Shown piece after piece: positions 1 through 64,000 of a stretch of DNA of 64,000 bases. The stretch lies in IMG/VR virus record IMGVR_UViG_3300028171_000090, positions 128,001 through 192,000 of that record. One strand, given 5' to 3'. The position numbers and the translations under genes were made by a program. Below the pieces are notes generated by a model. That model did not search any database. It was given only the letters and a program-made list of their open reading frames with translations, and was not told where the DNA came from. How positions within the stretch are numbered: position 1 is the first letter of the stretch; each line of letters begins with the position of its first letter. The DNA is from a virus (taxonomy: Duplodnaviria; Caudoviricetes).

Positions 1-460
1 TGGTAGATACATAAGAAGTATCACGTGTACGGCTTGTATTACTATTTTTAATTTCATTGATAACAAATTTTCGGTTACTTACAATGAAGTTAATAATTAA
101 TGCCGTCACGTTTTCATCATATTTTAGTACGAAGAATTCATATAAATCCTTTGCACGCTTTGGATTGATGTCTACATATTCCAGGTTAAATTTCTTAGCA
201 ATTAATTCGATAATTTTCTCATACGTTTGGTTACGAACTTGTTTTAGCTGCTCAAGGAATTCCTCATTATCAGCATACTCCTCTTTAAAGTATTTATATC
301 GGTCACGATATATTTCTAAGAAGTTCATTTTACTCTTTGTAAACGTATTATCGATTTGCTCCTGTATTTCCTCAGCGATTAATTCAAAGTGCATTTGACT
401 AATAATATCTTCTGTTTCATTTGCTTCCGTACTAAAGTTTTCGTTCATCATGTTTAACAT
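1..460 (-). CDS. hypothetical protein, partial (runs off left edge)
   Basis: ATG at 460 with AAGGAGG SD upstream; frame open to the window edge (MLNMMNENFSTEANE...); missing from the ORF track. Confidence 0.7.
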   Translation of the reverse strand, partial: MLNMMNENFSTEANETEDIISQMHFELIAEEIQEQIDNTFTKSKMNFLEIYRDRYKYFKEEYADNEEFLEQLKQVRNQTYEKIIELIAKKFNLEYVDINPKRAKDLYEFFVLKYDENVTALIINFIVSNRKFVINEIKNSNTSRTRDTSYVST

Positions 461-524
461 GGTTTCTCCTCCTTGTAAATATCTATTATATCTAATATAT
501 AGTTTGAGAAAATGTAAAAAACTA

Positions 525-548
525 CAAGAGATGGTTTCCCATCTCTTG
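525..548 (-). terminator. intrinsic terminator
   Basis: 10-bp stem CAAGAGATGG/CCATCTCTTG, GAAA loop and T-tract on the minus strand. Confidence 0.75.
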
Positions 549-551
549 CAA

Positions 552-1229
552 TTAGTCTAGTATATGAACTTTAAATTTATCAGATATAGCTTTTATTAAA
601 TCCATCTGACCTATAACTTCCGATATATCACTACCTTTATCGAAAGACTGTTTGCTAGGATTATTTCCAGATTCAACTAGTTCTACACTAGATTTTGCAG
701 TACTATACATAGCTGAATTTATTTCTAATAATACCGAATTAACCCCTACAGGATACTTACTATAAAACTGTATTTCATTTAAAATATGATACCCTGTAGT
801 AAATCTAAATACTAAATGTTTGGTTATGAATGCCGGGGTTTTTGTCGATACATCAACCAGTTGATATTCTTTAGTTCCTGGTATCAACCATGCACCCAAT
901 CGTTGCATGGTACCATCATCCAATAATGCAAATATTTCGACACCTTTAGTTAGATATGAAGTATTTGAACCATGTTTCACTCGAATAAGACTGATATCTC
1001 TAATAGGGTAGTTTAACATTACATGAAAATATGCACCATACCCTGTACTACTTTCAGTAGTTTCGAAGAAACGGGAATCATAGTCTGGTGATTCGTCATC
1101 GAATATTTTCCAAGGATCAAACTTTTCTAAAAATTTACCTTCAAAATAAAGTTTACCAAATTTATTCTCCATGCTTGTAAATTTTGGTACAATAGGATAC
1201 AGACCGTTATACTTTTCTTTAAATGACAT
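552..1229 (-). CDS. discoidin/F5-8 type C-like paralog 1 of 8
   Basis: IVPKFT, PWKIFD, LNEIQFY, LLEIN...KFKVH motifs shared with the 7 paralogs. Confidence 0.6.
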   Translation of the reverse strand: MSFKEKYNGLYPIVPKFTSMENKFGKLYFEGKFLEKFDPWKIFDDESPDYDSRFFETTESSTGYGAYFHVMLNYPIRDISLIRVKHGSNTSYLTKGVEIFALLDDGTMQRLGAWLIPGTKEYQLVDVSTKTPAFITKHLVFRFTTGYHILNEIQFYSKYPVGVNSVLLEINSAMYSTAKSSVELVESGNNPSKQSFDKGSDISEVIGQMDLIKAISDKFKVHILD

Positions 1230-1240
1230 ACTTGCACCTC

Positions 1241-3496
1241 CTAATAATCAACTAATGAATCACGTACAAAATCTTCATAATCATCATTGTTAGAAGATTG
1301 CTGTCCATAACTTGGCTGTGCATACATATTTGGTATATAAGCTGCACCGTTACTATTGTAACCGGGTTGCTTGAATACATCGAACTGTTGCAAGTTATTA
1401 CCGTTACCGATTAAATGAGATTCACGCTCTTTATCGATATCGTCATAATAGTCTTTCAATGTTCTAAACTCTTGCGCTTCAGCCATTCTAGCTGAACGAG
1501 GGTCGTCGATAGTATCAAGGTCTGCAATTAATGTACGGTATAAATCAGCATCTACACCATTTTTATTTACTTCAGACTCTTTAATTTGTTCTAGCATTGC
1601 TTCATCGATTTCATCATCGTTTTCAAAGTCAGGGAATCGAATGATACCAAAGCGAGATAAATCATGTTCATAGTATACATACATACCTAATAAGTATGCC
1701 ATAACAACGTCATCATGTTGCCCAGGAGCATGATCGATACGTCCTGTTTTTGTATACTGTAAACCTTTGATTTCTTCTACAAGAAGATCAATATTAATAC
1801 GGTTCTTGTATTTGCGAACGAAGTTACCAAGGATATCATGCATACGTTCACGAACATTTGCACTGTTCCATAAACCGTATACTCGGCTTTCTGTGCCGAA
1901 ATCATTTGCCATTACTCCACGTTTCATTTTCTCCTTCGTATCGTCGCCTGAAATCTCATAGAACAACTTATGCTTAATATCAGTGTGTACTAAGTTACCT
2001 ACAACACCTTCCCCTTGACCGTTTCGCTCTACAACGATTAAACTGTTAGGGAATGGTCCATGGTCATTTGCGATTGCATATACCACGTTTGATAATGTAG
2101 GGATATCAATTGTGTTATTCTTTAATGCTGCTACAGGACGTTTTGTTTTCGTAGATATGACAGTAATAGCGGAGCTATCCTTACTCATACCTGCGGCAAC
2201 GTCCACTGATATAATGAATGGATATTCATAATCAGCCTGCTCATAGATTTCCAATTTAAAGTACTTGTTAATCATGATAGGTTTAGAGATTGGATAACGT
2301 TTGATGTCATCTAATTCATTCAAGTCATCTGGGTCATATGGTGAGTTAACGGCTTTGTTATTCCATTCTAACAGAACCTCACGTTTAATCTTATCCCAGT
2401 CCTTCGCTAGAGAACGTACTTGTTCTTTGAAGTATGCTTGACTTCGACCTAATTGTTTGTAGCTATATTTTACATAGAAGAATCCGTTATCAGAGTTATT
2501 GTCAACGTATTCTTTTAATTCAGGGATAGACCAATCATAGAAGTCATCGGTAAAGACTGCTGACATCTTGATGAATGCAAAGGCATCCTGTCCATGTCGT
2601 GTCTTCATATCCCCTGGTGTTGATGTAAATATCTGAGCATGTGGCTTACCATTTGCTTCAGCCTCACGAGATGCCTGAGATGCGGCTGGTGAAGCCGATT
2701 TAAAGATAATATCATTGTAACCTAAGAAGGCATACTCATCGAACCATTGTACTGGTTGTGTACAACCACGTCCTAGTTTATCGGCTTTTTCCTCAGACAT
2801 TGCTGCTGGTTTCGTCTCTAAACGATTACGTGTTTTGTCGTTGTATGCAGTCTCAACGTTTTCTTCTGCTTTTAAACGTTTACCATCTTCATTAAACTTG
2901 AATTTAAATTGAAGGTATTCAGGTAGAACATCTCGAATATTCTTAATACGAGTTAAGTTGTCCTTCGCATCTTTGTGCTCTTTATTTACTAACATCATGG
3001 TCGAGTTGGTCGTACCGAAGTTAAAGAGCCAGACAAAGTATACTGCGGTACCTATGGTTTTACCTGTTTGTCGTGGTAGTTCTGTGTACGAGTTAATATT
3101 ACAGTACGTAAGATAAAGCATAGCCAAATTACCACGATGTAATTCAAATCGTTTACCTTCACCGATACCTGCACCGGCTACTGGTATACGTGCAACTTCT
3201 CTGGCAAAGTACCAGAAGTTCCTCATACATTCCTTAATGACACGCATCTTAATTGCTAATGGTAAAGATGGGTCATATGGGTCAACACCAATTAGATTGG
3301 TATCATATAATGCTAAGAAGAACTTATTATTCTTAATACCTAATTTGGTACGTAATAGTTTTGATAATTTTAAGAAAGAGTGATTGGTGGTCTCCACGTG
3401 GACATAATATCCCGTGGAGTGACCAGCCTTCTTCCCTTTCTTCTTTACCTTTTCTTCTTTGACAAAGATATCTGGAAGATCATTTTTAATTGCCAT
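1241..3496 (-). CDS. terL: terminase large subunit
   Basis: Walker A ELPRQTGKT, Walker B QWFDE, nuclease motifs SVDVAAG and HDDVVMA. Confidence 0.92.
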   Translation of the reverse strand: MAIKNDLPDIFVKEEKVKKKGKKAGHSTGYYVHVETTNHSFLKLSKLLRTKLGIKNNKFFLALYDTNLIGVDPYDPSLPLAIKMRVIKECMRNFWYFAREVARIPVAGAGIGEGKRFELHRGNLAMLYLTYCNINSYTELPRQTGKTIGTAVYFVWLFNFGTTNSTMMLVNKEHKDAKDNLTRIKNIRDVLPEYLQFKFKFNEDGKRLKAEENVETAYNDKTRNRLETKPAAMSEEKADKLGRGCTQPVQWFDEYAFLGYNDIIFKSASPAASQASREAEANGKPHAQIFTSTPGDMKTRHGQDAFAFIKMSAVFTDDFYDWSIPELKEYVDNNSDNGFFYVKYSYKQLGRSQAYFKEQVRSLAKDWDKIKREVLLEWNNKAVNSPYDPDDLNELDDIKRYPISKPIMINKYFKLEIYEQADYEYPFIISVDVAAGMSKDSSAITVISTKTKRPVAALKNNTIDIPTLSNVVYAIANDHGPFPNSLIVVERNGQGEGVVGNLVHTDIKHKLFYEISGDDTKEKMKRGVMANDFGTESRVYGLWNSANVRERMHDILGNFVRKYKNRINIDLLVEEIKGLQYTKTGRIDHAPGQHDDVVMAYLLGMYVYYEHDLSRFGIIRFPDFENDDEIDEAMLEQIKESEVNKNGVDADLYRTLIADLDTIDDPRSARMAEAQEFRTLKDYYDDIDKERESHLIGNGNNLQQFDVFKQPGYNSNGAAYIPNMYAQPSYGQQSSNNDDYEDFVRDSLVDY

Positions 3497-3502
3497 AGAT
3501 TA

Positions 3503-4723
3503 TCACCCCTGATATCCGTCAGGATATTGGACGAAGATTCCATAACTCTTTTCTTTAATCTTTACATCTTTTGTCTTCTTCAGCATTTCTAATAAACGGT
3601 TACGATTCGAATTGATTTCTGTCATCTTATGACGGTCGTCTTTATAAGCGATAGCAGAATCATCCAATTGAGAGATACGTTTATGGATTTTGTATACGAC
3701 TGACATCTTATCATCAACCGTTTCAATCATCTCCATTTCTACTCCAAGGATGTCAATATCTTTCTTCGTCACCTTTATCGGGCTAATGATTTCTCGAAGG
3801 AATCCTTCTTGAATACCCGTGCTGTAAAGCTTAATACGGTCTTCCATACCGAATCCATTTTTAAATAGGAAGCGGTGGAACTCATCAATCATAGACTTAA
3901 CATACGTACGACGTTCTTTACGAGCTTCGGTTTTCAGATTCTCCATAATGTAACGTTTACGTGTACGAGTCGCCATTAACATCTTCACATAAGCTTGTGC
4001 ATTAGCCATTGCTGACATACTAGATGCTAAGCGGATACGATAATGTTTTTGAATCTTATGGATGGCAGAATGTAATTCTTGCCCGTAACCCCAATCGATT
4101 ACAAACTTGTCTGCACGTTTTTCCATTTGAATACTTTCATCAGTATTAAAGAATTGAGCATGTTTTAAGTAATCAATAATGTAAAGACGAGTAATCATAT
4201 TCGCTGATTTCTTTACTTTATCATTACTTGCTTCTGTAATAATATCGAACTCATCATTATTGATACGTTCTGTAGAAATAGCATCTGAATATAACAACTT
4301 CATTTCCGAGTGCTTTGCTTTGTAGTCCATAATATGACCTACTTCATGTAGCATAACAGCTGTTAATTCTTTTGCAGTAAATTTAGCAACCATGTCTGTT
4401 AGAACACGTTCGTCAATCTCAATGATATAACGGATGTTCTCAATAACACGTTTTGCACTTGGTTCCCATTTACCTTTATCGGCAGTCTCACCATAGATTA
4501 AATCGTTTGCTAATACGTTTAATTGGTTACGAATTGGATATACACTCATTACGAATGGTTCTCCATCGTTTGGTGATATGATAATGCTTTCACAATTCAT
4601 ACCTCGATTAAATTTACGATTCAATACGCGAGCCATGTCTTCTAGTTTCTTTTCTCTAGTTGTGACATTCAGCTGTAAGTCTGTAAAACAGTCTTCTAAA
4701 TATTGTAGGTTTCCATCTTTCAT
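3503..4723 (-). CDS. zincin-like metalloprotease, probably virion-associated
   Basis: MLHEVGH (HExxH) and downstream EKRAD; lies between capsid and terminase genes. Confidence 0.65.
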   Translation of the reverse strand: MKDGNLQYLEDCFTDLQLNVTTREKKLEDMARVLNRKFNRGMNCESIIISPNDGEPFVMSVYPIRNQLNVLANDLIYGETADKGKWEPSAKRVIENIRYIIEIDERVLTDMVAKFTAKELTAVMLHEVGHIMDYKAKHSEMKLLYSDAISTERINNDEFDIITEASNDKVKKSANMITRLYIIDYLKHAQFFNTDESIQMEKRADKFVIDWGYGQELHSAIHKIQKHYRIRLASSMSAMANAQAYVKMLMATRTRKRYIMENLKTEARKERRTYVKSMIDEFHRFLFKNGFGMEDRIKLYSTGIQEGFLREIISPIKVTKKDIDILGVEMEMIETVDDKMSVVYKIHKRISQLDDSAIAYKDDRHKMTEINSNRNRLLEMLKKTKDVKIKEKSYGIFVQYPDGYQG

Positions 4724-4750
4724 GGGTAAAAGCCCCTTTCTTTTTATGGT

Positions 4751-4762
4751 TATTTACATGTC
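4751..4762 (-). promoter_or_regulatory. variant late promoter GACA-N6-TA
   Basis: GACA TGTAAA TA on minus, just after the capsid terminator; one mismatch to the consensus. Confidence 0.4.
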
Positions 4763-4774
4763 GAAAAAATAAAT

Positions 4775-4798
4775 CCCCATAACCAAAAGGTTATGGGG
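4775..4798 (-). terminator. intrinsic terminator after major capsid gene
   Basis: 10-bp stem CCCCATAACC/GGTTATGGGG with T-rich tail. Confidence 0.75.
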
Positions 4799-4821
4799 TA
4801 TTTTATTATCAGGCAGCTATA

Positions 4822-6495
4822 TTAAACGTCGTAACGACCGTAGATTTCAGAAGAACCTAATACGTCGTTGTTGATAAGTTTAACTTCACCTTGAATTGGA
4901 ATAACTTCATCAGTTAAGCTACGTTCGAATAACATTACTGAAGGAATACGTACGTTTTCAGCCATACGGTATCCGTTAGAGATTACGAATTGGTATTCGA
5001 AATGTTTGTAAGTAATGTGTTCAGCAGTAGTTGGGATTAAGACTACTTGTAATGATCCTTGAGTAGCACGCTCAGATGATACAACGAAGAATCGTTTTTG
5101 GTTATTGTATAAACCAATGTTGTAGTCAAGTTTAATTCCACCAACTTCAGCATCTTGTCCGTAAATCCAGTTTACTTGGTCAAGTAATTTAACATCCATA
5201 GGGTTGCCCATTACTGCGAAGTATACGTTTTGGTTACGTAAGATGTAGCTTAAAGAGATTGCTAGACGGTCTAGAGTCTCTTTTAACTCGATTTGTCTCC
5301 ATTCAGTTGGAGTTTTAGTGTAGCTGCTTGGTGGTTTGCAGTCAAAGATAGCACGTTGGTAATGTTTTGTACCAACTAAACGAGATTTAGAATCATCTAA
5401 GTAACGTTTGATTTTGATATCTTTTAATTGTGTAACTGTGTCTGTCATTGTTTGAATTGCTTTCGCAGTTGTATCAATGTTATAGATGATTTTTTCATCT
5501 TTGATACGTTCTTCAGTCAGACCAGTTGCTAAATGATCGCCATCAGGAATAACGAATTGTTTCGTTTCTTTATCCCAACCGCTTGAAGCAGTACGTAAGT
5601 GGTTTTCACTAGATAGAGAACCGCTAACAGTAAATGCTTTAATTTTTTGCTGTACGCTACCAATGTTGATAAGACCTGTTTCGAAGTCAACTGAACCTTG
5701 AACGATATCAGTAACTGAAGCAGCAGGTTTAGTAACATTGCCTGTACCTTCTTCTTTTACTTCTTCTGTTTTAGCTGTGATTGTTTTATTGAATAAACCA
5801 GAACCAGCTTCAACAGGAATACGTGTTTTAACAACAACGTCAGTACCTTTAACATCTACAGTTACAGAACTAATGAAGAAGTCACGAGAAAGTGTATCTT
5901 GTTGTAATGTAGAACCGCCAGATGCTTCGATTAAGTTATATTCGAAATTTGGTACTGCGATTGGTTTATCAGTTAAGCGTTGACGTACTGCACCCATGAT
6001 TTCATCAACGTTTTCGTCGAATGCTTCTGGTAAGTAGAATTTCTTACCTTTAGAATCTTGTAGGTACAGACGTTCGATACCGATGTTAACAACTGGAGCA
6101 GTTGCAACTTCAGTAGGAATGAAGTCTTTATATACACAGTTTACCCAGTAACGTTTAAGTAATGGGAATGTAAGACCAACAATTGGATTTAAGTTTGAAG
6201 AGTAAGACTCAGAAAGAATTTCTTTACGAGCATTCTCAAACATTTGGTCTAATTTTAAAGCGTTACGTTGGTGCATTCCAGCATCGTTGTTAATTGGAGC
6301 AGTTACGTAATCCTCTAAAAGGATTTCTTTGTACTGTTCTAATAAGTTTTCATACTGGATGATATTGCCGATATCCTTTGCATAGTCCAGATTATGTTCT
6401 GAAGCAAAAGATTCAGATAAGCGTGATAACGTTTGCACGAAACCTTGCGCTCCGTTTTCAATAAATGAGCCAACCGTAGGTGTGTTTTCGATCAT
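4822..6495 (-). CDS. major capsid protein
   Basis: 557 aa, biased codon usage typical of high expression, own late promoter and terminator, putative propeptide site ILSE96/S, position in head module. Confidence 0.75.
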   Translation of the reverse strand: MIENTPTVGSFIENGAQGFVQTLSRLSESFASEHNLDYAKDIGNIIQYENLLEQYKEILLEDYVTAPINNDAGMHQRNALKLDQMFENARKEILSESYSSNLNPIVGLTFPLLKRYWVNCVYKDFIPTEVATAPVVNIGIERLYLQDSKGKKFYLPEAFDENVDEIMGAVRQRLTDKPIAVPNFEYNLIEASGGSTLQQDTLSRDFFISSVTVDVKGTDVVVKTRIPVEAGSGLFNKTITAKTEEVKEEGTGNVTKPAASVTDIVQGSVDFETGLINIGSVQQKIKAFTVSGSLSSENHLRTASSGWDKETKQFVIPDGDHLATGLTEERIKDEKIIYNIDTTAKAIQTMTDTVTQLKDIKIKRYLDDSKSRLVGTKHYQRAIFDCKPPSSYTKTPTEWRQIELKETLDRLAISLSYILRNQNVYFAVMGNPMDVKLLDQVNWIYGQDAEVGGIKLDYNIGLYNNQKRFFVVSSERATQGSLQVVLIPTTAEHITYKHFEYQFVISNGYRMAENVRIPSVMLFERSLTDEVIPIQGEVKLINNDVLGSSEIYGRYDV

Positions 6496-6547
6496 TCTAA
6501 TCTCTCCTTTTTATCCAAAGTAACAATAGGATTCTTTTCAATTCAGT

Positions 6548-6559
6548 TATATAATTGTT
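6548..6559 (-). promoter_or_regulatory. late promoter AACA-N6-TA
   Basis: AACA ATTATA TA upstream of capsid gene. Confidence 0.65.
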
Positions 6560-7200
6560 TATTTTTCATTTCTCATATCATTAACTTTTGCAATTATTTG
6601 AGTACATATTTTCAAAGATGTTTCAAATTTGTAATAAAGTACCAAATTTTGCTCGTAACTATCCTGAGAAAATTTATAAATCATATAATCATATACTGTT
6701 TGTTTCAGTCTCCCAATCTCATCTTGTGCATATCGAATAAGAGCTGTCTCCTTTTGTCCAATGGTATCTACTTTTGTCAATTGATTTGATGTTGTACTAA
6801 TCAGGGTATATAGCTCAGACATTTCCTCTAATAATTGTTTCTTTTTGAGGACTGAGTTGTCTGTCTCTTCTTCTCCCTCTGTTCCATCACCAGATTCGTC
6901 ACCATCAGTGCCGTCTTCAGTAGCACCATCACCACTATCTGGTTCGCCATCAGTATCAGTGCCGTCCCCAGAAGTATCATCTCCCATGTCATCTCCACCG
7001 GTACCATCTGGGTTATCTTCTGCCGTAGTGTCGTCGCCAGTAGTATCATCTGGGGAATCACCTCCGTCATCATCAGCTGCACTTAATTCATCTGACATAT
7101 CTAGGTCAGCAGACCCTGGTGCATCTTCTAGTGTAGCAGGCTTGTCTTTCTTGTCATCGTCTCCAGCTTCACTTAATAGACGAAATAATAATGGATTCAT
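6559..7200 (-). CDS. acidic head protein, scaffold/core candidate
   Basis: D/G/T-rich N-half, helical C-half, N-terminal LLSE/A site, directly upstream of capsid gene. Confidence 0.45.
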   Translation of the reverse strand: MNPLLFRLLSEAGDDDKKDKPATLEDAPGSADLDMSDELSAADDDGGDSPDDTTGDDTTAEDNPDGTGGDDMGDDTSGDGTDTDGEPDSGDGATEDGTDGDESGDGTEGEEETDNSVLKKKQLLEEMSELYTLISTTSNQLTKVDTIGQKETALIRYAQDEIGRLKQTVYDYMIYKFSQDSYEQNLVLYYKFETSLKICTQIIAKVNDMRNEK

Positions 7201-7218
7201 AATCGTACCTCCTTGTTG

Positions 7219-7863
7219 TTATTTAATTGTATGAATCTTAAATGACTCACCTGTATTTTTAATAGCTTCCATATGATTAGGAATCATAGCTATTGGCAAA
7301 CTGTACTTGTCGAATACCTCTGTAGTATAATCAATCGAATCATTTACTCGTAGCATATTACCATTAGAGATAGTATACATTCGGTTACCGATTTCCAATA
7401 ATGATTTTTCATCTTTTTTAATTCCTAGTAATTGGATTTCAGCAATATAGTTACCATCTCTATTTGCCATAAATCCTAATTTAATAGTTTTTCCTGTCGG
7501 TGGCAATGAGAGCGTGTGTTCTTCATCCATAATCCCACCATTATTTGTCCACCAAGCTAATTTGGATGCAAAAGTAGTAATAAGTGCATCATCAGTATAC
7601 ACTGATATGGATTTAATATCAGTAAATCCATTACCATTGGTTTTAAGTCTTATTGCATGTAGTGTCACAGGTACATCAAAGGCTACACTAATCGATGCTG
7701 ATGTTAAATTTGCACCCCAACCCCAAGTCTCTGCTGATTGGATGCTTGAATCAAACGCTTTCCATGCAGGGTATTGAGAATCACGTTCACTCGATGCCGA
7801 TATCGTTACTCCTGGTCCTGTATATCCAGTCAATGTCGGTACTAAACTTTCTAAAGTTGCCAT
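7219..7863 (-). CDS. discoidin-like paralog 2
   Basis: LVPTLT, AWKAFD, IAEIQL, LLEIG...FKIH. Confidence 0.65.
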   Translation of the reverse strand: MATLESLVPTLTGYTGPGVTISASSERDSQYPAWKAFDSSIQSAETWGWGANLTSASISVAFDVPVTLHAIRLKTNGNGFTDIKSISVYTDDALITTFASKLAWWTNNGGIMDEEHTLSLPPTGKTIKLGFMANRDGNYIAEIQLLGIKKDEKSLLEIGNRMYTISNGNMLRVNDSIDYTTEVFDKYSLPIAMIPNHMEAIKNTGESFKIHTIK

Positions 7864-7877
7864 ATTATCACCTCCTA

Positions 7878-8498
7878 TTATGTAATTACCGTTTGTATTT
7901 TAAATTTATCAGACATGATCTTTATACTATCCATACCTTTAGTAATATCTGATAAAGAAGTACTTTGATCTACAAGGTCTAATGTAAAATCATGAGTTTC
8001 AGATACAAGCGTTAGCTTGTCACCTATAAATGAAAATAACTTTCCATCTATTTCTACAAGAGACTTCATTTTATATCCCCATAGAACTATCTCTTGTATG
8101 AATGAACTAGAATTACCTACATAAAATTGTAGTGCAACTGTCTTCCCTGTTTTTGGTTGTGCTAATTTAAATTCATTGGTCACAAGCCTATTTTCATAAA
8201 CTATTTTAACTGAAAATGATTCATCTTGACCTCCATCCACTATGATAGATTCTTTTGTAATACTAGTAAGACCTGTATAACTTGTTTTTACATCAAATTG
8301 CGTGATTATAATGGGACTATCAAACTCTATCGTAATAGTGCGCCAACCAGTCCCGGCTAAGGACCATGCATACTGCTCTCCATTAATCTCAGTTCGTCCA
8401 TCAAAAGCTTTCCATGCAGTTTCACCACCAGATGTTATCTTTATACCTGGTCCTTGTGCACTTGTTAACTTAGGAACTAAACTTTCTAAAGTTGCCAT
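7878..8498 (-). CDS. discoidin-like paralog 3
   Basis: LVPKLT, AWKAFDG, IQEIVL, LVEIDG...KFKIQ. Confidence 0.65.
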   Translation of the reverse strand: MATLESLVPKLTSAQGPGIKITSGGETAWKAFDGRTEINGEQYAWSLAGTGWRTITIEFDSPIIITQFDVKTSYTGLTSITKESIIVDGGQDESFSVKIVYENRLVTNEFKLAQPKTGKTVALQFYVGNSSSFIQEIVLWGYKMKSLVEIDGKLFSFIGDKLTLVSETHDFTLDLVDQSTSLSDITKGMDSIKIMSDKFKIQTVIT

Positions 8499-8511
8499 TA
8501 GTAATACCTCC

Positions 8512-9159
8512 TTATAACGTTTCTACATAATGTAGTTTATACTTCGGATAATTCTCTTGCAGATACTGTAATAGTGGAATTTCTTTTCCATTAAATAGTA
8601 TCTTCTCGTTATGAAGTTCTTTTATAAATAATGATGGGGCTGATAGATATAACTCCTTTGTCATATCCGTAGCATTCCCTATCACATTTATCGCTTTATT
8701 AACGATAGTACATACTTTCCCATCAATTTCTAAAAATACAGGAGGGCTATCCGTATATACTTGTACGTCATAGATATCTGCAATCCAAGCATTAGCTGAA
8801 TCTTTTCCTCGGGCATCTATATAAAACACAATTTCTTCGTATACCGCCGCTGTAATATTAATTGTAACATTTCGTATATTACCTGACGTGTACGATGTGA
8901 TATTAGCCAATGGACCACCTGGCTTTTTACCCTGTATTGTCACACTTCCGTAGTTATATAGGTCAAACATTACCGATGTAACTTTGACAGGTTTATTAAA
9001 TTTAACACTTACAGCCGGATATGATGCTTGAATACGTACTGATGTAGCAGAATTTCTATCCACCATTTGGGGATAGAAAGTATTTCTATTTGTTTCTACC
9101 ACAGATACACCGTTAGTTGGACTAACGGTCATCTTAGGTATTAATGGTATATTTGCCAT
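8512..9159 (-). CDS. discoidin-like paralog 4
   Basis: LIPKMT, IYDVQVY, FLEIDG...KYKLH. Confidence 0.55.
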   Translation of the reverse strand: MANIPLIPKMTVSPTNGVSVVETNRNTFYPQMVDRNSATSVRIQASYPAVSVKFNKPVKVTSVMFDLYNYGSVTIQGKKPGGPLANITSYTSGNIRNVTINITAAVYEEIVFYIDARGKDSANAWIADIYDVQVYTDSPPVFLEIDGKVCTIVNKAINVIGNATDMTKELYLSAPSLFIKELHNEKILFNGKEIPLLQYLQENYPKYKLHYVETL

Positions 9160-9162
9160 AAC

Positions 9163-9828
9163 TTAACCTCCTAATTTTCCATACAGCTTAAAATCTTCTA
9201 ATGTATTGATAAACGGTATTTGATTACCGTCCACCGTAACGGGTTCATATAATACTGATAATGCAAACCCTTCAGTAAATGAAGCGATATCAGGTTCATT
9301 TAAGTTACTTACAAGTTTTAAAGCTTTATTTTGTATAGTATACAATTTACCTTTCATCGCTAGAAGATACACTTGTGGTACCTTTGTACCAAATATCTGC
9401 ATTTCAGGTATTATTGTATAGGTAGAATCTGCGGTAAATCTCATTTTAATACACTTACCCATAATAGGTGATGTGAAGTTGACACGTTTAAGTGTATCAT
9501 TTATAGTAAAGCCTACAGGTTTACTATCTTTTAAAATTAGACTTTGATCAGTATTACCAGCATACATTTCAACAGTCTGTATTGTACCTGCCCCTTTAGT
9601 GTTACCTACAGCTCTGTAGAACTCTAGATATGCTACACTAACAACATAAGGAAAATAAATTATTAAATGATGTGGTACTACCGCACTATTATTCCAATAC
9701 CAACCAAAATCATCAGTTTTTTTATCAAATGACATCCATGCAGGACCGTTAGATGTAAAATCACTTTGAGTGATACTAATATTACTAGTAGTTTGCCCTG
9801 TCATTTTAGGAACTAAAGCTTCAGTCAT
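9163..9828 (-). CDS. discoidin-like paralog 5
   Basis: LVPKMT, AWMSFD, IPEMQIF, C-terminal FKLY. Confidence 0.65.
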   Translation of the reverse strand: MTEALVPKMTGQTTSNISITQSDFTSNGPAWMSFDKKTDDFGWYWNNSAVVPHHLIIYFPYVVSVAYLEFYRAVGNTKGAGTIQTVEMYAGNTDQSLILKDSKPVGFTINDTLKRVNFTSPIMGKCIKMRFTADSTYTIIPEMQIFGTKVPQVYLLAMKGKLYTIQNKALKLVSNLNEPDIASFTEGFALSVLYEPVTVDGNQIPFINTLEDFKLYGKLGG

Positions 9829-9839
9829 ATTAAAACCTC

Positions 9840-10472
9840 CTATTGCTGTAACGTGTGTAATTTAAATTTACCATAATTAGTCTGTAAATAATCTAATAAT
9901 GGGACGTCTTTCCCGTTATATGAAATCATAGTGCTAACTAAAGTATTCACTGTTAAATCCTTATCTTTATACTGCTCAATGGTGATAGACGATACATCGC
10001 CGATAGGTGCTAGGACCTTATTTTTTACAGTATATAACGTATTATTTATTTCAATAAATGCTGAATTCTGTGGTCCATATAATTGTACTTCATTAATGTA
10101 TCCATACCAATTACCTGATGATCCTCCAATCGAGCTAAGTGCGATTTCTACAACTTGACACATGGGTTCATTGGTTATATAGTACGTATTCACGTCACCA
10201 GCAGATTCTGTAGTGTATGCGAGAGTAACTAAATTACTAGCCGTCATCCCACCTTTTATACTAGAGAATCCCATACTAGCACCCTTATATTTCATAGCGG
10301 TAATCTTCTTAGCTACCGGGAATGTTATAGTAAAAGTAGGATATGAAATATTGGTTCGAACAGAAACATCCCAATTCCCATCAAATGCCTCAGGTATGAA
10401 ACCTTTAATTGAAATACCATCCTGGTTTGAAGATTTCATTATAGGTATTAGTGGATTTGATAATTTTGCCAT
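9840..10472 (-). CDS. discoidin-like paralog 6
   Basis: LIPIMK, EAFDG, INEVQLY, FIEIN...KFKLH. Confidence 0.6.
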   Translation of the reverse strand: MAKLSNPLIPIMKSSNQDGISIKGFIPEAFDGNWDVSVRTNISYPTFTITFPVAKKITAMKYKGASMGFSSIKGGMTASNLVTLAYTTESAGDVNTYYITNEPMCQVVEIALSSIGGSSGNWYGYINEVQLYGPQNSAFIEINNTLYTVKNKVLAPIGDVSSITIEQYKDKDLTVNTLVSTMISYNGKDVPLLDYLQTNYGKFKLHTLQQ

Positions 10473-10485
10473 CGTCTTCCCTCCT

Positions 10486-11568
10486 TTAGATGTAACGTTT
10501 TAATCGATCAATGTCTAAATTAATCTTATTCTGTAAACGCATAAGCTCATACTTCTTCGTACGATCACCTTGTGCGTCAGCGTCTTTAATCTTTTCTTCT
10601 ACCATTCTCTTCTCGTTATTGAGTTCGAGTAATAACTTCTCTTTCTCAACATGAGTCATTCTAGAACGAATCGCAAATCCTACCACAATACCAATAGCAG
10701 CCATAGCTGGGTTAATAGCAGCGGCTGTACCTAGTAAAGCAGCTTTACGAATCATACGAGATAGTGATGGAGCGCCTGTCTCATTCTTAATAATATCTTC
10801 ACGTTTATTACCCATGAATTTAGTCTTGATTGCTTGTAAAGAGTTCTCAAACCATTTATCCATCTTACGTTCAGTACGGTTTACAGTGGATTTTGCAATG
10901 GTTGCTTTCTCTTTCATGCTTTCATTTAAGTAATCTTTACCAGGATATAATGCTTCACATTTCGCATATTGCTCAGAGAAGACTTGATACCCTTGCATAA
11001 GAGCCATATCTACAATATCGTTCTCTTGGAAATGTTTTAGAGTAGAACTACCGTCCTCATATTCATGAGCCGTTAAGTCCATCTTAGCATCTTCTAATTT
11101 ATCGATACCTTTCTCTAAATCTTTCTTAATCTTTTCCAACTCTTGACGTTTATTATGGTCGTCAGTCTTGTCGAGTTGTTTTTCTACATTGTGTAATTGC
11201 ATACGATATAGACCAATGTATTTACCAATAAACTTTTGATCTACATTCTTCTGAATAACTCTGTCTGCTAGTAGCGTGAATGCTCCGTATAATGGGTTAA
11301 TTGCCATCGGAATCCCTACAACGACAGAGAGTCTAAGTACCTCACCTACTGAAGGAAGTGTGTCAATAACATCTTCTGGTGGGCGTTGATACAGCTTTGT
11401 AGCAGCATCTTTTAATGGTTTTGGGATAACACCCTTGTTTTCTTTCGTATACTTTTTCATCTCTTTCTTGATAACATCAAAGTCGATGAAATTGATATGG
11501 GAAGAAACGTGCTTTTTAAATAAGCTAGATTCACTTAATAAGTAATCTTCATTGAAATGTAAATTCAT
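10486..11568 (-). CDS. head/ejection protein candidate with internal duplication and hydrophobic segments
   Basis: Start moved to ATG 11568 (SD AAAGGGG; late promoter lies inside the longer ORF); two AINP-centred hydrophobic repeats; LLSE/S and YLNE/S sites. Confidence 0.55.
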   Translation of the reverse strand: MNLHFNEDYLLSESSLFKKHVSSHINFIDFDVIKKEMKKYTKENKGVIPKPLKDAATKLYQRPPEDVIDTLPSVGEVLRLSVVVGIPMAINPLYGAFTLLADRVIQKNVDQKFIGKYIGLYRMQLHNVEKQLDKTDDHNKRQELEKIKKDLEKGIDKLEDAKMDLTAHEYEDGSSTLKHFQENDIVDMALMQGYQVFSEQYAKCEALYPGKDYLNESMKEKATIAKSTVNRTERKMDKWFENSLQAIKTKFMGNKREDIIKNETGAPSLSRMIRKAALLGTAAAINPAMAAIGIVVGFAIRSRMTHVEKEKLLLELNNEKRMVEEKIKDADAQGDRTKKYELMRLQNKINLDIDRLKRYI

Positions 11569-11595
11569 TATAATTTCCCCTTTCTTTCTCGTAGT

Positions 11596-11607
11596 TAACT
11601 TAATGTT
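11596..11607 (-). promoter_or_regulatory. late promoter AACA-N6-TA
   Basis: AACA TTAAGT TA. Confidence 0.6.
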
Positions 11608-11630
11608 TGGCGATAGGGTTCCTATCCGCA

Positions 11631-11642
11631 AACAATGTATTA
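11631..11642 (+). promoter_or_regulatory. late promoter AACA-N6-TA
   Basis: AACA ATGTAT TA upstream of protease gene. Confidence 0.6.
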
Positions 11643-11666
11643 AATATTGCAAAGAGGTGATTTATA

Positions 11667-12482
11667 ATGAGAAGAGACAAGACTGTAGCATACCTAATTA
11701 GTGAAGCTGCTACTGAATCAAAACCAGAAATCTTAAAACCTGTCAACTCTTTAGTTGACAGTGTTCGTATTAACGCGATTCTTCAAGACTTAGATGTATG
11801 GAATCGTAACCAACGAAATTACCCAAAAAAAGTAATGGAACCAGGGTTAAACGATCCTCGTATCGTCGAGCTAGTTAAAAACAAATCATGGGTAGGAGAA
11901 GCGGGTCACCCTATTAACCCTACACCAGTTCGACAAATGTCAATCGACAATACTAATATTAGTCACCGTATAAACAACTGGTGCTTTGATAGAAACATTG
12001 TCAAAGGTGAAGTGGAAACACTTATGACACCGCAAGGTATTTCAATGCGTGATTTAATTCGTCAAGAATTAAATGTAGCATTCAGTTTACGTGCTATGGG
12101 CAAAGTCCAACAGACTTCTCGTGGTGCATTAGTAGTAGGACCAGTTCGCGTTCTATGTTATGACTGGGTATTCATTCCTAGTCATAAAGATGCATATCAA
12201 CAATCTATCATTTCAGAAAGCGTGCAACCAAATATGCTAACTGAAGGATACTGCATTCCATTAATGGAAAGTGCTGCTTTAGATTACATTCAATCTGAGA
12301 GTGAGAACTTCCGTATTATGTCTGAATTCTTCGAATTCGCTCCAGACGGAATTCAACTATTAGAAGGTAACCGTAGTATTATGGTTGAAGATAAATCTAA
12401 AAATGGAGATAAACTAATCATTGGTGTAGAAGATTATATTAGCCAAGAGATTAACGGATTCTTCCGCAGCTTTAAGAATTAA
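11667..12482 (+). CDS. prohead core protease (T4 gp21-like)
   Basis: GEAGHP, FSLRAMG and YDWVFIPSH correspond to gp21 His/Ser/Asp motifs. Confidence 0.88.
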   Translation: MRRDKTVAYLISEAATESKPEILKPVNSLVDSVRINAILQDLDVWNRNQRNYPKKVMEPGLNDPRIVELVKNKSWVGEAGHPINPTPVRQMSIDNTNISHRINNWCFDRNIVKGEVETLMTPQGISMRDLIRQELNVAFSLRAMGKVQQTSRGALVVGPVRVLCYDWVFIPSHKDAYQQSIISESVQPNMLTEGYCIPLMESAALDYIQSESENFRIMSEFFEFAPDGIQLLEGNRSIMVEDKSKNGDKLIIGVEDYISQEINGFFRSFKN

Positions 12483-12494
12483 GGAGGGGTTCAT

Positions 12495-13112
12495 ATGGCA
12501 AGAAGTGTAGCATTTCCAAAATTCAATGGGTCTTACCCTACTAATAATTTTACAGATAACGGTGTGCAAGTTATATGTACAGCATACAGTTCCGATAGAG
12601 GAGTAGGGTTTGCATTTGACGGTAATACTGGTACCACTTGGTATTGTAATTCGTCCGGCACCCATAGTATTACTATAACATGCCCTAAGCCTGCTTATCT
12701 AATTGGGTTTGATATACTTATGGGTCAATATTACGGTAACGGTTACAAGGTTTATTTTGACGGTGTCCAAGCATATTCTCGAACTATTGGAAACAATGGA
12801 AAAGACAATATGTCATTTGCACCTAAACTTGTAACACAAATAAAATTAGAGATTAACCCAACTGGTTTTATAAACGTTGCTGAATTTAAACTATTTAAAC
12901 TAGTTGATACATTAGCCGTTGTTAGAATCAATGATAGTATTTATTCATTTGATGATAGTGGTAAGATGAAATTAGTAACTTCATCGGCAGAAAGTATTTT
13001 ACCTTCACATTTCTTAAATGATGGGTTTAATATCAAAGATATGACACCTGACATGGAAAAACAAATTAAAGACATTGGTGGAAAGTATTCGATTCTAACG
13101 ATGTCTAATTAA
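12495..13112 (+). CDS. discoidin-like paralog 7
   Basis: FPKFNG, FAFDG, VAEFKLF, VVRIN...KYSIL. Confidence 0.65.
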   Translation: MARSVAFPKFNGSYPTNNFTDNGVQVICTAYSSDRGVGFAFDGNTGTTWYCNSSGTHSITITCPKPAYLIGFDILMGQYYGNGYKVYFDGVQAYSRTIGNNGKDNMSFAPKLVTQIKLEINPTGFINVAEFKLFKLVDTLAVVRINDSIYSFDDSGKMKLVTSSAESILPSHFLNDGFNIKDMTPDMEKQIKDIGGKYSILTMSN

Positions 13113-13124
13113 GGAGGTTAGATT

Positions 13125-13757
13125 ATGGCTTTAGGGAAACCTCTAATACCAAAGATGACAGCAGAAACTACAGGTGTCTGTAGGATTACTGCCGATTCGA
13201 TATACAATTCTAGATACCCGTGGCATGTCGGAGATCAAGTTGCAACTGAATACTGGGATTCATATCCATCCAAAGCTCCGACTTTAAAAGTTTATTTTAA
13301 TACAGGATGGTATAACGTTCGTACTATAATTATCACAAGACGGTTTTCAGAAATGAATGATGTGTTACGTTTAACCATTCGTCACCGTACCGATGGTTCA
13401 ACTACAAATGTGGTGTACACGTATAATCTACCTGTCGGGCAAGATATTACTACAATAGAATTACCTAGAACATTAGTTGCCGATACATTTGATTTTAGTT
13501 TTACGACAACTAGAAATGATGTTCAGATTACGTCTATTCAGTTATACGAACCTCTTATGGAGGCTTCTGTTTTAAAAATTAACAATCAGTATTATAAAAT
13601 ACAAGGTACTGAGTTAGTTACAATCAATGACTTCGATGAATCTGTAAATGCATTTCAAACACATGGATTCGAAGTAAAAGCTATTACACCTACAATCATG
13701 ACAGCTGCTAGTAAAATAGGAGATTTTAAAATATTAACTATGAGAGGGGTTGAATAA
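13125..13757 (+). CDS. discoidin-like paralog 8
   Basis: LIPKMT, PWHVGD, ITSIQLY, VLKIN...DFKIL. Confidence 0.6.
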   Translation: MALGKPLIPKMTAETTGVCRITADSIYNSRYPWHVGDQVATEYWDSYPSKAPTLKVYFNTGWYNVRTIIITRRFSEMNDVLRLTIRHRTDGSTTNVVYTYNLPVGQDITTIELPRTLVADTFDFSFTTTRNDVQITSIQLYEPLMEASVLKINNQYYKIQGTELVTINDFDESVNAFQTHGFEVKAITPTIMTAASKIGDFKILTMRGVE

Positions 13758-14463
13758 TATGCAAGGAATGAATCTAACATCTATGCTAAAGTCTATTAAG
13801 CGTAGACTTGGTGTCACAATGTTTAAGCTAGATGATAAAGACTTGATTGATATCTTAAAAGAAGAAACGCTTTATACATTTAGCACATACTTCCCACACT
13901 ATATTACCGTTAAACATGATTTATCGACAATGAAAGTACAAGGGAAACCAAACTATTATTACATTAATAAAGCTGCGGTAGGTAATTTCCAAATCTTATC
14001 TATCGAAGATATGAAAGTTAGTGATGTAATGAGTGCGTACTTACCATATACGACTACATATTCAGCAATTGATATCTTTACAGATATTCAAATGGCTGCT
14101 ACCTATGAGGATATGATTAGTACACCAATTACATTTTACTATGTTCCGCCAGACCAATTTATGATAGATGCTGGTCCTAGTATGTTAACGAACTTGAATG
14201 TACAGTTCACTGTCGTACATCCTGATAATCTATCTACAGTAAATCCAAGCTTTAAAGAGCAACTATTAAAGTTAGCTACTTTGGATATCCAGATATATCT
14301 TTATAATACACTTCGCCATATGGATAAGATTGATACCTCTTTTGGACAAGTTGATTTAAAGATTGATAGATGGGAAGATGCTGAGGATAAACGTTCTGCT
14401 TTATTAGAAGAGTGGGATGCAAACTATCTTGCTTCTCGTAGACGTAAAATCTTCAGAGCATAA
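13750..14463 (+). CDS. neck/head-tail connector candidate (T4 gp13-like)
   Basis: N-terminal IKRRLG...LIDIL...TF pattern recalls gp13; recalled similarity only. Confidence 0.35.
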   Translation: MNNMQGMNLTSMLKSIKRRLGVTMFKLDDKDLIDILKEETLYTFSTYFPHYITVKHDLSTMKVQGKPNYYYINKAAVGNFQILSIEDMKVSDVMSAYLPYTTTYSAIDIFTDIQMAATYEDMISTPITFYYVPPDQFMIDAGPSMLTNLNVQFTVVHPDNLSTVNPSFKEQLLKLATLDIQIYLYNTLRHMDKIDTSFGQVDLKIDRWEDAEDKRSALLEEWDANYLASRRRKIFRA

Positions 14464-14480
14464 AAAAGACAAAAAAAATA

Positions 14481-14506
14481 AGAGATACCCAATTAAGGGT
14501 ATCTCT
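14481..14506. terminator. bidirectional terminator
   Basis: 10-bp stem AGAGATACCC/GGGTATCTCT between convergent genes, A- and T-tracts on either side. Confidence 0.75.
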
Positions 14507-14509
14507 CTT

Positions 14510-15166
14510 TTATTTTCTGCTTGAAATTGTTCCTTCGTAGTTCATTGGGTTTGCACATCCCTTTTTATCTCGGAACGTGATATCCCATTCTACGTCGAAT
14601 ATTTCACAAGCATTATTAAATTTCTCCATACTCATCTTACTATGAGCTAATAGAGAACGTTTAAAGTTATTCATATCAGTATCAGAACGGAAGCGGTTTG
14701 AATAGTTCTTAATATCAACTTTCTTATGCTGTAATACCGTTTTAATGATACGTAATAATTCATTATCTGAATCACTGATTGGTGGAACGAATGCTTCACC
14801 CATTTCAGCTGTTAAAGCAGAATCATACACATCCTTCAATCCTTCTTCCTCAATAATTTGAGAAATATAATCTGGATCAATTTCATACACTTTATCAGGT
14901 CTGTATTGACGTTTCATCTTCTTCCCTACTGGACGGACATAAATGATTTCAGAATCTTCACGTACGTCATCGAAGAAGCTTGTGTAAATGCCTGGTACAA
15001 TTTGATCACGTGAGAGTTCCTCAATATCTCCCATGTATGGTAATACCAGATTCATTTCTTTTACGTGATATGCACAGCCTTCCTCAAGGTCTGTGTATTC
15101 GCCTTTCCATTTTTTCACCTTAAATACATCTTCTCCTAGTGAAATATACTTGGGTTTCTTAGCCAT
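14510..15166 (-). CDS. hypothetical protein
   Basis: 218-aa ORF with GGAGG SD, in operon. Confidence 0.7.
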   Translation of the reverse strand: MAKKPKYISLGEDVFKVKKWKGEYTDLEEGCAYHVKEMNLVLPYMGDIEELSRDQIVPGIYTSFFDDVREDSEIIYVRPVGKKMKRQYRPDKVYEIDPDYISQIIEEEGLKDVYDSALTAEMGEAFVPPISDSDNELLRIIKTVLQHKKVDIKNYSNRFRSDTDMNNFKRSLLAHSKMSMEKFNNACEIFDVEWDITFRDKKGCANPMNYEGTISSRK

Positions 15167-15182
15167 AATAAAAGTCCTCCAA

Positions 15183-15947
15183 TTAAATTGATTTAAAGAA
15201 GCCCTTCAGATTTCCAGCAGGTTCTTCTTTACCTATATTGTTTAGGTTTCCTTTACTTTCTATAAATGAGCTTCTCATACTATTACCGCTCATTCGTTGG
15301 TCTATTTCCATATCTGTATTATATTTGCCTTCTTCAGGAATACCCATATAATTTACAATAGCTAGACCTGCTAGATGTAAATCAAAGTTACTTATAATGT
15401 GATACATGGCTTCCAAAGAATCAATTGTCATATGACCGAATGATTCGGATTTACCTACACACATCATCACCCCCTCATAGCAATCTACATCATGATAGAT
15501 TACCGCCGGTGTAAATCGTATAATCGTTTGACCGATTCGTATTGCTTCTTGCAAGTCTTTGAAGTCTAGACTTACAACCAACTCTTGTTTGGTTTCATCT
15601 GAGTAAGCAAATAGCTTATCAAACTCTGGTTCGTAGAACCATTCTAAAACTCTCTTCAGAGTCTTTGTTAGATAACGGATATGACGATAATCAATTCTCA
15701 CGAATTCTTTATCAGTCCAATCTTTACCCGTTTCTTCTAATGATAGGTATGAATTAAAATTCAACCGTATCGATTTCAGAATTCTAGCGTCCATATATTT
15801 ACTGGAAGCATATGTGAACTCTTGATGATAATGCTGTCTCTCCCCTGATTTGTTCTTATGTGCTAACTGCACATTATGCCGTAAAACAAAATTCATGCAG
15901 GGTCGAAATACATCGCTCGAAACTTTCTCTACTGTTTCATAAGCCAA
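15183..15947 (-). CDS. hypothetical protein (TTG start)
   Basis: An early promoter at 15973-15990 lies inside the track ORF; GAGGAG SD precedes in-frame TTG at 15947. Confidence 0.6.
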   Translation of the reverse strand: MAYETVEKVSSDVFRPCMNFVLRHNVQLAHKNKSGERQHYHQEFTYASSKYMDARILKSIRLNFNSYLSLEETGKDWTDKEFVRIDYRHIRYLTKTLKRVLEWFYEPEFDKLFAYSDETKQELVVSLDFKDLQEAIRIGQTIIRFTPAVIYHDVDCYEGVMMCVGKSESFGHMTIDSLEAMYHIISNFDLHLAGLAIVNYMGIPEEGKYNTDMEIDQRMSGNSMRSSFIESKGNLNNIGKEEPAGNLKGFFKSI

Positions 15948-15972
15948 CCCTCTCAACTCCTCATTGTACCGC

Positions 15973-15990
15973 TCACTAATATAATGTATA
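15973..15990 (-). promoter_or_regulatory. early promoter-like motif
   Basis: TATACATTAT ATTAG TGA. Confidence 0.6.
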
Positions 15991-15991
15991 T

Positions 15992-17455
15992 CTATTTTAC
16001 GTTTACGATTGTGAACTGTTTGGCACGTTTGAGAAGGAACTTCTTCCGAGCCTTGAATTGGTCTCTGCACGATGAGAATCCCATATCAATAATTTCAAGA
16101 TAAGTTACATCCCCAATATTACGTAAACGTCCTGATACCTGTTTTGCGGTAATCTCAGAACGATACGGTTCACACATTACAAGATAGTGTAAACCTGGTA
16201 TATCATCACCTGTACCTAATGATTTAGTCGTAGATAAGATGATTTGTTTTTGTAGCTGAGCTTCCTTCTTTTCCTTCGTTTTCATATCGGACGTATACAT
16301 CCCTATATTCCCTGCGAAGTGAGGATATCGCTGAAGAATACCTTCCTTAACGATACGTGTAGCCGTCAGCTTCTTCAATAAGAATACAATTCTCATGTCA
16401 GGGTTCTCTGCTAACTTCTGTTCTATACTATCTAATACTAAGAAGATAGACTTGAAGAATAGATCAGAACCCTTTTGTTCTACACAGTAGTCCATATACT
16501 TATTTGTATCCAAGCCATGCATGTTTCGATATGTAGCTTGCAACACACCTGATGGAGCACTGTCATACTGTAGAATTAACATATTCATGTAATTATCTTC
16601 TTTCTCTTTATGGACAAAGAAGTTTGGAATATTTGCAAAGACACGATTATAAATATAGTCCTCGTTATGATTCGAGCGACCTGCGGTTGCTGTTAGATAT
16701 AACGTGTACTTTGTATTTGAGTATAAATCCATCTTCAGCATATTGTGCATATGTAAATGAGCTTCGTCATATATCTTTACACCAATTCGCATTTTCTTAA
16801 ATAATGCTGTTACAGCTTCCCATCCATTACGGTCACCATAACTACGAATTGTACTATGCGAGATTAAGAAAATTTTATACTTAATATCTTTATCTTTCAT
16901 CTTCATTAACTTCTCAATAGACTTACTTCCTGAAATACGATAGATATCCCATTCAGTGATATTCGTATACTGGAATAAGCGTTCTTCCCATTGAGACATT
17001 AAGCCATTCTTTGGTACAACAATAGCCGCTCTCATTTGCATGAATCCTAATGCTGTAACCGAGCAATATGTTTTACCCTCTCCTGTATCTAGGGTTAACA
17101 TATGCCTACTATACTTTCTATTACCTTGATATTTTCCTTCACCAAGTATGTATGCAATCGCTTCTTTCTGATTATCATTTCTTGGTTTGATATTAACTTT
17201 AAACTTTGTATGTTGTACATCATCATGTTTTGAATCCATGAATGCTGTTGTATTAAACTCTTTTTCTAAGAAACTAATACCGATACCACGAGGTATCAGC
17301 AACTTTTGTTCTTCTTCAATATACTCAAGACCTACGTTCACGGTCTTGAAGTTTACTTTATCCCATACTGTTAATTGTTTCTCCAAGCTAGGAGACTGCC
17401 CTAACACGTAGGGCTGAATCTCTATGCTTGTATGTTTCACTGTAACTTTAGTCAT
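15992..17455 (-). CDS. SF2 helicase (UvsW-like)
   Basis: TGEGKT, YDEAH, LTAT, QVSGRLR. Confidence 0.88.
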   Translation of the reverse strand: MTKVTVKHTSIEIQPYVLGQSPSLEKQLTVWDKVNFKTVNVGLEYIEEEQKLLIPRGIGISFLEKEFNTTAFMDSKHDDVQHTKFKVNIKPRNDNQKEAIAYILGEGKYQGNRKYSRHMLTLDTGEGKTYCSVTALGFMQMRAAIVVPKNGLMSQWEERLFQYTNITEWDIYRISGSKSIEKLMKMKDKDIKYKIFLISHSTIRSYGDRNGWEAVTALFKKMRIGVKIYDEAHLHMHNMLKMDLYSNTKYTLYLTATAGRSNHNEDYIYNRVFANIPNFFVHKEKEDNYMNMLILQYDSAPSGVLQATYRNMHGLDTNKYMDYCVEQKGSDLFFKSIFLVLDSIEQKLAENPDMRIVFLLKKLTATRIVKEGILQRYPHFAGNIGMYTSDMKTKEKKEAQLQKQIILSTTKSLGTGDDIPGLHYLVMCEPYRSEITAKQVSGRLRNIGDVTYLEIIDMGFSSCRDQFKARKKFLLKRAKQFTIVNVK

Positions 17456-19440
17456 TATCTATCATCTCCATATACGTCAAGTACTTGGTTATAGTCTTGC
17501 ATAAACAGCGGGTCAAACATCGACGGTGCTGTTTTCTTATATGTCATCGGACGACGAAGTTGTTCTTCAATACGTTCGAATGATAACGATACCAGTGCAG
17601 ATGGATGGAACTTCAATGCTTTCTTAACAGACATCATTTCATATTCAATCTCATCTTTCGTATAATCTGGTAGGTGTAACTTATTATTCTCATCACGCAT
17701 AATATTACGCAGGATGAGTTCAGCATGAACTAGCATTGTGCTAATCCCTGTGCTTACAAGTAGTTCACAGAATTTCTGAACCATTTCAGAAACTGTTTCA
17801 CAACCTAAGTGAGCTTTGTTATCTACAAGTGCCATGATATCTTTTAATGGTTTTGTAAGCTCATTATTGATGATTGTGATTGCAAATAGTGAACGCCCTT
17901 CTTCATCATCTTTAATCTTATTCATCGGAATCACGAACTGGTTATCAACTGGATCGTAATGCTTATCCATTAAGTCATCCAGATACTCTGAAATGAATAA
18001 CGTTGGTTCGGATTCCCCAATCTCTCGAATCGTACAGATAGGTTTCTTTGTTTTCTTTACACGAATACGGAAGTATGAAATCTTCTTATTGAATTCCATT
18101 ACTTCATCGAACTCAGATTCTGTCTGTACATCTTTCGCATCAATTACCATTTCTAATCCCTTCACATCTGCATCTGGTTGTAATACGATATCACCGCCAT
18201 CGATTGTGAAGTAGCTATCAAATCCTTCTGTCATTTTAATTTGCTTAGATTTCGTCTTCAGTAAATGTTTTGCTGACAGAATGTTCTGTGTTAGTTTCGC
18301 CGATACATCCTTAACGGCAAATAGTCCAATATGGAATCCATTGTTATTCACATAAGCTAAGTCGCCATAACATGCATAACAGATTCCTTTCTTGCTTGCA
18401 CAAGTAGACGGACTACGTAAATAGATTGTCTGACCGATTAAATGAGTATCTTCAGCAAATACTGTACGAGATACTTTTGCTTTCGGACTCTTCTTATATT
18501 TACGACCTTCAATCTTTTCTAAGTGTGTTGGTGTTAATACCGTGAACTCCACAAAGTGTTTTGTGTTACATACATATCGTGGGTCATCATGTAATTTAAT
18601 ATCCATACATAGTAAGTCTAGACGGCGTGCAAAGTAACCTGATTTACCAGTGAACTCTTTGTTCATGATTAGGGCTTTACGACCGCCGAATGCATCTAAT
18701 GTATAATAAGAAGGTTTATCGAATCCACGCGTTAATAAGTTTGTATTAATTGGCATTGGATATGTATTACCTTCTAAGTCTGATTTCATACCACCCGATA
18801 GTTGGAACTCATTCAATTGGTCAACCTTAACACCCTGACCTGAGTTCAAGAATGGTTTCAAGTTATTCGGAATTACTTTTAAGATGTCTACCATCTCAGC
18901 ACCACGACTACGGATATAGTTCTCAATCTCACTTGGTTGTAATCCATGAGGTACAACTGTATTGATTAACTCTTTGTACCGTGGGCTTATTTTTGATAAT
19001 TGGATTGTATCATATAGATTCATACCCATTGCCATGATAAGACCGAAGTCTTCATCAATCTTTGCAAGACCCTCAATGATTTTCGCACATTCCATGCTTA
19101 GGTCTTCTACTGCAACCTTACGTTTCAATGGTTCAATAATTTTGTCATCAATATACCCTTTAATCACTCGTTGGGTAATGTTAGAACAGTCCATAATTAG
19201 GTCTGGTCCTAGTTCTACTTTGTATTTAACAAAGGGTCTCCACATGATCATATTTGTAATGAAATCAGTGATATGGAGTACAAAGACGTTATCGTCGGCT
19301 TTGTTAAACTTAAATCTAATTTGTTTTTCGAAGCAATGCTTCTTCCCGATATTACGTTTCATGTAATCGTAGCGTTTATCGAATTCTGCTCTCCACGCTT
19401 TTTTACCTGATAAGACTTCTTTAATAATAACAACTGACAT
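17455..19440 (-). CDS. rpoC: RNA polymerase beta' C-terminal half, probably non-virion RNAP
   Basis: Bridge helix GGRKAL...KSGYFARRL, Zn site RSPSTC...CYACYG, trigger-loop-like KLTQNILSAKH; start moved to ATG 19440 (SD GGAGGG). Confidence 0.9.
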   Translation of the reverse strand: MSVVIIKEVLSGKKAWRAEFDKRYDYMKRNIGKKHCFEKQIRFKFNKADDNVFVLHITDFITNMIMWRPFVKYKVELGPDLIMDCSNITQRVIKGYIDDKIIEPLKRKVAVEDLSMECAKIIEGLAKIDEDFGLIMAMGMNLYDTIQLSKISPRYKELINTVVPHGLQPSEIENYIRSRGAEMVDILKVIPNNLKPFLNSGQGVKVDQLNEFQLSGGMKSDLEGNTYPMPINTNLLTRGFDKPSYYTLDAFGGRKALIMNKEFTGKSGYFARRLDLLCMDIKLHDDPRYVCNTKHFVEFTVLTPTHLEKIEGRKYKKSPKAKVSRTVFAEDTHLIGQTIYLRSPSTCASKKGICYACYGDLAYVNNNGFHIGLFAVKDVSAKLTQNILSAKHLLKTKSKQIKMTEGFDSYFTIDGGDIVLQPDADVKGLEMVIDAKDVQTESEFDEVMEFNKKISYFRIRVKKTKKPICTIREIGESEPTLFISEYLDDLMDKHYDPVDNQFVIPMNKIKDDEEGRSLFAITIINNELTKPLKDIMALVDNKAHLGCETVSEMVQKFCELLVSTGISTMLVHAELILRNIMRDENNKLHLPDYTKDEIEYEMMSVKKALKFHPSALVSLSFERIEEQLRRPMTYKKTAPSMFDPLFMQDYNQVLDVYGDDR

Positions 19441-19476
19441 GTTATTAACTCCCTCCAAATATTTAATTTCTATATC

Positions 19477-19494
19477 TCACGTAGATAATGTTTA
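19477..19494 (-). promoter_or_regulatory. early promoter-like motif
   Basis: TAAACATTAT CTACG TGA. Confidence 0.55.
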
Positions 19495-19512
19495 CTTATA
19501 ATCTACATTAAA

Positions 19513-19524
19513 TATTAACATGTT
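19513..19524 (-). promoter_or_regulatory. late promoter AACA-N6-TA
   Basis: AACA TGTTAA TA. Confidence 0.5.
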
Positions 19525-19569
19525 ACTCCTATATTAGATGGCGATTTTTTACTATGAACCCAAAAAAAT

Positions 19570-19589
19570 AAGGGAACCGAAGTTCCCTT
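19570..19589 (-). terminator. intrinsic terminator, UUCG loop
   Basis: AAGGGAAC TTCG GTTCCCTT plus T-tract. Confidence 0.75.
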
Positions 19590-19594
19590 TAATC

Positions 19595-20086
19595 TTAATA
19601 TTTACTACGAGCATTTGTGTAATCTTCGTTAATACGATCAGTTGGAATATAAACGTATACTGTATTTGATTCTGTAATCTTTGCACCTTCCCAATGTGGT
19701 GAATAATCTTTACGTTTAATATTAACTTTTGTTGTAGTAAATACATCTTTCATAGATGCATTCTCTCTAGTTATAATCTTACCATTCTCTGTACGATAAT
19801 TACCTACAACATAATCTCCATGGAATGGTGTTACTGAGCGAACCGTTATAGTAGAACCAGTATCACGTTTTTCATAAGTCATCACATTACGTAATGCACG
19901 ATTTTTAAAATTAGTTCTACCTTGCTTTCCTACATGAATGTGAATACTTGTATTATCATCAATCATACGTTCAAGGAAATCAGCTTCATCTTGATTTAAT
20001 AACCCGTGGGATACAATCTCTTTCATCTTTTCAGTACCTGTTTTATAAATACTAGTATTTCCGAATAATGCTAATAAGTTCGTCAT
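19595..20086 (-). CDS. early hypothetical protein, paralog of 20265..20726
   Basis: Shares LL..E, IHVGK/VYYGK, ITxR...PxxG and VYIP/IYIP patterns with its neighbour. Confidence 0.75.
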   Translation of the reverse strand: MTNLLALFGNTSIYKTGTEKMKEIVSHGLLNQDEADFLERMIDDNTSIHIHVGKQGRTNFKNRALRNVMTYEKRDTGSTITVRSVTPFHGDYVVGNYRTENGKIITRENASMKDVFTTTKVNIKRKDYSPHWEGAKITESNTVYVYIPTDRINEDYTNARSKY

Positions 20087-20170
20087 GATAATATCTCCTT
20101 TAATCTATACATGTTTTTCATGTATAGTGAATATTGTTATGGACAACATTCAAACCTTTATTTGTCTACC

Positions 20171-20188
20171 TCACTATTATAATATATA
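20171..20188 (-). promoter_or_regulatory. early promoter-like motif
   Basis: TATATATTAT AATAG TGA. Confidence 0.6.
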
Positions 20189-20231
20189 TCTTAATATATG
20201 TTAATTACGATTTTATCTATGTTCCTAAAAA

Positions 20232-20257
20232 AATAAGAGAACCGAAGTTCTCTTATT
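20232..20257 (-). terminator. intrinsic terminator, UUCG loop
   Basis: AATAAGAGAAC TTCG GTTCTCTTATT plus T-tract. Confidence 0.75.
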
Positions 20258-20264
20258 GTTTCTC

Positions 20265-20726
20265 CTATAATCTATAGGAAGGAATGTAGATTGACATTCT
20301 CGATGAGAATGCGGATGGCTTAATAGTATTCTCTCTACTTTCCGCTGCATTTGTAGTCACCAGCATAACGGCGAAAACATCATCCATCTCAGGTACTTTC
20401 TTTTGTGTTTCCATGCCCACTTTATGGACAAGGGTGCCAAATTCAAACTCCCCAAATAATGGTATAATATCTCTAGTAGTAATAATCATGGTGTCATCCA
20501 CTTGGATAGCCGTGTCTATTATGGTAATCTCATTGTACTTGAATGGCTCCAAGAACTCTTTTCCATAATACACACTAAGTTCAGTTGTGTGGTTGATTTC
20601 GATTAATTTCTCCCACTCCTGTTTTGTGAGCAAGTTCTCATTCAATAGCGTATCTAATAACGCTCTTTGATGAATTCCTCTTGCACGTGTAACTTCTTCT
20701 CGGTTAACTAGTAAATGCTTTTCCAT
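20265..20726 (-). CDS. early hypothetical protein, paralog of 19595..20086
   Basis: See paralog; own promoter and terminator. Confidence 0.75.
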   Translation of the reverse strand: MEKHLLVNREEVTRARGIHQRALLDTLLNENLLTKQEWEKLIEINHTTELSVYYGKEFLEPFKYNEITIIDTAIQVDDTMIITTRDIIPLFGEFEFGTLVHKVGMETQKKVPEMDDVFAVMLVTTNAAESRENTIKPSAFSSRMSIYIPSYRL

Positions 20727-20812
20727 TTCTCTACTCCTTTATATATGACACCTCTTTTAGGACGTCATAGCATATTGTTTCGGACAACATGCAAACCTTG
20801 TTATGCTGTGCT

Positions 20813-20830
20813 ACACTAGTATAATGTATA
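20813..20830 (-). promoter_or_regulatory. early promoter-like motif
   Basis: TATACATTAT ACTAG TGT. Confidence 0.55.
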
Positions 20831-20903
20831 TTTGGAAAAGAGTCTATTCCGTTTTTCTATGATCCGGCAAAAAAGACGGTAGAGCCTAAGCTCTACCATC
20901 TAA

Positions 20904-21353
20904 TTATTTCTTAACTTTCTTAGCAACCTTTTTAGGTCCATTTAAGATACGTTGTTTGTTTTGACGAACACGAGAAGCTGCTTGTCCACGATACTTCTTC
21001 GTTAATTTGTCAAGAAGGTGTTTACGCACTTTCCAGATTGTAATAAGTTTCTTGAAGTCGCGGTCACCTTTCTCACGAGCAATTGCAAGAATTGCTTGAG
21101 ATTCAGCACGAGATAATTTTGCAGTTTTATCGAAACGTACAATTGTTTTCTCACTAAGCATACCTAAAGCTACTGCTTCATCATACTCAGGGCTTTGTAA
21201 GAACTCTGATAATTCTTCTTCAGTAAGCTCATCTTGTAAAATAGCTTCTGAGATTAATACATCGTTTTCTGGGTCTGCTTCAGTTAACTGAGCAGTAAGA
21301 CCCTCAATACCACTTTCATTTAAGATAGAAGTAATTTGAGTTAAATCAATCAT
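20904..21353 (-). CDS. late protein, probably processed head protein
   Basis: Start moved to ATG 21353 (SD AGGAGG); ILNE/S and LISE/A sites; acidic N-half, basic C-half. Confidence 0.65.
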   Translation of the reverse strand: MIDLTQITSILNESGIEGLTAQLTEADPENDVLISEAILQDELTEEELSEFLQSPEYDEAVALGMLSEKTIVRFDKTAKLSRAESQAILAIAREKGDRDFKKLITIWKVRKHLLDKLTKKYRGQAASRVRQNKQRILNGPKKVAKKVKK

Positions 21354-21405
21354 TTGAATACCTCCTAAGTAGTTACTCAATCCCAAAGAGATTAAGATTA
21401 TATAT

Positions 21406-21417
21406 TATAATCATGTT
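21406..21417 (-). promoter_or_regulatory. late promoter AACA-N6-TA
   Basis: AACA TGATTA TA. Confidence 0.6.
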
Positions 21418-21450
21418 AATACGTAATTTTTACAAATTGACTATTAATAA

Positions 21451-21462
21451 AACAATCCATTG
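21451..21462 (+). promoter_or_regulatory. late-type promoter AACA-N6-TG
   Basis: AACA ATCCAT TG upstream of polymerase gene. Confidence 0.55.
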
Positions 21463-21486
21463 AGAAAGAAAAGGAGGTAGAAAATT

Positions 21487-23427
21487 ATGGGAGCATTACA
21501 ATTAGATGACTATACCATGATACGCAAGTGGAAAAAGGAAATGAGACGATTACTAGGTATTCGTTATCCACAAGCGACAAGAAAGGAAATGGATAAATAT
21601 CTAGGAAGAAAACTAGATGAGCATTTGAAAGTGGAGGATGTAGAGTTTTATAATAACTACACAGGTACAAGGTACGCTTCATCCACTTTGGATATCACTG
21701 AATATTATTATAAAGTGAAACCAATTACGACAGAGCATGGTGTTCTATTTGACCCACATGCCGACAATCCAGCATCGAAGATGTTAATGAAATGGAAGTA
21801 CAGTCGTACAAACTATAAGAACTTAATGAAAGATTCACCAAAGGATTCATTCGAGTATTCCCTGTATGACTTGTATCAGTTACTAGAAAAGATTAAGTCA
21901 AACTCATACTACGGGGTATCAGGTGCAAGAACTTCTATATTCTATAATTTACATTCTGCTTTATCTGTAACAGGTAAAGGGCAAACATTAATATCTACTG
22001 CAATGATGTGCTTTGAAGCATTCATGGCAAATAACATCACGTTCCGTAATACAGATGAATGTCTTGTATTCATTAAGAACGTAGCAGGAGAAGCAAGAGA
22101 TAAGAAATTCAACGATAGAGTTGTATTAGATCGAAACATTGACATCGAACGAGTATATCGTAAACTAGCGGATACATTCGATGATGGTGTAGTAGTACGT
22201 CGAGACATTATCTTCCCAGTATTAGTTGGGTTAAACAAGTCTCAATTAAATTTACTATACTATAAGAATAACTTAATTGAGTTCTGTCGTAATGAAGGAA
22301 TCATGGAATTAATGAGAGACTTCATGTTACGTACAGAGGTATTCAATAACCCAGGTAAAGTCCCTGAGGATATTGTAGATGATGTAACATACCTATGGGA
22401 TATGGTTCATGAGTACGTATTCTATAACTATCCAACAATGGATAGAATTCATAGATTAAAAACGCAGAAACGTAAAGCAGTATTAATCATTGATACAGAC
22501 TCAAACTTTATCAATTTAGACCCATGGTATCAATTCGTAAAAGATGAAGTATTCGCAGGAATCGATGTGTCGCATAAAGACCCAACTGACTTCCGTTATA
22601 CGATTCTGTATACATGTGCATACTTCTTAGAGAAAGTTATTGAGAAGACATTATATCAATTCATGGTACATTGTAACGTACCGAAAGAACGTCGAGATAT
22701 GTTAACAATGAAGAATGAGTTCTTATTCGTACGTATCTTAATCACAGATAACAAAAAGAACTATGCTTCAGTCATAGAGTTCCGAGAAGGTAGTGCTATG
22801 GATAAACTCGATGTTAAAGGTCTAGCATTGACCAAATCAACAACGAACCGAAATGCTTCTAAGATATTCAAAGATATTCTAGAGAATGACATCTTACGTT
22901 CTGGTGAGATTGACTTACCACATATCTTACGAAGACTACATCAGTTCGAGCAAGAAATTCGAAACTCACTGAAAGCGGGTGAGACAACTTACTTGCAACC
23001 ATCGTCTGTAAAAGACTTTAATGCATATGACGATCCGTTGAAAATGCAGCAGGTTGTAGCAACTATCATGTGGAATACTGCGTTCCCAGAGAATGAGATT
23101 GTACCACCAGATAGTTTCTTTATTGTAAAAACAAATTTAACAAAGCTAAAAGATTTAGACCGAATCAAAGATATTGAACCTGTTATTTATGAGAGATTGA
23201 AGACAGAAATCTTTGAAGGTAACGAACGATTAGCGAAGAAAGGCGTCTACGTAATGGCTATACCGCGTGACGAGAAAGTACCTAGCTGGTTAACTCCATT
23301 CATCGATGTAGAAGAGATGACTACCACTACGATGAAGAGTATCATGCCAGTCTTGAAAGCTTTAGAGTTAGAATCAATTCATAACTCTGCAAGTGATGAT
23401 AATTACAGTAATGTCATATCCTTCTAA
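21487..23427 (+). CDS. family B DNA polymerase, C-terminal subunit of a split enzyme
   Basis: KIKSNSYYG (motif B), IDTDS (motif C), KKNY; no exonuclease domain or motif A seen. Confidence 0.85.
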   Translation: MGALQLDDYTMIRKWKKEMRRLLGIRYPQATRKEMDKYLGRKLDEHLKVEDVEFYNNYTGTRYASSTLDITEYYYKVKPITTEHGVLFDPHADNPASKMLMKWKYSRTNYKNLMKDSPKDSFEYSLYDLYQLLEKIKSNSYYGVSGARTSIFYNLHSALSVTGKGQTLISTAMMCFEAFMANNITFRNTDECLVFIKNVAGEARDKKFNDRVVLDRNIDIERVYRKLADTFDDGVVVRRDIIFPVLVGLNKSQLNLLYYKNNLIEFCRNEGIMELMRDFMLRTEVFNNPGKVPEDIVDDVTYLWDMVHEYVFYNYPTMDRIHRLKTQKRKAVLIIDTDSNFINLDPWYQFVKDEVFAGIDVSHKDPTDFRYTILYTCAYFLEKVIEKTLYQFMVHCNVPKERRDMLTMKNEFLFVRILITDNKKNYASVIEFREGSAMDKLDVKGLALTKSTTNRNASKIFKDILENDILRSGEIDLPHILRRLHQFEQEIRNSLKAGETTYLQPSSVKDFNAYDDPLKMQQVVATIMWNTAFPENEIVPPDSFFIVKTNLTKLKDLDRIKDIEPVIYERLKTEIFEGNERLAKKGVYVMAIPRDEKVPSWLTPFIDVEEMTTTTMKSIMPVLKALELESIHNSASDDNYSNVISF

Positions 23428-23454
23428 CGAAGGATATGGTTTTACATTTAAACT

Positions 23455-23466
23455 AACACTATACTA
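23455..23466 (+). promoter_or_regulatory. late-type promoter AACA-N6-TA
   Basis: AACA CTATAC TA. Confidence 0.6.
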
Positions 23467-23492
23467 ATTGAAATCTAAGGAGGAATACCACT

Positions 23493-24317
23493 ATGGCATT
23501 CGGAAATAATGGAAGACAAAACAATAATAATCAAGAGCAATCTACTAATACAAGAGGACCTCAAATGTACAATCGCGACAAAGAGCGTGGCTCAACATTA
23601 ATCTGTGGATTCTGGAATACAATGCAAACGATTAAAATTTGTCCAATCTTACCACAGGATAAACGCAGCGAATCTAAAATGTACAATTATGAAACATTCT
23701 TGACTTCAGCTCTTGTACCTGAAAAAGCTTATGCTTTAATGACAGGTATTAAGAAACATGTTTTACCAGCATTAGAGTCTGGTGAATTAGAATCAATTCG
23801 TAACGTTGGTGTACCAGTAGGAGAAGGATTCATTCAAATCTCTAACGGTCACTCATTAGGATATCCATTAGGTTTATACATAACTATCTTCAGTAAAATT
23901 GATGCTGAGAATGGTAGAGCAGAACAATGGTTATCATTTGAATTTACGCAATCTCCATACTTCTTAAACTACAATCATGAAGATGGAGACATTTCAAAAG
24001 AAGCAGAATACATGGACTTCGGTATCTTCATGAACTACTTAGCTGAAGGTATTAAAGCAAGTTCGCGTGCAGTAGCACATAGTGTACGTGACCAATACAA
24101 ATACGTTGATAATGGTCGTCGTAACGAAATCAAACAAATCATGGATAAGCTTGGTATTGAATCTAATAATGGATACAATAACAACAGAGGCAATAGCGGT
24201 GGTCAATCCAACGGATTCTTCGGCGGAGGTAAAATCAATAAGAACGAAGGCTCTGGCTTAGAAGAGAAAGAGATTGAATACAAAGACGCAAAAGACATGC
24301 CTCGCTTACCACTTTAA
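23493..24317 (+). CDS. candidate ssDNA-binding protein
   Basis: Follows polymerase; N/G-rich flexible tail with a charged end, as in SSBs; fold not confirmed. Confidence 0.35.
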   Translation: MAFGNNGRQNNNNQEQSTNTRGPQMYNRDKERGSTLICGFWNTMQTIKICPILPQDKRSESKMYNYETFLTSALVPEKAYALMTGIKKHVLPALESGELESIRNVGVPVGEGFIQISNGHSLGYPLGLYITIFSKIDAENGRAEQWLSFEFTQSPYFLNYNHEDGDISKEAEYMDFGIFMNYLAEGIKASSRAVAHSVRDQYKYVDNGRRNEIKQIMDKLGIESNNGYNNNRGNSGGQSNGFFGGGKINKNEGSGLEEKEIEYKDAKDMPRLPL

Positions 24318-24324
24318 TAACCTG

Positions 24325-24351
24325 ACGGATATACTTTCATAGTATATCCGT
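24325..24351 (+). terminator. intrinsic terminator
   Basis: 11-bp stem ACGGATATACT/AGTATATCCGT plus T-tract. Confidence 0.75.
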
Positions 24352-24376
24352 TATATTTTTTTATATAGGAGGAATT

Positions 24377-24817
24377 ATGATGGAAGACTACTGGTCAGCA
24401 TCACTAAGACTTGCTCGAAAGGAAAATAAAATATTAAGAGAGCAGGCAAAAGAAAAAGATTATGAGATTAAACGTCTAAGAGATAAATATGAATCAGACA
24501 TATCACCAATTAGACGAGAGATTGAAAAATGTACGTATATTGTATTACATAGTGGTATAAATGAAGAGATTGAAAAATACGGGGATAAATGTATAGTGCT
24601 ACATAATATCACATTCATGTTAATGGATCATCCTGAACTAGAAAAGCAATTCACAGATGTAGAGCAGTCTACTGAATGGTTGAGGAAAGGCTTTTATGAA
24701 TTCGCACTTAGTAAAAGAACCGAATACCCAGTATTGGAAACATTTGTACAATCGTATGGGAAGGCGGTAGAAAAAGATGAAAATGTACTTCGGAAAACTA
24801 GTCCAAGTTTCAGATAA
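24377..24817 (+). CDS. hypothetical protein, paralog of 25007..25411
   Basis: Shared EIKRLxDKYES segment. Confidence 0.7.
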   Translation: MMEDYWSASLRLARKENKILREQAKEKDYEIKRLRDKYESDISPIRREIEKCTYIVLHSGINEEIEKYGDKCIVLHNITFMLMDHPELEKQFTDVEQSTEWLRKGFYEFALSKRTEYPVLETFVQSYGKAVEKDENVLRKTSPSFR

Positions 24818-25007
24818 AGAGTCTGAAAAACTGAATGAGTTACAGATGAAACAGGTATTACAGAATAGAGTTGTTTCTATGTCTATGCGTAGCGCTAAAC
24901 CAAAATGTGATGCAAAACCGTATAAGAAAACTCGAATAACACATAATCCAATACGAGACGCATACCGTAAAGCATTAATAGAAGAATGGATAAAGGGGAG
25001 AAAGTAA
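24777..25007 (+). CDS. small basic hypothetical protein
   Basis: 76 aa, overlapping starts/stops with neighbours. Confidence 0.55.
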   Translation: MKMYFGKLVQVSDKESEKLNELQMKQVLQNRVVSMSMRSAKPKCDAKPYKKTRITHNPIRDAYRKALIEEWIKGRK

Positions 25008-25411
25008 TGTACTATAATTCAACATTTGAACTATATTACCATCATAGAGACGAAAAGGAAGTATTAAGAGAAAAAGTTAAAGAGCAGGAAGCTGAGATTA
25101 AACGTCTGAAAGATAAGTATGAATCAACACCAATAAGTAGATTAAAACATGTATACTATAATATTATAACATCGACAAGTGATCTTCGTGAGCATGTAGA
25201 ATACCTTAGTAGGTATACAATATTAGATCATATAGAATATATTTTTATAGAATATCCTGACTTAAAAAAACAGTTTGTAGATTTAACAGGAACGAGTAAA
25301 GAGCTTAAACAGAGATTCGATGATTTTATTCTTAATAATATAAAAGAGTACCCCGTTTTAGAAGAATACAGACATATTAGAGAATTGGGTGAGTATCTTG
25401 GATTTGAATAA
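25007..25411 (+). CDS. hypothetical protein, paralog of 24377..24817
   Basis: Start moved to ATG 25007 (SD AAGGGGAG). Confidence 0.7.
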   Translation: MYYNSTFELYYHHRDEKEVLREKVKEQEAEIKRLKDKYESTPISRLKHVYYNIITSTSDLREHVEYLSRYTILDHIEYIFIEYPDLKKQFVDLTGTSKELKQRFDDFILNNIKEYPVLEEYRHIRELGEYLGFE

Positions 25412-25619
25412 TACTTTAAAAGCAATATCTTCATTATCTAAATTAGAAATGATGGATATCATCATTAAGTTAAACGCTAAGAATAAGAAGCTTGAGAATA
25501 AGAATAGAGAGTTAAAACAGTCTATAAAGGACGAGAAGGAATATACTGAGTTATTACAAAACCAAGTATATGACCTTTGTTTTATTCCAGTAATGCGTCC
25601 TATAAAGGAGGAGAAATAA
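25389..25619 (+). CDS. small coiled-coil hypothetical protein
   Basis: 76-aa ORF, stop overlaps next start. Confidence 0.5.
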   Translation: MSILDLNNTLKAISSLSKLEMMDIIIKLNAKNKKLENKNRELKQSIKDEKEYTELLQNQVYDLCFIPVMRPIKEEK

Positions 25620-26386
25620 TGAGTAACGAAAACATTAAAGAGTTTGAAACGTACTCAGATTACATGGCAACGCGTGATGAAGTGTTTATTATGGGTTGGG
25701 ATAATATCTTCCAAGTCCCTGATATCTTCATCTTTAATAAAATTATCATGCAGAATAAAGAAGCGTATAATAAATACCTAAAGCTGGATTTATTACGTGA
25801 GTTTGACGAGTTTGCCGTTCAGCCTAAGTTATTAGAACGTAGTCATCGTAATCTCGTTGAATGGATAAAACGAGATGATATTTCAGATGAAGAGGCTGTT
25901 GAAGTATATTACACGTTACGTAATATGAGAGAAGAAATGTATAGAGAATCACCATTAACAGAATTTGCTACAGGCTTTGATGCTTTAGCAATGCATTCCT
26001 ATACAAAGAAAATTGTTATCATGATTCCAAGTAAAGACCAACGAATCATTGATAGAATCACATCTATTTTAGATGTGGATATTAACTCAAAAGTATTCTT
26101 TAGAGCACTGGAACCTAGTGAAGATATGTACAATGTTATCACTACAGAGTACCCAGAGTTTACTACCATGATTATGGACGATGTTAATCTGGTCGAGAAA
26201 CTTATGAACGAGACAGATGTCGAGCATAAGTCATTTGTACTACCTCAGACTGGATGGAACTTCGATTTAGAAGATGGTGTGATGAATGCAAAGAATAAAT
26301 TAGAGTTCCTAGCTGTAGAAAAGAATTGTAATTTAGGTTTCATGAAATTGATGGAATTTGAAGAGATTCATTACGGGGTAGGTTAA
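25619..26386 (+). CDS. hypothetical protein
   Basis: Start moved to ATG 25619 (SD AAGGAGG). Confidence 0.7.
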   Translation: MSNENIKEFETYSDYMATRDEVFIMGWDNIFQVPDIFIFNKIIMQNKEAYNKYLKLDLLREFDEFAVQPKLLERSHRNLVEWIKRDDISDEEAVEVYYTLRNMREEMYRESPLTEFATGFDALAMHSYTKKIVIMIPSKDQRIIDRITSILDVDINSKVFFRALEPSEDMYNVITTEYPEFTTMIMDDVNLVEKLMNETDVEHKSFVLPQTGWNFDLEDGVMNAKNKLEFLAVEKNCNLGFMKLMEFEEIHYGVG

Positions 26387-26411
26387 TCTATTAATAATTT
26401 ATCAATACCAT

Positions 26412-26423
26412 AACAAAGTATTA
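26412..26423 (+). promoter_or_regulatory. late promoter AACA-N6-TA
   Basis: AACA AAGTAT TA. Confidence 0.6.
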
Positions 26424-26469
26424 GTGATATATACACTAAACACTATATATTCCTGAGGAGGAACTGGAA

Positions 26470-28209
26470 ATGTTTAACAAAGAACACTTACGAGTTAACG
26501 TCGTGAACGACGTAGATACAAAACAATATGTACATGCAGTATTAGACTCTTTACATAGTACACTAGTATCGTCATTAGGACCTTACGGGTCTACTGCAAT
26601 CGTTCATGATCCGCAGGTTGGTCACTATATGACGAAGGATGGATTCTCTATCCTAAACAAAGTACGATATAATGACCCAATTCTAAATACATTATTATCC
26701 ATTATTCGTGAATCATCTCAACGCTTAGTTATGCGTGTGGGTGATGGTAGTACAACAAGTATTATCGCATCGAATTATATACATGGACAAATCGTTAAAC
26801 TGATTAACGATAACAAGTTAAACATTCGTCCAAAAGATTTAATCGACTTACTTCAAGAAGCGGTAGAACGTATCATTGAAGTAATCACAACAAAATATAC
26901 AAAACATGTTTCTGAAGATTTAAAAGAAATCGACCACATTGCTGCTGTATCATTAAACAATGATAAGAAGCTAGGTAAACTGGTTGGTGACATTTATCGT
27001 CAAGTTGGTTTCGACGGATTCGTTCGTGTGAAACTAAGTAAAACAAAAGAAACGACATTTGAAACATCACCTGGATTTGAAATTGATGCTGGTTACTTAG
27101 ATAAAGAGCTAGTTAATACAGATACAGATGAATGTCGTATCAATAACGTTCGTGTACTTATGTTTGATGGAGCTTTACAACCTGAAGATAAAGGCGTTGT
27201 AAATGCAGCTATTAACAATGTTAATGAAATGGCAAATAGTACAGGACATGCAGCAAGCTTAGTAATTATTGCACCAGGTTTAAGTTCTGAAATGTCTTCA
27301 TATCTTCGTCAAGTTGTTACATACAATTATACGAAAAAAGACATCCGTAACAATATCAATGTGATTAAGTTTGCTCTAGGTACAGAACATGACCAAGAGA
27401 GTTATCAGGACTTAGCTACAAAAACAGGTGCTACTATCGTTAAAAACAGTATGGGTGACCGTACAGTTGATATACTTGATGTATTCGGATTCGTAGGAGA
27501 AGTAACTTCTTCTTACCGTAATACAGTATTTACCGATTTCGTTAATGATACAGACATTGTTGAACGTGTGGCTATGCGTATCGGTACAATCCGTGCTGAA
27601 CGTCAACGCATGAAAGACGAAAATATCATTGATACTCGTAAAGAGTATGAGTTACAAAAACGTCTTGCAGTATTAGAAGGTAAATTAGTTACGCTTTATG
27701 TTGGTGGTAACAGTGACCATGAAAAAGCAACTACAAAATACCTTATCGATGATGCAGTATCAGCATGTAAGAGTGCAATGCGTCACGGTTATGTAATCGG
27801 TTGTAACTTAACAATTCCATTAGCTATTAAAGAACTTTTAAGCTCTGACTTAGAAGATAATATGGAAATTGCTTTACAATCAATCTACAAAGCATTCTTC
27901 TTTGTATTCACTGATGTGTACTTCAATAAACATACACGTCCAGTATTAGGTGAAGAAAAAGTTACACAAGAAGAATACGATCATTATGTAGCTACACTAA
28001 AAGAATTAGATGGACGAGTTGAATCTATCTTTACTGCTTGCTTAGAGCGTGAAGAAGCTTACAACATCATCACTGAAGAATTTACAGCTACAGATATTAT
28101 CAACTCTGCTGAAACAGAGATTGAAATCTTACGTAACGTTATCTCTATTATTTCGCTAGTTACTACAAGTAACCAATTTATTACAGCGAATGCAGAAACG
28201 TCACTATAA
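26470..28209 (+). CDS. groEL: phage GroEL-like chaperonin
   Basis: SLGPYG, TKDG, GDGSTT and DDAVSA motifs. Confidence 0.9.
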   Translation: MFNKEHLRVNVVNDVDTKQYVHAVLDSLHSTLVSSLGPYGSTAIVHDPQVGHYMTKDGFSILNKVRYNDPILNTLLSIIRESSQRLVMRVGDGSTTSIIASNYIHGQIVKLINDNKLNIRPKDLIDLLQEAVERIIEVITTKYTKHVSEDLKEIDHIAAVSLNNDKKLGKLVGDIYRQVGFDGFVRVKLSKTKETTFETSPGFEIDAGYLDKELVNTDTDECRINNVRVLMFDGALQPEDKGVVNAAINNVNEMANSTGHAASLVIIAPGLSSEMSSYLRQVVTYNYTKKDIRNNINVIKFALGTEHDQESYQDLATKTGATIVKNSMGDRTVDILDVFGFVGEVTSSYRNTVFTDFVNDTDIVERVAMRIGTIRAERQRMKDENIIDTRKEYELQKRLAVLEGKLVTLYVGGNSDHEKATTKYLIDDAVSACKSAMRHGYVIGCNLTIPLAIKELLSSDLEDNMEIALQSIYKAFFFVFTDVYFNKHTRPVLGEEKVTQEEYDHYVATLKELDGRVESIFTACLEREEAYNIITEEFTATDIINSAETEIEILRNVISIISLVTTSNQFITANAETSL

Positions 28210-28286
28210 ATCATATACAGGAGTAGTGTGGGAAACCATGCTACTCTACCTGTATATTGTCACATTAGAGGGGAGAAAAGGTTTCT

Positions 28287-29144
28287 ATGGTAGAAAAGAA
28301 AGATGATAACCAATCACAGTCCTTAAATGAAGCAATCGATTATAACATCAACGAGCATCGAGAGATGACCATCTTAGACTACTATACGAATCCATACGGT
28401 AAAGGTTCAACCTTCGTCAATGTAAAGAAGATGAAGGAAGATTTGGAATTACGTTATGATAAAATGCTGGCAACAGAACACGCTAAGCTAGTCAGTAAAG
28501 TATACCGTAAGGGGAGAAAAGATAAAGCTGAATTCTTTATCTTAGTACGGATTCCATCGGAATCTATCAGAGATTTATACTATGAAGTGGTAGTGCAATT
28601 ACTACCTTCAAGAGAAACAGAACATGCTAAGACTATCAATAACTATCGTGTCAAGTTCTTCTCGAACACACCTAGCTTCGTCTTTACATTCGCCTATACA
28701 TACAACGTACATAACTTAATTGTGGAAGATTGTAAGAAGAAGTTTAGTAAAGATAGTCTACGTAATAGTCCGATTATCCGTAACCAACATAACATGGTTG
28801 GTTTAGAGAAATCGATTTACTATGCGTGTCATTATATCATGAATAACTTATCTGATTTAGACACATTAGATAGAGTGGCTCATGATTATAATCCTAAGAA
28901 ATTCTTAGAACTCATCATGGATACAGATGAGAAGTTACAAGAGTACCGCGTGATGCAAAGAATAGCAAAAGAGAAAGAAGCCAAAGAAAAATCTTCATCT
29001 CAAGGCGTTATTCGTAGAAGCAAAAACGAAATTGAGAAACAACCAAAAGCGAGAACACCTCGTACCGAAAAGGCTACTGGAAAGTCTCCTATTACAGGGA
29101 AGGCTAAAAAGGCTAAGGTAAAAGGTAAAAAGAAATTAAAGTAA
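28287..29144 (+). CDS. hypothetical protein with basic tail
   Basis: 285-aa ORF with SD. Confidence 0.7.
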   Translation: MVEKKDDNQSQSLNEAIDYNINEHREMTILDYYTNPYGKGSTFVNVKKMKEDLELRYDKMLATEHAKLVSKVYRKGRKDKAEFFILVRIPSESIRDLYYEVVVQLLPSRETEHAKTINNYRVKFFSNTPSFVFTFAYTYNVHNLIVEDCKKKFSKDSLRNSPIIRNQHNMVGLEKSIYYACHYIMNNLSDLDTLDRVAHDYNPKKFLELIMDTDEKLQEYRVMQRIAKEKEAKEKSSSQGVIRRSKNEIEKQPKARTPRTEKATGKSPITGKAKKAKVKGKKKLK

Positions 29145-29193
29145 ATATTATAACTATGGATACGATACAAAATAGACTTGGGAGGAACAAACC

Positions 29194-30681
29194 TTGGTAA
29201 AACTAATAACAGAATTTAAGAACAAAAAAGCAGAGCGCGTATTCAACGTATCGGGGAAAACAATTATTATTGAATTCGATAAGATTTTCAATAACCCTAA
29301 ACTAGCTGACCTGAACACATTCGTACTGAAGAAAAAAAGAGCGTACGCAGATCAGGGAGAACTTACAATTGAGCATTTGAATTACTTCGTAAAGTATTAT
29401 GATGAAGATAATGAACTAATCATGGCTTATCTGAATCTAAAGTTCATGATCGACCGTAAATCTAACTATGGAAAGAAAACATTCATCCGGGACTTATACG
29501 ATTACTTACTATCCGATTCCATGGTAGAGAAGATCAAGAAACTTACTGATGACAACTACATGATTGACTTAGAAGCAAAACTAGGAACGAGTGAGAAACG
29601 TCGTATCGAATCCCTACAGTTCACCAATGAACACGGGAAGGTACTTATGAATGTAAGTACAACGATGAAACTTATGATTCCGATTATTACACATTACATG
29701 TATGTCAATGCGATTGGTAATGTAGATAAATTTATCTTACGTTGCTTTGACTTAATTGCGAGTCACTTCGAATCGGATGATATTGACATTCATAACAAAC
29801 TATACGAAACCGTTACGAGTCGTATCAACCAAACACGTCACTCTGATAGAGGACACTGGCGTCGAGTTGAGATTGAGGGTAAAGACCCATTAGATCAAAT
29901 CGATTCAATCATGGAACGTATCTATGTAAATATTATTAATAAGTATGTGTATGATAAGAACGTTGTATTCTTTAACCATGCTTCATTAAATAATATTATC
30001 ATTCATATTCGTAAAACAAAATCAAAGTACAACTACATGCCGATTACTAATAAGAAGGATGCAGATGGTCTGAGCGATTTCGATAAGATTGAAATCAATA
30101 ACTCTAAGTTTGATGAGTCTTCTGTTATTATCGGTAACATCAATATCCATCAAAGTATTGAGAAACTTCGTAAGAAGTATAAGATTGAATTTGATGATGA
30201 AGAAGTGCAATGGTATGCAGATAAAGTATTTGTACGACCATTCCAACGCGACTTAACATTCCAGTTATTCGCAAGACACTTCGGGTCTGTTCGTGATATG
30301 TACAGTATCAAACGAGTAGAGTATGCGAAACTGATTGTTATCATGAAGCATATGTTATACAAGAAAGGATTCCGTTATATGCAACATATCCTATCAGGCG
30401 ATGTTGTAGAAACAGTGAATCGCAGACCATTGAATAAGAAACAAGTAACAAAGTTACGTGCTAGTTCTCGATACCATAGTGTATTCGATGAGAAGTATAG
30501 TGATAGTATGGAAATATTAGATGCAGGTAACATCATGCATAACTATTTAAATATCATGCTAAACTCTCGTATTCGAATTATGGATTATCAGTTACAAGAG
30601 CATGAGGGGAAAGAGCTAAACATTTCCAAACATCCTGATATCATTATGGACGAGTATTTACGTCTAGTTGAATTAATCTAG
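29194..30681 (+). CDS. candidate promoter-specificity subunit of non-virion RNAP (AR9 gp226/phiKZ gp68-like)
   Basis: 495 aa, helical, two genes after the chaperonin as in AR9 (gp228 chaperonin, gp226 subunit); TTG start with GGAGG SD; function inferred from synteny only. Confidence 0.45.
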   Translation: MVKLITEFKNKKAERVFNVSGKTIIIEFDKIFNNPKLADLNTFVLKKKRAYADQGELTIEHLNYFVKYYDEDNELIMAYLNLKFMIDRKSNYGKKTFIRDLYDYLLSDSMVEKIKKLTDDNYMIDLEAKLGTSEKRRIESLQFTNEHGKVLMNVSTTMKLMIPIITHYMYVNAIGNVDKFILRCFDLIASHFESDDIDIHNKLYETVTSRINQTRHSDRGHWRRVEIEGKDPLDQIDSIMERIYVNIINKYVYDKNVVFFNHASLNNIIIHIRKTKSKYNYMPITNKKDADGLSDFDKIEINNSKFDESSVIIGNINIHQSIEKLRKKYKIEFDDEEVQWYADKVFVRPFQRDLTFQLFARHFGSVRDMYSIKRVEYAKLIVIMKHMLYKKGFRYMQHILSGDVVETVNRRPLNKKQVTKLRASSRYHSVFDEKYSDSMEILDAGNIMHNYLNIMLNSRIRIMDYQLQEHEGKELNISKHPDIIMDEYLRLVELI

Positions 30682-30691
30682 GAGTGGTAGT

Positions 30692-31750
30692 ATGAAAGCT
30701 TATACAAGTAATAAAGATTTGGAAAGATATAGACAAGAGCTTGCAAGACAGCTCTTGTCTATTCCTCTTGCCCATTGGTCATCTGGAGATAAAGAGATTA
30801 CATTCCGTTGCCCATTCTGTGGGGATTCTAAGAAGGATAAGACGAAGACTCGATTCAATGTCTTTATGGCATTTACAGAAGATAAACCTCCAGTGTACCA
30901 ATGCTTTAATAATAACTGTGGGGCAAAGGGTGTACTAACAGTTGACTTACTGAAAGACTTGCAGATTAATAACTTCAGCTTAATGAATATGCATAATATA
31001 CATATGTCAGGTATGAAGAAGTCTGTACGTAAACGAGTATTCATGGAAGGTATGAAGTTGGATTTAAATATTCCGATGCCTGTCATGAATGACATTACCA
31101 TGCATAAGTTATCGTACTTTAATAACCGCATGGGATTAGAACTAACAGGGAAAGACTTACTGAAGTATAAGATAGTCGTGAATCTATATGACTTCTTAAA
31201 CCGTAACTATATTAAGGAGCGGACTCGTAAGAAGTATATCACAGATGCATTAGACAAAGGATACTTCGGATTTCTATCAGCAGACAATAACTATCTTATT
31301 ATGCGTAATACAACGAATAAGATAGATAACATATTGAAACGTTATATTAACTACAATGTCATGGGGAATGAAGAGAACGTTCGTAAGTTCTATATCATGC
31401 CAAATACAGTAGACATTATGCAGGATATAGACATTCGTATTACCGAAGGTATCATGGATATCATTGGTGTATATAATCATGTCATGAATCGAAATGATGA
31501 GAATAATCTATATGTCGCTGCATGTGGTAGTGGAATGGAAAGTGTTATCCGTTATCTATTACGCTTAGGTTTTATTCACTGTAACATTCATATCTACTCT
31601 GATGATGATGTGAAGATAGAGGAATACAAAAAATTAAAGAAACGTCTAAAGGGTAAATTCAGCGGTACACTAACTGTTTACTATAACAAGATAAAGAAAG
31701 ATTATGGTGTACGAAAAGATGAAATTGATACGTACAAGATAATAATCTAA
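30692..31750 (+). CDS. DNA primase (T4 gp61-like)
   Basis: Zn finger CPFCGD...C...C; TOPRIM motifs ITEGIMD and YSDDD. Confidence 0.88.
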   Translation: MKAYTSNKDLERYRQELARQLLSIPLAHWSSGDKEITFRCPFCGDSKKDKTKTRFNVFMAFTEDKPPVYQCFNNNCGAKGVLTVDLLKDLQINNFSLMNMHNIHMSGMKKSVRKRVFMEGMKLDLNIPMPVMNDITMHKLSYFNNRMGLELTGKDLLKYKIVVNLYDFLNRNYIKERTRKKYITDALDKGYFGFLSADNNYLIMRNTTNKIDNILKRYINYNVMGNEENVRKFYIMPNTVDIMQDIDIRITEGIMDIIGVYNHVMNRNDENNLYVAACGSGMESVIRYLLRLGFIHCNIHIYSDDDVKIEEYKKLKKRLKGKFSGTLTVYYNKIKKDYGVRKDEIDTYKIII

Positions 31751-31760
31751 AGAAAAAGAG

Positions 31761-33101
31761 GTGTCTGATATGGGGAAACTGAATGAACAGGTTGGCTTCA
31801 TTAAAGACGCGATAAAGCATAGACAGGAGCTAGACTTTACTAGCTATAGCCGATTCCTAGAATCGGCTCCTATCTTTATCACGTACTACAAACAGAATAC
31901 AGAAGAATCTACGATGGATTATGGTACACATAATACACAAGTATTTATTGGACAAGATTCTTCCATTCGTTATAACAGAATCAAAGAGGTTCCGTTATAT
32001 GGTCTGAATATGACACAGATAGATATATCTGAGAATGAAACAGGTACAACATCTTCTTTCGAATCAGAAGGGATTATGCTGCCTGGTACATTTAGTCCAA
32101 TACCAAATGATTACTTCCAGATTGATTACATGGGTAAAGAGATTGTATTTAAAGTTACGAATGTCGTAGCAGGTACAATCAAATCCAATGAGTATGTCAA
32201 GATTGAATTTAAGTTCAATCAAATTCTGGAAGACCATGAGCAAGAAAAGCTAGACCGACAAGTAGTATCTGAGAATACATTAATCTTAGATAATGTCGGA
32301 ACGGATAATAAAGCTATAGTTAGCGATGATGCATACAAACGACTCGATACATTAAAGCGTTTGTATGAAAAATTATCTGGTGACTATATTGATCATTTTT
32401 TTGTATCTGAAGTGAATTCTTTCATTGTCGAGTATCCCGTTGGGATAGCAGAAAGAAATGACCCCGCATACAATATCTATTTAACAAAGTTTATGATTCG
32501 TCATAACTTGTTTAGCTGTAGTGATAGCCGTGATACTTTATACTTGGATATCGAGGTAACACCTCAAAGAAAGTTCAAGTCAGACTACAATAATACAATC
32601 TTTAAGTCTGTAGAAGCGCGCTATAAGTATGATGTAGACAAGGTGTTGAACCACCAATTCTTCAATTTCATCAACGAACAGACAAGTATATTCTTTGAGC
32701 GTAGAACGGAGTATATGTGTGTAGAATTGACTCCATATAAACTTCCATTCTATGGACCAATGTTAAGTTGGGAGATTGTAAAAGAATTAGCTGATGCTGA
32801 TATTATCCCATATAAGATGGAATACAACGTTGAGATACCTGAAGAGAACAAAGGTGAAGACCATTACTTCTCTTGCCAAATTGTTAGACCTTCTAAGCCA
32901 ATCTATAACATGCAGTATGAATTGATTCAGATTATCAAGAATCATTTAAATCATAAGAAGTCTAACTTAACAATAGACTATATGAAAACTCTAATGGAGT
33001 ATGGTCAGATTAACTATGACCCTGATACTTTTATCCTACTTCCATTAGCCCTATATATCATACAATTTGAGATGAACCAGATTCAACATAAAGAAATATA
33101 A
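31761..33101 (+). CDS. probable virion structural protein (neck-like)
   Basis: 446 aa; PxPNDYF...VFKVTNV pattern recalls gp14-like proteins. Confidence 0.4.
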   Translation: MSDMGKLNEQVGFIKDAIKHRQELDFTSYSRFLESAPIFITYYKQNTEESTMDYGTHNTQVFIGQDSSIRYNRIKEVPLYGLNMTQIDISENETGTTSSFESEGIMLPGTFSPIPNDYFQIDYMGKEIVFKVTNVVAGTIKSNEYVKIEFKFNQILEDHEQEKLDRQVVSENTLILDNVGTDNKAIVSDDAYKRLDTLKRLYEKLSGDYIDHFFVSEVNSFIVEYPVGIAERNDPAYNIYLTKFMIRHNLFSCSDSRDTLYLDIEVTPQRKFKSDYNNTIFKSVEARYKYDVDKVLNHQFFNFINEQTSIFFERRTEYMCVELTPYKLPFYGPMLSWEIVKELADADIIPYKMEYNVEIPEENKGEDHYFSCQIVRPSKPIYNMQYELIQIIKNHLNHKKSNLTIDYMKTLMEYGQINYDPDTFILLPLALYIIQFEMNQIQHKEI

Positions 33102-33113
33102 TTGAATCCTTTC

Positions 33114-33125
33114 AACATAATTGTA
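33114..33125 (+). promoter_or_regulatory. late promoter AACA-N6-TA
   Basis: AACA TAATTG TA. Confidence 0.6.
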
Positions 33126-33149
33126 ATAAACTCTATAGGAGGTTTTATC

Positions 33150-33446
33150 ATGCTAAATGATTTAAAGAATGAATTATTGAATCGTGACCGTGTTATCGAG
33201 AACGAATCTATTTTAGCAGAAGCTTCTGGTGAAGCTCCAGAGGATAAAATGATTGAAAATATGGCTGCTCTAAATGACGGAGACCTTTCTCCTGAAGAAG
33301 AACAACAATGTGAAGCTGTATTAAAAAATATCCCTGAGTACGAAGAAGCGAACGAAGACATCACGAAAGAAGATGTTAAAGCTGCTAATCGCGTTCATGA
33401 ACCAACAATCGAAGAATTGGCTGAAAGCCTAACAATTATCGAATAG
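33150..33446 (+). CDS. small acidic late protein
   Basis: Start moved to ATG 33150 (SD AGGAGG); ILAE/A site. Confidence 0.65.
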   Translation: MLNDLKNELLNRDRVIENESILAEASGEAPEDKMIENMAALNDGDLSPEEEQQCEAVLKNIPEYEEANEDITKEDVKAANRVHEPTIEELAESLTIIE

Positions 33447-33460
33447 TAGGAGGAGAAGAA

Positions 33461-33811
33461 ATGAATGTTCAAACGAAAAAAGTTACTGTCCCTCATCATG
33501 GCACTTTACATGTACTTAACGGTATGCAAGGACCAATCTTGGAACCTGCGAAACTCCCATTGGACAGAGTACGTGCTCTTGTCATCACTGGAATCAAAGT
33601 GATTGAGCATCTAGAAGATGGAACTCAAATCGAGTTAAATCGCCGTAACGTTGAGAAGGACAACTCTCACCTGCAAGAGTCTTTAAAGAAAGCAGAAAAA
33701 CCTGCTCCAGTTGTTAAGCCTAATGAGCAACAACAAAAGCAAAAAAATAAAGAAGAGTTTGTTAAAGACAACCGTAAGCAAGACGGTAACAAAAATAACA
33801 AACAAAACTAA
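33461..33811 (+). CDS. hypothetical protein
   Basis: 116 aa, AGGAGG SD, K/N/Q-rich tail. Confidence 0.7.
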   Translation: MNVQTKKVTVPHHGTLHVLNGMQGPILEPAKLPLDRVRALVITGIKVIEHLEDGTQIELNRRNVEKDNSHLQESLKKAEKPAPVVKPNEQQQKQKNKEEFVKDNRKQDGNKNNKQN

Positions 33812-33822
33812 CAAAAAAATTA

Positions 33823-33862
33823 ATAGATGTAGACTATGCCTAATGGTGTAGTCTACATCTAT
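33823..33862. terminator. bidirectional terminator
   Basis: 18-bp stem (two G-U pairs on +), TAAT loop, T-tracts on both strands. Confidence 0.75.
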
Positions 33863-34708
33863 ATTTTTCTTTTTCATCTTTTTATCTCTCTCTTTTTTAT
33901 CTTGGAATGTTTTTGTTTATTAGTTTTTCTCTGTTTTAATTCGTTTTATATTTTTTATATATCTGTTTTCCTAGATGAAATGATCCCCATCATCCATCTG
34001 GATGCAGGTGAGTCCCTACGTCACCCGCGGAATGATACCCTCCGTGATGTTATATTCTAAATATATCATTCCTGAATACTTTTTTGTCTGTTTTGTGAAC
34101 TGAATAAACATAATATATTAAAGTTTCTCCTCTCCGAGAAACTTATACAATTTTACCCATATTTTGTTACACTCGCTATCTCTCTCTTTCTTGTTGAATA
34201 CGTCACATGCTGTAGACATTAGAACGTTTCTCTAAATTTCTACCTACATTCCCCAAAACCGTACAGAGTATAAAGCTTTCCAATGACTTAGTGGTGTCTC
34301 CGAATAATCCTTCTCCGATTACTCTTCTCCTCCGATAGTATCTCCGTCCATCATTGCTTCACACCCCCTCTCGTAAGAGGGTGTGAAGGTATAGCTTTAC
34401 ATCTTAGTAAATCTTGTCGTGTTTGGGATGTAGTAGTTGTTACATAGCCGATGACCTGATTATAGCCAGGCATCCGTTTTAGACCTAATTAATTAGCCTT
34501 AACGTTTTTAGTCAAGGGGTTTAAGAAGTGTTAGCCTAGTAGTCTACACTAAGCTCGTCTAGCTATAAATAACATTACTACCACTATCATATATCTCTTT
34601 ATCCCACACCTGTAATAAGTACTCCTCGATGTAATCAATTGAAAATATACCTCCATCTTTTTTAGTATGGAGCGTTTAGCATAGTAGTAAAACCATTATC
34701 AACACTCG
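33863..34708 (-). ncRNA. putative large structured non-coding RNA
   Basis: No credible ORF; early-like promoter at 34706-34723; terminators on both sides; many hairpins including a UACG tetraloop; six CGGAG motifs. Confidence 0.5.
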
Positions 34709-34723
34709 TATATATAATGTGTG
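34706..34723 (-). promoter_or_regulatory. early promoter-like motif (variant)
   Basis: CACACATTAT ATATA CGA. Confidence 0.4.
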
Positions 34724-34759
34724 CTTAAATAACGGTTTATTACTATTTTATAAAAAGGT

Positions 34760-34786
34760 ACGAATAGGGACATAATCCCTATTCGT
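34760..34786 (-). terminator. intrinsic terminator after beta' N gene
   Basis: 11-bp stem ACGAATAGGGA/TCCCTATTCGT overlapping the stop codon, then a T-tract. Confidence 0.7.
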
Positions 34787-36359
34787 CTTTTGTTAATGCA
34801 TAGAACGTTTGTAAAGCTTCGTTTTCGGTACTACGGATGTTCGAGCCTGATACGTTTAGAATATTTGTTTTATTCTTAATCAGCCTGTCCAATTCACGGT
34901 TTGATTCAACACTGAATACACCACGAATTGTTACTTGGTCACCGTCATAATCTCCACCTAAACCTTTTAGGTATAAGTTAGAGATATTCAGAGTCTCAAC
35001 AAACATCGTAGATACATGTGATGTAGGTAGTTCTAAGTCTACGTATGGATAACGTTTATAGAACTTACCATTGATTACAGCTGGTATAGTACGTGTTGTA
35101 GACAGAACTGTTATCTTATTTGGAAAGATTCCAAGATAGTCCTGTAGAGGGTAGCGCGTTATTAAAACGTGCTTATCCGCACATACTTCCGTTGCTGCTA
35201 AGAATAATATATCAGTCCATGTTGCAGGTCTATTTACAATGGTAGAAGATTCTGTAACCTCACCATTCTTACCTACACCATAACGTCCAGATATACGTAA
35301 CTTCAAGTTCAATCCTTCACTATTCTCTAGTGGGATTGTCTTGTATCGGTCAGCATAAGAGTGTACATATAAGTCAATACATTTGGTAATGTATTCATCA
35401 TTATATTGCTCAACGTTCGTTAGCTGTACATTTCCTAGCTCACCGGTTTTCCTACGTATCGGATAATTATCTTTACGTAGTACGATTTCTTTATAGAAGA
35501 AATCTTTTACCCATTTAATAATATAAGGAAGGAAGTTCGTTACTGCCATTGAGAGTGGTAACCCGCAACGGTAGAAGGATACTTCCATATCTTCCGGCGT
35601 TTCATCTTTAAATAATGGAGTAGAGATTACGGCACGTACACCATAGTCAACACTTTTACCCATTACGAACTGACGGAACATTCCGTGCTTCCCTTTAATT
35701 TGGAATGTAAAGTTATTATAGATTTCTACTAATAGATGCTGTATCTTTAATCGAGTACTGTCACCTACAATAGATAATCCCGAGTTATCGTTCTTTAAGG
35801 CAGAACATAACCGAAGTAACTTTGCATACATTTTGTTTTCTTCACCACTAGATAGTTTACCTTTGTCCATCTTATCCAATTGGATGTCTCGATAGAACGC
35901 TGGTTCTACTATCCAGAATTTGGTAAATATTTCATTCATTTTAAGACCTTTGATTAAATCAACACGGTCTGTACGAGATAAGCTCGCACTCTTTTTAAAC
36001 TTAATCTTGTGGAAATTACGTACTAGGAATGGTAAACCTGTTTGTCCGTTTTCTTCATCGACAACAATGTCTCCTTCTCCTGTAATACGTACGTGTATAT
36101 TTCCTGCAATAATTTCTTCGAAACGTCGGTCTAGACGTTTCAATACTTTATATACATAAGGATGGAAGAAGTTCTCGTTCAAACTTATGTATGCAAAAAT
36201 ACCTTTACGATCTTCGACTGTACGTCCGAAGATTTCAGTAGATAGAAGTCCGTCTACAGTCGGTATGTTATCACGTTCGATTAGAATCGGATTACGTACT
36301 TCTTGTAGATTATTCACTTGAATAAACTTCTCTACATTAAATATATCAATATTCATCAA
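34779..36359 (-). CDS. rpoC: RNA polymerase beta' N-terminal/catalytic half, probably virion RNAP
   Basis: GLLSTEIFG, GKHGMFRQFVMGKSVDYGVRAVI, catalytic GGDYDGD. Confidence 0.9.
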   Translation of the reverse strand: MMNIDIFNVEKFIQVNNLQEVRNPILIERDNIPTVDGLLSTEIFGRTVEDRKGIFAYISLNENFFHPYVYKVLKRLDRRFEEIIAGNIHVRITGEGDIVVDEENGQTGLPFLVRNFHKIKFKKSASLSRTDRVDLIKGLKMNEIFTKFWIVEPAFYRDIQLDKMDKGKLSSGEENKMYAKLLRLCSALKNDNSGLSIVGDSTRLKIQHLLVEIYNNFTFQIKGKHGMFRQFVMGKSVDYGVRAVISTPLFKDETPEDMEVSFYRCGLPLSMAVTNFLPYIIKWVKDFFYKEIVLRKDNYPIRRKTGELGNVQLTNVEQYNDEYITKCIDLYVHSYADRYKTIPLENSEGLNLKLRISGRYGVGKNGEVTESSTIVNRPATWTDILFLAATEVCADKHVLITRYPLQDYLGIFPNKITVLSTTRTIPAVINGKFYKRYPYVDLELPTSHVSTMFVETLNISNLYLKGLGGDYDGDQVTIRGVFSVESNRELDRLIKNKTNILNVSGSNIRSTENEALQTFYALTKDE

Positions 36360-36362
36360 GCA

Positions 36363-36698
36363 TCAGCCTTTCTCAAATGTAAGCGTAACTTTTAAACCAT
36401 CAGTCTTCTTGTGTACGAAGTATTGTCTACCTTTGTACATAATAGATTGTTCCGTACACTTACAGAAGGCTTTAAATGATTTTGCCGACGGAAAGTCGAT
36501 GGTGAACTCTAATTGTCCTTTACGGACAATATTAGCTTTCGCGAAATGTTTTGGCTTTAAATCTTTAGGTACAATATTTTTTAGTAATATAAAATGTATG
36601 AATTCCTCTAATAATGTATTGCAAGTAATAGAATCAACTAACCCATCTTGATCATGAGTTAGTTGATTGAAAAGTGCGATGTTGTCGATTTGTGACAT
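36363..36698 (-). CDS. hypothetical protein
   Basis: 111 aa, GAGGAG SD. Confidence 0.7.
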   Translation of the reverse strand: MSQIDNIALFNQLTHDQDGLVDSITCNTLLEEFIHFILLKNIVPKDLKPKHFAKANIVRKGQLEFTIDFPSAKSFKAFCKCTEQSIMYKGRQYFVHKKTDGLKVTLTFEKG

Positions 36699-36730
36699 TG
36701 GTTTCTCTCCTCAACATACACTAAAAGTCA

Positions 36731-37024
36731 TCAGACCCCTCCGCGTTCAATCGTAGCCATTAATTCTCGAGCCTGCTGTTCTCGTCCATCGTCCTGCTTC
36801 ATAGAGCGGATTCTGGCTTCCATCCGCTCTAGCAGTTCTTTCTTAGTCATCTTTTCTAAGTCGTTGAGGGTAATGTCACCACGAAATAATCGTAGGACAG
36901 CATCCTCGAAATCATAATGACCCTTTATTATAGATTGGAAGTTCGGAGCTGATGTGTCGTAAAAAGCAACGTTTCCATTGAAGGAATCTCCATGTCTTCG
37001 ATCTTCTTGTTGCAATGTGGACAT
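36731..37024 (-). CDS. small baseplate assembly factor candidate (gp51-like); start uncertain
   Basis: Follows gp26-like gene; overlaps it by about 97 nt. Confidence 0.35.
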   Translation of the reverse strand: MSTLQQEDRRHGDSFNGNVAFYDTSAPNFQSIIKGHYDFEDAVLRLFRGDITLNDLEKMTKKELLERMEARIRSMKQDDGREQQARELMATIERGGV

Positions 37025-38325
37025 ACTACATCACGGAAACCAAACTTGATATGATATTTATCAATGATTTTCTCAATGTGAGTAGATAGTTTCACATCAT
37101 CGTGCTCATCTAATGAAGATAATTCTGCAAACTTATCTTCGAAGTCTTCTAATGCAACATACTGACCATCAACAGGGTCTAATACATATACATTCTCGAT
37201 GAATGGTAAGATGTTAACTGTTACTTCATCTTCCGTCATCATTTGTTGTGTAACGTTTTGTAGCACGTCGTTTAATTCATTCCATAGAGATGGATGACGA
37301 AGGTCTACAATTGTTTTACAATGATCTAAGTAAACACGTTCGATTGTATTTACTTCAGAGTTTTCTAGTAAGTCTTTTGCATTGTTAATACCTTTAACTA
37401 CGCTTAGGATAGACTCAGCAGTAACTTCATGCTTGTCATCGATAAACATTAGGCGAGAATTTGGATACTCATATTCGAACTGAGAACCACAGCCTTTGTT
37501 TGTACAGCGCATTGGATATTTGTTAGAGTCTTGGTACGTACTACAGAATAATCCGAAGTATATGATATTAATTTCTAATAGTGATGTACAACGTAAGAAC
37601 TCTTCATAAGACATTGGTCCGATACTTGTGTCAGCAATCTTCGAAAACATTTGATTGAATCGATATTCAGCTGCACGGTATGCGTCCATACTATTTAACG
37701 TTGTAGCAATATTACGTAACTCTGGAGAAGAGTAACCTTTCATAGCCGCAGCCATTCCCGTATTAGGCATAATGATTTGAGTTGTAGCTTCATTACGAGA
37801 TTTACGGATACGAGCGTATGCAGTTTTACCTCCAGTTTTTGTTTTCTTAATACGAATAGAGTTTAAGTCAATTGCCGGAGCAGCTTCCTTTTTCTCTTCT
37901 TCTTCAGGTTCTTCTACTTCAACGATTTCATCTTTGAAGTTACCTTTTTTAACATCAGCAATGTTTGCTTTAGGCTTTTCATCCTGAATGTCTTGTAGTA
38001 ATTGCTTTTTAGCTTGAGCTTCTTGCTGTGCAATAATTTGGTCTTCTGAACCGTATGCACCTGCAAGTTCTTGTGCTTCTTGTTCCATCTCTCGTAAACG
38101 AGCAGTCATTCCATCTTCTTGTCCAGGCATAACACCTGGGTCTTGGAATGCTTGTGGTTCAGTACCAGGAGCTTGCGGTACTTGAGTTTCCTCTGCAACT
38201 GGTGCTGGAGGAGCTTGTGGAACCACTGGTTCTACTACAGGTGTTACACCTGCTTGCTCTTGTAAAGCATTTTCATGTGCAGCTTGTCCAGCTACTAAGT
38301 CTTTTAAACTTGTTTCATTTGACAT
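36928..38325 (-). CDS. baseplate hub assembly protein (T4 gp26-like) with acidic N-terminal extension
   Basis: YFGLF...RCTNKGCG and C-terminal CPHC; next to gp25-like gene. Confidence 0.5.
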   Translation of the reverse strand: MSNETSLKDLVAGQAAHENALQEQAGVTPVVEPVVPQAPPAPVAEETQVPQAPGTEPQAFQDPGVMPGQEDGMTARLREMEQEAQELAGAYGSEDQIIAQQEAQAKKQLLQDIQDEKPKANIADVKKGNFKDEIVEVEEPEEEEKKEAAPAIDLNSIRIKKTKTGGKTAYARIRKSRNEATTQIIMPNTGMAAAMKGYSSPELRNIATTLNSMDAYRAAEYRFNQMFSKIADTSIGPMSYEEFLRCTSLLEINIIYFGLFCSTYQDSNKYPMRCTNKGCGSQFEYEYPNSRLMFIDDKHEVTAESILSVVKGINNAKDLLENSEVNTIERVYLDHCKTIVDLRHPSLWNELNDVLQNVTQQMMTEDEVTVNILPFIENVYVLDPVDGQYVALEDFEDKFAELSSLDEHDDVKLSTHIEKIIDKYHIKFGFRDVVCPHCNKKIEDMEIPSMETLLFTTHQLRTSNL

Positions 38326-38340
38326 TGATTGTTTCCTCCT

Positions 38341-38748
38341 CTAAAGGACCTGTAGGTCCGACATAGTGTAATAGTGTTTTTCTTCGACTACCTTGAATAT
38401 GATATTCGATTTCTTCTGTTCATACGTGTTGATGACAGATAATCCAAATAATAGAGACTTGTCTCCTGTACGTTGGATAACAATATCATCAAGTTGAATA
38501 TGAGGTAGATAAGTAGAGCAATGGATAGAAAATTGAGTTTTTATCTGTACGATACTCCCCTCAATATCTTTATATCTATAGGATGCTATATCAAAACCCA
38601 TATCAGGATACAACGGATTTGATCCCTTTTTCATCATAAACAGCGTCGCTACTTGTAGCGCATCTGCGTCAACTCCTGATTTCGTTTTGGGTTTATTAAA
38701 TGGGTCTATAGATAAAAGGTGTTCTGTCTGAGGTTTTCTTGGGTCCAC
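38341..38748 (-). CDS. baseplate wedge protein (gp25/W-like)
   Basis: MKKGSNPLYPDMG matches the gp25-type TxKGERPxxPDFG pattern; 135 aa. Confidence 0.6.
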   Translation of the reverse strand: MDPRKPQTEHLLSIDPFNKPKTKSGVDADALQVATLFMMKKGSNPLYPDMGFDIASYRYKDIEGSIVQIKTQFSIHCSTYLPHIQLDDIVIQRTGDKSLLFGLSVINTYEQKKSNIIFKVVEEKHYYTMSDLQVL

Positions 38749-38837
38749 TATCTCACCTCCTTAAATAGTCTATTTAGAATAATTAATATAAAGTTTAGGT
38801 TTTAAGTATTTAAATTCAATATTTACCTATTGCCGTT

Positions 38838-38849
38838 AACAACTAATTA
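38838..38849 (+). promoter_or_regulatory. late promoter AACA-N6-TA
   Basis: AACA ACTAAT TA. Confidence 0.6.
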
Positions 38850-38877
38850 ACCTTATATATAGCAAGGAGGAAACAAT

Positions 38878-40512
38878 GTGGCAAAAGCTAAACGTTGTCC
38901 TAACTGTACGAGCACGTACCCAGAAATTGATGATTTATATGAGCACATAGAAGATAAACATTCAGACGCAATTCCGAAGGGAATGTCTGCTGGTCAATAC
39001 TTCTACTTTACAAAATATCACCGTAGAAGTGGTCAGTGTGTAGTATGCTCAAAAGAAACACCTTGGAATGATAGTACGAATAAACCGTACAGAATATGTA
39101 GTCCAATCTGTCGTAAAACATACCGTGAGAACTTCTTAAATAATATGAGACGAGTACACGGTAAAGACCATCTATTAGATGACCCTGAAGTACAGAAGAA
39201 GATGTTATCAAAACGTTCTATCTCAGGGGAGTACCAATGGTCAAATGGTGCTCGTAAGGGTTATGTCGGCTCTTACGAAAAAGACTTTTTACGTTTCCTA
39301 GATATCTTTATGGGATTTGAACCAGATGATATCCATGCTCCAGCACCTCAGATTATTGAATATGAGTATGAAGGTAAAAAGCACTTCTATATTCCTGACT
39401 TCTACATCGAGAGTATCAATACAATCGTAGAGATTAAAGATGGTGGAGATAATCCAAATACTCACCATAAGATTCAGGATGTGGATAAAGAGAAGGAGAA
39501 AGCAAAAGACGAAGCATTATCTAAAACTGGTCAATACAATTACATCAAGATTGTAAATAAACAGTATGCTTCCTTCATCAAGTTCCTATTAGAATTACGT
39601 AATAGTGACCAAGATGGAAAACGACGAGAAGTATTTCATCCTGTCGTAATGATTAACGAGAATGTACAAGCGTTGCAAGAAAGCGTTGTAGCTCAAAAGG
39701 ATTTATTCCTAGCAATCGTAAAACAGAATGTGCCAGGATTATCTGAAGAAGAATGTGGATGGTCAATCTGGTTCTCATTCGATTGTACATTTGACACAGT
39801 ATATAAATCGTATCCAACTACTGATATGGTTGGAGATAAAACATATGCTTGTGCGAAATTTACTACGGTAGATAAGAGTGCTGTTATTGGTGATGCTAGT
39901 TTCAATATCATGAAACTAAAACAACCAGCATCATTAGACACTCTTTATAAGAAAGTGCAGATGCATATGAATGAACCAATGTTCTATTCTACCGAAGGTG
40001 GGTCTATACCTGGATTAGATATCATTTGGTTATTCGATGATATGCAAGGTGGTCGCTGTTTTGACCATACCGAGAAAAACATTACAAGTTGCAGTCAATT
40101 GATTAATGAATTAAGTCCAGCGTTCCAGTATCTTATGACGGTACCGAACTTAAATACATTTGACTACAATAAGTTCTTGCAAGCAGAATGTTCTGTAATT
40201 TCTGAATCAGTCATGAACATGAATATCGATGAGCTGTACGAGACCTTTATAGGTACACCTGAACAGACTCTATTGGAATCTGATTATGAAGCAATGACTG
40301 CACCTGCACCAGAGGAAGCAGATCACTACGATTCACGTATTGATGAATATGAAAACTATATGGATCATATCGGTAAAACTTCTGGTATGGAACACCTTCA
40401 TCGTTTAGGTGCTAAAATTAAGAATGAGTTCACTGGTTCTGACAATCAACGTGAAGCTCTTATAAGAAGATTGGCTCACCGTAAACAACAATTGGTGAAG
40501 GTTAAAAGTTAA
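38878..40512 (+). CDS. Zn-finger plus PD-(D/E)xK (TnsA/T4 gp4-like) nuclease with C-terminal extension
   Basis: CxxC..H...H, CxxC..CxxxC, HFYIPDFY...VEIK. Confidence 0.6.
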   Translation: MAKAKRCPNCTSTYPEIDDLYEHIEDKHSDAIPKGMSAGQYFYFTKYHRRSGQCVVCSKETPWNDSTNKPYRICSPICRKTYRENFLNNMRRVHGKDHLLDDPEVQKKMLSKRSISGEYQWSNGARKGYVGSYEKDFLRFLDIFMGFEPDDIHAPAPQIIEYEYEGKKHFYIPDFYIESINTIVEIKDGGDNPNTHHKIQDVDKEKEKAKDEALSKTGQYNYIKIVNKQYASFIKFLLELRNSDQDGKRREVFHPVVMINENVQALQESVVAQKDLFLAIVKQNVPGLSEEECGWSIWFSFDCTFDTVYKSYPTTDMVGDKTYACAKFTTVDKSAVIGDASFNIMKLKQPASLDTLYKKVQMHMNEPMFYSTEGGSIPGLDIIWLFDDMQGGRCFDHTEKNITSCSQLINELSPAFQYLMTVPNLNTFDYNKFLQAECSVISESVMNMNIDELYETFIGTPEQTLLESDYEAMTAPAPEEADHYDSRIDEYENYMDHIGKTSGMEHLHRLGAKIKNEFTGSDNQREALIRRLAHRKQQLVKVKS

Positions 40513-40525
40513 CCCTATAATCGGT

Positions 40526-40543
40526 TATACATTATATAGATGA
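40526..40543 (+). promoter_or_regulatory. early promoter-like motif
   Basis: TATACATTAT ATAGA TGA. Confidence 0.6.
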
Positions 40544-40589
40544 TGAAAAACATCAATATACTATTTACATAACCCAGGGGGAATAGAAA

Positions 40590-40967
40590 ATGAAAACAAT
40601 GATCTTAGTAGAACGTAAGCAAGAAGAGAAAAAAGAAGCAGCGTACACAGTGGCTACGCTAGAACAATTAGCAATGGTTGTACATCGTACAATGGATATC
40701 CGATTAGAGGCTTGGAGAGGTACTATTATCGGATTAGGAGTAGAAGAAGATTATGAAGCTGAAAAGCATATCGCTTTAGCAGAAATCCTACAAGGATTAC
40801 AAAGCGTTAAAATACCTGAAAGATATATCTTTACAGCAGCGTCTTCATACGTTCGTAATAAATCGAACGAAGCGGCTGAAAGATTCTATAATGACTTTAT
40901 TAAACATCATGTGGAATTCGAGTGCCAAACAATTCCGTTACGAGTGTTTGGACCATTCCCATACTAA
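40590..40967 (+). CDS. early hypothetical protein
   Basis: Own promoter and terminator (40971-40995). Confidence 0.7.
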   Translation: MKTMILVERKQEEKKEAAYTVATLEQLAMVVHRTMDIRLEAWRGTIIGLGVEEDYEAEKHIALAEILQGLQSVKIPERYIFTAASSYVRNKSNEAAERFYNDFIKHHVEFECQTIPLRVFGPFPY

Positions 40968-41029
40968 TAGATAAAGGAGCTAATCGCTCCTTTATTTTTT
41001 TAATAACTTAAATTGAGAGGAAGATTATA

Positions 41030-42106
41030 ATGATGAATAAATACTATAAAAACTATGCTCCGAGAACACCAAAAGAGATAAAGGCTGATGAGGAGATTAC
41101 AATGAAAACTAGAACTGAAAGTATTAAAAACCTTGCAAGAATTATGCTAGGTGAATCAGCAACTATTCGTGTACATAATACGGATAACTTCCAACGTTAT
41201 TCGTCTACAAATTTTGCATTCGTTATTGGAGATAACGTAAAAGAAATCTTGAGCGAATTCATGTCAGGATTAGATCATGGACGTGCAAGAGTAAAAATTG
41301 TTAACATGGATGCTAATCGAGAGGAAATGAAAAAGTCTCTTAAAAGTATGATGTATAATCCTGATGAAGTAATAGATAAATCGGGTATGACAATGGTAAA
41401 TTTAAATGCGAAATATTTCGTAGAACAATTGGTACATTCATTACCATATCAAGGCGATACATTATATCTTATTGAGGGTGACTGTATGGGTAAAGTTATG
41501 GAACGTGATATGGACTTCTATAAACGATATCCTATCATTGGGTTTGAATCCAATAACCTAGCTGAAAGTGAAGGTCGAGATTTATCCCTAATAGAAGTAT
41601 TTAAAACATTGTGGACAGAAGCTATAGCGAAAGAGCAAGCTAATGTACCATTACAAGAAGTAGGAATTCGTAGCGGTAGAAAGTATGGTGTAAGCATTGA
41701 TGATGAAGGAACGATTCTAATCAAGAAACGTAAGGATGTAGATTTCATGGATGCGTATGCCGCTACACATAAACTCTTAAAAGAGTATCACCGAGCAGGT
41801 AATACAGAAGCGATGAAATATGAATTAGCAAAATTATGGTATATGCTAATCATCATTGAGTCTGAAGTATTATATGTAAAAGGTATGAAGAAGATGCTAG
41901 TATCAGAAGAGAAACAACGTGAAGCCGGTAAAGCTAGATCGTTTATTATCAATGACTTTAAAATGTATCTTCGATACGTATTACAACATGAAAAGAATTT
42001 TAATTTCCAAGAATACTTTAATACAACTCCATTCGGAGAAGATGTAATTAAATTGGATAAAAAGACTATCGATGTATTAAAGAGTTTATTTACAATGATA
42101 TTCTAG
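41030..42106 (+). CDS. hypothetical protein
   Basis: 358-aa ORF with GAGG SD. Confidence 0.7.
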   Translation: MMNKYYKNYAPRTPKEIKADEEITMKTRTESIKNLARIMLGESATIRVHNTDNFQRYSSTNFAFVIGDNVKEILSEFMSGLDHGRARVKIVNMDANREEMKKSLKSMMYNPDEVIDKSGMTMVNLNAKYFVEQLVHSLPYQGDTLYLIEGDCMGKVMERDMDFYKRYPIIGFESNNLAESEGRDLSLIEVFKTLWTEAIAKEQANVPLQEVGIRSGRKYGVSIDDEGTILIKKRKDVDFMDAYAATHKLLKEYHRAGNTEAMKYELAKLWYMLIIIESEVLYVKGMKKMLVSEEKQREAGKARSFIINDFKMYLRYVLQHEKNFNFQEYFNTTPFGEDVIKLDKKTIDVLKSLFTMIF

Positions 42107-42116
42107 GAGGTAGACT

Positions 42117-42428
42117 ATGACACAATTAGATGAACTTATGGAAACTTCAAGATTCATTCATACTGAAATGGACTTGAACCACAAACTAAAACACCTGACT
42201 TCTTATATAGGAAGTCGGGTGTATAGATTTGGAGATGAAATTATTACTCAGATATTCTTTCTTGAAGCTCTTTCGATGAGAGACGATGAAGAAGATTTCG
42301 TGTTACAATTTGTCGAAAACAAAATACCCTATAAAAAGAAACATGACTCGGGTATGGTTTTGGTATATAATATAGATACAAAGAAAGCTGAAAGAATATT
42401 ACGAATTAGAAGACCAGAAAAATATTAG
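42117..42428 (+). CDS. hypothetical protein
   Basis: AGGAGG SD. Confidence 0.7.
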   Translation: MTQLDELMETSRFIHTEMDLNHKLKHLTSYIGSRVYRFGDEIITQIFFLEALSMRDDEEDFVLQFVENKIPYKKKHDSGMVLVYNIDTKKAERILRIRRPEKY

Positions 42429-42439
42429 GAGGAAATAAA

Positions 42440-43063
42440 ATGACAAAATTATATCAATCAAAAAGAAAACCTGAAACAATGGTAGAAGCGATTTGGAAAC
42501 GTCCATTTGAGAATATTCCATTTTTCTACATTTCACCAAAATCAAAAGATGATATTATGAAATTAGAACCTGATAATCGTAATACATTCCTATTTACTAA
42601 TATACATGAAGCAATATTCGATTACATTAATCGCTTTGGGAATGATCATAAATTTGGTACATATTATGTGTACATGTTATCACCTGGTGCTCATATTACA
42701 CATTATATTATGAAGAATACAAATCCTAATGAAGAGTTAAGCTTCTCTTGCCAGATGTTACAACCTGTATTATTAAATTATGTGAAACCTATTCATGTCG
42801 ATGCGATAATAGAACATGGGAAAGAGTTAGTTGATTTAACATTTTCATTCGGATTAAGTCATGAAAGATATGAGTATTCAGAAGTACAACAAAATGTATC
42901 TAGATGGAGAATGGAATTTATGACAGCTAATATAGATAATATAAAAAGACACATAAATACAAAGTATGATAAGACACTTAATAATATTACTAAGCAATCA
43001 TGTGCACTAGCAGAGGTTAAATTTAGAAAAACAATGAAACGATTAGTAAAGGGGAATAAATAA
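42440..43063 (+). CDS. hypothetical protein
   Basis: AGGAGG SD. Confidence 0.7.
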   Translation: MTKLYQSKRKPETMVEAIWKRPFENIPFFYISPKSKDDIMKLEPDNRNTFLFTNIHEAIFDYINRFGNDHKFGTYYVYMLSPGAHITHYIMKNTNPNEELSFSCQMLQPVLLNYVKPIHVDAIIEHGKELVDLTFSFGLSHERYEYSEVQQNVSRWRMEFMTANIDNIKRHINTKYDKTLNNITKQSCALAEVKFRKTMKRLVKGNK

Positions 43064-43064
43064 T

Positions 43065-43697
43065 ATGACTAACTTAGTAAAATCAAATATGTTTGTATAC
43101 ATTACAGATAAACTAGAGCCTAGTATAACGCTAGACTCTTCTTCGTTTTTACATAACTATATTAATCCAGCTCATGCTATGTGCTATAATGGTCCACAGG
43201 ATACATTATACGTATACACGTTAGTAACAGAGCATGACTTTGACTACAATTGTTTGATAGATATAGGCGACCCAGGTTATATGAAACTGATTACAAATGA
43301 ACCTGTAACAGTCGAGCCTAGATATCAGATGGATAGAGGTGTAGGTGGTATATATGCTATCAAACCATTTAAAGAAAAAGTGACTAACCGAGGTCTATAT
43401 TATGATAAATTAACTACTCATATTAATCTTGTATTTGGTAAATTCCGAGGTTACTGTGGGTTAGTAATAACAGATTACTGTGGAGTAACAGGTGCTAAGA
43501 TTACATTTACATTAGGTAACAATGATATCCAATTAGATGACGACCAGATGGCATCGAACCGACTTATAAAAGAATTACGTAAATATTCTCACAAACGTAC
43601 AGACCTAAGAATTTATGTTAAAGATGAATTACTGTGCGTTGATGTAAGTGATATAAAAATAGCTCATCAAATAGAGCGTATGGAAAATATAAATTAA
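43065..43697 (+). CDS. hypothetical protein
   Basis: 210 aa, coupled to upstream gene. Confidence 0.7.
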   Translation: MTNLVKSNMFVYITDKLEPSITLDSSSFLHNYINPAHAMCYNGPQDTLYVYTLVTEHDFDYNCLIDIGDPGYMKLITNEPVTVEPRYQMDRGVGGIYAIKPFKEKVTNRGLYYDKLTTHINLVFGKFRGYCGLVITDYCGVTGAKITFTLGNNDIQLDDDQMASNRLIKELRKYSHKRTDLRIYVKDELLCVDVSDIKIAHQIERMENIN

Positions 43698-43705
43698 AAA
43701 ATAAG

Positions 43706-43723
43706 TATACATTATATTGATGA
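43706..43723 (+). promoter_or_regulatory. early promoter-like motif
   Basis: TATACATTAT ATTGA TGA. Confidence 0.6.
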
Positions 43724-43811
43724 GCAAATGAATATATTATGCTCAATTTAAATCATTGCGCAATGATTTAGACAAAACAAAATTAGACAAATAAGAGGAG
43801 GAGTTTCTATT

Positions 43812-44540
43812 ATGGAACTTAACAAAATTCAATTCAAGGCTAACTATCAAGTAATGACTTTATCTACAAAGGATGTAGAGGTCGCACTAAACAAATCTTT
43901 AGATGGACTTAACCGTTACATGGGTAGCCGCATTATCGTAGCAAACAATCGTTTGATCACACAAATTGCATTCGATGCAAGAACAACGGTTGTAGTGCGT
44001 AACAATATCGCACGTCGAATTGGTGCAGAAAACGCAATCCAATTAGCACCTGAATTAAAAGAAGAATGGATTGGCAAATTAATTCAAGACCCAAGAGTAC
44101 AAGAAACACCGATTCATGAAATGAAGAATCGTATTGTAATTACTCTTGATTCATTATTAGTAATGCAAGCTCTAATCCAAGGTGATGATGATAATAAGAT
44201 TTATCAAATTGGTAACCTTGCTGAGTTAGGAGATAACGTAGGTGCAATTACATTATTCCAATTTGAGAAGGAAGTTGTAAACCGCGTTAAGAACTTAAAG
44301 CCACAAGGCACAAAAGATATGGACGATTACAATTATGACTACAAAGAAAATAATCAAGGTGGTCATAATAACAATAATCAAAACCGTAATCAAGGCGGTA
44401 ACAACAATAACCGCAATCATCACCAAGGTGGAGGAAATCGTAACCATCAAGGTAACCGTAACCAACATCAAGGCGGCGGTAAGAAGTTTGAGAATGGTGG
44501 ACGTCCACAACATAACCAAGGTGGCATGAGACAATACTAA
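43812..44540 (+). CDS. early protein with N/Q/G/H/R-rich low-complexity tail
   Basis: Own early promoter and GAAA-loop terminator (44550-44575). Confidence 0.75.
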   Translation: MELNKIQFKANYQVMTLSTKDVEVALNKSLDGLNRYMGSRIIVANNRLITQIAFDARTTVVVRNNIARRIGAENAIQLAPELKEEWIGKLIQDPRVQETPIHEMKNRIVITLDSLLVMQALIQGDDDNKIYQIGNLAELGDNVGAITLFQFEKEVVNRVKNLKPQGTKDMDDYNYDYKENNQGGHNNNNQNRNQGGNNNNRNHHQGGGNRNHQGNRNQHQGGGKKFENGGRPQHNQGGMRQY

Positions 44541-44623
44541 TAAAACAGGAGAGTAATGGAGAAATCCATTACTCTCTTTTATATTTATTTAAACTTATAT
44601 TTTTTTGGAAAGGGGTCATTCAT

Positions 44624-45001
44624 ATGGCTTGGAAATCTAAGAAAGAATATGTACCAAATTTTGAAGTCGTGGAGAATTGCGGAATCATTGAAGAGAAAGA
44701 AGATTCTAATTGGGGTGTAGCTTTAGCTCGTGTTTCATGGGCAGGTAAACCACCAGCATATGATATCCGTGACTTTAATCTTTCTACTATTGATTTAGAG
44801 AAAGAGAAAGTTCGAATGGGTAAGGGTGTTACTCTATGGGATGATGAATCTATGGATCGTTTAGCACATCTGTTAATCGAGATGGGATTCGGTGACCCAG
44901 ATACAATCGAAGATTTAATAGAGGAACGTAGTTCTTTTTACACTCTAAATGATAAACCAAAGAAGAATAAGAAACGTAAAGTAAAAGCAATTAGACTATA
45001 A
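44624..45001 (+). CDS. PC4/YdbC-family ssDNA-binding protein
   Basis: RVSWAGKPPAYDIRDF...MGKGVTL matches the YdbC signature. Confidence 0.75.
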   Translation: MAWKSKKEYVPNFEVVENCGIIEEKEDSNWGVALARVSWAGKPPAYDIRDFNLSTIDLEKEKVRMGKGVTLWDDESMDRLAHLLIEMGFGDPDTIEDLIEERSSFYTLNDKPKKNKKRKVKAIRL

Positions 45002-45019
45002 GCAAAAGGGGAAATAATA

Positions 45020-46093
45020 ATGATATTCGAACCAATTTTAAATGAGCATAAAATCCGATATGACCTATTACATCAATTTGTAGCAAGTCATTTCAAAGAA
45101 GGAAGAAAGTTAAATATCTATATTAACTTAGATTCTATCTTTAAGAGATTTTATAAACCAGCAACGGTAGAATGTATTCATGATATGAATGAACGAGAAA
45201 AGATGGAAATGACATCAGCGGTAATTAACTTAGTATCTCATTATAGACACTTCTTCTGGAGCTACTATCAAGTACCAACTCGTTTCTATTTCTACTTTGC
45301 AAATCAGGCACCATATATTAATCAACAGTTCCATCCAGGTTATATGGAAGATACCATGGATGCAAAGAGAACCAATCATCCTGATTACGGTGGAGTTAAT
45401 CGTACGATATTATTAAATATGAAATATATCAGTATGATATCTATCTATATCAAAGATTGTTATTGTATTCCGAATAATGGAATTGAGCCAGCATTAGTAC
45501 CTTATCACATCATGAGAAAGGACAAAGACAATACAGATATTTGTCATCTAGTTCTCACGAAGGATGAGTTTGATTATCAGTTATTAAATGCGGCTAAGAA
45601 TACACTTGTATTACGAATGAAGTATCTGGATAGCTATATGATAAATAAAGATGAGATTTATCATGAGCGTTTAAGTAAGATTAAATATCGTCCAGAAACA
45701 CAATTCAATCCGAAACTCTATTCTTTACTATTAGCTTTTAGTGGCGTAAAGTCTCGTAGTATAAAAGCAATTAAAGGATATGGGTTTGTCAATACAATGA
45801 AGAAATTGGACAAAGCATTCCGTGCCGGTATATTACCAAATAAATATATGACAGATATGATGACAGTATGTGATGCTATCGATTTTCTTGAAATGTATGG
45901 AGAGGTAAAGGATCGGTTTACAGCTATTGATTTAAAGACATCTTACAAGATGTTAAGCCCTGGAGCTTTAGAAGGAATCGAGCTTTGTTTGTTAGACCGT
46001 TATGATAACAGCTCTATAATGGAGTTAAACGATACGTACTTTAGAAATAATCCAATCGAATTAATTCGATTAGAAGAAGGAGTCGGTCTTTAA
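45020..46093 (+). CDS. 5'-3' exonuclease/flap-nuclease-like protein
   Basis: N-terminal IYINLDS and late IKGYG (H3TH-like); catalytic set looks degenerate. Confidence 0.4.
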   Translation: MIFEPILNEHKIRYDLLHQFVASHFKEGRKLNIYINLDSIFKRFYKPATVECIHDMNEREKMEMTSAVINLVSHYRHFFWSYYQVPTRFYFYFANQAPYINQQFHPGYMEDTMDAKRTNHPDYGGVNRTILLNMKYISMISIYIKDCYCIPNNGIEPALVPYHIMRKDKDNTDICHLVLTKDEFDYQLLNAAKNTLVLRMKYLDSYMINKDEIYHERLSKIKYRPETQFNPKLYSLLLAFSGVKSRSIKAIKGYGFVNTMKKLDKAFRAGILPNKYMTDMMTVCDAIDFLEMYGEVKDRFTAIDLKTSYKMLSPGALEGIELCLLDRYDNSSIMELNDTYFRNNPIELIRLEEGVGL

Positions 46094-47325
46094 TGGCAGT
46101 TACATCATTATGTAAATACACGATCGACGACATAGGTATTATATTTGAGGATGGTTCTACAGCAACCATCCTTTCTAATAATATCTCGTCGATATTTATT
46201 GAAAAAGATTACAATGAAAATTTTTTGCCTATTTTGGCTATCAATACAACAATCAGTCCAAAGATACAGGCAAAGATTCGACAGAATCATTCTACTGTCA
46301 AATGTAAAGTGAAGGTGAATCGTTTCCTTGTCCGTAATAATCAAGACATGGGAAATAAGAAGTTCTTAAAGCCTTATATTGATGATGTCTTTAATATTAA
46401 TATAGATGACGTATCACCGATACGTGAGAATCTAGATGATAAGACACCGGGCTATGAGCAATCACCTCAGAAAGATGCTACGAATCTTACACTATATTTA
46501 TTCAAGCAAGCTCATATTGATAAGAATAAACAAAAACTAAACTATATCGTAAATAATGCGACTATAGCAGAGACCTTTACGTATGCATGTAGTGAGGTTG
46601 ATGTAAAGAAACTTTTAATCAGTGATCCGGATAATAATAACATTTATCCACAGATTATTATCCCATCATTTACCCTACAAGGTGTAGCGGATTACTTACA
46701 AAAGGTGTATGGTATTTATAGTAAAGGATACATGATGTTCCATGACTTTGATACCCTATACTTTATTAATAGATATCTAAGATGTACAGCTTGGCGAGCA
46801 GGTGAAATAAAACGGGTATACATTCATGTAAATGAAAAAGATACTCCTGAATATACTGACTTAGGTGGCTGGAGTGATGATAGTGCAAATACATACCACT
46901 TCAATACCAATGCCAAACCTACGATTACAAGTAAAGCAAAAGAGATTCAGGATACGTTATTCGATACCTTACATGTCGTGAATACATGGACGGGTAAAGT
47001 GGATATGCATAAGTTAAATCTACCGATTAAGAATACGAATTCCGTTCATACCTTAAATGATAGATATGATAACCCAATGGCTATCGAAGCCTTTAAGTAT
47101 AGCTTAGAGGAAACAAATACAATTGTGGATATCACTCTAGTCGAGCCTGACTTAGAGATATTGACACCGAATAAAGAATTCTATTTAGATATGAAGTTTA
47201 AGAATACCGCATACAAAGTATATAATAAGATTTATAAACTTCATAAGTTTACAGCAGCATTCCAAAGAACGAGTGGTTCTGAATACTTATCTTGTAATGC
47301 AGCGTGTCAATTAAAAAGCGACTAA
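46093..47325 (+). CDS. baseplate hub-like protein candidate
   Basis: 410 aa; YLQKVYGIY...MFHDFDTLYF recalls gp27-type hubs. Confidence 0.35.
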   Translation: MAVTSLCKYTIDDIGIIFEDGSTATILSNNISSIFIEKDYNENFLPILAINTTISPKIQAKIRQNHSTVKCKVKVNRFLVRNNQDMGNKKFLKPYIDDVFNINIDDVSPIRENLDDKTPGYEQSPQKDATNLTLYLFKQAHIDKNKQKLNYIVNNATIAETFTYACSEVDVKKLLISDPDNNNIYPQIIIPSFTLQGVADYLQKVYGIYSKGYMMFHDFDTLYFINRYLRCTAWRAGEIKRVYIHVNEKDTPEYTDLGGWSDDSANTYHFNTNAKPTITSKAKEIQDTLFDTLHVVNTWTGKVDMHKLNLPIKNTNSVHTLNDRYDNPMAIEAFKYSLEETNTIVDITLVEPDLEILTPNKEFYLDMKFKNTAYKVYNKIYKLHKFTAAFQRTSGSEYLSCNAACQLKSD

Positions 47326-47345
47326 TACCGTAATTGGTATTAGTC
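47320..47345. terminator. terminator between convergent genes
   Basis: 10-bp stem GACTAATACC/GGTATTAGTC. Confidence 0.7.
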
Positions 47346-47356
47346 ATATTTTTTTA

Positions 47357-49555
47357 TTAAAAAGTGTAGATGGTATAGATGAAGTTCATCTTTGCTTGGG
47401 TAATCAGATTCATTTCCGTAATGTATTTTACATACTCCATTCCATAAATCTCAGTACCTTCATTCACATCATTATACTCTACAACAGATTCTCGTAAGTG
47501 TAGATATTCTAGTACTTCCGTACTTTTAATTTCCACTTCATATTTATCAGCTTGCTTCTTAATTCTACGAGCCAATTCACCTTTCTTGTCATCAGGACAA
47601 TGCTTGAAGAATTGAATCGCTTTGATAACGTGCTGACGATCTGTTAATGGATACTTTCTTTCTTCTGGTAATCCAAACTCTTCATCCTTCAACTCTTTAC
47701 GTTCTTTCGTTGTTAATGCAGCTTCTTGTAATCGACATAAATGAGCTGGCATATTAAATACAACGTAAGGGTAGTTATCCGCAATAGAGTTATATAACGA
47801 TTGTAGTTTTACCTGTAAAGCTAGGATAGCAGATTTATCGTTATCCTTTAATCCATACGTATTCAATACGGTATCCGTATAGTAATCGAGATGGATAGGC
47901 ATAGATGAATCAATCATTAAGTCCTCTTGAGCAGATGGGCTGATATACGTTAAGGTACGTACATATTGATTCAATTCATTTACTTGCTGGTGATAATCTA
48001 GAATCATGACACTTAATAAGTTATTGTATTCGTCCTGAATCAGGTCACTATACATTGTGTCATGAACCATAGAGGATACACCTTTCTCAAACTTATTAAC
48101 TACATCTTCCAATACTTTTAATTCCTCTGGAATTGTCGTTACAATCTTGCTAATAATAAAAGCAAGATTACCTTCTTCTTTCATGTATTGAGAGTTAATA
48201 TCTATAATGGTATTATTCGCAATTCTATCTACAGCTTTATATAACTGAGAATGATTCGCACTATAATCTGCCATAATAGATGATAACGGTTTCTCAGAAG
48301 AACCCGGTGTTACATAGGTTTGACTCAACGTACTTAGCTTACCAGTAGGAACACTAGCAGCATTATGAATGATACGTTGGAATGGTCCTTCATTACGAGA
48401 GCCTGCATCAATCACCGCTAAGATAACGTCTTTATATAAACGATTTAACTCTTTTATATTTGCTCTGACATTATCGATGAAGGATTGACGATTTTTAAGG
48501 ACTTGCTCACTGAGTGTATACATATCATCGAAGTTATATCCTTTATCGTGATAGATATAGTACTCTTGTAGGAGACGGTTCATCTCTAGAATCGTTCTTC
48601 TATAGTTAGAGACGGTAACCATAGGGTTGGTACATTCTGAGAGTGAATCACGCTCTGATTTAAGTTGAAATGCATTCTCAATACAGACACGCAATGCATC
48701 ATACATAACCTTTGTCTTATAGTTATAAGCGTCTATTGTATGAGATAATAAACCATTCATCACACGGAACTTAAAGTCTGTGTATGAATACATCTTCTGT
48801 ACTTTATCATCCGTTGTTTCTCCAGCAGGGAACAATTGACGAATGTCTTCTATAGAATAATATAGACATTGTGTAAAGAAGTGTTTTAATTTCTGAATCA
48901 AGGAAATAATGTTATCAAATGATATCTTATCAATTTGATAGCTATCAACCAATGTCATTAAATCTGTGACAGAGTTTTTAGTTAGCTTCATTGTCTCCGT
49001 TGTGTACTTGATAGATGTTTCCATTTTCTTATAGAAAGCATCTACTTCTAATGCACCAGCTCCAATAGACTTACCTCGAATCTGGTTTAGCGTAGCTTGT
49101 AAATTATAAGGAGTTTTAAATGCTTTCTCCTTTACATTGAACTTTAGATTCTTGTCAACGAATGTGTCGATGAATGTAAAGTTCGGAATGTTTGCATATG
49201 TTTTTGCATCGAACTTTGCAACCGTGATATCATAAGAATCGTTTGTCTTATTGAAATACTCTACCACTTTTACAAACTCACTATTGAATCGATTCTTCAT
49301 ATTCTGTAGTGTGATATAATTCTGACGATAAATGGTACGAACGAATACTTCCCGTTTATCTAAGAATACATTGATATCTTTAATGTATGAGCGATATGCT
49401 TCTATGTCAGATGTATAGTCATCACTTACCATTTTACCAATCTCATGAAATACCCGTACAACGGATTCACTAATCGCGTGAAGTTCATCATATAGATCAA
49501 GTTCCGTTACTGTATTATCATAGCGTGGTTCTGCTACGGATTTAGATAATATCAT
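47357..49555 (-). CDS. large internal head protein with C-terminal DUF6582-like domain
   Basis: MILSKSVAE start; several LxE sites; LTTKERKELKDEEFGLPEERKYPL domain. Confidence 0.55.
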   Translation of the reverse strand: MILSKSVAEPRYDNTVTELDLYDELHAISESVVRVFHEIGKMVSDDYTSDIEAYRSYIKDINVFLDKREVFVRTIYRQNYITLQNMKNRFNSEFVKVVEYFNKTNDSYDITVAKFDAKTYANIPNFTFIDTFVDKNLKFNVKEKAFKTPYNLQATLNQIRGKSIGAGALEVDAFYKKMETSIKYTTETMKLTKNSVTDLMTLVDSYQIDKISFDNIISLIQKLKHFFTQCLYYSIEDIRQLFPAGETTDDKVQKMYSYTDFKFRVMNGLLSHTIDAYNYKTKVMYDALRVCIENAFQLKSERDSLSECTNPMVTVSNYRRTILEMNRLLQEYYIYHDKGYNFDDMYTLSEQVLKNRQSFIDNVRANIKELNRLYKDVILAVIDAGSRNEGPFQRIIHNAASVPTGKLSTLSQTYVTPGSSEKPLSSIMADYSANHSQLYKAVDRIANNTIIDINSQYMKEEGNLAFIISKIVTTIPEELKVLEDVVNKFEKGVSSMVHDTMYSDLIQDEYNNLLSVMILDYHQQVNELNQYVRTLTYISPSAQEDLMIDSSMPIHLDYYTDTVLNTYGLKDNDKSAILALQVKLQSLYNSIADNYPYVVFNMPAHLCRLQEAALTTKERKELKDEEFGLPEERKYPLTDRQHVIKAIQFFKHCPDDKKGELARRIKKQADKYEVEIKSTEVLEYLHLRESVVEYNDVNEGTEIYGMEYVKYITEMNLITQAKMNFIYTIYTF

Positions 49556-49584
49556 ACATATCTCTCCTTTAATTAAAATAAAGA

Positions 49585-49614
49585 ATAAGATATACTCCGA
49601 AGAGTATATCTTAT
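49585..49614 (-). terminator. intrinsic terminator, UUCG loop
   Basis: 13-bp stem ATAAGATATACTC/GAGTATATCTTAT. Confidence 0.75.
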
Positions 49615-49622
49615 CGTTTTAA

Positions 49623-50774
49623 TTACATTTGGCTAAGGATTTGGTCAAATAAGCTGCCTTCACCTTCAACGCCAGCTGATTCGTTTAATTTTTTCTTTCC
49701 ACCTTTACGGTTATGGATAAGAAGTTTTTGAGCAATATCACGAGATTGAGCAATATTACCTTTAGCAGCATCTACTTGGTAACCAGCAGTAGTAGAAAGT
49801 AATCCTAATGCTTGTTGGTTTAATCCAGCGTAGAAGCGTAGTAATTCAGCAGCTACTGAGAATGCATCACGAGAACCGCCTTTTTCTTGGTCAGCTGTGA
49901 TTTTGCCTGCGCCACCACTAACAGCTTTTTCAGCTTTGCCAACCCAATCAACAGCCTGTTTGAAGGCTTTGTCAGCAGCAGTAGCTGATTTTTTGATTGC
50001 AGCAAGAGATTTATCTTTGCCTTCGATTGTAGCAACGATATCAGAAACAGATACAGAAATCTTTTTCTTTTCTTCTCCGCCACGTAATTTGTTAAGAACT
50101 TGCGTTTTGTATTCGCCTTGTTCTCCATCTCCACCAACAACAGCTTTACGTACTTCGTCGAATACTTCTTTAGTAAGTTCTCCACGTTTTTCAAGTACTT
50201 CTGTTTTAGCAGCTTTTGCACCTTCAGTGCCCATGTTGTGTAAGCTAGAAACTACAGATTCAGGAGAATCTAATTTCACTTTAGCTTTACTAGATACATG
50301 AGAATTGAATGAAGCATGGAATGTGTTAGAAATTGTATCAAGGTTGATCGCATCTAATTTGTAATCGAATCCTTCGTATTCGAAATCTAATGTAGATGCT
50401 TTTTGTAATTCAGCTTTATATTTAGTTAAGAATTTGTCGTCCTTCATCACTTTAGATAAGTGTAATTGAACGTTGCTGAAGAATTCTTTAACTTTAGCCC
50501 ACATTTTCTTGATAGCAGCCATAATTTTACCGAATACACCAGTCATAGCAGCTTCTTGTAGGTTTTGCATTTCTTCTACGTTAGACTCAGCTAATAGAGC
50601 GATTGATTTGTAATCAACAGCGTTCATAGCTTTGCTAATGTTATGCATTTCAGTCATAGATTCTGAAACGATTTGCATCGCGCCAGCACCTGATGGTGCA
50701 TAACCATGTTCTGTAGCTACTACATCATGATTCTCAAGCGTAGCAGACTCATTTAAAAGAGTTGATAAGATCAT
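49623..50774 (-). CDS. internal head protein paralog A (phiKZ IP-like)
   Basis: MILSTLLNE; LQE/A followed by IKKMWAKVKEFF. Confidence 0.65.
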   Translation of the reverse strand: MILSTLLNESATLENHDVVATEHGYAPSGAGAMQIVSESMTEMHNISKAMNAVDYKSIALLAESNVEEMQNLQEAAMTGVFGKIMAAIKKMWAKVKEFFSNVQLHLSKVMKDDKFLTKYKAELQKASTLDFEYEGFDYKLDAINLDTISNTFHASFNSHVSSKAKVKLDSPESVVSSLHNMGTEGAKAAKTEVLEKRGELTKEVFDEVRKAVVGGDGEQGEYKTQVLNKLRGGEEKKKISVSVSDIVATIEGKDKSLAAIKKSATAADKAFKQAVDWVGKAEKAVSGGAGKITADQEKGGSRDAFSVAAELLRFYAGLNQQALGLLSTTAGYQVDAAKGNIAQSRDIAQKLLIHNRKGGKKKLNESAGVEGEGSLFDQILSQM

Positions 50775-50822
50775 TATAAATCTCTCCTTTTTTTCATATA
50801 TTAGAACTAAAGTTCTTTTGAT

Positions 50823-50834
50823 TATAAATATGTT
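50823..50834 (-). promoter_or_regulatory. late promoter AACA-N6-TA
   Basis: AACA TATTTA TA. Confidence 0.65.
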
Positions 50835-50896
50835 TGATTGTTAAGAAGCACAAATAGATAAGAACGGTAAATTACTACCGTTCTTACCCCTATTTA

Positions 50897-51925
50897 TTAG
50901 CCTTTATAACGAATTGCAGATGCAATTACTTTTTTGTATTCTGTGAATTGAGCTTTTTCAAGATCAATGCAGACACCAGTAACAATGTTATACACGTTTA
51001 ATGAACGTTGTGTAACACTAACTGCTTCACGAGCAGCAGCAACTGATAAACTAGCGATTTCTTTTTTCGCAGTATCAGAGATTTTGTTAGCATCTGTTTG
51101 TGCTTTAGAGATAGCTTTATTAGTTTCAGCAATTGCTTTGCTATAAAGTTTATCTGTATCAGTTTGAGCTTTCTTGATTGTTTTAGATTGTTTGAATTCT
51201 TTAATGAATGCAATCATATCTGTAACAGAAGCGAATTGGAAGCCTTTGATTGTTTTCTCTTCTCCGGCAACTTCTTCTTTTACATGCTTCGCAAACTCTT
51301 GTTGAGACATTTCGTCGTTACTGTTAGCAGCTTCACCTAGAAGTTTAGCAACAGATACTTCTTTCATTTCTTCGATAGTCTTTTTGATTGCATCAGCATT
51401 GTCACCGATTTTAACATCAGTTACACTAGCTTCGATAGCTTTTTGCATTACGTTTGTAGCATGAGTATGGAATTTTTCAGCCGCACCAGTTTTCCAGTTA
51501 TGACCTTTATATTCGAAGTTAGAGTAGTCTTTACCTTTTAACTCCTTCTCATACTTGTTAATGATAGAAGCGATATCACGAGTAGATGCTTCTACGTTTT
51601 TCAATAGGTTAGCAAACCAACCTTTGATTTTAGCCCACATACGTTTAATCATTTCGATTGCTTTCGTGAAGTAACCAGAAACAACTGATTCGTTTAATTT
51701 TTCATATGCAGCTTCGTTACCGTTTAAGTTGATAGCCAATGCAGCTTGTTCAGCTAACATAATGTTTTCTTCAACCTCGTGCTCCATTTCTTGGTGCTCC
51801 AATAAGATAGCTTGGATACCAGTCATATTTGGCGTGTAATGAGGTTTAACAATAGCGTCAACTGTTTCTTGAGTATTTTCACTTAATAAAGTTGAATTCT
51901 CAGATAATAGTGTAGATAAAATCAT
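50897..51925 (-). CDS. internal head protein paralog B
   Basis: Start moved to ATG 51925 (MILSTLLSE; late promoter lies inside the longer ORF); IKRMWAKIKGWF. Confidence 0.65.
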   Translation of the reverse strand: MILSTLLSENSTLLSENTQETVDAIVKPHYTPNMTGIQAILLEHQEMEHEVEENIMLAEQAALAINLNGNEAAYEKLNESVVSGYFTKAIEMIKRMWAKIKGWFANLLKNVEASTRDIASIINKYEKELKGKDYSNFEYKGHNWKTGAAEKFHTHATNVMQKAIEASVTDVKIGDNADAIKKTIEEMKEVSVAKLLGEAANSNDEMSQQEFAKHVKEEVAGEEKTIKGFQFASVTDMIAFIKEFKQSKTIKKAQTDTDKLYSKAIAETNKAISKAQTDANKISDTAKKEIASLSVAAAREAVSVTQRSLNVYNIVTGVCIDLEKAQFTEYKKVIASAIRYKG

Positions 51926-51951
51926 TTTATCATCTCTCCTTTTTCGTTGAT

Positions 51952-51963
51952 TATAATGATGTT
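51952..51963 (-). promoter_or_regulatory. late promoter AACA-N6-TA
   Basis: AACA TCATTA TA. Confidence 0.65.
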
Positions 51964-52039
51964 TTAATGTCAAATTACATATACGACAAAAAAAGAAGTA
52001 AGGACGGCTAAATACCGTCCTTACCCTTTATTATTTGGA

Positions 52040-53161
52040 TTATTTACCGCTGTGGCGGATAGCTCCAGCGATAGCACCTTTAAATTCTGCAAACTTTTCT
52101 TTCTCTAGGTCGATACAGATACCAACTAGAGTAGTGTAAGCTGTTAACACGTTTTTCGCGTCATCAAGGTTATGTTTAGCATGAGCTAATTTACCAGCAG
52201 ATGCATCGCGAGCACCAGTTTTGTCACCGCTAAGGCTATTAGCGTGAGCTTGGATGTCTTTGCGAACTTGTTCTGCTTCCTTGATTGTAGTTGCAAACAT
52301 TTTGTCTACATCTTTACGTGCAGCAGTAATCGTTTTGTTGTTTTTAAAGTTCTTTAAGAAATCAATCATTGTAGATAAAGCAATAGCGCTGAAGTTTTTA
52401 ATAGCTTCTGCTTTGCCTTCACCTTTAACTTTTTCTCCTAAAGTAGTTTTTGCTTCAGAAGCAGATAACCCGTCACCATCATGACTAGGGTTAGTTGAAC
52501 CGTCAACTAGAGCTTTAATCCATACAGATGTAGGAACTAATTGCTCTTTATGAGCAGTTTCGTTTTTCGTACGACTTTCAGCCGCAGCTGCTTTACGTTT
52601 ATCAGTTTCATAGTTAGCTTTTGATCCACCAGCTTTACCGTTAACCCAGTCGTTTGCTCCTTTTGTACCAGCAGCAAGACTAGCATTGATTTTCGTTGCA
52701 GTAGCAGCGATGCCTTCATGGACTTTGTCAGCACCCTGTACCCATTTGTGACCATTGTATTCGTAATTAGAGTAGTCTTTTCCGTCTAACTCTTTACGAT
52801 ATTTTTCGATTAATTTGTTGATATCACGTGTAGCTGTTTCGAAGTGTTTGAAGATGTTTACAAACCATCCTTTTACTTTAGCCCACATTTTCTTCAGCAT
52901 GTTAACGAATTTTGTGAAGTAGTCAGAACCCATGCTTTCGCTTAATTGCTCAGCGCGCTCTGTTTCACCTTTGAAACCTAATGCGAATGCAGCTTGTTCC
53001 ATTAACATTACAGTTTCGTCTAAACGGTTACCCTCTTCTTGCGTTTCAAGTAAGATAGATTGGATACCTGTAGAGTTAGCAGTAAAGTGTTCGCTAATGA
53101 TAGCTTCCACATCGATTGCCTCTCCAGTAAAGTTCTCATTTAATAATGAAGAAAGAATCAT
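52040..53161 (-). CDS. internal head protein paralog C
   Basis: MILSSLLNE; LKKMWAKVKGWF. Confidence 0.65.
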   Translation of the reverse strand: MILSSLLNENFTGEAIDVEAIISEHFTANSTGIQSILLETQEEGNRLDETVMLMEQAAFALGFKGETERAEQLSESMGSDYFTKFVNMLKKMWAKVKGWFVNIFKHFETATRDINKLIEKYRKELDGKDYSNYEYNGHKWVQGADKVHEGIAATATKINASLAAGTKGANDWVNGKAGGSKANYETDKRKAAAAESRTKNETAHKEQLVPTSVWIKALVDGSTNPSHDGDGLSASEAKTTLGEKVKGEGKAEAIKNFSAIALSTMIDFLKNFKNNKTITAARKDVDKMFATTIKEAEQVRKDIQAHANSLSGDKTGARDASAGKLAHAKHNLDDAKNVLTAYTTLVGICIDLEKEKFAEFKGAIAGAIRHSGK

Positions 53162-53207
53162 GTAAATCTCTCCTTTTTCTTTTAGATTAAGATAGAATAT
53201 CTTCAGT

Positions 53208-53219
53208 TATAGTCATGTT
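53208..53219 (-). promoter_or_regulatory. late promoter AACA-N6-TA
   Basis: AACA TGACTA TA. Confidence 0.65.
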
Positions 53220-53227
53220 GACTTGTA

Positions 53228-54220
53228 TTAAGCTAAACTGAATCCGTTGGAACCCGTATCCATAGCATTCGAAGATGTTTTTAGTTCATTGAAGTCAATT
53301 TTCTGACTTACATCTTTACGAGCTTGCTTTTCACTTGTATCGGATTTGATACGGAACTTATGAGACCAATCACGAATCTTCTTAGCGATACGTTCTTGAT
53401 TACTCACTACAGTTTTCTTTTTACCTTGTGTAGATTTGTTATCATTATAGCGTAATGAGTTCGCATTCAATTCTAGGAATTGAGCTTGAGCATCTAAGTA
53501 CTCAGATACAGACATACGCATATGATACATATAATAGATTAATTCACGGATAACTGGAGTAATGGCAACTAGAGTACCAACTACAACAGCAGATGTCGCA
53601 ACAGACGCACCAATGAATTTTTCTGCATTTAGCATTGTATCGAAGAATTTATTAATCTCACCCTTCTGTACGTTTGCATTGAACTTGTCCAGATTTTCTA
53701 ATAATAAGAAGTCTGAACTATGGCTACGTTTTTGAATCTCTAACGCCGCATTGAAATCTCCACCAGGAGTTTTCACGAAGTCTACCATTGTGTAAATTAA
53801 GATATTCACACCAGCAATGATAGACGCTGAGATTGTATTATAAAGCACTTGAATTAATGAGATATCTTGACTAAATCCAAGCATGAATTTATTCTTATAA
53901 TGCTCAATATTATGAAGTGCTGTGTTGATTGTATCTAGTTGTGCTAGATGCACAATTCCAGCTTTTTGTTTTAACTCACCTAATAGATCGATAGAGTCAC
54001 GTAACGTTTGGAATTGTGGAAGTTTTGTAATATCACCTTTTGTTTCAGGGATATCACCGAAATCAACGAACTTATATTTCTCTAACATTGTTTGATATAA
54101 TTTCGTGATTAGTTTATCACTGATTTCGACTTGCTCAGCTTCATTTAAACGGTTTAGTTCCATACGAGTCTTGTAAGACTCTTGTAACATTTCGTAGTTA
54201 AATTGTGAAGCAATAGACAT
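53228..54220 (-). CDS. virion protein with hydrophobic segments
   Basis: MLQE/S and LNE/A near the N-terminus; ISASIIAGVNILIY and VATSAVVVGTLVAI. Confidence 0.55.
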   Translation of the reverse strand: MSIASQFNYEMLQESYKTRMELNRLNEAEQVEISDKLITKLYQTMLEKYKFVDFGDIPETKGDITKLPQFQTLRDSIDLLGELKQKAGIVHLAQLDTINTALHNIEHYKNKFMLGFSQDISLIQVLYNTISASIIAGVNILIYTMVDFVKTPGGDFNAALEIQKRSHSSDFLLLENLDKFNANVQKGEINKFFDTMLNAEKFIGASVATSAVVVGTLVAITPVIRELIYYMYHMRMSVSEYLDAQAQFLELNANSLRYNDNKSTQGKKKTVVSNQERIAKKIRDWSHKFRIKSDTSEKQARKDVSQKIDFNELKTSSNAMDTGSNGFSLA

Positions 54221-54235
54221 GTGGTTTCCCTCCTA

Positions 54236-55849
54236 TTACATTTTACCTAAGATTTGCATGATATTCTTAACTTCTCTAGCTTGGTTAGAGTTTTCTCTTT
54301 CTAGAGATGTGTAAGAGTATTGTTGGAAATCGGATTCTCCATCGTACATGAAGTATGCAATTTCAGATGCTGTATCAGCAACGACGAATGAGATTAAGAA
54401 ATACTCACTCATTAATTTACGTACAGTAGTCGTTGACATTAAATCAACTGAATGCTCGTTACGTATTTTATGCACTTCATCCATTGTAATAACAATTGTG
54501 GAGTTAGGTAATAATTGATTTTTTGTATTTAGTTTACGTAATAGACTAGAACGTTTGCTACGACGACGTAACACTGTCCACCATCTAGAATCGCTAAACT
54601 TACTATTTACATCCTGACGGATGTTATTAATTGCGAATACAAAGTCTTTGAAGAACTCTGTTTCACCTGTAGACCAGCGTAGGAAGTTAAAGATAGCATT
54701 CCCACGAGTTACTCCACGTACTAGGTTTTGTTCAATAGATTCAGACTTGATTGTATGGATGATTGTTTTAACTCCAACCATGTAATCCACAGCTTCTAAA
54801 TCTCCTAGTTCATTACGGAAGTATGTTTTAATATGAAGCATTGTTGGAACCATTTCATTTGCTTTCTTTGCATCGTTATCAGATAGGTTATCTTTTGGTA
54901 CGATGTCATAAGAAGACGTTGCAGTTGAGTTACGTCCCATTAATGCTTGCGTAGGAGTATCTTCATCAAATGTATGACCATCCTCAGATAAGATACGTTT
55001 GCCGTACGTATTGTAACGGTTGTTCAATGTTGCACTTTCAGACATAACCGAATAGTTTTGCTTACGCGTTTTATCATTCAGTGTGTCTTCACGGAACCAA
55101 GGAGTATACTCTTTTAATTGATCACGGTTCATGACAGCACATTCTTGAATGATTCTCTCACGGTTAATCTCTTTCATATTCTTCACATCAATAGGTGGTG
55201 TTAGAATATATTGATACGTACCATTTGTTTGGTTACGTAACATAAATGCTTCTTGTAGCTTTGTTCCTTCATGCAGAATCATACCACTGAAACCTTGTAG
55301 TTTGTATACAGCACGGTTTGGATTCTCAGCATAGAACTCAGCTAGTAATTCATCGATAGATGGGTCTTCGTCATCTTCGTACTCGTCAGTTGCCACAATA
55401 TCAAGATTATCTTCATCTTTTGTTGCTTCCATTAACATAGCACGGAACTCTCTATCTAATTGTACAGCAGCGTTACGAGTCTCTACATCCATTTTAGGAA
55501 GTTTGAACTTTGGCTTTACTGTAACACTTTCATTGAATACGCTAGATACGCTTTGGTTCGGCATGTTTTGATGCAGACCGCGTAAGAATGCTTTTACATC
55601 TCGTGAATCTGTTACAGAATCGATAGATGTAATAACACGGATAAAGGAAACGAATTCTCGTTCTAACGCTTTACCCATCATCGTAGCTTCTTCTAAAGAT
55701 AGTGATGCGGAACATAGTACAGGGAACTGTAAGATACCCTTTCTAGCTTCAGATGCTACTGAGCCTTTTGTGTTTACTTTGAATTTACCTTCAGACGCAG
55801 CAGATTTTGCATCACGGAAAATATCGTGAATGTCTCTTATGATAGTCAT
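54236..55849 (-). CDS. probable processed virion head protein
   Basis: 537 aa; cluster of xxE/(S,A,G) sites in the middle; late promoter. Confidence 0.55.
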   Translation of the reverse strand: MTIIRDIHDIFRDAKSAASEGKFKVNTKGSVASEARKGILQFPVLCSASLSLEEATMMGKALEREFVSFIRVITSIDSVTDSRDVKAFLRGLHQNMPNQSVSSVFNESVTVKPKFKLPKMDVETRNAAVQLDREFRAMLMEATKDEDNLDIVATDEYEDDEDPSIDELLAEFYAENPNRAVYKLQGFSGMILHEGTKLQEAFMLRNQTNGTYQYILTPPIDVKNMKEINRERIIQECAVMNRDQLKEYTPWFREDTLNDKTRKQNYSVMSESATLNNRYNTYGKRILSEDGHTFDEDTPTQALMGRNSTATSSYDIVPKDNLSDNDAKKANEMVPTMLHIKTYFRNELGDLEAVDYMVGVKTIIHTIKSESIEQNLVRGVTRGNAIFNFLRWSTGETEFFKDFVFAINNIRQDVNSKFSDSRWWTVLRRRSKRSSLLRKLNTKNQLLPNSTIVITMDEVHKIRNEHSVDLMSTTTVRKLMSEYFLISFVVADTASEIAYFMYDGESDFQQYSYTSLERENSNQAREVKNIMQILGKM

Positions 55850-55886
55850 AAGTCACCCTCCTTTAAGAATTAATACAAAAAAATAT

Positions 55887-55898
55887 TAATATCATGTT
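55887..55898 (-). promoter_or_regulatory. late promoter AACA-N6-TA
   Basis: AACA TGATAT TA. Confidence 0.65.
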
Positions 55899-55954
55899 AC
55901 AGTGTATAAAACGTATATGAATGCAGTTGCCTACATTCATATACGTCTACTATA

Positions 55955-56755
55955 TTACGCTACATATTTATCATTGAAATATGCCTTTACTACTTCTTTC
56001 TTATACATTGAATCCTCAGATAACTCATCTTCAATACGATGCATGATATCTTCTTTCGTAGCTGTTACTGCCAGTTTACTCATTTCAACAATTGTTGACA
56101 TTTCTTCTATAATAGATTTAATCATTTCTGGAATATCAACATCGTCTTTCAATTGCTTATTAACAGCCACACCACAATCTTTTAAGTATCCGATTGTACT
56201 ACTAAATGATTGAGGCATAATAAGATGAGCTTTTAATACAAGTGCCATTGTCATATCTTTCGGCTTTGCCTTCGTCAGGTTATTGAAGTTATACATTAAA
56301 CCTTGACAAGCTTCATCGAAATCATCTTCGTCCTCATCTGTATATATTTTAGTAAAGTCATATTTACCTAATGCGTCTTCATTTATCAATAATTCAATTA
56401 CTCGAATGACATCATCTGTTTTATACATTCTCTTGAATTGGCTAATAATAACGTCTCTTCGAGTCGTTGTATCAGTATCCAATGATTGCATAACAACTGG
56501 TTTATCTTCCATTTCATTCTCCTTCATAACCTCATCGATTACACCATCTAATCCTTTCGGAGCTAGTCCCTGTAACGATTTCAGATTACTCTTTCCATCT
56601 TCTCCTTCAAGAGAAACTCTTTCAGATACATCCTTAGCATTCTTTGGCTTTTCCTCTTTTACCTTTTCTTCTTCTTTCTTTAGTTCTGGGTTGCGTGTAG
56701 CAACATCCTTTGCATTTCTAGTTCCTGTAGTTCCTGCATTTCTTCGCGTAGTCAT
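55955..56755 (-). CDS. early hypothetical protein
   Basis: GGAGG SD, early promoter, downstream hairpin 55911-55946. Confidence 0.75.
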   Translation of the reverse strand: MTTRRNAGTTGTRNAKDVATRNPELKKEEEKVKEEKPKNAKDVSERVSLEGEDGKSNLKSLQGLAPKGLDGVIDEVMKENEMEDKPVVMQSLDTDTTTRRDVIISQFKRMYKTDDVIRVIELLINEDALGKYDFTKIYTDEDEDDFDEACQGLMYNFNNLTKAKPKDMTMALVLKAHLIMPQSFSSTIGYLKDCGVAVNKQLKDDVDIPEMIKSIIEEMSTIVEMSKLAVTATKEDIMHRIEDELSEDSMYKKEVVKAYFNDKYVA

Positions 56756-56791
56756 TTAAGTATCCTCCAATGAGATTTTATTTTTTGTTAT

Positions 56792-56809
56792 TCATAAAGA
56801 TAATATATA
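56792..56809 (-). promoter_or_regulatory. early promoter-like motif
   Basis: TATATATTAT CTTTA TGA. Confidence 0.6.
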
Positions 56810-56884
56810 TTTGTAACATAGCCTAATACGTTTCTACGTTCCCAAAAAAATAAGAGAGCACATGTGAATCTTTATATCATACTT

Positions 56885-57145
56885 TCATCCTCGAAAGTAT
56901 ATGGACTCATCTAACCGAATGGCAACGTCTTTTGATTTGCGAACTTTCTTCTTCTTTTTCTTCTTCACTTTAAATGAATGATTATAATCATAAGAATAAT
57001 TGCGTTTATTATCTACAACCTTATGAGCTGTATTCGCTGCAAGTTCAACTGCAAATTGTACGTTGTCTGGATCACATCCTTTATCGGTTAGTGTCGAATA
57101 AGCGTAACCCGCTATTAAGTTAATTCCAATATTTAATAATGACAT
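56885..57145 (-). CDS. small early protein with poly-Lys tail
   Basis: GGGGAG SD; KVKKKKKKKVRK. Confidence 0.65.
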   Translation of the reverse strand: MSLLNIGINLIAGYAYSTLTDKGCDPDNVQFAVELAANTAHKVVDNKRNYSYDYNHSFKVKKKKKKKVRKSKDVAIRLDESIYFRG

Positions 57146-57333
57146 AAGTAAACTCCCCCAGTATACATGATGTATGCTGGTGTGAATATAATCTATATTT
57201 AATCACACCAAACGCTTTCTATAATAAACTGTCTCATACCGAACCCTTGGGTTTATTACATGACGGCTATGACGAACAGGACTAGATAGTTGGCGGTGGA
57301 TACAATTAGATATATTTTATACTCACATGTGTC

Positions 57334-57351
57334 TCACATGGATAATGTATA
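57334..57351 (-). promoter_or_regulatory. early promoter-like motif
   Basis: TATACATTAT CCATG TGA. Confidence 0.6.
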
Positions 57352-57402
57352 CTTGAAAAAGGGGTTAACTATTATAGGATCATACAAAAAAAAGAAGAGG
57401 TA

Positions 57403-57711
57403 TTACACCTCTTCTCCCCCATGTCTTTGACGAAACCCTTCCCAGAACTCAATCATATCAATATCAGTAAACGATTTATTGATATTGAATAAAGGTTGAA
57501 ATGCTTCCTTTATTCGCTTATCTTCCTTTCGGACTTCTCGCTTCTTTCTTGATGCTCTCATTCTAGCTTCCATGTAACCTCTAGACATTGGACGTGTTAA
57601 CATGTGTATGCTCGGATTTTGTCCGTCAGGATATTCCATAATACATACTCTTTGTACATCGTCCCCTTGTAACATATTATCACCTAGTTTTGCAAGTTTG
57701 TGTGTAGACAT
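57403..57711 (-). CDS. small early hypothetical protein
   Basis: GGAGG SD. Confidence 0.7.
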   Translation of the reverse strand: MSTHKLAKLGDNMLQGDDVQRVCIMEYPDGQNPSIHMLTRPMSRGYMEARMRASRKKREVRKEDKRIKEAFQPLFNINKSFTDIDMIEFWEGFRQRHGGEEV

Positions 57712-57744
57712 TGATGTCCCTCCATAGTAATAGTTTTTAGTCTA

Positions 57745-57762
57745 TCATAGAGATAATATGTA
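57745..57762 (-). promoter_or_regulatory. early promoter-like motif
   Basis: TACATATTAT CTCTA TGA. Confidence 0.55.
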
Positions 57763-57862
57763 TTTTAAATAACTGCTATTACGATAAGTATTATATAGTA
57801 GGTCTGACAGAATGTATAGCCCGAACAGCTTTGTAATAACACGTATAGAGAGGAGGATATCT

Positions 57863-58759
57863 ATGGCATGGAGTGAAGAAGCTATAAGAGATAGACATAA
57901 TATAACAGCTAACTCTTATTTAAGTAATATTAATAACTTAAACCGATTTAAACTCCGCTATCCTGACTTTGAGTTAGAGAATACGCAAGGTCATGTATTC
58001 TTTACAAGACCTGACCTAAATATCTTTGAAGAAGGTCCAGGGACAATTAGTAAGCAGATTATCAATCGATATGAATTCGTAGACCGTTTAGAATTCGATA
58101 TCGAACTATTTAAATTCCTGAAAAATGGACAAGGTGGTTCATTCATTAATCCTATCTCCAACTATGTAGAGAACTTTGATTTATCGGACGAGATAATTAA
58201 AACTCGTGAAGAATCAGAAACTACGAATGATTGGAAAATCATGTACGGAGGTAGACAGAATGAATCGTTAGCAGCCAATACCATTACGTTAAACTATCGT
58301 GATGATCGTAACTTGACAATCTATAAGTTACATTATATTTGGCTTGAGTATATACATTTAATTTCATTAGGTATCATAAAACCGATGCCTCACAACCGTA
58401 TTAAGAAAATACTGGATTATGCCGCTTCTGTATACTTCTTCCTAACAGCGGAAGATGGAGAGACGATTATCTTCTACTCTAAGTATACTGGTGTATTCCC
58501 AATGAATAAACCTTCTAGCGCTTTATCATGGGCAAAAGGTAGTCACCGTCCACCTAACTATTCGATACAATATCAGTATTCGTTTAAGAAGGATATGGAC
58601 CCATTAGCTATCAAGGACTTTAATAACATATCAGGTTATGTAAAAGGTTCTGGTTACACACCAGTCTATGACAAGTCACTAGGTTTAATGGCAAAGACTT
58701 GGGCATCGAATGCCTTTGTTGAAAAAGTAGGACGTGGATACAAATTACGATATGTATAA
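57863..58759 (+). CDS. tail tube-like/baseplate protein (gp19/gp54-like)
   Basis: Start moved to ATG 57863 (SD GAGGAGG); TLNYRDD...IW...I pattern; upstream of wedge gene. Confidence 0.45.
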   Translation: MAWSEEAIRDRHNITANSYLSNINNLNRFKLRYPDFELENTQGHVFFTRPDLNIFEEGPGTISKQIINRYEFVDRLEFDIELFKFLKNGQGGSFINPISNYVENFDLSDEIIKTREESETTNDWKIMYGGRQNESLAANTITLNYRDDRNLTIYKLHYIWLEYIHLISLGIIKPMPHNRIKKILDYAASVYFFLTAEDGETIIFYSKYTGVFPMNKPSSALSWAKGSHRPPNYSIQYQYSFKKDMDPLAIKDFNNISGYVKGSGYTPVYDKSLGLMAKTWASNAFVEKVGRGYKLRYV

Positions 58760-58773
58760 GAGAGGTGCTATAA

Positions 58774-61506
58774 ATGGCAGGAACTACAAGTAAAACCATT
58801 GACCGTACGACCAAGTATAAGTTAATGGACTACTGGTTAAATACCATGTCACCACAGTACTTTGACCAACAAGCCTTATCGTTATCTAATGTAGGTATGT
58901 TTGGTTATATGAATGCTGTCATGAGTGATAACTTCGAAGCTATGACAAATGAAACATCTGTACTATATAATGAAATATTCCCTAAGAAAGCTCAGTTACC
59001 TGAATCTATCTTAGGCTATGCCGCACAGTATGGATTAGAAGAAATTAATGCAACACCGGCTGTAATGGAATTTGCGATTGCTATCCGTGAAGATATCATG
59101 TTAGAGAACTTGATACAACAGGATGGAGATGCTTTCTTTATCATCGATAAAGATAGTGAAATCTATGTCGAAGACATTCCTTATATGCTGGACTATGATG
59201 TAAAGATTAACGTTAAGTATCGTGATGGGAAACCTATCTATTCAGCCCTATATACATTAGGAGAACGAGATAAACCTGAAACGATTATCTTAAATCCACT
59301 GAGTGAGATTACCGATAAAACAAATCCATACTTACGTATTACATCGATGAAAGGTGAAGACGACCAAACTTATGTGTACGTATTCGTACGAGTAAGACAG
59401 GTTGCAAAAACATTAATCTCTAAGACTATCTTTAATGATGACTTTATTGATTACTATACATTTGACTTTGATTACAATGGAATGCTTGCTGACTTCTATG
59501 TATTATATAAAGAGCCAAATGGTACAAAGTATATTCAGCTAGAAAAACGAATCGTTGATTCAGCTCCAGCAGAGAAACCATTCTGTTGGTATCAATACCG
59601 AGATGACGATACGATTACAATATCCTTCTCGACAATGATTCGACATTTCCGTCCAGCGTTTAACTCTGAATTAGTCTTTGTTGTATTTACAACAAATGGA
59701 GAACGTGGTAACTTCACATACACTGGTAACAATATTCGTATTGTACCAAAGTCTGAAATCTATGATTACCGTCGTGTAATTATGTTACCATACAAACTAA
59801 CAGAGAGTGAAGGCGGAAAAGATAACTTAACATTCCCACAGATTAAGCAACAAACATCTTTACTTGCTACAACGGGATACAATATCGCTACAGCGATTGA
59901 CTTAAATAATTACTTCACTAGTATTGAGAAAGGTGCTTCTCGATTCTTATTCTTAAAGAAACGTGATGATATCCTAGACCGATTATTCTCAGCATTCGTT
60001 CTATTCCGTGATAGAAATAAAAATATCATGCCAACGAATACAATGAACCTGAAGATATCAGAAAATCAATATGATTTATATGAAGAGAGTACAAAACGTT
60101 ATACCTTACGAGCTGGTAATACTTTCGTATACGATGGTGCGAATCGTCAGTTACGATTAGAGAAAGACCCAGCTAAGTTAAAGAATGAACGTTTCGTTTA
60201 TAAGAATCCATTTACGATTGTAATGAATAAAGTTCCGTATTCTGTTACCTACTATTTAAATAGTATGGATAAGACATACCTAACGGACTTTAAGTATATC
60301 AATGAATCAGCGATGTACAACTTCATTACCAATAACATCCGTATTCAACGTGATGCAATTAATGGAGAGAATAAATATAAGATTACATTTAAGATGAAAC
60401 CAAACTCAACGGTTGATCCAAACTTTATTGCGAAGTTTGATAACCCTGATGTGAATAAGTTCTTAGAAGCAACAGGGAATCTCGTTGTAAAAGGAATCTT
60501 TATGGATGATAAAGAAGAGATTCAATATCACATGGATTTCAAAATGGTTGATTATAGTCGTACACAGAATGAAGCATCATTTGAAGGCTACATTGAAACA
60601 GATGACTACATTTCAGCAGTTAACTATATGCGTACGATTAACTCTGTAAGTAAAGCATGGGAAACACCAAAGCAATCGAAGATTCTAATTGAAGCATCTA
60701 AGATTAACTTTGGTCTTGTGGTATATTGTAAAGAGGATGATCCGAAATACTATAAAGGGGTTGACCAAATCCCTGGTATGGAAACTTTCTCTGTTACAAA
60801 TATGTATCGCGTACCACAGCAAATTGACATTATCAATAACATGTCAGACATCATGCGTTCTCATTTAGAAGTAGTACCTATCCCACCAGTGGACCCAGCA
60901 GACCCAATGAAAAATGGATTCTATTATATCATCAAAGAGGTTCCATTCGTGAGGGCGGACTACATCTCTATTAAGGAGTATACATTCGATTTCGTGAACC
61001 AAGCGCTCGATGTATCGTACCTATTGCGTCGTGAAACACGTAGGTTAACGAATAACTTCTCGATAGACTATAAGCTTTATAACACATTCGGTAAATCTTA
61101 TTACTTCTACATTAAGAATAACCCTGAATTGAAATTGGATCGAGTTAATATTGATTTCTATATCTGGGTGAAACTAAATCCAAATAAAATGCAGGATGAG
61201 ATTCTGAAAAATAATGTGAAGAATTATATTAAGGAATATATCGAATCTATCAATGATACGGAGAACTTCCACGTATCGAACTTACTACGTAAGTTAGAGA
61301 ATGATTTCAAAGATGTGCTATACACTGAGTTCCAGCATATCAATGAATATGCTCCAGATGTACAGACTATCGAGAAACAGTTCCCATTAAACTCTGTAGA
61401 TTATCCAGAGTTAGTCCGTAACTTCGTACCGGAATATCTATGTATTGATAAAACATATCATAACAGTGTACAAGTTACCGACAAAGTCATCATCAAATAC
61501 ATTTAA
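58774..61506 (+). CDS. baseplate wedge subunit (gp6-like)
   Basis: 910 aa; ESILGYA early and ATAIDLNNYF mid-protein resemble gp6-type wedges. Confidence 0.55.
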   Translation: MAGTTSKTIDRTTKYKLMDYWLNTMSPQYFDQQALSLSNVGMFGYMNAVMSDNFEAMTNETSVLYNEIFPKKAQLPESILGYAAQYGLEEINATPAVMEFAIAIREDIMLENLIQQDGDAFFIIDKDSEIYVEDIPYMLDYDVKINVKYRDGKPIYSALYTLGERDKPETIILNPLSEITDKTNPYLRITSMKGEDDQTYVYVFVRVRQVAKTLISKTIFNDDFIDYYTFDFDYNGMLADFYVLYKEPNGTKYIQLEKRIVDSAPAEKPFCWYQYRDDDTITISFSTMIRHFRPAFNSELVFVVFTTNGERGNFTYTGNNIRIVPKSEIYDYRRVIMLPYKLTESEGGKDNLTFPQIKQQTSLLATTGYNIATAIDLNNYFTSIEKGASRFLFLKKRDDILDRLFSAFVLFRDRNKNIMPTNTMNLKISENQYDLYEESTKRYTLRAGNTFVYDGANRQLRLEKDPAKLKNERFVYKNPFTIVMNKVPYSVTYYLNSMDKTYLTDFKYINESAMYNFITNNIRIQRDAINGENKYKITFKMKPNSTVDPNFIAKFDNPDVNKFLEATGNLVVKGIFMDDKEEIQYHMDFKMVDYSRTQNEASFEGYIETDDYISAVNYMRTINSVSKAWETPKQSKILIEASKINFGLVVYCKEDDPKYYKGVDQIPGMETFSVTNMYRVPQQIDIINNMSDIMRSHLEVVPIPPVDPADPMKNGFYYIIKEVPFVRADYISIKEYTFDFVNQALDVSYLLRRETRRLTNNFSIDYKLYNTFGKSYYFYIKNNPELKLDRVNIDFYIWVKLNPNKMQDEILKNNVKNYIKEYIESINDTENFHVSNLLRKLENDFKDVLYTEFQHINEYAPDVQTIEKQFPLNSVDYPELVRNFVPEYLCIDKTYHNSVQVTDKVIIKYI

Positions 61507-61516
61507 CAACATACTA
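61505..61516 (+). promoter_or_regulatory. late promoter AACA-N6-TA
   Basis: AACA ACATAC TA. Confidence 0.6.
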
Positions 61517-61535
61517 AAATAGTATAGGAGGGGTT

Positions 61536-62501
61536 ATGATGATTAAATCAGAACAACCTAAGTTCAAAACGTTTAGCCGTAATTACAAAGGTAATGCCCA
61601 CCAAGCAGGTATGGGATTACAGAAAGAAATGGAGTTAAACGAATCAACGCGTATTGACAACGAATTACAAGATCGTCAAAGCTCAATGAAGAACTTTGTT
61701 TCACCGGGTGCAAGACGTGAGCAAGAAGCTCGTCTAACAGAAGCATACCATAAGTCTTTATCTCAAGTCTTATTAGAGTCTGCTGTTGCGGATATCTACA
61801 TTCAAGCCTTACCAATTGACGAGCATGTTAAAATCGAGAAGCGTCCACAGTTATTACAATATGTGAGTGAGAGCTTCCAACAAGAGTTTGGTGCAGATGC
61901 TACAAAGACAATGAAGAAGTTCGGTGAGAAATCTGAATTCCTACACATTCTTTGTGAAGCTGTAAAAGAAAAGGTAAGCCAAAAAGTAAAAGAGCAACGT
62001 CAAGCACAAACACTTGAGAATCGTATTGAATCTATTACAGATTGCGATAACAGTGTGAAGATTGATGTTGAATCTAAACTAGGTGTACAAGAAGTAACAA
62101 ATGTTATCAAAGACAAAGTTACAAAAGTAGTAGCCGATGAAATCAAAGCACAAGAAGAACAGCAGCAACTGGTTCAAGATATTGCTGGTGCAAAATCTCT
62201 TAATGAGAGCGCTCGTTTAATTCCGAAAGCTCCTGTAGAAGAGTTCACGATGTTCAAGAGTATGATGATTCATAATCATAAGGAAAGCTTATCTGAAGCA
62301 ATGCAAGCAGAGGGTGGAACTGATTATGTGAATCTGAATGAATCTGGCGCTTACAGTGTAGACATGGAAATGATTCTTGCTGAATCTATCATGCAATACA
62401 CAATGATGGAAACATTCTATACATTACGTATGTCTGATTACTCTCGTACTGAATTACAAGAAAAAGCACGTAAGTTAGCTTACGGTAAAAAAATTGGATA
62501 A
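61536..62501 (+). CDS. heavily processed head/core protein candidate
   Basis: At least 8 LxE/(S,A) sites; own late promoter; terminator 62508-62532. Confidence 0.55.
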   Translation: MMIKSEQPKFKTFSRNYKGNAHQAGMGLQKEMELNESTRIDNELQDRQSSMKNFVSPGARREQEARLTEAYHKSLSQVLLESAVADIYIQALPIDEHVKIEKRPQLLQYVSESFQQEFGADATKTMKKFGEKSEFLHILCEAVKEKVSQKVKEQRQAQTLENRIESITDCDNSVKIDVESKLGVQEVTNVIKDKVTKVVADEIKAQEEQQQLVQDIAGAKSLNESARLIPKAPVEEFTMFKSMMIHNHKESLSEAMQAEGGTDYVNLNESGAYSVDMEMILAESIMQYTMMETFYTLRMSDYSRTELQEKARKLAYGKKIG

Positions 62502-62540
62502 AAAGTCCCGATAGGTCTCTATGACCTATCGGAATTCTTT

Positions 62541-62948
62541 TTATAGATAGATAGCAAACATGCCATCCTCTTCGTATTTTACTTCTAATAATCGTTTCAA
62601 TTCATCACGGTCATCTGTAAATGTACCGTCTGTAATTAGATGATCATTAATAAAAGTATATGTAGCCTCATTAATTAATGAGACGATTGTCTCAGGTTCT
62701 TTCTCGAACTTTTGACGACCTTTCTTTGATAAGGAAATGAATATGTAGTTCTGACCAGCTTTAAATAGCTTCATGAACTTTCCGTCTGTATAACAAGACT
62801 TACATACCATTTCTAATTGCTTTTTATCGACACTGTAGTGTCGGTGGTAAGTGCCACGAATCTTTTGTCGATTCGTGCGTTTTCTCCCCATAATGTTAAA
62901 ATCTGATTGACCTAATAATCCCATATCAAGTTGTACTGCCTTCGGCAT
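62541..62948 (-). CDS. hypothetical protein
   Basis: 135 aa, GAGGGG SD. Confidence 0.7.
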   Translation of the reverse strand: MPKAVQLDMGLLGQSDFNIMGRKRTNRQKIRGTYHRHYSVDKKQLEMVCKSCYTDGKFMKLFKAGQNYIFISLSKKGRQKFEKEPETIVSLINEATYTFINDHLITDGTFTDDRDELKRLLEVKYEEDGMFAIYL

Positions 62949-62962
62949 TGTAATTCCCCTCT

Positions 62963-63643
62963 CTAGTTTTCATGATATTCTCTTATTAGCCCATTGTCTT
63001 TCATCTCTTTAAATGTTTTACTTTTTAGAATCGCCTTTTTATTAAATTCACTATCGAATGTTTTATCATATTGTACGATAATCTCCATTCGAGGTTTTGT
63101 AGAGTAATACTTCTCTACCGTTGCTTTCACTACGATAGCATCATCAATCCAGATACTACCATTCATAATGTCTGTTGTTTTACCTAAGTTATCCCAGTCA
63201 GGTTTCTTTAATGGAAGTATCTTTTCAGCTTCTGCTAATATCTTCTCATTCTTTGTCATACCTGACGAAGGCATTGGTAAATAGTATTTACACTTTAATC
63301 TACATGCAGTATAGATAATATCTACTGAACCAAAATTCTCAATAAGATATTTCCGAAAGAATTTATTCATTGCGTCCGCATTTGGTACGTATGTATGAAT
63401 ATGGTTTCCCATCCGTCTATATCTAGGACGTGACGCACCTTTCGGAACGGTATATAAAACAAACTTTAGTTTGTGTCGCTTTATCTTATTAATATGGACA
63501 ACGTCCATCATTAAATCGCGTAGTTTGGTTTCAGTAATATTATTCATCATAGTCATGATGCGTTCATAAAAGTCGTTTGATACGACTTCGTATTTTTCAT
63601 ATTCTTGTTCTATACTCACTCTTTTAACTTTTTTCTTCCCCAT
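62963..63643 (-). CDS. rusA: RusA-like Holliday junction resolvase
   Basis: PKGASRPR, KPDWDNLGK, WIDDAIVV. Confidence 0.85.
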   Translation of the reverse strand: MGKKKVKRVSIEQEYEKYEVVSNDFYERIMTMMNNITETKLRDLMMDVVHINKIKRHKLKFVLYTVPKGASRPRYRRMGNHIHTYVPNADAMNKFFRKYLIENFGSVDIIYTACRLKCKYYLPMPSSGMTKNEKILAEAEKILPLKKPDWDNLGKTTDIMNGSIWIDDAIVVKATVEKYYSTKPRMEIIVQYDKTFDSEFNKKAILKSKTFKEMKDNGLIREYHEN

Positions 63644-63681
63644 GATATTCTCCTTTTTATAAAATATATCAGTAGGTACAC

Positions 63682-63693
63682 TATTACAGTGTT
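63682..63693 (-). promoter_or_regulatory. late promoter AACA-N6-TA inside a hairpin
   Basis: AACA CTGTAA TA within stem-loop 63667-63705. Confidence 0.5.
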
Positions 63694-63710
63694 ATCCTAC
63701 TGATAGAAAG

Positions 63711-64000
63711 TTAACGTAAATAAGAGCGTAGCTTATTACCTACAGACTCTAACATTTTACTTGCAACGTCACCTGGAATATCAGTTACTTTGTTTTGTAA
63801 CCATGCTTGATACATCGTTAACTTACGTCCGATATCCGGTTTGTTTATATTGATACCACAAGTTGTACCGATGAAGTCCAAGTATTCAGTGTTTGACATA
63901 GCTGATACATCGGTAGCTCTAGCAATACTTAGATTTTCATATAAGTCTTTTAAGCTGATAGATACATCTATCTCTGTCGGTAATCCTTCTGAACTCCATC
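63711..64000 (-). CDS. C-terminal part of a tail/baseplate-type protein, partial
   Basis: Frame open to right edge: WSSEGLPTEIDVSISLKDLY... Confidence 0.6.
   Translation of the reverse strand, partial: WSSEGLPTEIDVSISLKDLYENLSIARATDVSAMSNTEYLDFIGTTCGININKPDIGRKLTMYQAWLQNKVTDIPGDVASKMLESVGNKLRSYLR

Follow-up and report, generated by a model that had tools for sequence, protein, structure and literature searches.

RNAs that both code and regulate are well known from bacteria, with RNAIII/hld of S. aureus, SR1/SR1P of B. subtilis and SgrS/SgrT of E. coli as examples, and translation gated by RNA structure is known from the mRNAs of type I toxins (hok/mok) and from the RNA phage MS2. To our knowledge, few small RNAs have been described in jumbo phages encoding their own RNA polymerases (RNAPs), and none with an assigned function. 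ONT-cappable-seq of the phiKZ-like jumbo phages 201phi2-1 and phiKZ revealed small RNAs of <250 nt, mostly derived from 5'UTRs by premature termination (PMC11512511). T4-type phages carry promoter-early stem-loop (PeSL) cassettes in hyperplastic regions (Arbiol et al. 2010, PMC2839356), and early promoters of phage AR9 follow the consensus AAATATATATTAT-(6N)-G+1 (PMC5312081).

The locus described here belongs to an uncultured soil jumbo phage with a genome of 223 kb, from which a stretch of 64,000 nt (the window) was analyzed. A first-pass annotation had proposed that 33863-34708 is an ORF-free minus-strand unit encoding a large structured non-coding RNA of ~850 nt. For long ORFs the gap was confirmed, as each of the six frames of 33812-34778 holds 17-31 stops and none an ORF of at least 80 aa; the sole ORF above 50 aa is a T-rich low-complexity frame on the plus strand (33836-34060). 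With a 50-aa threshold it is one of three gaps of at least 300 nt in the genome and the sole one in the window. For short ORFs the description fails, since three conserved mini-ORFs are present. The separate minus-strand unit was recovered with an early-type promoter, purine skew and the two expected terminators, of which the 18-bp bidirectional one is common to the gap unit and a convergent gene of 116 aa (33461-33811). No tRNA or tmRNA genes were found. From the 5' to the 3' end of the unit the features are:

34760-34786, minus strand: intrinsic terminator of 12 pairs (terminator scan), closing the virion-RNAP beta' gene (34779-36359)
34707-34749, minus strand: early-type promoter with upstream box AAAATAGTAATAAAC (34749-34735), core ACACATTAT (34722-34714), 6 nt and predicted start G (34707)
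34549-34656, minus strand: mini-ORF1, 35 codons from ATG or 29 from TTG 34638
34419-34613, minus strand: conserved multi-helix RNA fold of 195 nt, seen by separate folding of lineages and compensatory changes
34351-34473, minus strand: mini-ORF2, 40 codons in 8/8 sequences
34357-34388, minus strand: 14-bp hairpin CUUCACACCCUCUU-(loop)-AGAGGGGGUGUGAAG, stem invariant in 8/8 sequences
34319-34354, minus strand: micro-ORF3 (MMDGDTIGGEE*), 11 codons, peptide identical in 8/8 sequences
33863-34318, minus strand: rapidly changing 3' tail without a conserved frame, with many indels not divisible by 3
34121-34144, minus strand: hairpin AAGUUUCUC-GGAGAG-GAGAAACUU, the sole conserved island in the 3' half
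33823-33862, both strands: bidirectional terminator of 18 pairs with T-runs on each side (terminator scan), 88-96% identical to relatives

The promoter core reads ACACATTAT-ATATAC-G (34722-34707) and is an instance of the motif AAAATCGTAAYAA..tATACATTAT-(6N)-G, which stands before genes in ~15 copies, is enriched in intergenic DNA of the phage genome and is kept at this site in all seven relatives. Its layout, an AT-rich box ending in ..ATTAT, 6 nt and a start G, is that of the AR9 early consensus (PMC5312081), and by sequence pattern it can be classed as an early promoter of the AR9 type, which is read by the virion RNAP. This bears out the early-type promoter placed at 34706-34723 by the first-pass annotation, and suggests that the gap is transcribed early with a start at 34707. 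Two further motif candidates were rejected: a late-promoter-like AACAGATATATA (33967-33956, minus strand) is not kept in relatives, and a AGACTATGC box in the 3' terminator is no more than chance would give outside the sRNA arrays.

The window was aligned with seven related contigs (8 sequences in two clades, RNAP beta' 85-99% identical), using RNAP third codon positions as the neutral yardstick (identity 0.75 between the window and L176, 0.53 between the window and L169). All seven contigs keep a slot of 850-960 nt at the same place, in which no gene is called consistently (three contigs have single calls of 56-69 aa, and these are not shared), and both flanking terminators are nearly invariant in them; the terminator at 34760-34786 is 100% identical in 8/8 sequences whereas the flanking coding DNA is at 73-77%. 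Synteny in related phages holds for the slot, but conservation far above the neutral rate is confined to the 5' ~390 nt (34705-34319). Identity to L176 is 0.94-0.99 across this half, with the leader and the 75-nt inter-ORF piece included, and in comparison with the L169 clade ORF2 is at 0.86 and ORF3 at 0.94-0.97. The 3' ~450 nt evolve neutrally, with identities to L176 of 0.70-0.81 (neutral 0.75) and to L169 of 0.53-0.61 over ungapped columns (neutral 0.53). As read from these alignments, the data show nucleotide-level selection on the 5' half; recent recombination between the two clades could be another source of high-identity islands.

The tail carries clade-specific hairpins at 34029-34072 and 34004-34028, both absent from the L169 clade, and one pair in the stem of the latter has changed from G-C to A-U in L176/L177, a compensatory change. 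Two hairpins described earlier, GGAAUGAUA and GCGGGUGA, are indeed present, but they lie in this neutral-rate tail, which is largely replaced in the sister clade, and are missing there. In the conserved hairpin at 34121-34144 the block GGAGAGGAGAA is invariant and the following A is G in L179-L181, which preserves the pair as U-G; the stem persists in a shifted register, with U-G pairs.

In the fold at 34419-34613, the long-range stems P1 (UGGGA/UCCCA), P2 (GUGGUAGU/ACUACUAC), P3 and P4 (CAUAGCU/GGCUAUG) close a junction bearing the hairpins Ha, Hb and Hd. Separate minimum free energy (MFE) folds of five lineages gave one common P1-P4/Ha/Hb/Hd architecture, and 94.6% of the cells in the fold were paired, as compared to 88.8 ± 0.9% in shuffles (0/500 reached this value) and 21-53% when the fold was slid. 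Eight pairs were changed on both sides, all of them in Ha and Hb; as only two clades exist, these changes come from one evolutionary contrast, read on a structure-fitted alignment. Stems P1-P4 are invariant, which indicates constraint, yet is no proof of pairing. The fold differs from L176 by 2 substitutions only, whereas neutral sites differ by 25%, and its conserved G-U pairs fit only a minus-strand RNA. Trained on the window clade alone, a covariance model recovered the sister clade at 92-97 bits; covariance model R1 found no homologue in more distant relatives, where a match in L008 (E 0.4) was at chance level.

Taken together, the modelled structures of the two clades agree on one fold and differ by compensatory changes. 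The proposed structured RNA is upheld in part, as a probable conserved minus-strand fold in the 5' ~390 nt and not over 850 nt. The five hairpins described earlier are all present in the minus-strand MFE fold. The thermodynamic z-score was rejected as proof of structure, because the genome background is strongly negative and gene-bearing slots of relatives score equally: the z-score vs shuffles was −7.05 for the minus and −2.3 for the plus strand, 640-nt windows across the genome gave −2.35 ± 1.5 (minimum −6.4), and on this scale the gap reached −4.5 to −5.7, about the top 5% of the genome, which is raised, not extreme. Slots of relatives with real small genes had an equal z.

Among relatives below 85% RNAP identity nothing resembling the 195-nt fold was found. 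When the gap and a window/L169 profile were searched with blastn and nhmmer against related loci (~170, RNAP identity 26-61%), the fold had no homologue among them; the gap was not matched by small proteins called in the slots of relatives, and its six-frame translations gave low-complexity matches only against relatives. Viral and genome contigs were also scanned for exact patterns, with 0 matches to the hairpin, to the ORF3 codons or to the P2/P1 strand. Against public phage records the whole gap had no megablast match, and in sensitive mode only a 37-nt match to phage vB_BceM_WH1.

This match falls on micro-ORF3. A 12-codon ORF of WH1, with its own Shine-Dalgarno (SD) box, matches ORF3 at 34/37 nt, and the first 10 codons of gp108 in phage 0305phi8-36 match at 27/29 nt; at 92-93% nucleotide identity, every difference is synonymous. 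In 0305phi8-36 these codons begin a protein of 204 aa, and the likeness of gp108 to the gap is limited to the first 10 residues, with none after. Within the alignment ORF3 has changed only by GGA>GGC, GAG>GAA and TAA>TAG, all synonymous or stop-to-stop, and two distant relatives (L004 and L005) have acidic (D/E)GDTI(G/A) mini-ORFs in the same slot. These comparisons show conservation at the level of the peptide, and from its substitution pattern, SD box and start codon micro-ORF3 would be a protein-coding small ORF. The SD box (GGGGGUG) is contained in the 3' arm of the 14-bp hairpin. A UNCG loop had been pointed out in this hairpin; it is not kept, as the sister clade has UGAG where the window clade has UACG.

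The other two frames are less clear-cut. The TTG start of mini-ORF1 (34638) has GGAGGT 10 nt upstream, and the sister clade has a 26-codon version whose ATG follows AAGGAAGG at a distance of 11 nt; over all sequences the length is 26-36 codons. The common core is ..YRCG.K..IVVV.LFIA.R.*, with a hydrophobic run of about 11 residues, and frame and stop are kept in 8/8 sequences with internal indels of −6 and +3. Despite the SD box, protein-level constraint on ORF1 is weak (pN 0.30 vs pS 0.52, pN/pS ~0.6). Mini-ORF2 has a constant length despite indels of +6, −3 and −3, lacks an SD box, has its AUG inside hairpin Hd and ends in a stop that overlaps the ORF3 start (ATGA). It shows no codon periodicity (differences by position 6/4/7; pS 0.18, pN 0.14), and its coding status is doubtful. 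Across both clades the in-frame indels resolved by the alignment are +3, −6, +6, −3 and −3, whereas most indels outside the frames are not multiples of 3; the 5-nt and 2-nt gaps set by the aligner (columns 198-204) precede the ORF1 start of the sister clade. The ORF1 and ORF2 peptides had no match in distant relatives, Pfam or PHROGs. One strand of P1-P4 is ORF1 and the other ORF2, and their sequences are therefore tied together.

Because the first ~390 bases hold a conserved fold with tiny ORFs and the second half drifts freely, the unit is a hybrid of RNA and mini-gene and not a giant GOLLD-like RNA. Our main reading, with a probability of roughly 50%, is a dual-function early RNA in which the 5' ~390 nt combine the fold with a micro-ORF, followed by a drifting tail. 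An early minus-strand transcript of ~850 nt would then begin at the predicted start (34707) and end at the terminator (33823-33862), probably made by the injected virion RNAP, and functional sequence would be limited to the first ~390 nt with the 195-nt fold, the 14-bp hairpin and the 11-codon ORF. The fold would be the part that works as RNA, either in trans on a partner or as a translational gate. The 14-bp hairpin is predicted to hide the ribosome-binding site of ORF3, and micro-ORF3, possibly also mini-ORF1, may be translated once the structure opens, e.g. by ribosomes crossing the upstream frames; the ATGA overlap of ORF2 and ORF3 would fit such a ribosome-opened structure. Gating by the hairpin and a trans-acting role of the fold are both suggestions of this reading. 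Through the remaining ~450 nt, the drifting tail, transcription would continue to the shared terminator.

A plain early mini-gene operon, in which ORF1-3 encode small proteins and the fold is a by-product or a local device for translational coupling, is a possible but rather unlikely explanation. Three frames with their stops are kept in 8 sequences, indels within them are multiples of 3, unlike most outside the frames, both clades have a start codon and an SD box for ORF1, the stop of ORF2 overlaps the start of ORF3, and ORF3 changes purely by synonymous substitution. Small genes or small ORFs also fill the slot of distant relatives. On the other hand, pS in ORF2 is 0.18 as compared to a neutral divergence of 0.47, and as pS is far below neutral and pN is about equal to pS, the constraint on ORF2 is on nucleotides, not on protein. 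The leader and the inter-ORF piece are not ORFs and still are 96-99% identical to L176, and the compensatory changes in Ha and Hb fall in the non-coding inter-ORF piece, except where the 5' arm of Ha takes in the final codons of ORF1. SD boxes are the rule in this genome, yet ORF2 lacks one, and none of the peptides matches a family.

The opposite explanation, a purely non-coding structured RNA whose mini-ORFs are untranslated and whose frames are side effects of paired strands, was the original claim and is probably wrong; we consider it quite unlikely. It would account for the shared architecture and compensatory changes of the fold, for ORF1 and ORF2 being linked as opposite strands of P1-P4, and for the lack of an SD box and of codon periodicity in ORF2. 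It is contradicted by ORF3, where 3/3 changes within clades and all differences from two unrelated Bacillus phages, WH1 and 0305phi8-36, are at silent third positions, and whose codons start a 204-aa protein in the latter. The frame-preserving indels of the two mini-ORFs would in addition be a coincidence of ~1 in 240, assuming random lengths for the five resolved indels.

The slot could also hold mostly non-functional remains, as in a PeSL-like hyperplastic region where cassettes are swapped in and decay, for instance the start of a gp108-like gene, but this is very unlikely for the unit as a whole. In relatives at 47-61% RNAP identity the slot content is wholly different while the terminator and early-promoter head is kept, and in the L087/L088 pair the slot is 62-94% identical vs 99-100% for the flanks. 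The neutral 3' half and the match of the ORF3 codons to only the first 10 residues of gp108 agree with this. Strong purifying selection on the 5' 390 nt in two clades and a fold kept by compensatory changes do not, and the explanation fits the 3' tail only.

A DNA-level element (replication origin, packaging site or recombination site) is highly improbable: the gap is a large non-coding stretch with inverted repeats at a point of convergent transcription, but it has no iterons, direct repeats or tandem arrays beyond chance-level two-copy matches, its G+C of 0.345 equals that of the genome and hence leaves no AT-rich unwinding block, G-U pairs of its conserved inverted repeats are mismatches in the other strand and therefore also in a DNA cruciform, and the repeat-rich gaps of the genome lie at 26.8-28.5 kb and 221-223 kb, so that the origin named earlier as the main alternative is not favoured.

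Known RNA classes were also compared with the locus. The likeness to GOLLD and ROOL raised earlier was not found: an Rfam 15 scan of the whole window at gathering scores gave no match, including GOLLD (RF01998) and ROOL (RF03087), and at E ≤ 10 the region 33600-35000 gave chance-level matches only, the best being Plasmodium RNase P (E 0.15, 25 bits vs a threshold of 100). An ORF-less group II intron was rejected, as RF00029 scored 18 bits (gathering 40, E 1.2) at 34212-34280 in the non-conserved tail, and contigs from soil RNA libraries span the unit without any joint. These contigs also lend the dual-function reading weak support, as they may stem from DNA carry-over. The gap occurs in 17 RNA runs and the neighbouring RNAP gene in 21, and the gap contig was deepest in three; as these are assembled contigs, depth and ends cannot rank expression or map transcript ends. 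CGGAG occurs 6 times in the gap (0.24 expected), the genome maximum. A CsrB/RsmZ-type sponge was rejected, with GGAG kept only in ORF3 and the hairpin at 34121-34144 and the C not conserved; the phage has no CsrA gene. Finally, a type I toxin-antitoxin system was rejected, given the short hydrophobic run of ORF1 and the fact that no promoter-like site for an antisense RNA stood out.

More speculatively, the fold may be a new trans-acting early RNA that binds or sequesters a host or phage factor in the first minutes of infection, and MDGDTIGGEE a portable micro-effector or regulatory nascent peptide. We regard this as unlikely; if true, it would be an early module of RNA plus micropeptide not described before. 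The decapeptide is acidic and preserved at every codon in Bacillus jumbo phages that are unrelated (AR9-like and 0305phi8-36-like); should it or the fold turn out to act on the host, this would be a portable early takeover element of very small size. For genome scans the locus illustrates that an "ORF-free" stretch may hide conserved micro-ORFs, and that half of a large "ncRNA candidate" may be neutral spacer.

Compared with the systems described above, the locus resembles GOLLD and ROOL in being a large unit that runs from promoter to terminator with no long ORF, in a phage whose host is presumed to belong to the Bacillota, but its conserved structure covers ~200-390 nt and not 600-800 nt, and is found in two sister clades only. 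Like the small RNAs of 201phi2-1 and phiKZ it comes from a jumbo phage with its own RNAP, is non-coding or leader-derived and keeps its position among relatives; unlike them it is a free-standing unit of ~850 nt with a 195-nt junction fold and micro-ORFs, and no sequence relation was found. As in PeSL cassettes, a stem-loop terminator directly before an early promoter heads a slot that is swapped among relatives and holds small early ORFs, although the promoter is AR9-like and not sigma-70, and the slot content is an RNA fold conserved in two clades. Neither a hydrophobic toxin (the ORF1 run is ~11 residues) nor an antisense RNA, as in hok/mok, is seen, and gating is here something we infer; what is shared with hok/mok and MS2 is long-range pairing, a hairpin burying an SD box and an upstream frame that ends at the downstream start (ATGA). 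RNAIII, SR1 and SgrS have no sequence or structural homology to the locus, which is phage-encoded under an early phage promoter and has G-rich exposed loops (GGAG) where RNAIII has C-rich anti-SD loops, yet like them it is a structured RNA of a few hundred nt, under selection at the nucleotide level, that carries a tiny ORF (11-40 codons).

The stretch at 33812-34778 is part of a virus record of 223,016 bp, of which the window covers bases 128001-192000. Stops occur 17-31 times per frame in all six frames, and it is one of just three gaps of at least 300 nt without a 50-aa ORF genome-wide and the only one in the window. At this 50-aa threshold the first-pass annotation was right in calling it ORF-free, and both terminators it had placed at the flanks were recovered by a terminator scan. 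Besides a 116-aa ORF, the convergent block that ends at 33811 on the far side encodes a head-tail joining protein, a primase and a second RNAP piece. The features at the other end are:

34779-36359, minus strand: split RNA-polymerase (RNAP) beta' piece, phrog_2986
34722-34707, minus strand: early-type promoter, ACACATTAT-(6 nt)-G with AAAATAGTAATAAAC ahead of it, a genome-wide motif

The closest cultured relatives of this RNAP piece are AR9/PBS1-type Bacillus jumbo phages (35-37% identity), and the homologue in AR9 carries the annotation of a virion RNAP subunit. The promoter motif is present in about 15 copies ahead of genes in this genome, that at 34722-34707 included, and its layout matches the AR9 early promoter, defined by experiment as AAATATATATTAT-(6N)-G+1 (PMC5312081). 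Judged from its sequence, the gap reads as a separate early transcription unit. A fourth stretch, without an ORF of at least 80 aa, lies outside the window (genome 65725-66799); with two early-type promoters and SD-boxed small ORFs, it is probably a mini-gene cluster.

Small-RNA cassettes elsewhere in this genome are headed by the AR9 late motif AACA-(6N)-TA/G. About 100 nt ahead of the unit's terminator, AACAGATATATA (33956-33967, minus strand) fits an AR9-type late promoter, AACA-(6N)-TA, and is not conserved in the close relative L176 or in the sister L169 clade. The 9-nt box AGACTATGC (33831-33839, plus strand) falls within the terminator at 33823-33862, in its 5' arm and its loop, so that a minus-strand RNA would end in its exact complement, GCAUAGUCU. 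This box tags the small-RNA cassettes in both arrays of the genome, one at 26.8-28.2 kb and the other at 221-223 kb; since it has 3 copies outside the arrays against a chance expectation of ~1.7, its place in the terminator may be a coincidence.

The gap stretch was found in 17 runs of soil RNA libraries, and the RNAP gene likewise in 21 runs. Comparison of assembled contigs showed that they span the unit without joints, which shows that the stretch occurs in RNA libraries and is not spliced there, nothing beyond. Contigs from two different libraries (X8 and X12) start at 34967/34947 and end at 35847/35848 inside the RNAP beta' gene, with very low figures farther upstream in that gene; these ends (~34947-35848) may mark an internal start or processing site, of which contigs are not proof.

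Searched at the protein level, the RNAP piece gave two tight clusters of close relatives, the window clade (amino-acid identity 99.4% for L178, 95% for L176 and L177) and the L169 clade (L169, L179, L180 and L181, 84-85%). In all seven the gene order is unchanged and the corresponding slot measures 850-960 nt. No gene is called in it consistently: L177, L179 and L180 have single called ORFs (56-69 aa), none common to two contigs. With RNAP third codon positions as neutral yardstick, the unit splits into two halves in the alignment of all eight sequences.

Identity of parts of the unit to L176 (neutral 0.75) and to the L169 clade (neutral 0.53, from the window and L169)
Leader: 0.96 to L176; 0.44-0.52, about neutral, to the L169 clade
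ORF1: 0.95; 0.67-0.68
Inter-ORF piece: 0.99; 0.60-0.63
ORF2: 0.94; 0.86-0.87
ORF3: 0.97; 0.94-0.97
Tail, 34318-33863: 0.70-0.81; 0.53-0.65

The tail contains many indels that are not multiples of three. The hairpins GGAAUGAUA/UAUCAUUCC and GCGGGUGA/UCACCUGC both lie in it and are missing from the L169 clade, the second having one compensatory G-C to A-U change in L176/L177; the tail's sole conserved island is a hairpin with a GGAGAG loop at 34121-34144. The unit is a conserved 5' module of ~390 nt followed by a neutral tail. Of the ~850-nt structured ncRNA first proposed, the real, separate early unit stands, and structure over the whole length is rejected.

The 5' module combines a junction fold with a hairpin that buries an SD box and with a micro-ORF; two more mini-ORFs in it we call doubtful. 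RNAalifold on the eight sequences pairs 34609-34556 with 34449-34419 over a long range, and five lineages folded separately all gave one common architecture (5/5), a 195-nt fold with these elements:

34613-34419, minus strand, junction-closing stems: P1, UGGGA/UCCCA plus GU/AC; P2, GUGGUAGU/ACUACUAC; P3; P4, CAUAGCU/GGCUAUG
Same fold, junction hairpins: Ha, 9 bp; Hb, 7-9 bp; Hd, bulged; an extra 4-bp hairpin in the window clade

Ha and Hb differ between the clades in sequence but not in position or length, and a covariance model (R1) built from the window clade alone scored the sister clade at 92-97 bits. In the model-fitted alignment, standard pairs fill 94.6% of cells, as compared to 88.8 +/- 0.9 in shuffles (0/500 as high) and 21-53% with slid partners. 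Both-sided changes occur at eight pairs (Ha, three; Hb, five), all from the one contrast that two clades provide and in an alignment that was itself fitted to the model. Stems P1-P4 are invariant, a sign of constraint and not of pairing; within the fold the window and L176 differ at two positions and by one 3-nt insertion, while neutral sites differ by 25%. Several invariant G-U pairs suggest that the fold works on the minus strand only, as RNA.

All five hairpins noted earlier are present in the minus-strand MFE fold of the gap (5/5), which against shuffles reaches z = -7.05 (plus strand, -2.3). This value overstates structure, since random 640-nt windows of the genome already average -2.35 (sd 1.5, minimum -6.4; the gap there, -4.5 to -5.7). 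The Rfam scan suggested at that stage matched no family in the gap, nor were tRNAs matched. CGGAG occurs 6 times in the gap, the genome maximum (0.24 expected), as a CsrA-type sponge would have it; this candidate was rejected on a motif only partly conserved, whose C varies and whose GGAG is kept in relatives only inside ORF3 and the hairpin at 34121-34144, and on the lack of a CsrA gene in this phage. No feature of the gap points to a replication origin, the main alternative in the first-pass annotation.

Three ATG-started frames are each found in 8/8 sequences. The SD box and start codon of ORF1 fall at equivalent places in the two clades, which also have its C-terminal core and stop in common; its protein-level constraint is weak (pN 0.30, pS 0.52). 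ORF2 keeps 40 codons in all eight despite indels of +6, -3 and -3; it lacks an SD box and its AUG is within Hd. Its substitutions are without codon periodicity (pS 0.18, pN 0.14), which suggests that silent sites are held by something besides protein, most simply the fold. Conservation of ORF1 and ORF2 is not independent, because the two frames make up the opposite strands of stems P1-P4, VVV codons pairing with TTT codons. The coding reading of the two stays alive, as all indels resolved by the alignment within shared frames are multiples of three (5/5, ~1 in 240 by chance).

The third frame is:

34354-34319, minus strand: ORF3, MMDGDTIGGEE, identical in 8/8 sequences

Its sole changes are GGA>GGC, GAG>GAA and TAA>TAG, and its SD box, GGGGGUG, 7 nt ahead of it, is part of the 3' arm of an invariant 14-bp hairpin. 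A search of public phages with the whole gap gave one match only, the ORF3 piece in vB_BceM_WH1 (record 28843-28881), an unannotated 12-codon ORF, MMDGDTIGGEEQ, with AGGAGGTG upstream as SD box and an ATGA overlap with the start of gp053, a 41-aa CxxC...CxxC protein. In 0305phi8-36 the ORF3 codons form the first ten residues of gp108 (204 aa, no family match), beside the left terminal repeat. Every nucleotide difference from these two phages is silent, and no similarity extends past residue 10. Acidic mini-ORFs with (D/E)GDTI(G/A) are found in the corresponding slot of the distant relatives L004 and L005. ORF3 is very probably translated, and the most intriguing piece is that Bacillus jumbo phages unrelated to this one share MDGDTIGGEE with it codon for codon.

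As a working model we consider a dual-function early RNA most likely: RNA structure would gate translation of the tiny frames, and the fold may besides act on its own.

Among ~160 distant loci from viral and metagenome contigs (RNAP gene at most 49% identical), many share a head past the RNAP stop, in which a terminator hairpin is followed by (C)CGTATTTT and an AR9-like early box, ATATATATTAT, and then by a purine-rich, ORF-poor stretch of 275-1480 nt. The slot content of these loci could not be aligned with the window. Between L087 (2115-2792) and L088 (2062-2656) the slot is 62-94% identical, with indels, and its flanks 99-100%, which reads as a hot spot where sequence is altered or exchanged. 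Unalignable content and this divergence between near-identical flanks point to a slot of variable content behind a stem-loop and an early promoter.

In six such loci (L004, L005, L013, L024, L087 and L088) the slot is GGAG-rich on the sense strand only (L087: 8 vs 0) and has perfect SD boxes, e.g. AAGGAGGTGA, followed by 10-15-codon frames; its recurring feature is either micro-ORFs or SD-like decoys. The slot of the more distant L025 has two paralogous ~57-aa ORFs (7703-7876 and 8013-8183) with strong SD boxes, 53% identity over 19 residues and the common motif KxWILxxI..GY.

PeSL cassettes, known from T4-type phages (PMC2839356), bear a formal likeness to the stem-loop and early-promoter slot of this phage. 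The unit fits no described family. As a kind it is known: a structured RNA of small size that embeds a micro-ORF and occupies a variable early slot of PeSL-like make-up.

What the first reader, a model, noticed from the sequence alone, without database searches (positions are those of the whole stretch)
34040..34346. Six CGGAG motifs in the putative ncRNA: possible CsrA- or ribosome-binding decoy
Seen: + strand CTCCG at 34040, 34132, 34298, 34313, 34330 and 34342. One presents GGAGAG as the loop of a 9-bp hairpin, four lie within ~50 nt enclosed by CAAUGA/UCAUUG, and one reads UCACGGAGG. Rough expectation is about 0.2 copies per 900 nt at ~1/3 GC (hand estimate). Known: CsrB/RsmZ-type sRNAs titrate CsrA with repeated exposed GGA motifs; UCACGGAGG fits (A/U)CANGGANG; Bacillus CsrA represses flagellin; AR9/PBS1 adsorb to flagella. 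Inference: a phage sponge RNA for CsrA, a phage translational repressor, or anti-SD sequences.
Basis: partly seen in the sequence, partly recalled or inferred. Interest (0 to 1): 0.72.

Follow-up and report, generated by a model that had tools for sequence, protein, structure and literature searches.

The report
CGGAG cluster around a phage micro-gene
The six CGGAG motifs are real and non-random, but they sit on an early jumbo-phage transcript that carries a conserved 11-codon mini-gene; part of the cluster is coding sequence or a local duplication, so a CsrA "sponge" RNA is unlikely.

Summary
Observation confirmed: CTCCG(+)/CGGAG(-) lies at all six stated places. About 0.2-0.3 copies are expected, and this is the only such cluster in the 223-kb phage genome.

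The stretch is an early transcription unit on the - strand. It has an AR9-type early promoter (predicted start 34707) and a terminator at 33862-33823. Separate contigs cover it in four soil metatranscriptomes.

It is not purely non-coding. An 11-codon ORF (34354-34319, MMDGDTIGGEE) has homologues at the same place in at least 7 related phage lineages. All four Gly codons are used at the invariant Gly, so selection acts on the peptide.

- Two CGGAG copies are codons of this micro-ORF.
- Two lie in a 15-nt x 2.3 tandem repeat just after its stop.
- Two lie in a 3' trailer that only this lineage has.

Relatives do not conserve the array. Only 1 of 6 copies fits the extended CsrA consensus. The C before GGAG is unlike this phage's real ribosome-binding sites.

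The GGAG cores are predicted to be exposed. If they have a function, my best guess is 30S binding (standby or stabiliser, as with STAB-SD or the SP82 polypurine element). This is inferred, not shown.

A CsrA sponge is about 5% likely. Other first-stage readers noted this same stretch as a candidate ncRNA.

The parts
34705..34745 (-). Early-type (virion RNAP) promoter: upstream AGTAATAAA (34744-34736), core ACATTATA (34720-34713), predicted +1 G at 34707.
   Evidence: ACATTATA-N3-GTGAG with upstream CGTAAYAA or AAAATTTAAC recurs before about 20 genes of this genome. It parallels the AR9 early consensus AAATATATATTAT-(6N)-G+1 (PMC5312081).
33815..34707 (-). Early transcript of about 0.9 kb: 353-nt leader, 11-codon ORF, about 500-nt trailer.
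   Evidence: Promoter and terminator bracket it. Separate RNA contigs span 33845/33846/33860/33924 to 34597/34635/34642, at depth 11-32, equal to or above the flanks, in 4 metatranscriptomes. No ORF above 40 aa.
34319..34354 (-). Conserved micro-ORF MMDGDTIGGEE plus stop. It contains CGGAG copies at 34346-34342 and 34334-34330.
   Evidence: Homologous short ORFs with core hydrophobic-hydrophobic-(D/E)-G-(D/E)-(T/S)-hydrophobic-(G/A/C) lie at the same place in L005, L006, L009, L013, L014, L083 and L084/85 (alignment A2). The motif occurs nowhere else in 2.7 million six-frame residues. The invariant Gly uses GGA, GGG, GGT and GGC.
34357..34388 (-). 13-bp hairpin (loop UACG, GG bulge). Its 3' arm holds the SD-like GAGGGGG, 9 nt before the micro-ORF ATG.
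   Evidence: Read from the sequence. Paired in both MFE and centroid structures. SD scan.
34334..34352 (-). Hairpin 1: GAUGG [ACGGAGAUA] CUAUC. It holds the start-codon region and shows CGGAG copy 1 in its loop.
   Evidence: MFE and base-pair probabilities.
34302..34324 (-). Hairpin 2: GAGUAAUC [GGAGAAG] GAUUAUUC. It begins inside the last sense codon (GAG 34324-34322) and spans the stop codon (34321-34319). Copy 3 is in the loop. Copy 4's C (34302) closes the helix and its GGAG follows directly 3' of it.
   Evidence: P(unpaired) = 1.0 for the loop. 8-bp stem.
34297..34330 (.). Tandem repeat of a 15-nt unit, 2.3 copies (+ strand consensus TCTCCGAATAATCCT). It accounts for copies 34298 and 34313 and reaches the first base of copy 34330.
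   Evidence: TRF score 47, 85% matches.
34121..34144 (-). 9-bp hairpin with loop GGAGAG (CGGAG copy at 34136-34132), in the lineage-specific trailer.
   Evidence: P(unpaired) = 1.0 for GGAG.
34040..34048 (-). UCACGGAGG, the only copy that fits (A/U)CANGGANG. It lies inside a 9-bp-closed internal loop region.
   Evidence: GGA here is only partly unpaired, P 0.86/0.28/0.24.
34622..34627 (-). Orphan SD-like GAGGAG, 9-16 nt downstream of where two RNA contigs end (34635, 34642).
   Evidence: duplex with anti-SD -8.2 kcal/mol. Only a weak hint of a protected 5' end.
33823..33862 (.). 18-bp hairpin with T runs on both sides. It is the shared terminator of the convergent 116-aa gene and of this unit.
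   Evidence: RNA contigs from both sides stop at it.
34760..34786 (.). Bidirectional terminator of the RNAP beta' N-half gene (34779-36359, -).

Best explanation
The six CGGAG lie on the - strand of an early transcript of about 0.9 kb from an AR9-like jumbo phage.

Shown:
- The transcript has its own virion-RNAP-type promoter and a terminator.
- It is present as a discrete RNA contig in soil metatranscriptomes.
- It carries an 11-codon ORF that related phages conserve at the peptide level, so it is a small-protein mRNA with long UTRs, not a pure ncRNA.

The motif cluster has mixed origins:
- Two copies are codons of the micro-ORF (GAC-GGA-G, ATC-GGA-G).
- Two come from a 15-nt tandem duplication that builds a hairpin across and just past the stop codon.
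- Two sit in hairpins of a 3' trailer found only in this lineage.

Inferred: the GGAG cores are left single-stranded, because the RNA has 10 GGAG and only 1 CUCC. Their most likely action is to pair with the 16S anti-Shine-Dalgarno tail. A bound 30S subunit would hold ribosomes near the structurally masked micro-ORF start (standby). It would also shield a long, barely translated RNA from 5'-exonuclease, as STAB-SD and the SP82 polypurine stabiliser do in Firmicutes. Titration of CsrA is not the likely role.
For: - Motif positions and enrichment.
- Promoter: core ACATTATA with upstream AGTAATAAA and GAG at +1, matching the genome's own recurrent motif and the AR9 early consensus (PMC5312081).
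- Every relative with the micro-ORF has an ATATATTAT or ACATTATA motif between the RNAP stop and the ORF, with a leader of 53-779 nt.
- Transcription: 17 RNA runs hold the stretch. In 4 of them a separate contig covers about 33845-34640 at depth equal to or above the neighbours, and breaks at both terminators.
- Micro-ORF: alignment A2. Regex hits occur only at the syntenic place in 2.7 million residues. Synonymous codon variation. The stop lies 3 codons after the core G/A residue in 6 of 8. True SDs precede it in L009 and L083.
- Tandem repeat.
- Exposure: 5 of 6 GGA are mostly unpaired. Three GGAG-loop hairpins occur here against 37 in 446 kb of both strands.
- SD-likeness: the phage SD consensus is AGGAGGAA or GGAGAGAT. 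Duplex energies with the anti-SD are -6.6 to -14 kcal/mol, against a real-RBS median of -10.2.
- Orphan canonical SDs without start codons also occur in the syntenic RNAs of L084/85.
- Precedent: SD-like elements stabilise Firmicute and SP82 phage RNAs without a start codon (PMC7509114; reference list of PMC3997798).
Against: - The base before GGAG is C in 6 of 10 here, but in only 2 of 141 real RBS windows. These are poor SD mimics on their 5' side.
- STAB-SD elements act near the 5' end. The cluster is at least 350 nt from the predicted start.
- The array is not conserved. Minimal relatives (L009, L083, L013) have promoter, SD, micro-ORF and terminator with no GGAG cluster, so any function is a lineage-specific add-on or absent.
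- The predicted structure is only modestly above background: z = -6.3, against about -4 to -5 for coding controls.
- Contigs cannot give strand, ends or level. One adapter-bearing contig end at 34635 would, in a dUTP library, indicate a + sense fragment.
- The host is unknown.
Confidence: 0.4

Rival explanations
1. No dedicated function. The cluster is a by-product of Gly/Asp/Glu codons in the micro-ORF, one local 15-nt slippage duplication, and purine-rich, fast-evolving UTR sequence that drifts freely.
For: - Two copies are codons, and the Gly codon varies freely in relatives.
- TRF repeat.
- The array is absent from most relatives, and leader and trailer lengths vary from about 50 to about 800 nt with no nucleotide similarity.
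- The coding-sense strand is generally purine-rich.
Against: - Even counting the duplication once, four independent CGGAG in about 300 nt against about 0.1 expected remains unlikely.
- C at -1 in 6 of 10 GGAG, against 11% genome-wide.
- Three GGAG-loop hairpins in one RNA against about 0.07 expected.
- A genome that is 92% coding seldom keeps 0.85 kb of junk.
- There are no SNPs inside the unit in the 4 runs laid, which date from 2018-2019, while the neighbouring gene has four.
Confidence: 0.3
2. The exposed (C)GGAG/GGA array binds a sequence-specific RNA-binding protein. One version is the host regulator CsrA (the sponge idea). The other is an unknown phage or host protein that controls micro-ORF translation or is titrated by the RNA.
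For: - 7 GGA in 72 nt, alternating between hairpin loop and linker as in RsmZ/CsrB.
- UCACGGAGG fits the extended CsrA consensus.
- The conserved C suggests a motif distinct from an SD.
- A MAG in which a related jumbo-phage contig was binned encodes CsrA at 91 bits.
Against: - Only 2 of 6 copies have A at the ANGGA position, and 1 of 6 fits the full consensus.
- No Csr/Rsm Rfam hit.
- No CsrA gene in the phage.
- The array is not conserved.
- The host is unknown.
- From general knowledge: CsrA in Bacillus-type Firmicutes is antagonised by the protein FliW, and no sponge RNA is known there.
- Four of the GGA lie inside a translated ORF.

My split of the 0.15: CsrA about 0.05, another protein about 0.10.
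Confidence: 0.15
3. The repeats act at the DNA level. They would be binding sites for a replication or transcription protein (iteron-like) at a convergent-gene junction.
For: Irregular 12-17 bp spacing of four copies beside a very AT-rich tract at 33866-33990. The site lies between convergent transcription units.
Against: - The stretch is transcribed and partly translated.
- Strand-asymmetric fold (z = -6.3 against -2.5).
- The motif is neither avoided nor otherwise special in the genome (observed/expected 0.84).
- No such repeats at the same place in relatives.
Confidence: 0.05
4. The functional RNA is the + strand, whose CUCC-rich loops mimic the anti-SD and mask the SDs of mRNAs.
For: One contig end at 34635 carries a read-2-type adapter. 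In a dUTP library this indicates a + sense fragment. UCUCC seeds are typical of Firmicute sRNAs (general knowledge).
Against: - No promoter motif on the + strand inside the gap.
- The + strand folds no better than coding background (z = -2.5).
- The conserved micro-ORF and the early promoter are both on the - strand.
Confidence: 0.03

Closest known systems
STAB-SD (B. thuringiensis cryIIIA leader) and the polypurine 5' stabiliser of Bacillus phage SP82 early RNA (Agaisse & Lereclus 1996; Hue, Cohen & Bechhofer 1995, as cited in PMC3997798 and PMC7509114)
   Same: SD-like purine motifs with no start codon behind them, on a Firmicute-type phage early RNA. They are predicted single-stranded and able to pair with the 16S 3' tail. 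The SP82 element is also reported to follow a processed hairpin (my recollection of Hue et al. 1995; not checked here).
   Different: The known elements are single and lie within a few nt of the RNA's 5' end. Here there are six to ten copies, mostly mid-transcript. Six carry a C at -1 that shortens the SD helix. Nothing has been tested.
CsrB/CsrC/RsmX/RsmY/RsmZ CsrA-titrating sRNAs
   Same: Dense GGA motifs (7 in 72 nt) alternating between hairpin loops and linkers. One site reads UCACGGAGG.
   Different: No Rfam match. Most sites read UCGGA rather than A(N)GGA. Four GGA lie inside a conserved translated ORF. The RNA is about 0.9 kb with long unrelated flanks. Relatives do not conserve the array. 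Host and CsrA are unknown.
AR9 early (virion-RNAP) transcription units (Lavysh et al. 2017, PMC5312081)
   Same: Promoter of the same type (AT-rich core ...ATTAT-(6N)-G+1), followed by a short early gene and an intrinsic terminator.
   Different: The core is ACATTATA rather than ATATATTAT. There are two classes of upstream element. The gene is only 11 codons, set in 0.85 kb of UTR. Goe21 (genus Takahashivirus, the AR9-type Bacillus jumbo phages) has no counterpart ORF at this place.
Large ornate phage RNAs (ROOL RF03087, GOLLD RF01998, T5 RNAX)
   Same: Size near 0.9 kb, phage-borne, ORF-poor, with many hairpins.
   Different: No Rfam hit. The fold z-score is only slightly beyond coding background. 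No conservation or covariation is available. It contains a translated micro-ORF.

Membership tests
CsrA sponge sRNA (CsrB/RsmZ type) | Several GGA motifs exposed in hairpin loops or single-stranded linkers | tested here: met
   Prediction only. 5 of 6 CGGAG have GGA mostly unpaired, and two sit in loops with P = 1. 7 GGA in 72 nt.
CsrA sponge sRNA (CsrB/RsmZ type) | Sites fit A(N)GGA / (A/U)CANGGANG | tested here: not met
   ACGGA in 2 of 6 and UCGGA in 4 of 6. Full consensus only at 34048-34040.
CsrA sponge sRNA (CsrB/RsmZ type) | Match to a curated Csr/Rsm RNA family | tested here: not met
   No Rfam hit at gathering score. None among E <= 10 hits.
CsrA sponge sRNA (CsrB/RsmZ type) | Motif array kept in related genomes | tested here: not met
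   Around the micro-ORF, syntenic units in relatives have 1-2 GGAG, or 3-4 in L084/85. None has a CGGAG array.
CsrA sponge sRNA (CsrB/RsmZ type) | Binds and titrates the host's CsrA | not testable with these tools
   Host unknown. The phage has no CsrA gene. A MAG that holds a related phage contig has CsrA, but binning is not proof of host.
STAB-SD / polypurine 5' stabiliser | SD-like sequence able to pair with the 16S 3' end, with no start codon behind it | tested here: met
   Duplex -6.6 to -14 kcal/mol against a real-RBS median of -10.2. No usable start after the copies outside the micro-ORF.
STAB-SD / polypurine 5' stabiliser | Lies close to the 5' end of the stabilised RNA | tested here: not met
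   The CGGAG cluster is at least 350 nt from the predicted +1 (34707). Only the separate GAGGAG at 34627-34622 lies 9-16 nt from contig ends at 34635 and 34642, which is a weak hint.
STAB-SD / polypurine 5' stabiliser | Typical SD context (A or G before GGAG) | tested here: not met
   C precedes 6 of 10 GGAG here, against 2 of 141 in real RBS windows.
AR9-type early (virion RNAP) promoter | AT-rich core ending ATTAT, 6 nt, then G at +1, recurring before genes | tested here: met
   ACATTAT-ATATAC-G at 34720-34707. The same core lies before about 20 genes. AR9 consensus from PMC5312081.
Translated small-protein gene | Peptide conserved across diverged genomes with synonymous codon change, and a fixed stop position | tested here: met
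   A2. GGA, GGG, GGT and GGC at the invariant Gly. Motif found only at the syntenic site.
Translated small-protein gene | Ribosome-binding site at the right distance | tested here: inconclusive
   The window has GAGGGGG 9 nt upstream, but inside a 13-bp hairpin. L009 and L083 have clear SDs; L005, L006 and L014 do not.
Large ornate structured RNA (ROOL/GOLLD-like) | Fold well beyond background and kept by covariation | tested here: inconclusive
   z = -6.3 against coding controls of -4.1 to -4.7. No alignable relatives. No SNPs in 4 runs.
RNA anti-CRISPR (solitary repeat unit) | Hairpin matches a CRISPR repeat of a host | tested here: inconclusive
   The 22-nt core of the 9-bp hairpin gave only single chance-level matches in 401 sampled genomes of the phylum of the Herbinix MAG (G002). 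Host unknown.

The most novel reading that the evidence does not exclude
A dual-function early phage RNA. Besides encoding the conserved micro-protein, its dense array of loop- and linker-exposed (C)GGAG motifs would work as a decoy that soaks up a host GGA-reading regulator (CsrA) or 30S subunits early in infection. That would be the first RNA sponge of this kind carried by a phage of Firmicutes.
Probability: 0.06. Interest if true: 0.8.

Novelty: new member of a known kind. Interest (0 to 1): 0.33.

Why it matters
Small proteins and UTR elements of jumbo phages are almost unannotated. This work defines an unannotated early micro-gene: a core motif of two hydrophobic residues, then (D/E)-G-(D/E)-(T/S), a hydrophobic residue and G/A/C, in an ORF of 11-30 codons. 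A clade of uncultured AR9-like phages shares it, always beside the RNA polymerase beta' N-half gene.

It also shows that a striking motif cluster can be a mixture of coding sequence, a duplication and UTR. If the exposed GGAG elements do bind 30S subunits, the unit would be a natural case of multi-copy SD-like stabiliser or standby sites on a phage RNA. The synonymous recoding described under next steps would let the peptide and the RNA motif be tested separately.

Tried and rejected
- Rfam at gathering and at E <= 10: nothing relevant. A group II domain V/VI hit of 18 bits, E = 1, at 34212-34280 is treated as noise.
- tRNA/tmRNA scan: none.
- Nucleotide similarity to 50,697 phage records: none. 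To 160 related loci: only AT-rich low-complexity matches.
- Pseudogene idea: tblastn of all ORFs from related loci against the gap gave nothing. The beta' C part of fused relatives maps elsewhere in this genome (13268-14470), so the micro-ORF is not a missing RNAP exon.
- Closer relatives: the viral, metagenome and genome-contig scans gave at most 49% protein identity. No covariation test was possible, and there are no SNPs inside the unit in the 4 runs laid.
- Restriction-site avoidance: CGGAG is not unusual genome-wide (observed/expected 0.84, rank 78 of 508).
- CRISPR-repeat mimicry by the 9-bp hairpin: single chance-level matches in 401 genomes.
- GGAG-loop hairpins in the genome-end gap: they belong to a different repeat family with variable loops.
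- Fold of the conserved 116-aa neighbour: confident model, but no PDB match below E = 0.1.
- A part without RNA cover: the low-depth zone at 34640-34760 and the contig ends are not evidence of RNA ends.
- The adapter at 34635 is a single fragment. I did not use it to assign the strand.
- My first global fold (z = -8.7) included the untranscribed promoter hairpin. It was replaced.

Full report
**Setting.** The window is bases 128001-192000 of a 223-kb IMG/VR virus record. It is a jumbo phage with split multisubunit RNA polymerases. The gene at 34779-36359 (-) is the beta' N-half (phrog_2986). Its nearest named relatives are Bacillus phage Goe21, Listeria phage LPJP1, and AR9/PBS1, at only about 35-37% identity. 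The nearest uncultured relatives reach 45-49%. So this is not AR9 or PBS1. The runs that hold it are soil metagenomes and metatranscriptomes, and the host is unknown.

**The gap.** The finding lies in a 967-nt gap (33812-34778) with no ORF above 40 aa. On one side is the RNAP gene. On the other is a convergent 116-aa gene (33461-33811, +). Hairpins with T runs on both sides bracket the gap, at 33823-33862 and 34760-34786.

**Observation.**
- All six CTCCG(+)/CGGAG(-) copies are at the stated coordinates.
- The expected number is 0.21 from window k-mers, or 0.30 from the coding-sense background of 0.34 per kb, giving P(>=6) = 8e-7.
- No other stretch of the genome has 3 or more copies in 350 nt.
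- The 9-bp hairpin with a GGAGAG loop (34121-34144), the CAAUGA/UCAUUG pair around four copies, and UCACGGAGG are all present.
- The copies are not independent. TRF reports a 15-nt unit x 2.3 copies at 34297-34330.

**Which strand, and is it expressed?**
- K-mer enrichment upstream of this genome's genes gave the SD consensus AGGAGGAA/GGAGAGAT and a promoter-like core, tATACATTATAtagGTGAG.
- Listing every ACATTATA showed about 20 intergenic copies before genes. They fall into two classes by upstream element, AAAATTTAAC or CGTAAYAA.
- The AR9 early (virion RNAP) consensus is AAATATATATTAT-(6N)-G+1, and the late one is AACA-(6N)-TA/G (PMC5312081). The motif here is the same kind of element.
- The gap holds one copy on the - strand (34720-34713), with AGTAATAAA upstream and ACGAG downstream. 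That predicts +1 at G 34707.
- Seventeen metatranscriptome runs hold the stretch. In the four that I laid, a separate contig covers 33845/33846/33860/33924 to 34597/34635/34642 at depth 11-32. That is equal to or above the flanking genes. The contigs break at both terminators, and depth along the 5.5 kb varies from 0 to 78. This pattern looks like RNA, not contaminating DNA.
- Contigs cannot give the strand. One adapter-bearing end at 34635 would indicate a + sense fragment in a dUTP library. It is a single fragment, and I record it only as counter-evidence.
- With realistic ends (34707-33866), the - strand folds at z = -6.3 and the + strand at z = -2.5. Coding controls of equal length give about -4 to -5. 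The structure signal is therefore modest. My earlier z = -8.7 included the untranscribed promoter hairpin.

**The key new result: a conserved micro-ORF.**
- I compared the gap with the syntenic gaps of the closest relatives. One shared 18-mer stood out, GACGGAGAYACTATYG.
- It is the core of a short ORF. In the window this is ATG 34354 to TAA 34319, reading MMDGDTIGGEE.
- Homologues are: L006 ..DDIILDGDTIGVEDDDNDNE, L005 MGEDIIIFEGDTIATIE, L014 ..VVLDGETVGVWR, L009 ..PYEGETVGRPA, L083 ..VYEGETMGMPV, L013 ..VWEGETIGIEV, and L084/85 MDEFILDGESIC.. (alignment A2).
- A seven-residue pattern for this core matches six times in 2.7 million six-frame residues of about 160 loci. Every match is at this syntenic place and on this strand. 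A looser pattern gives the same picture across the 45-49% clade, and nothing in Goe21.
- The invariant Gly is encoded by GGA, GGG, GGT and GGC in different lineages. The Asp/Glu codons also vary.
- In six of eight lineages the stop comes three codons after the core G/A residue.
- L009 and L083 have clear SDs before the ORF.
- This is selection on a peptide, and it also settles that the - strand is the functional one.
- Every relative has an early-promoter motif between the RNAP stop and the micro-ORF, with leaders of 53-779 nt.
- In L009, L083 and L013 the ORF is followed directly by a terminator.
- The conserved unit is therefore early promoter, micro-ORF, terminator. The window's 353-nt leader and roughly 500-nt trailer are specific to its lineage.

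**Anatomy of the cluster.**
- Copies 1 and 2 (34346, 34334) are the codons GAC-GGA-G and ATC-GGA-G of the micro-ORF.
- Copies 3 and 4 (34317, 34302) lie in the 15-nt tandem repeat, which starts just after the stop. The repeat forms hairpin GAGUAAUC[GGAGAAG]GAUUAUUC.
- Copy 5 is the loop of the 9-bp hairpin in the trailer.
- Copy 6 is UCACGGAGG, further downstream.
- The SD-like GAGGGGG of the micro-ORF lies in the 3' arm of a 13-bp hairpin (34388-34357). The start codons lie in the 5' arm of hairpin GAUGG[ACGGAGAUA]CUAUC.
- Partition-function folding leaves the GGA of five copies mostly unpaired, and two have P = 1.
- The RNA has 10 GGAG and only 1 CUCC.
- Hairpins that show GGAG in a 5-9-nt loop number 37 in the whole genome on both strands. 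Three of them are here.

**What the motifs are not.**
- They are not typical ribosome-binding sites. The base before GGAG is A (98), G (30), T (11) or C (2) in real RBS windows, but C in 6 of 10 here.
- They are poor CsrA sites. Four read UCGGA and two read ACGGA, and one fits the full consensus.
- No Csr/Rsm family or any other Rfam family matches.
- The phage has no CsrA gene.
- The array is not conserved. Around the micro-ORF, relatives have 1-2 GGAG, or 3-4 in L084/85.
- CGGAG is not avoided genome-wide, so a restriction-related reading fails.
- A CRISPR-repeat-mimic reading of the 9-bp hairpin found no support in 401 sampled genomes.

**Most likely mechanism (inferred).**
- The GGAG(G/A) cores match the phage's own SD core. 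They can pair with a Firmicute-type anti-SD at -6.6 to -14 kcal/mol, against a real-RBS median of -10.2.
- In Firmicutes, SD-like elements without start codons stabilise RNAs by holding a 30S subunit that blocks 5' exonuclease. One case is an SP82 phage early RNA (PMC7509114; references in PMC3997798).
- Orphan canonical SDs also occur in the syntenic RNAs of L084/85.
- An orphan GAGGAG lies 9-16 nt inside the two contig ends at 34635 and 34642. This is a weak hint of a protected 5' end.
- I therefore rate 30S binding (standby for the structurally masked micro-ORF, and protection of a long, barely translated RNA) as the best functional reading. It carries clear weaknesses: the C at -1, the mid-transcript position and the lack of conservation.
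- A pure by-product origin is nearly as likely.
- A specific RNA-binding protein, CsrA included, remains possible but has no support.

**Verdict.** The 'ncRNA' is an early small-protein mRNA with long UTRs. The motif cluster has mixed origins and is specific to this lineage. The CsrA sponge idea is improbable (about 5%). The main gain is the conserved micro-gene and its early transcription unit. Other first-stage readers noted the same stretch as an ORF-free unit with an early-type promoter and GGAG loops. I checked the promoter and the loops myself and found both, but 'ORF-free' needs correcting.

Noticed in passing
G000:C1:221500-223016 (own genome, outside the window; - strand): The ORF-free 2.1-kb end of the record holds about nine spaced units. 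Each is AAAATAAAATGA, then a hairpin with variable stem and loop, then (C)GGCATAGTCT, at 110-190-nt intervals. This is a distinct repeat family, perhaps terminal-region promoter/terminator or packaging elements.
   Followed up: partly
window 33461-33811 (+): The convergent 116-aa gene is conserved beside the RNAP beta' N-half gene across the clade (13-sequence alignment A1). AlphaFold gives pLDDT above 90 for residues 1-70 (beta-alpha-beta core, invariant G24-P25, E49, G54), followed by a disordered Lys/Asn/Gln tail. No Pfam, PHROG or PDB fold match.
   Followed up: partly
window 35300-35499: A strong local structure inside the RNAP beta' N-half coding region (200-nt window, z = -7.3 on -, -6.1 on +). 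This is stronger than anything in the finding's own stretch.
   Followed up: no
whole genome (G000): GAACA/TGTTC is the most under-represented 5-mer (observed/expected 0.62). It contains the AACA core of the AR9 late promoter, so spurious late promoters may be selected against.
   Followed up: no
whole genome; e.g. window 40529, 43709, 20827: The early-type promoters fall into two classes by upstream element: AAAATTTAAC about 13 nt upstream, or CGTAAYAA about 15 nt upstream of ACATTATA. These may be two temporal or factor-dependent subclasses.
   Followed up: partly
L015, L080 (about 1165 aa); L022, L024, L030, L034, L046 (about 935-980 aa): In several related phages the beta' N-half is fused in one ORF with the next beta' segment. 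In this genome that segment is a separate gene far away (genome 13262-14470). Gene fission and fusion of the RNAP vary within the clade.
   Followed up: partly
own genome 26784-28532 and 65725-66497: Two further ORF-poor gaps of 1.75 kb and 0.77 kb. The second holds two ACATTATA promoters. Not examined for micro-ORFs or RNAs.
   Followed up: no
window 34168-34151 and L006 6696-6720: A second short shared string (ACAAAAUAUGGGUAAAA-like, 15 of 18) lies about 150-190 nt after the micro-ORF stop in both the window and L006. It could be chance or a second tiny conserved element.
   Followed up: no
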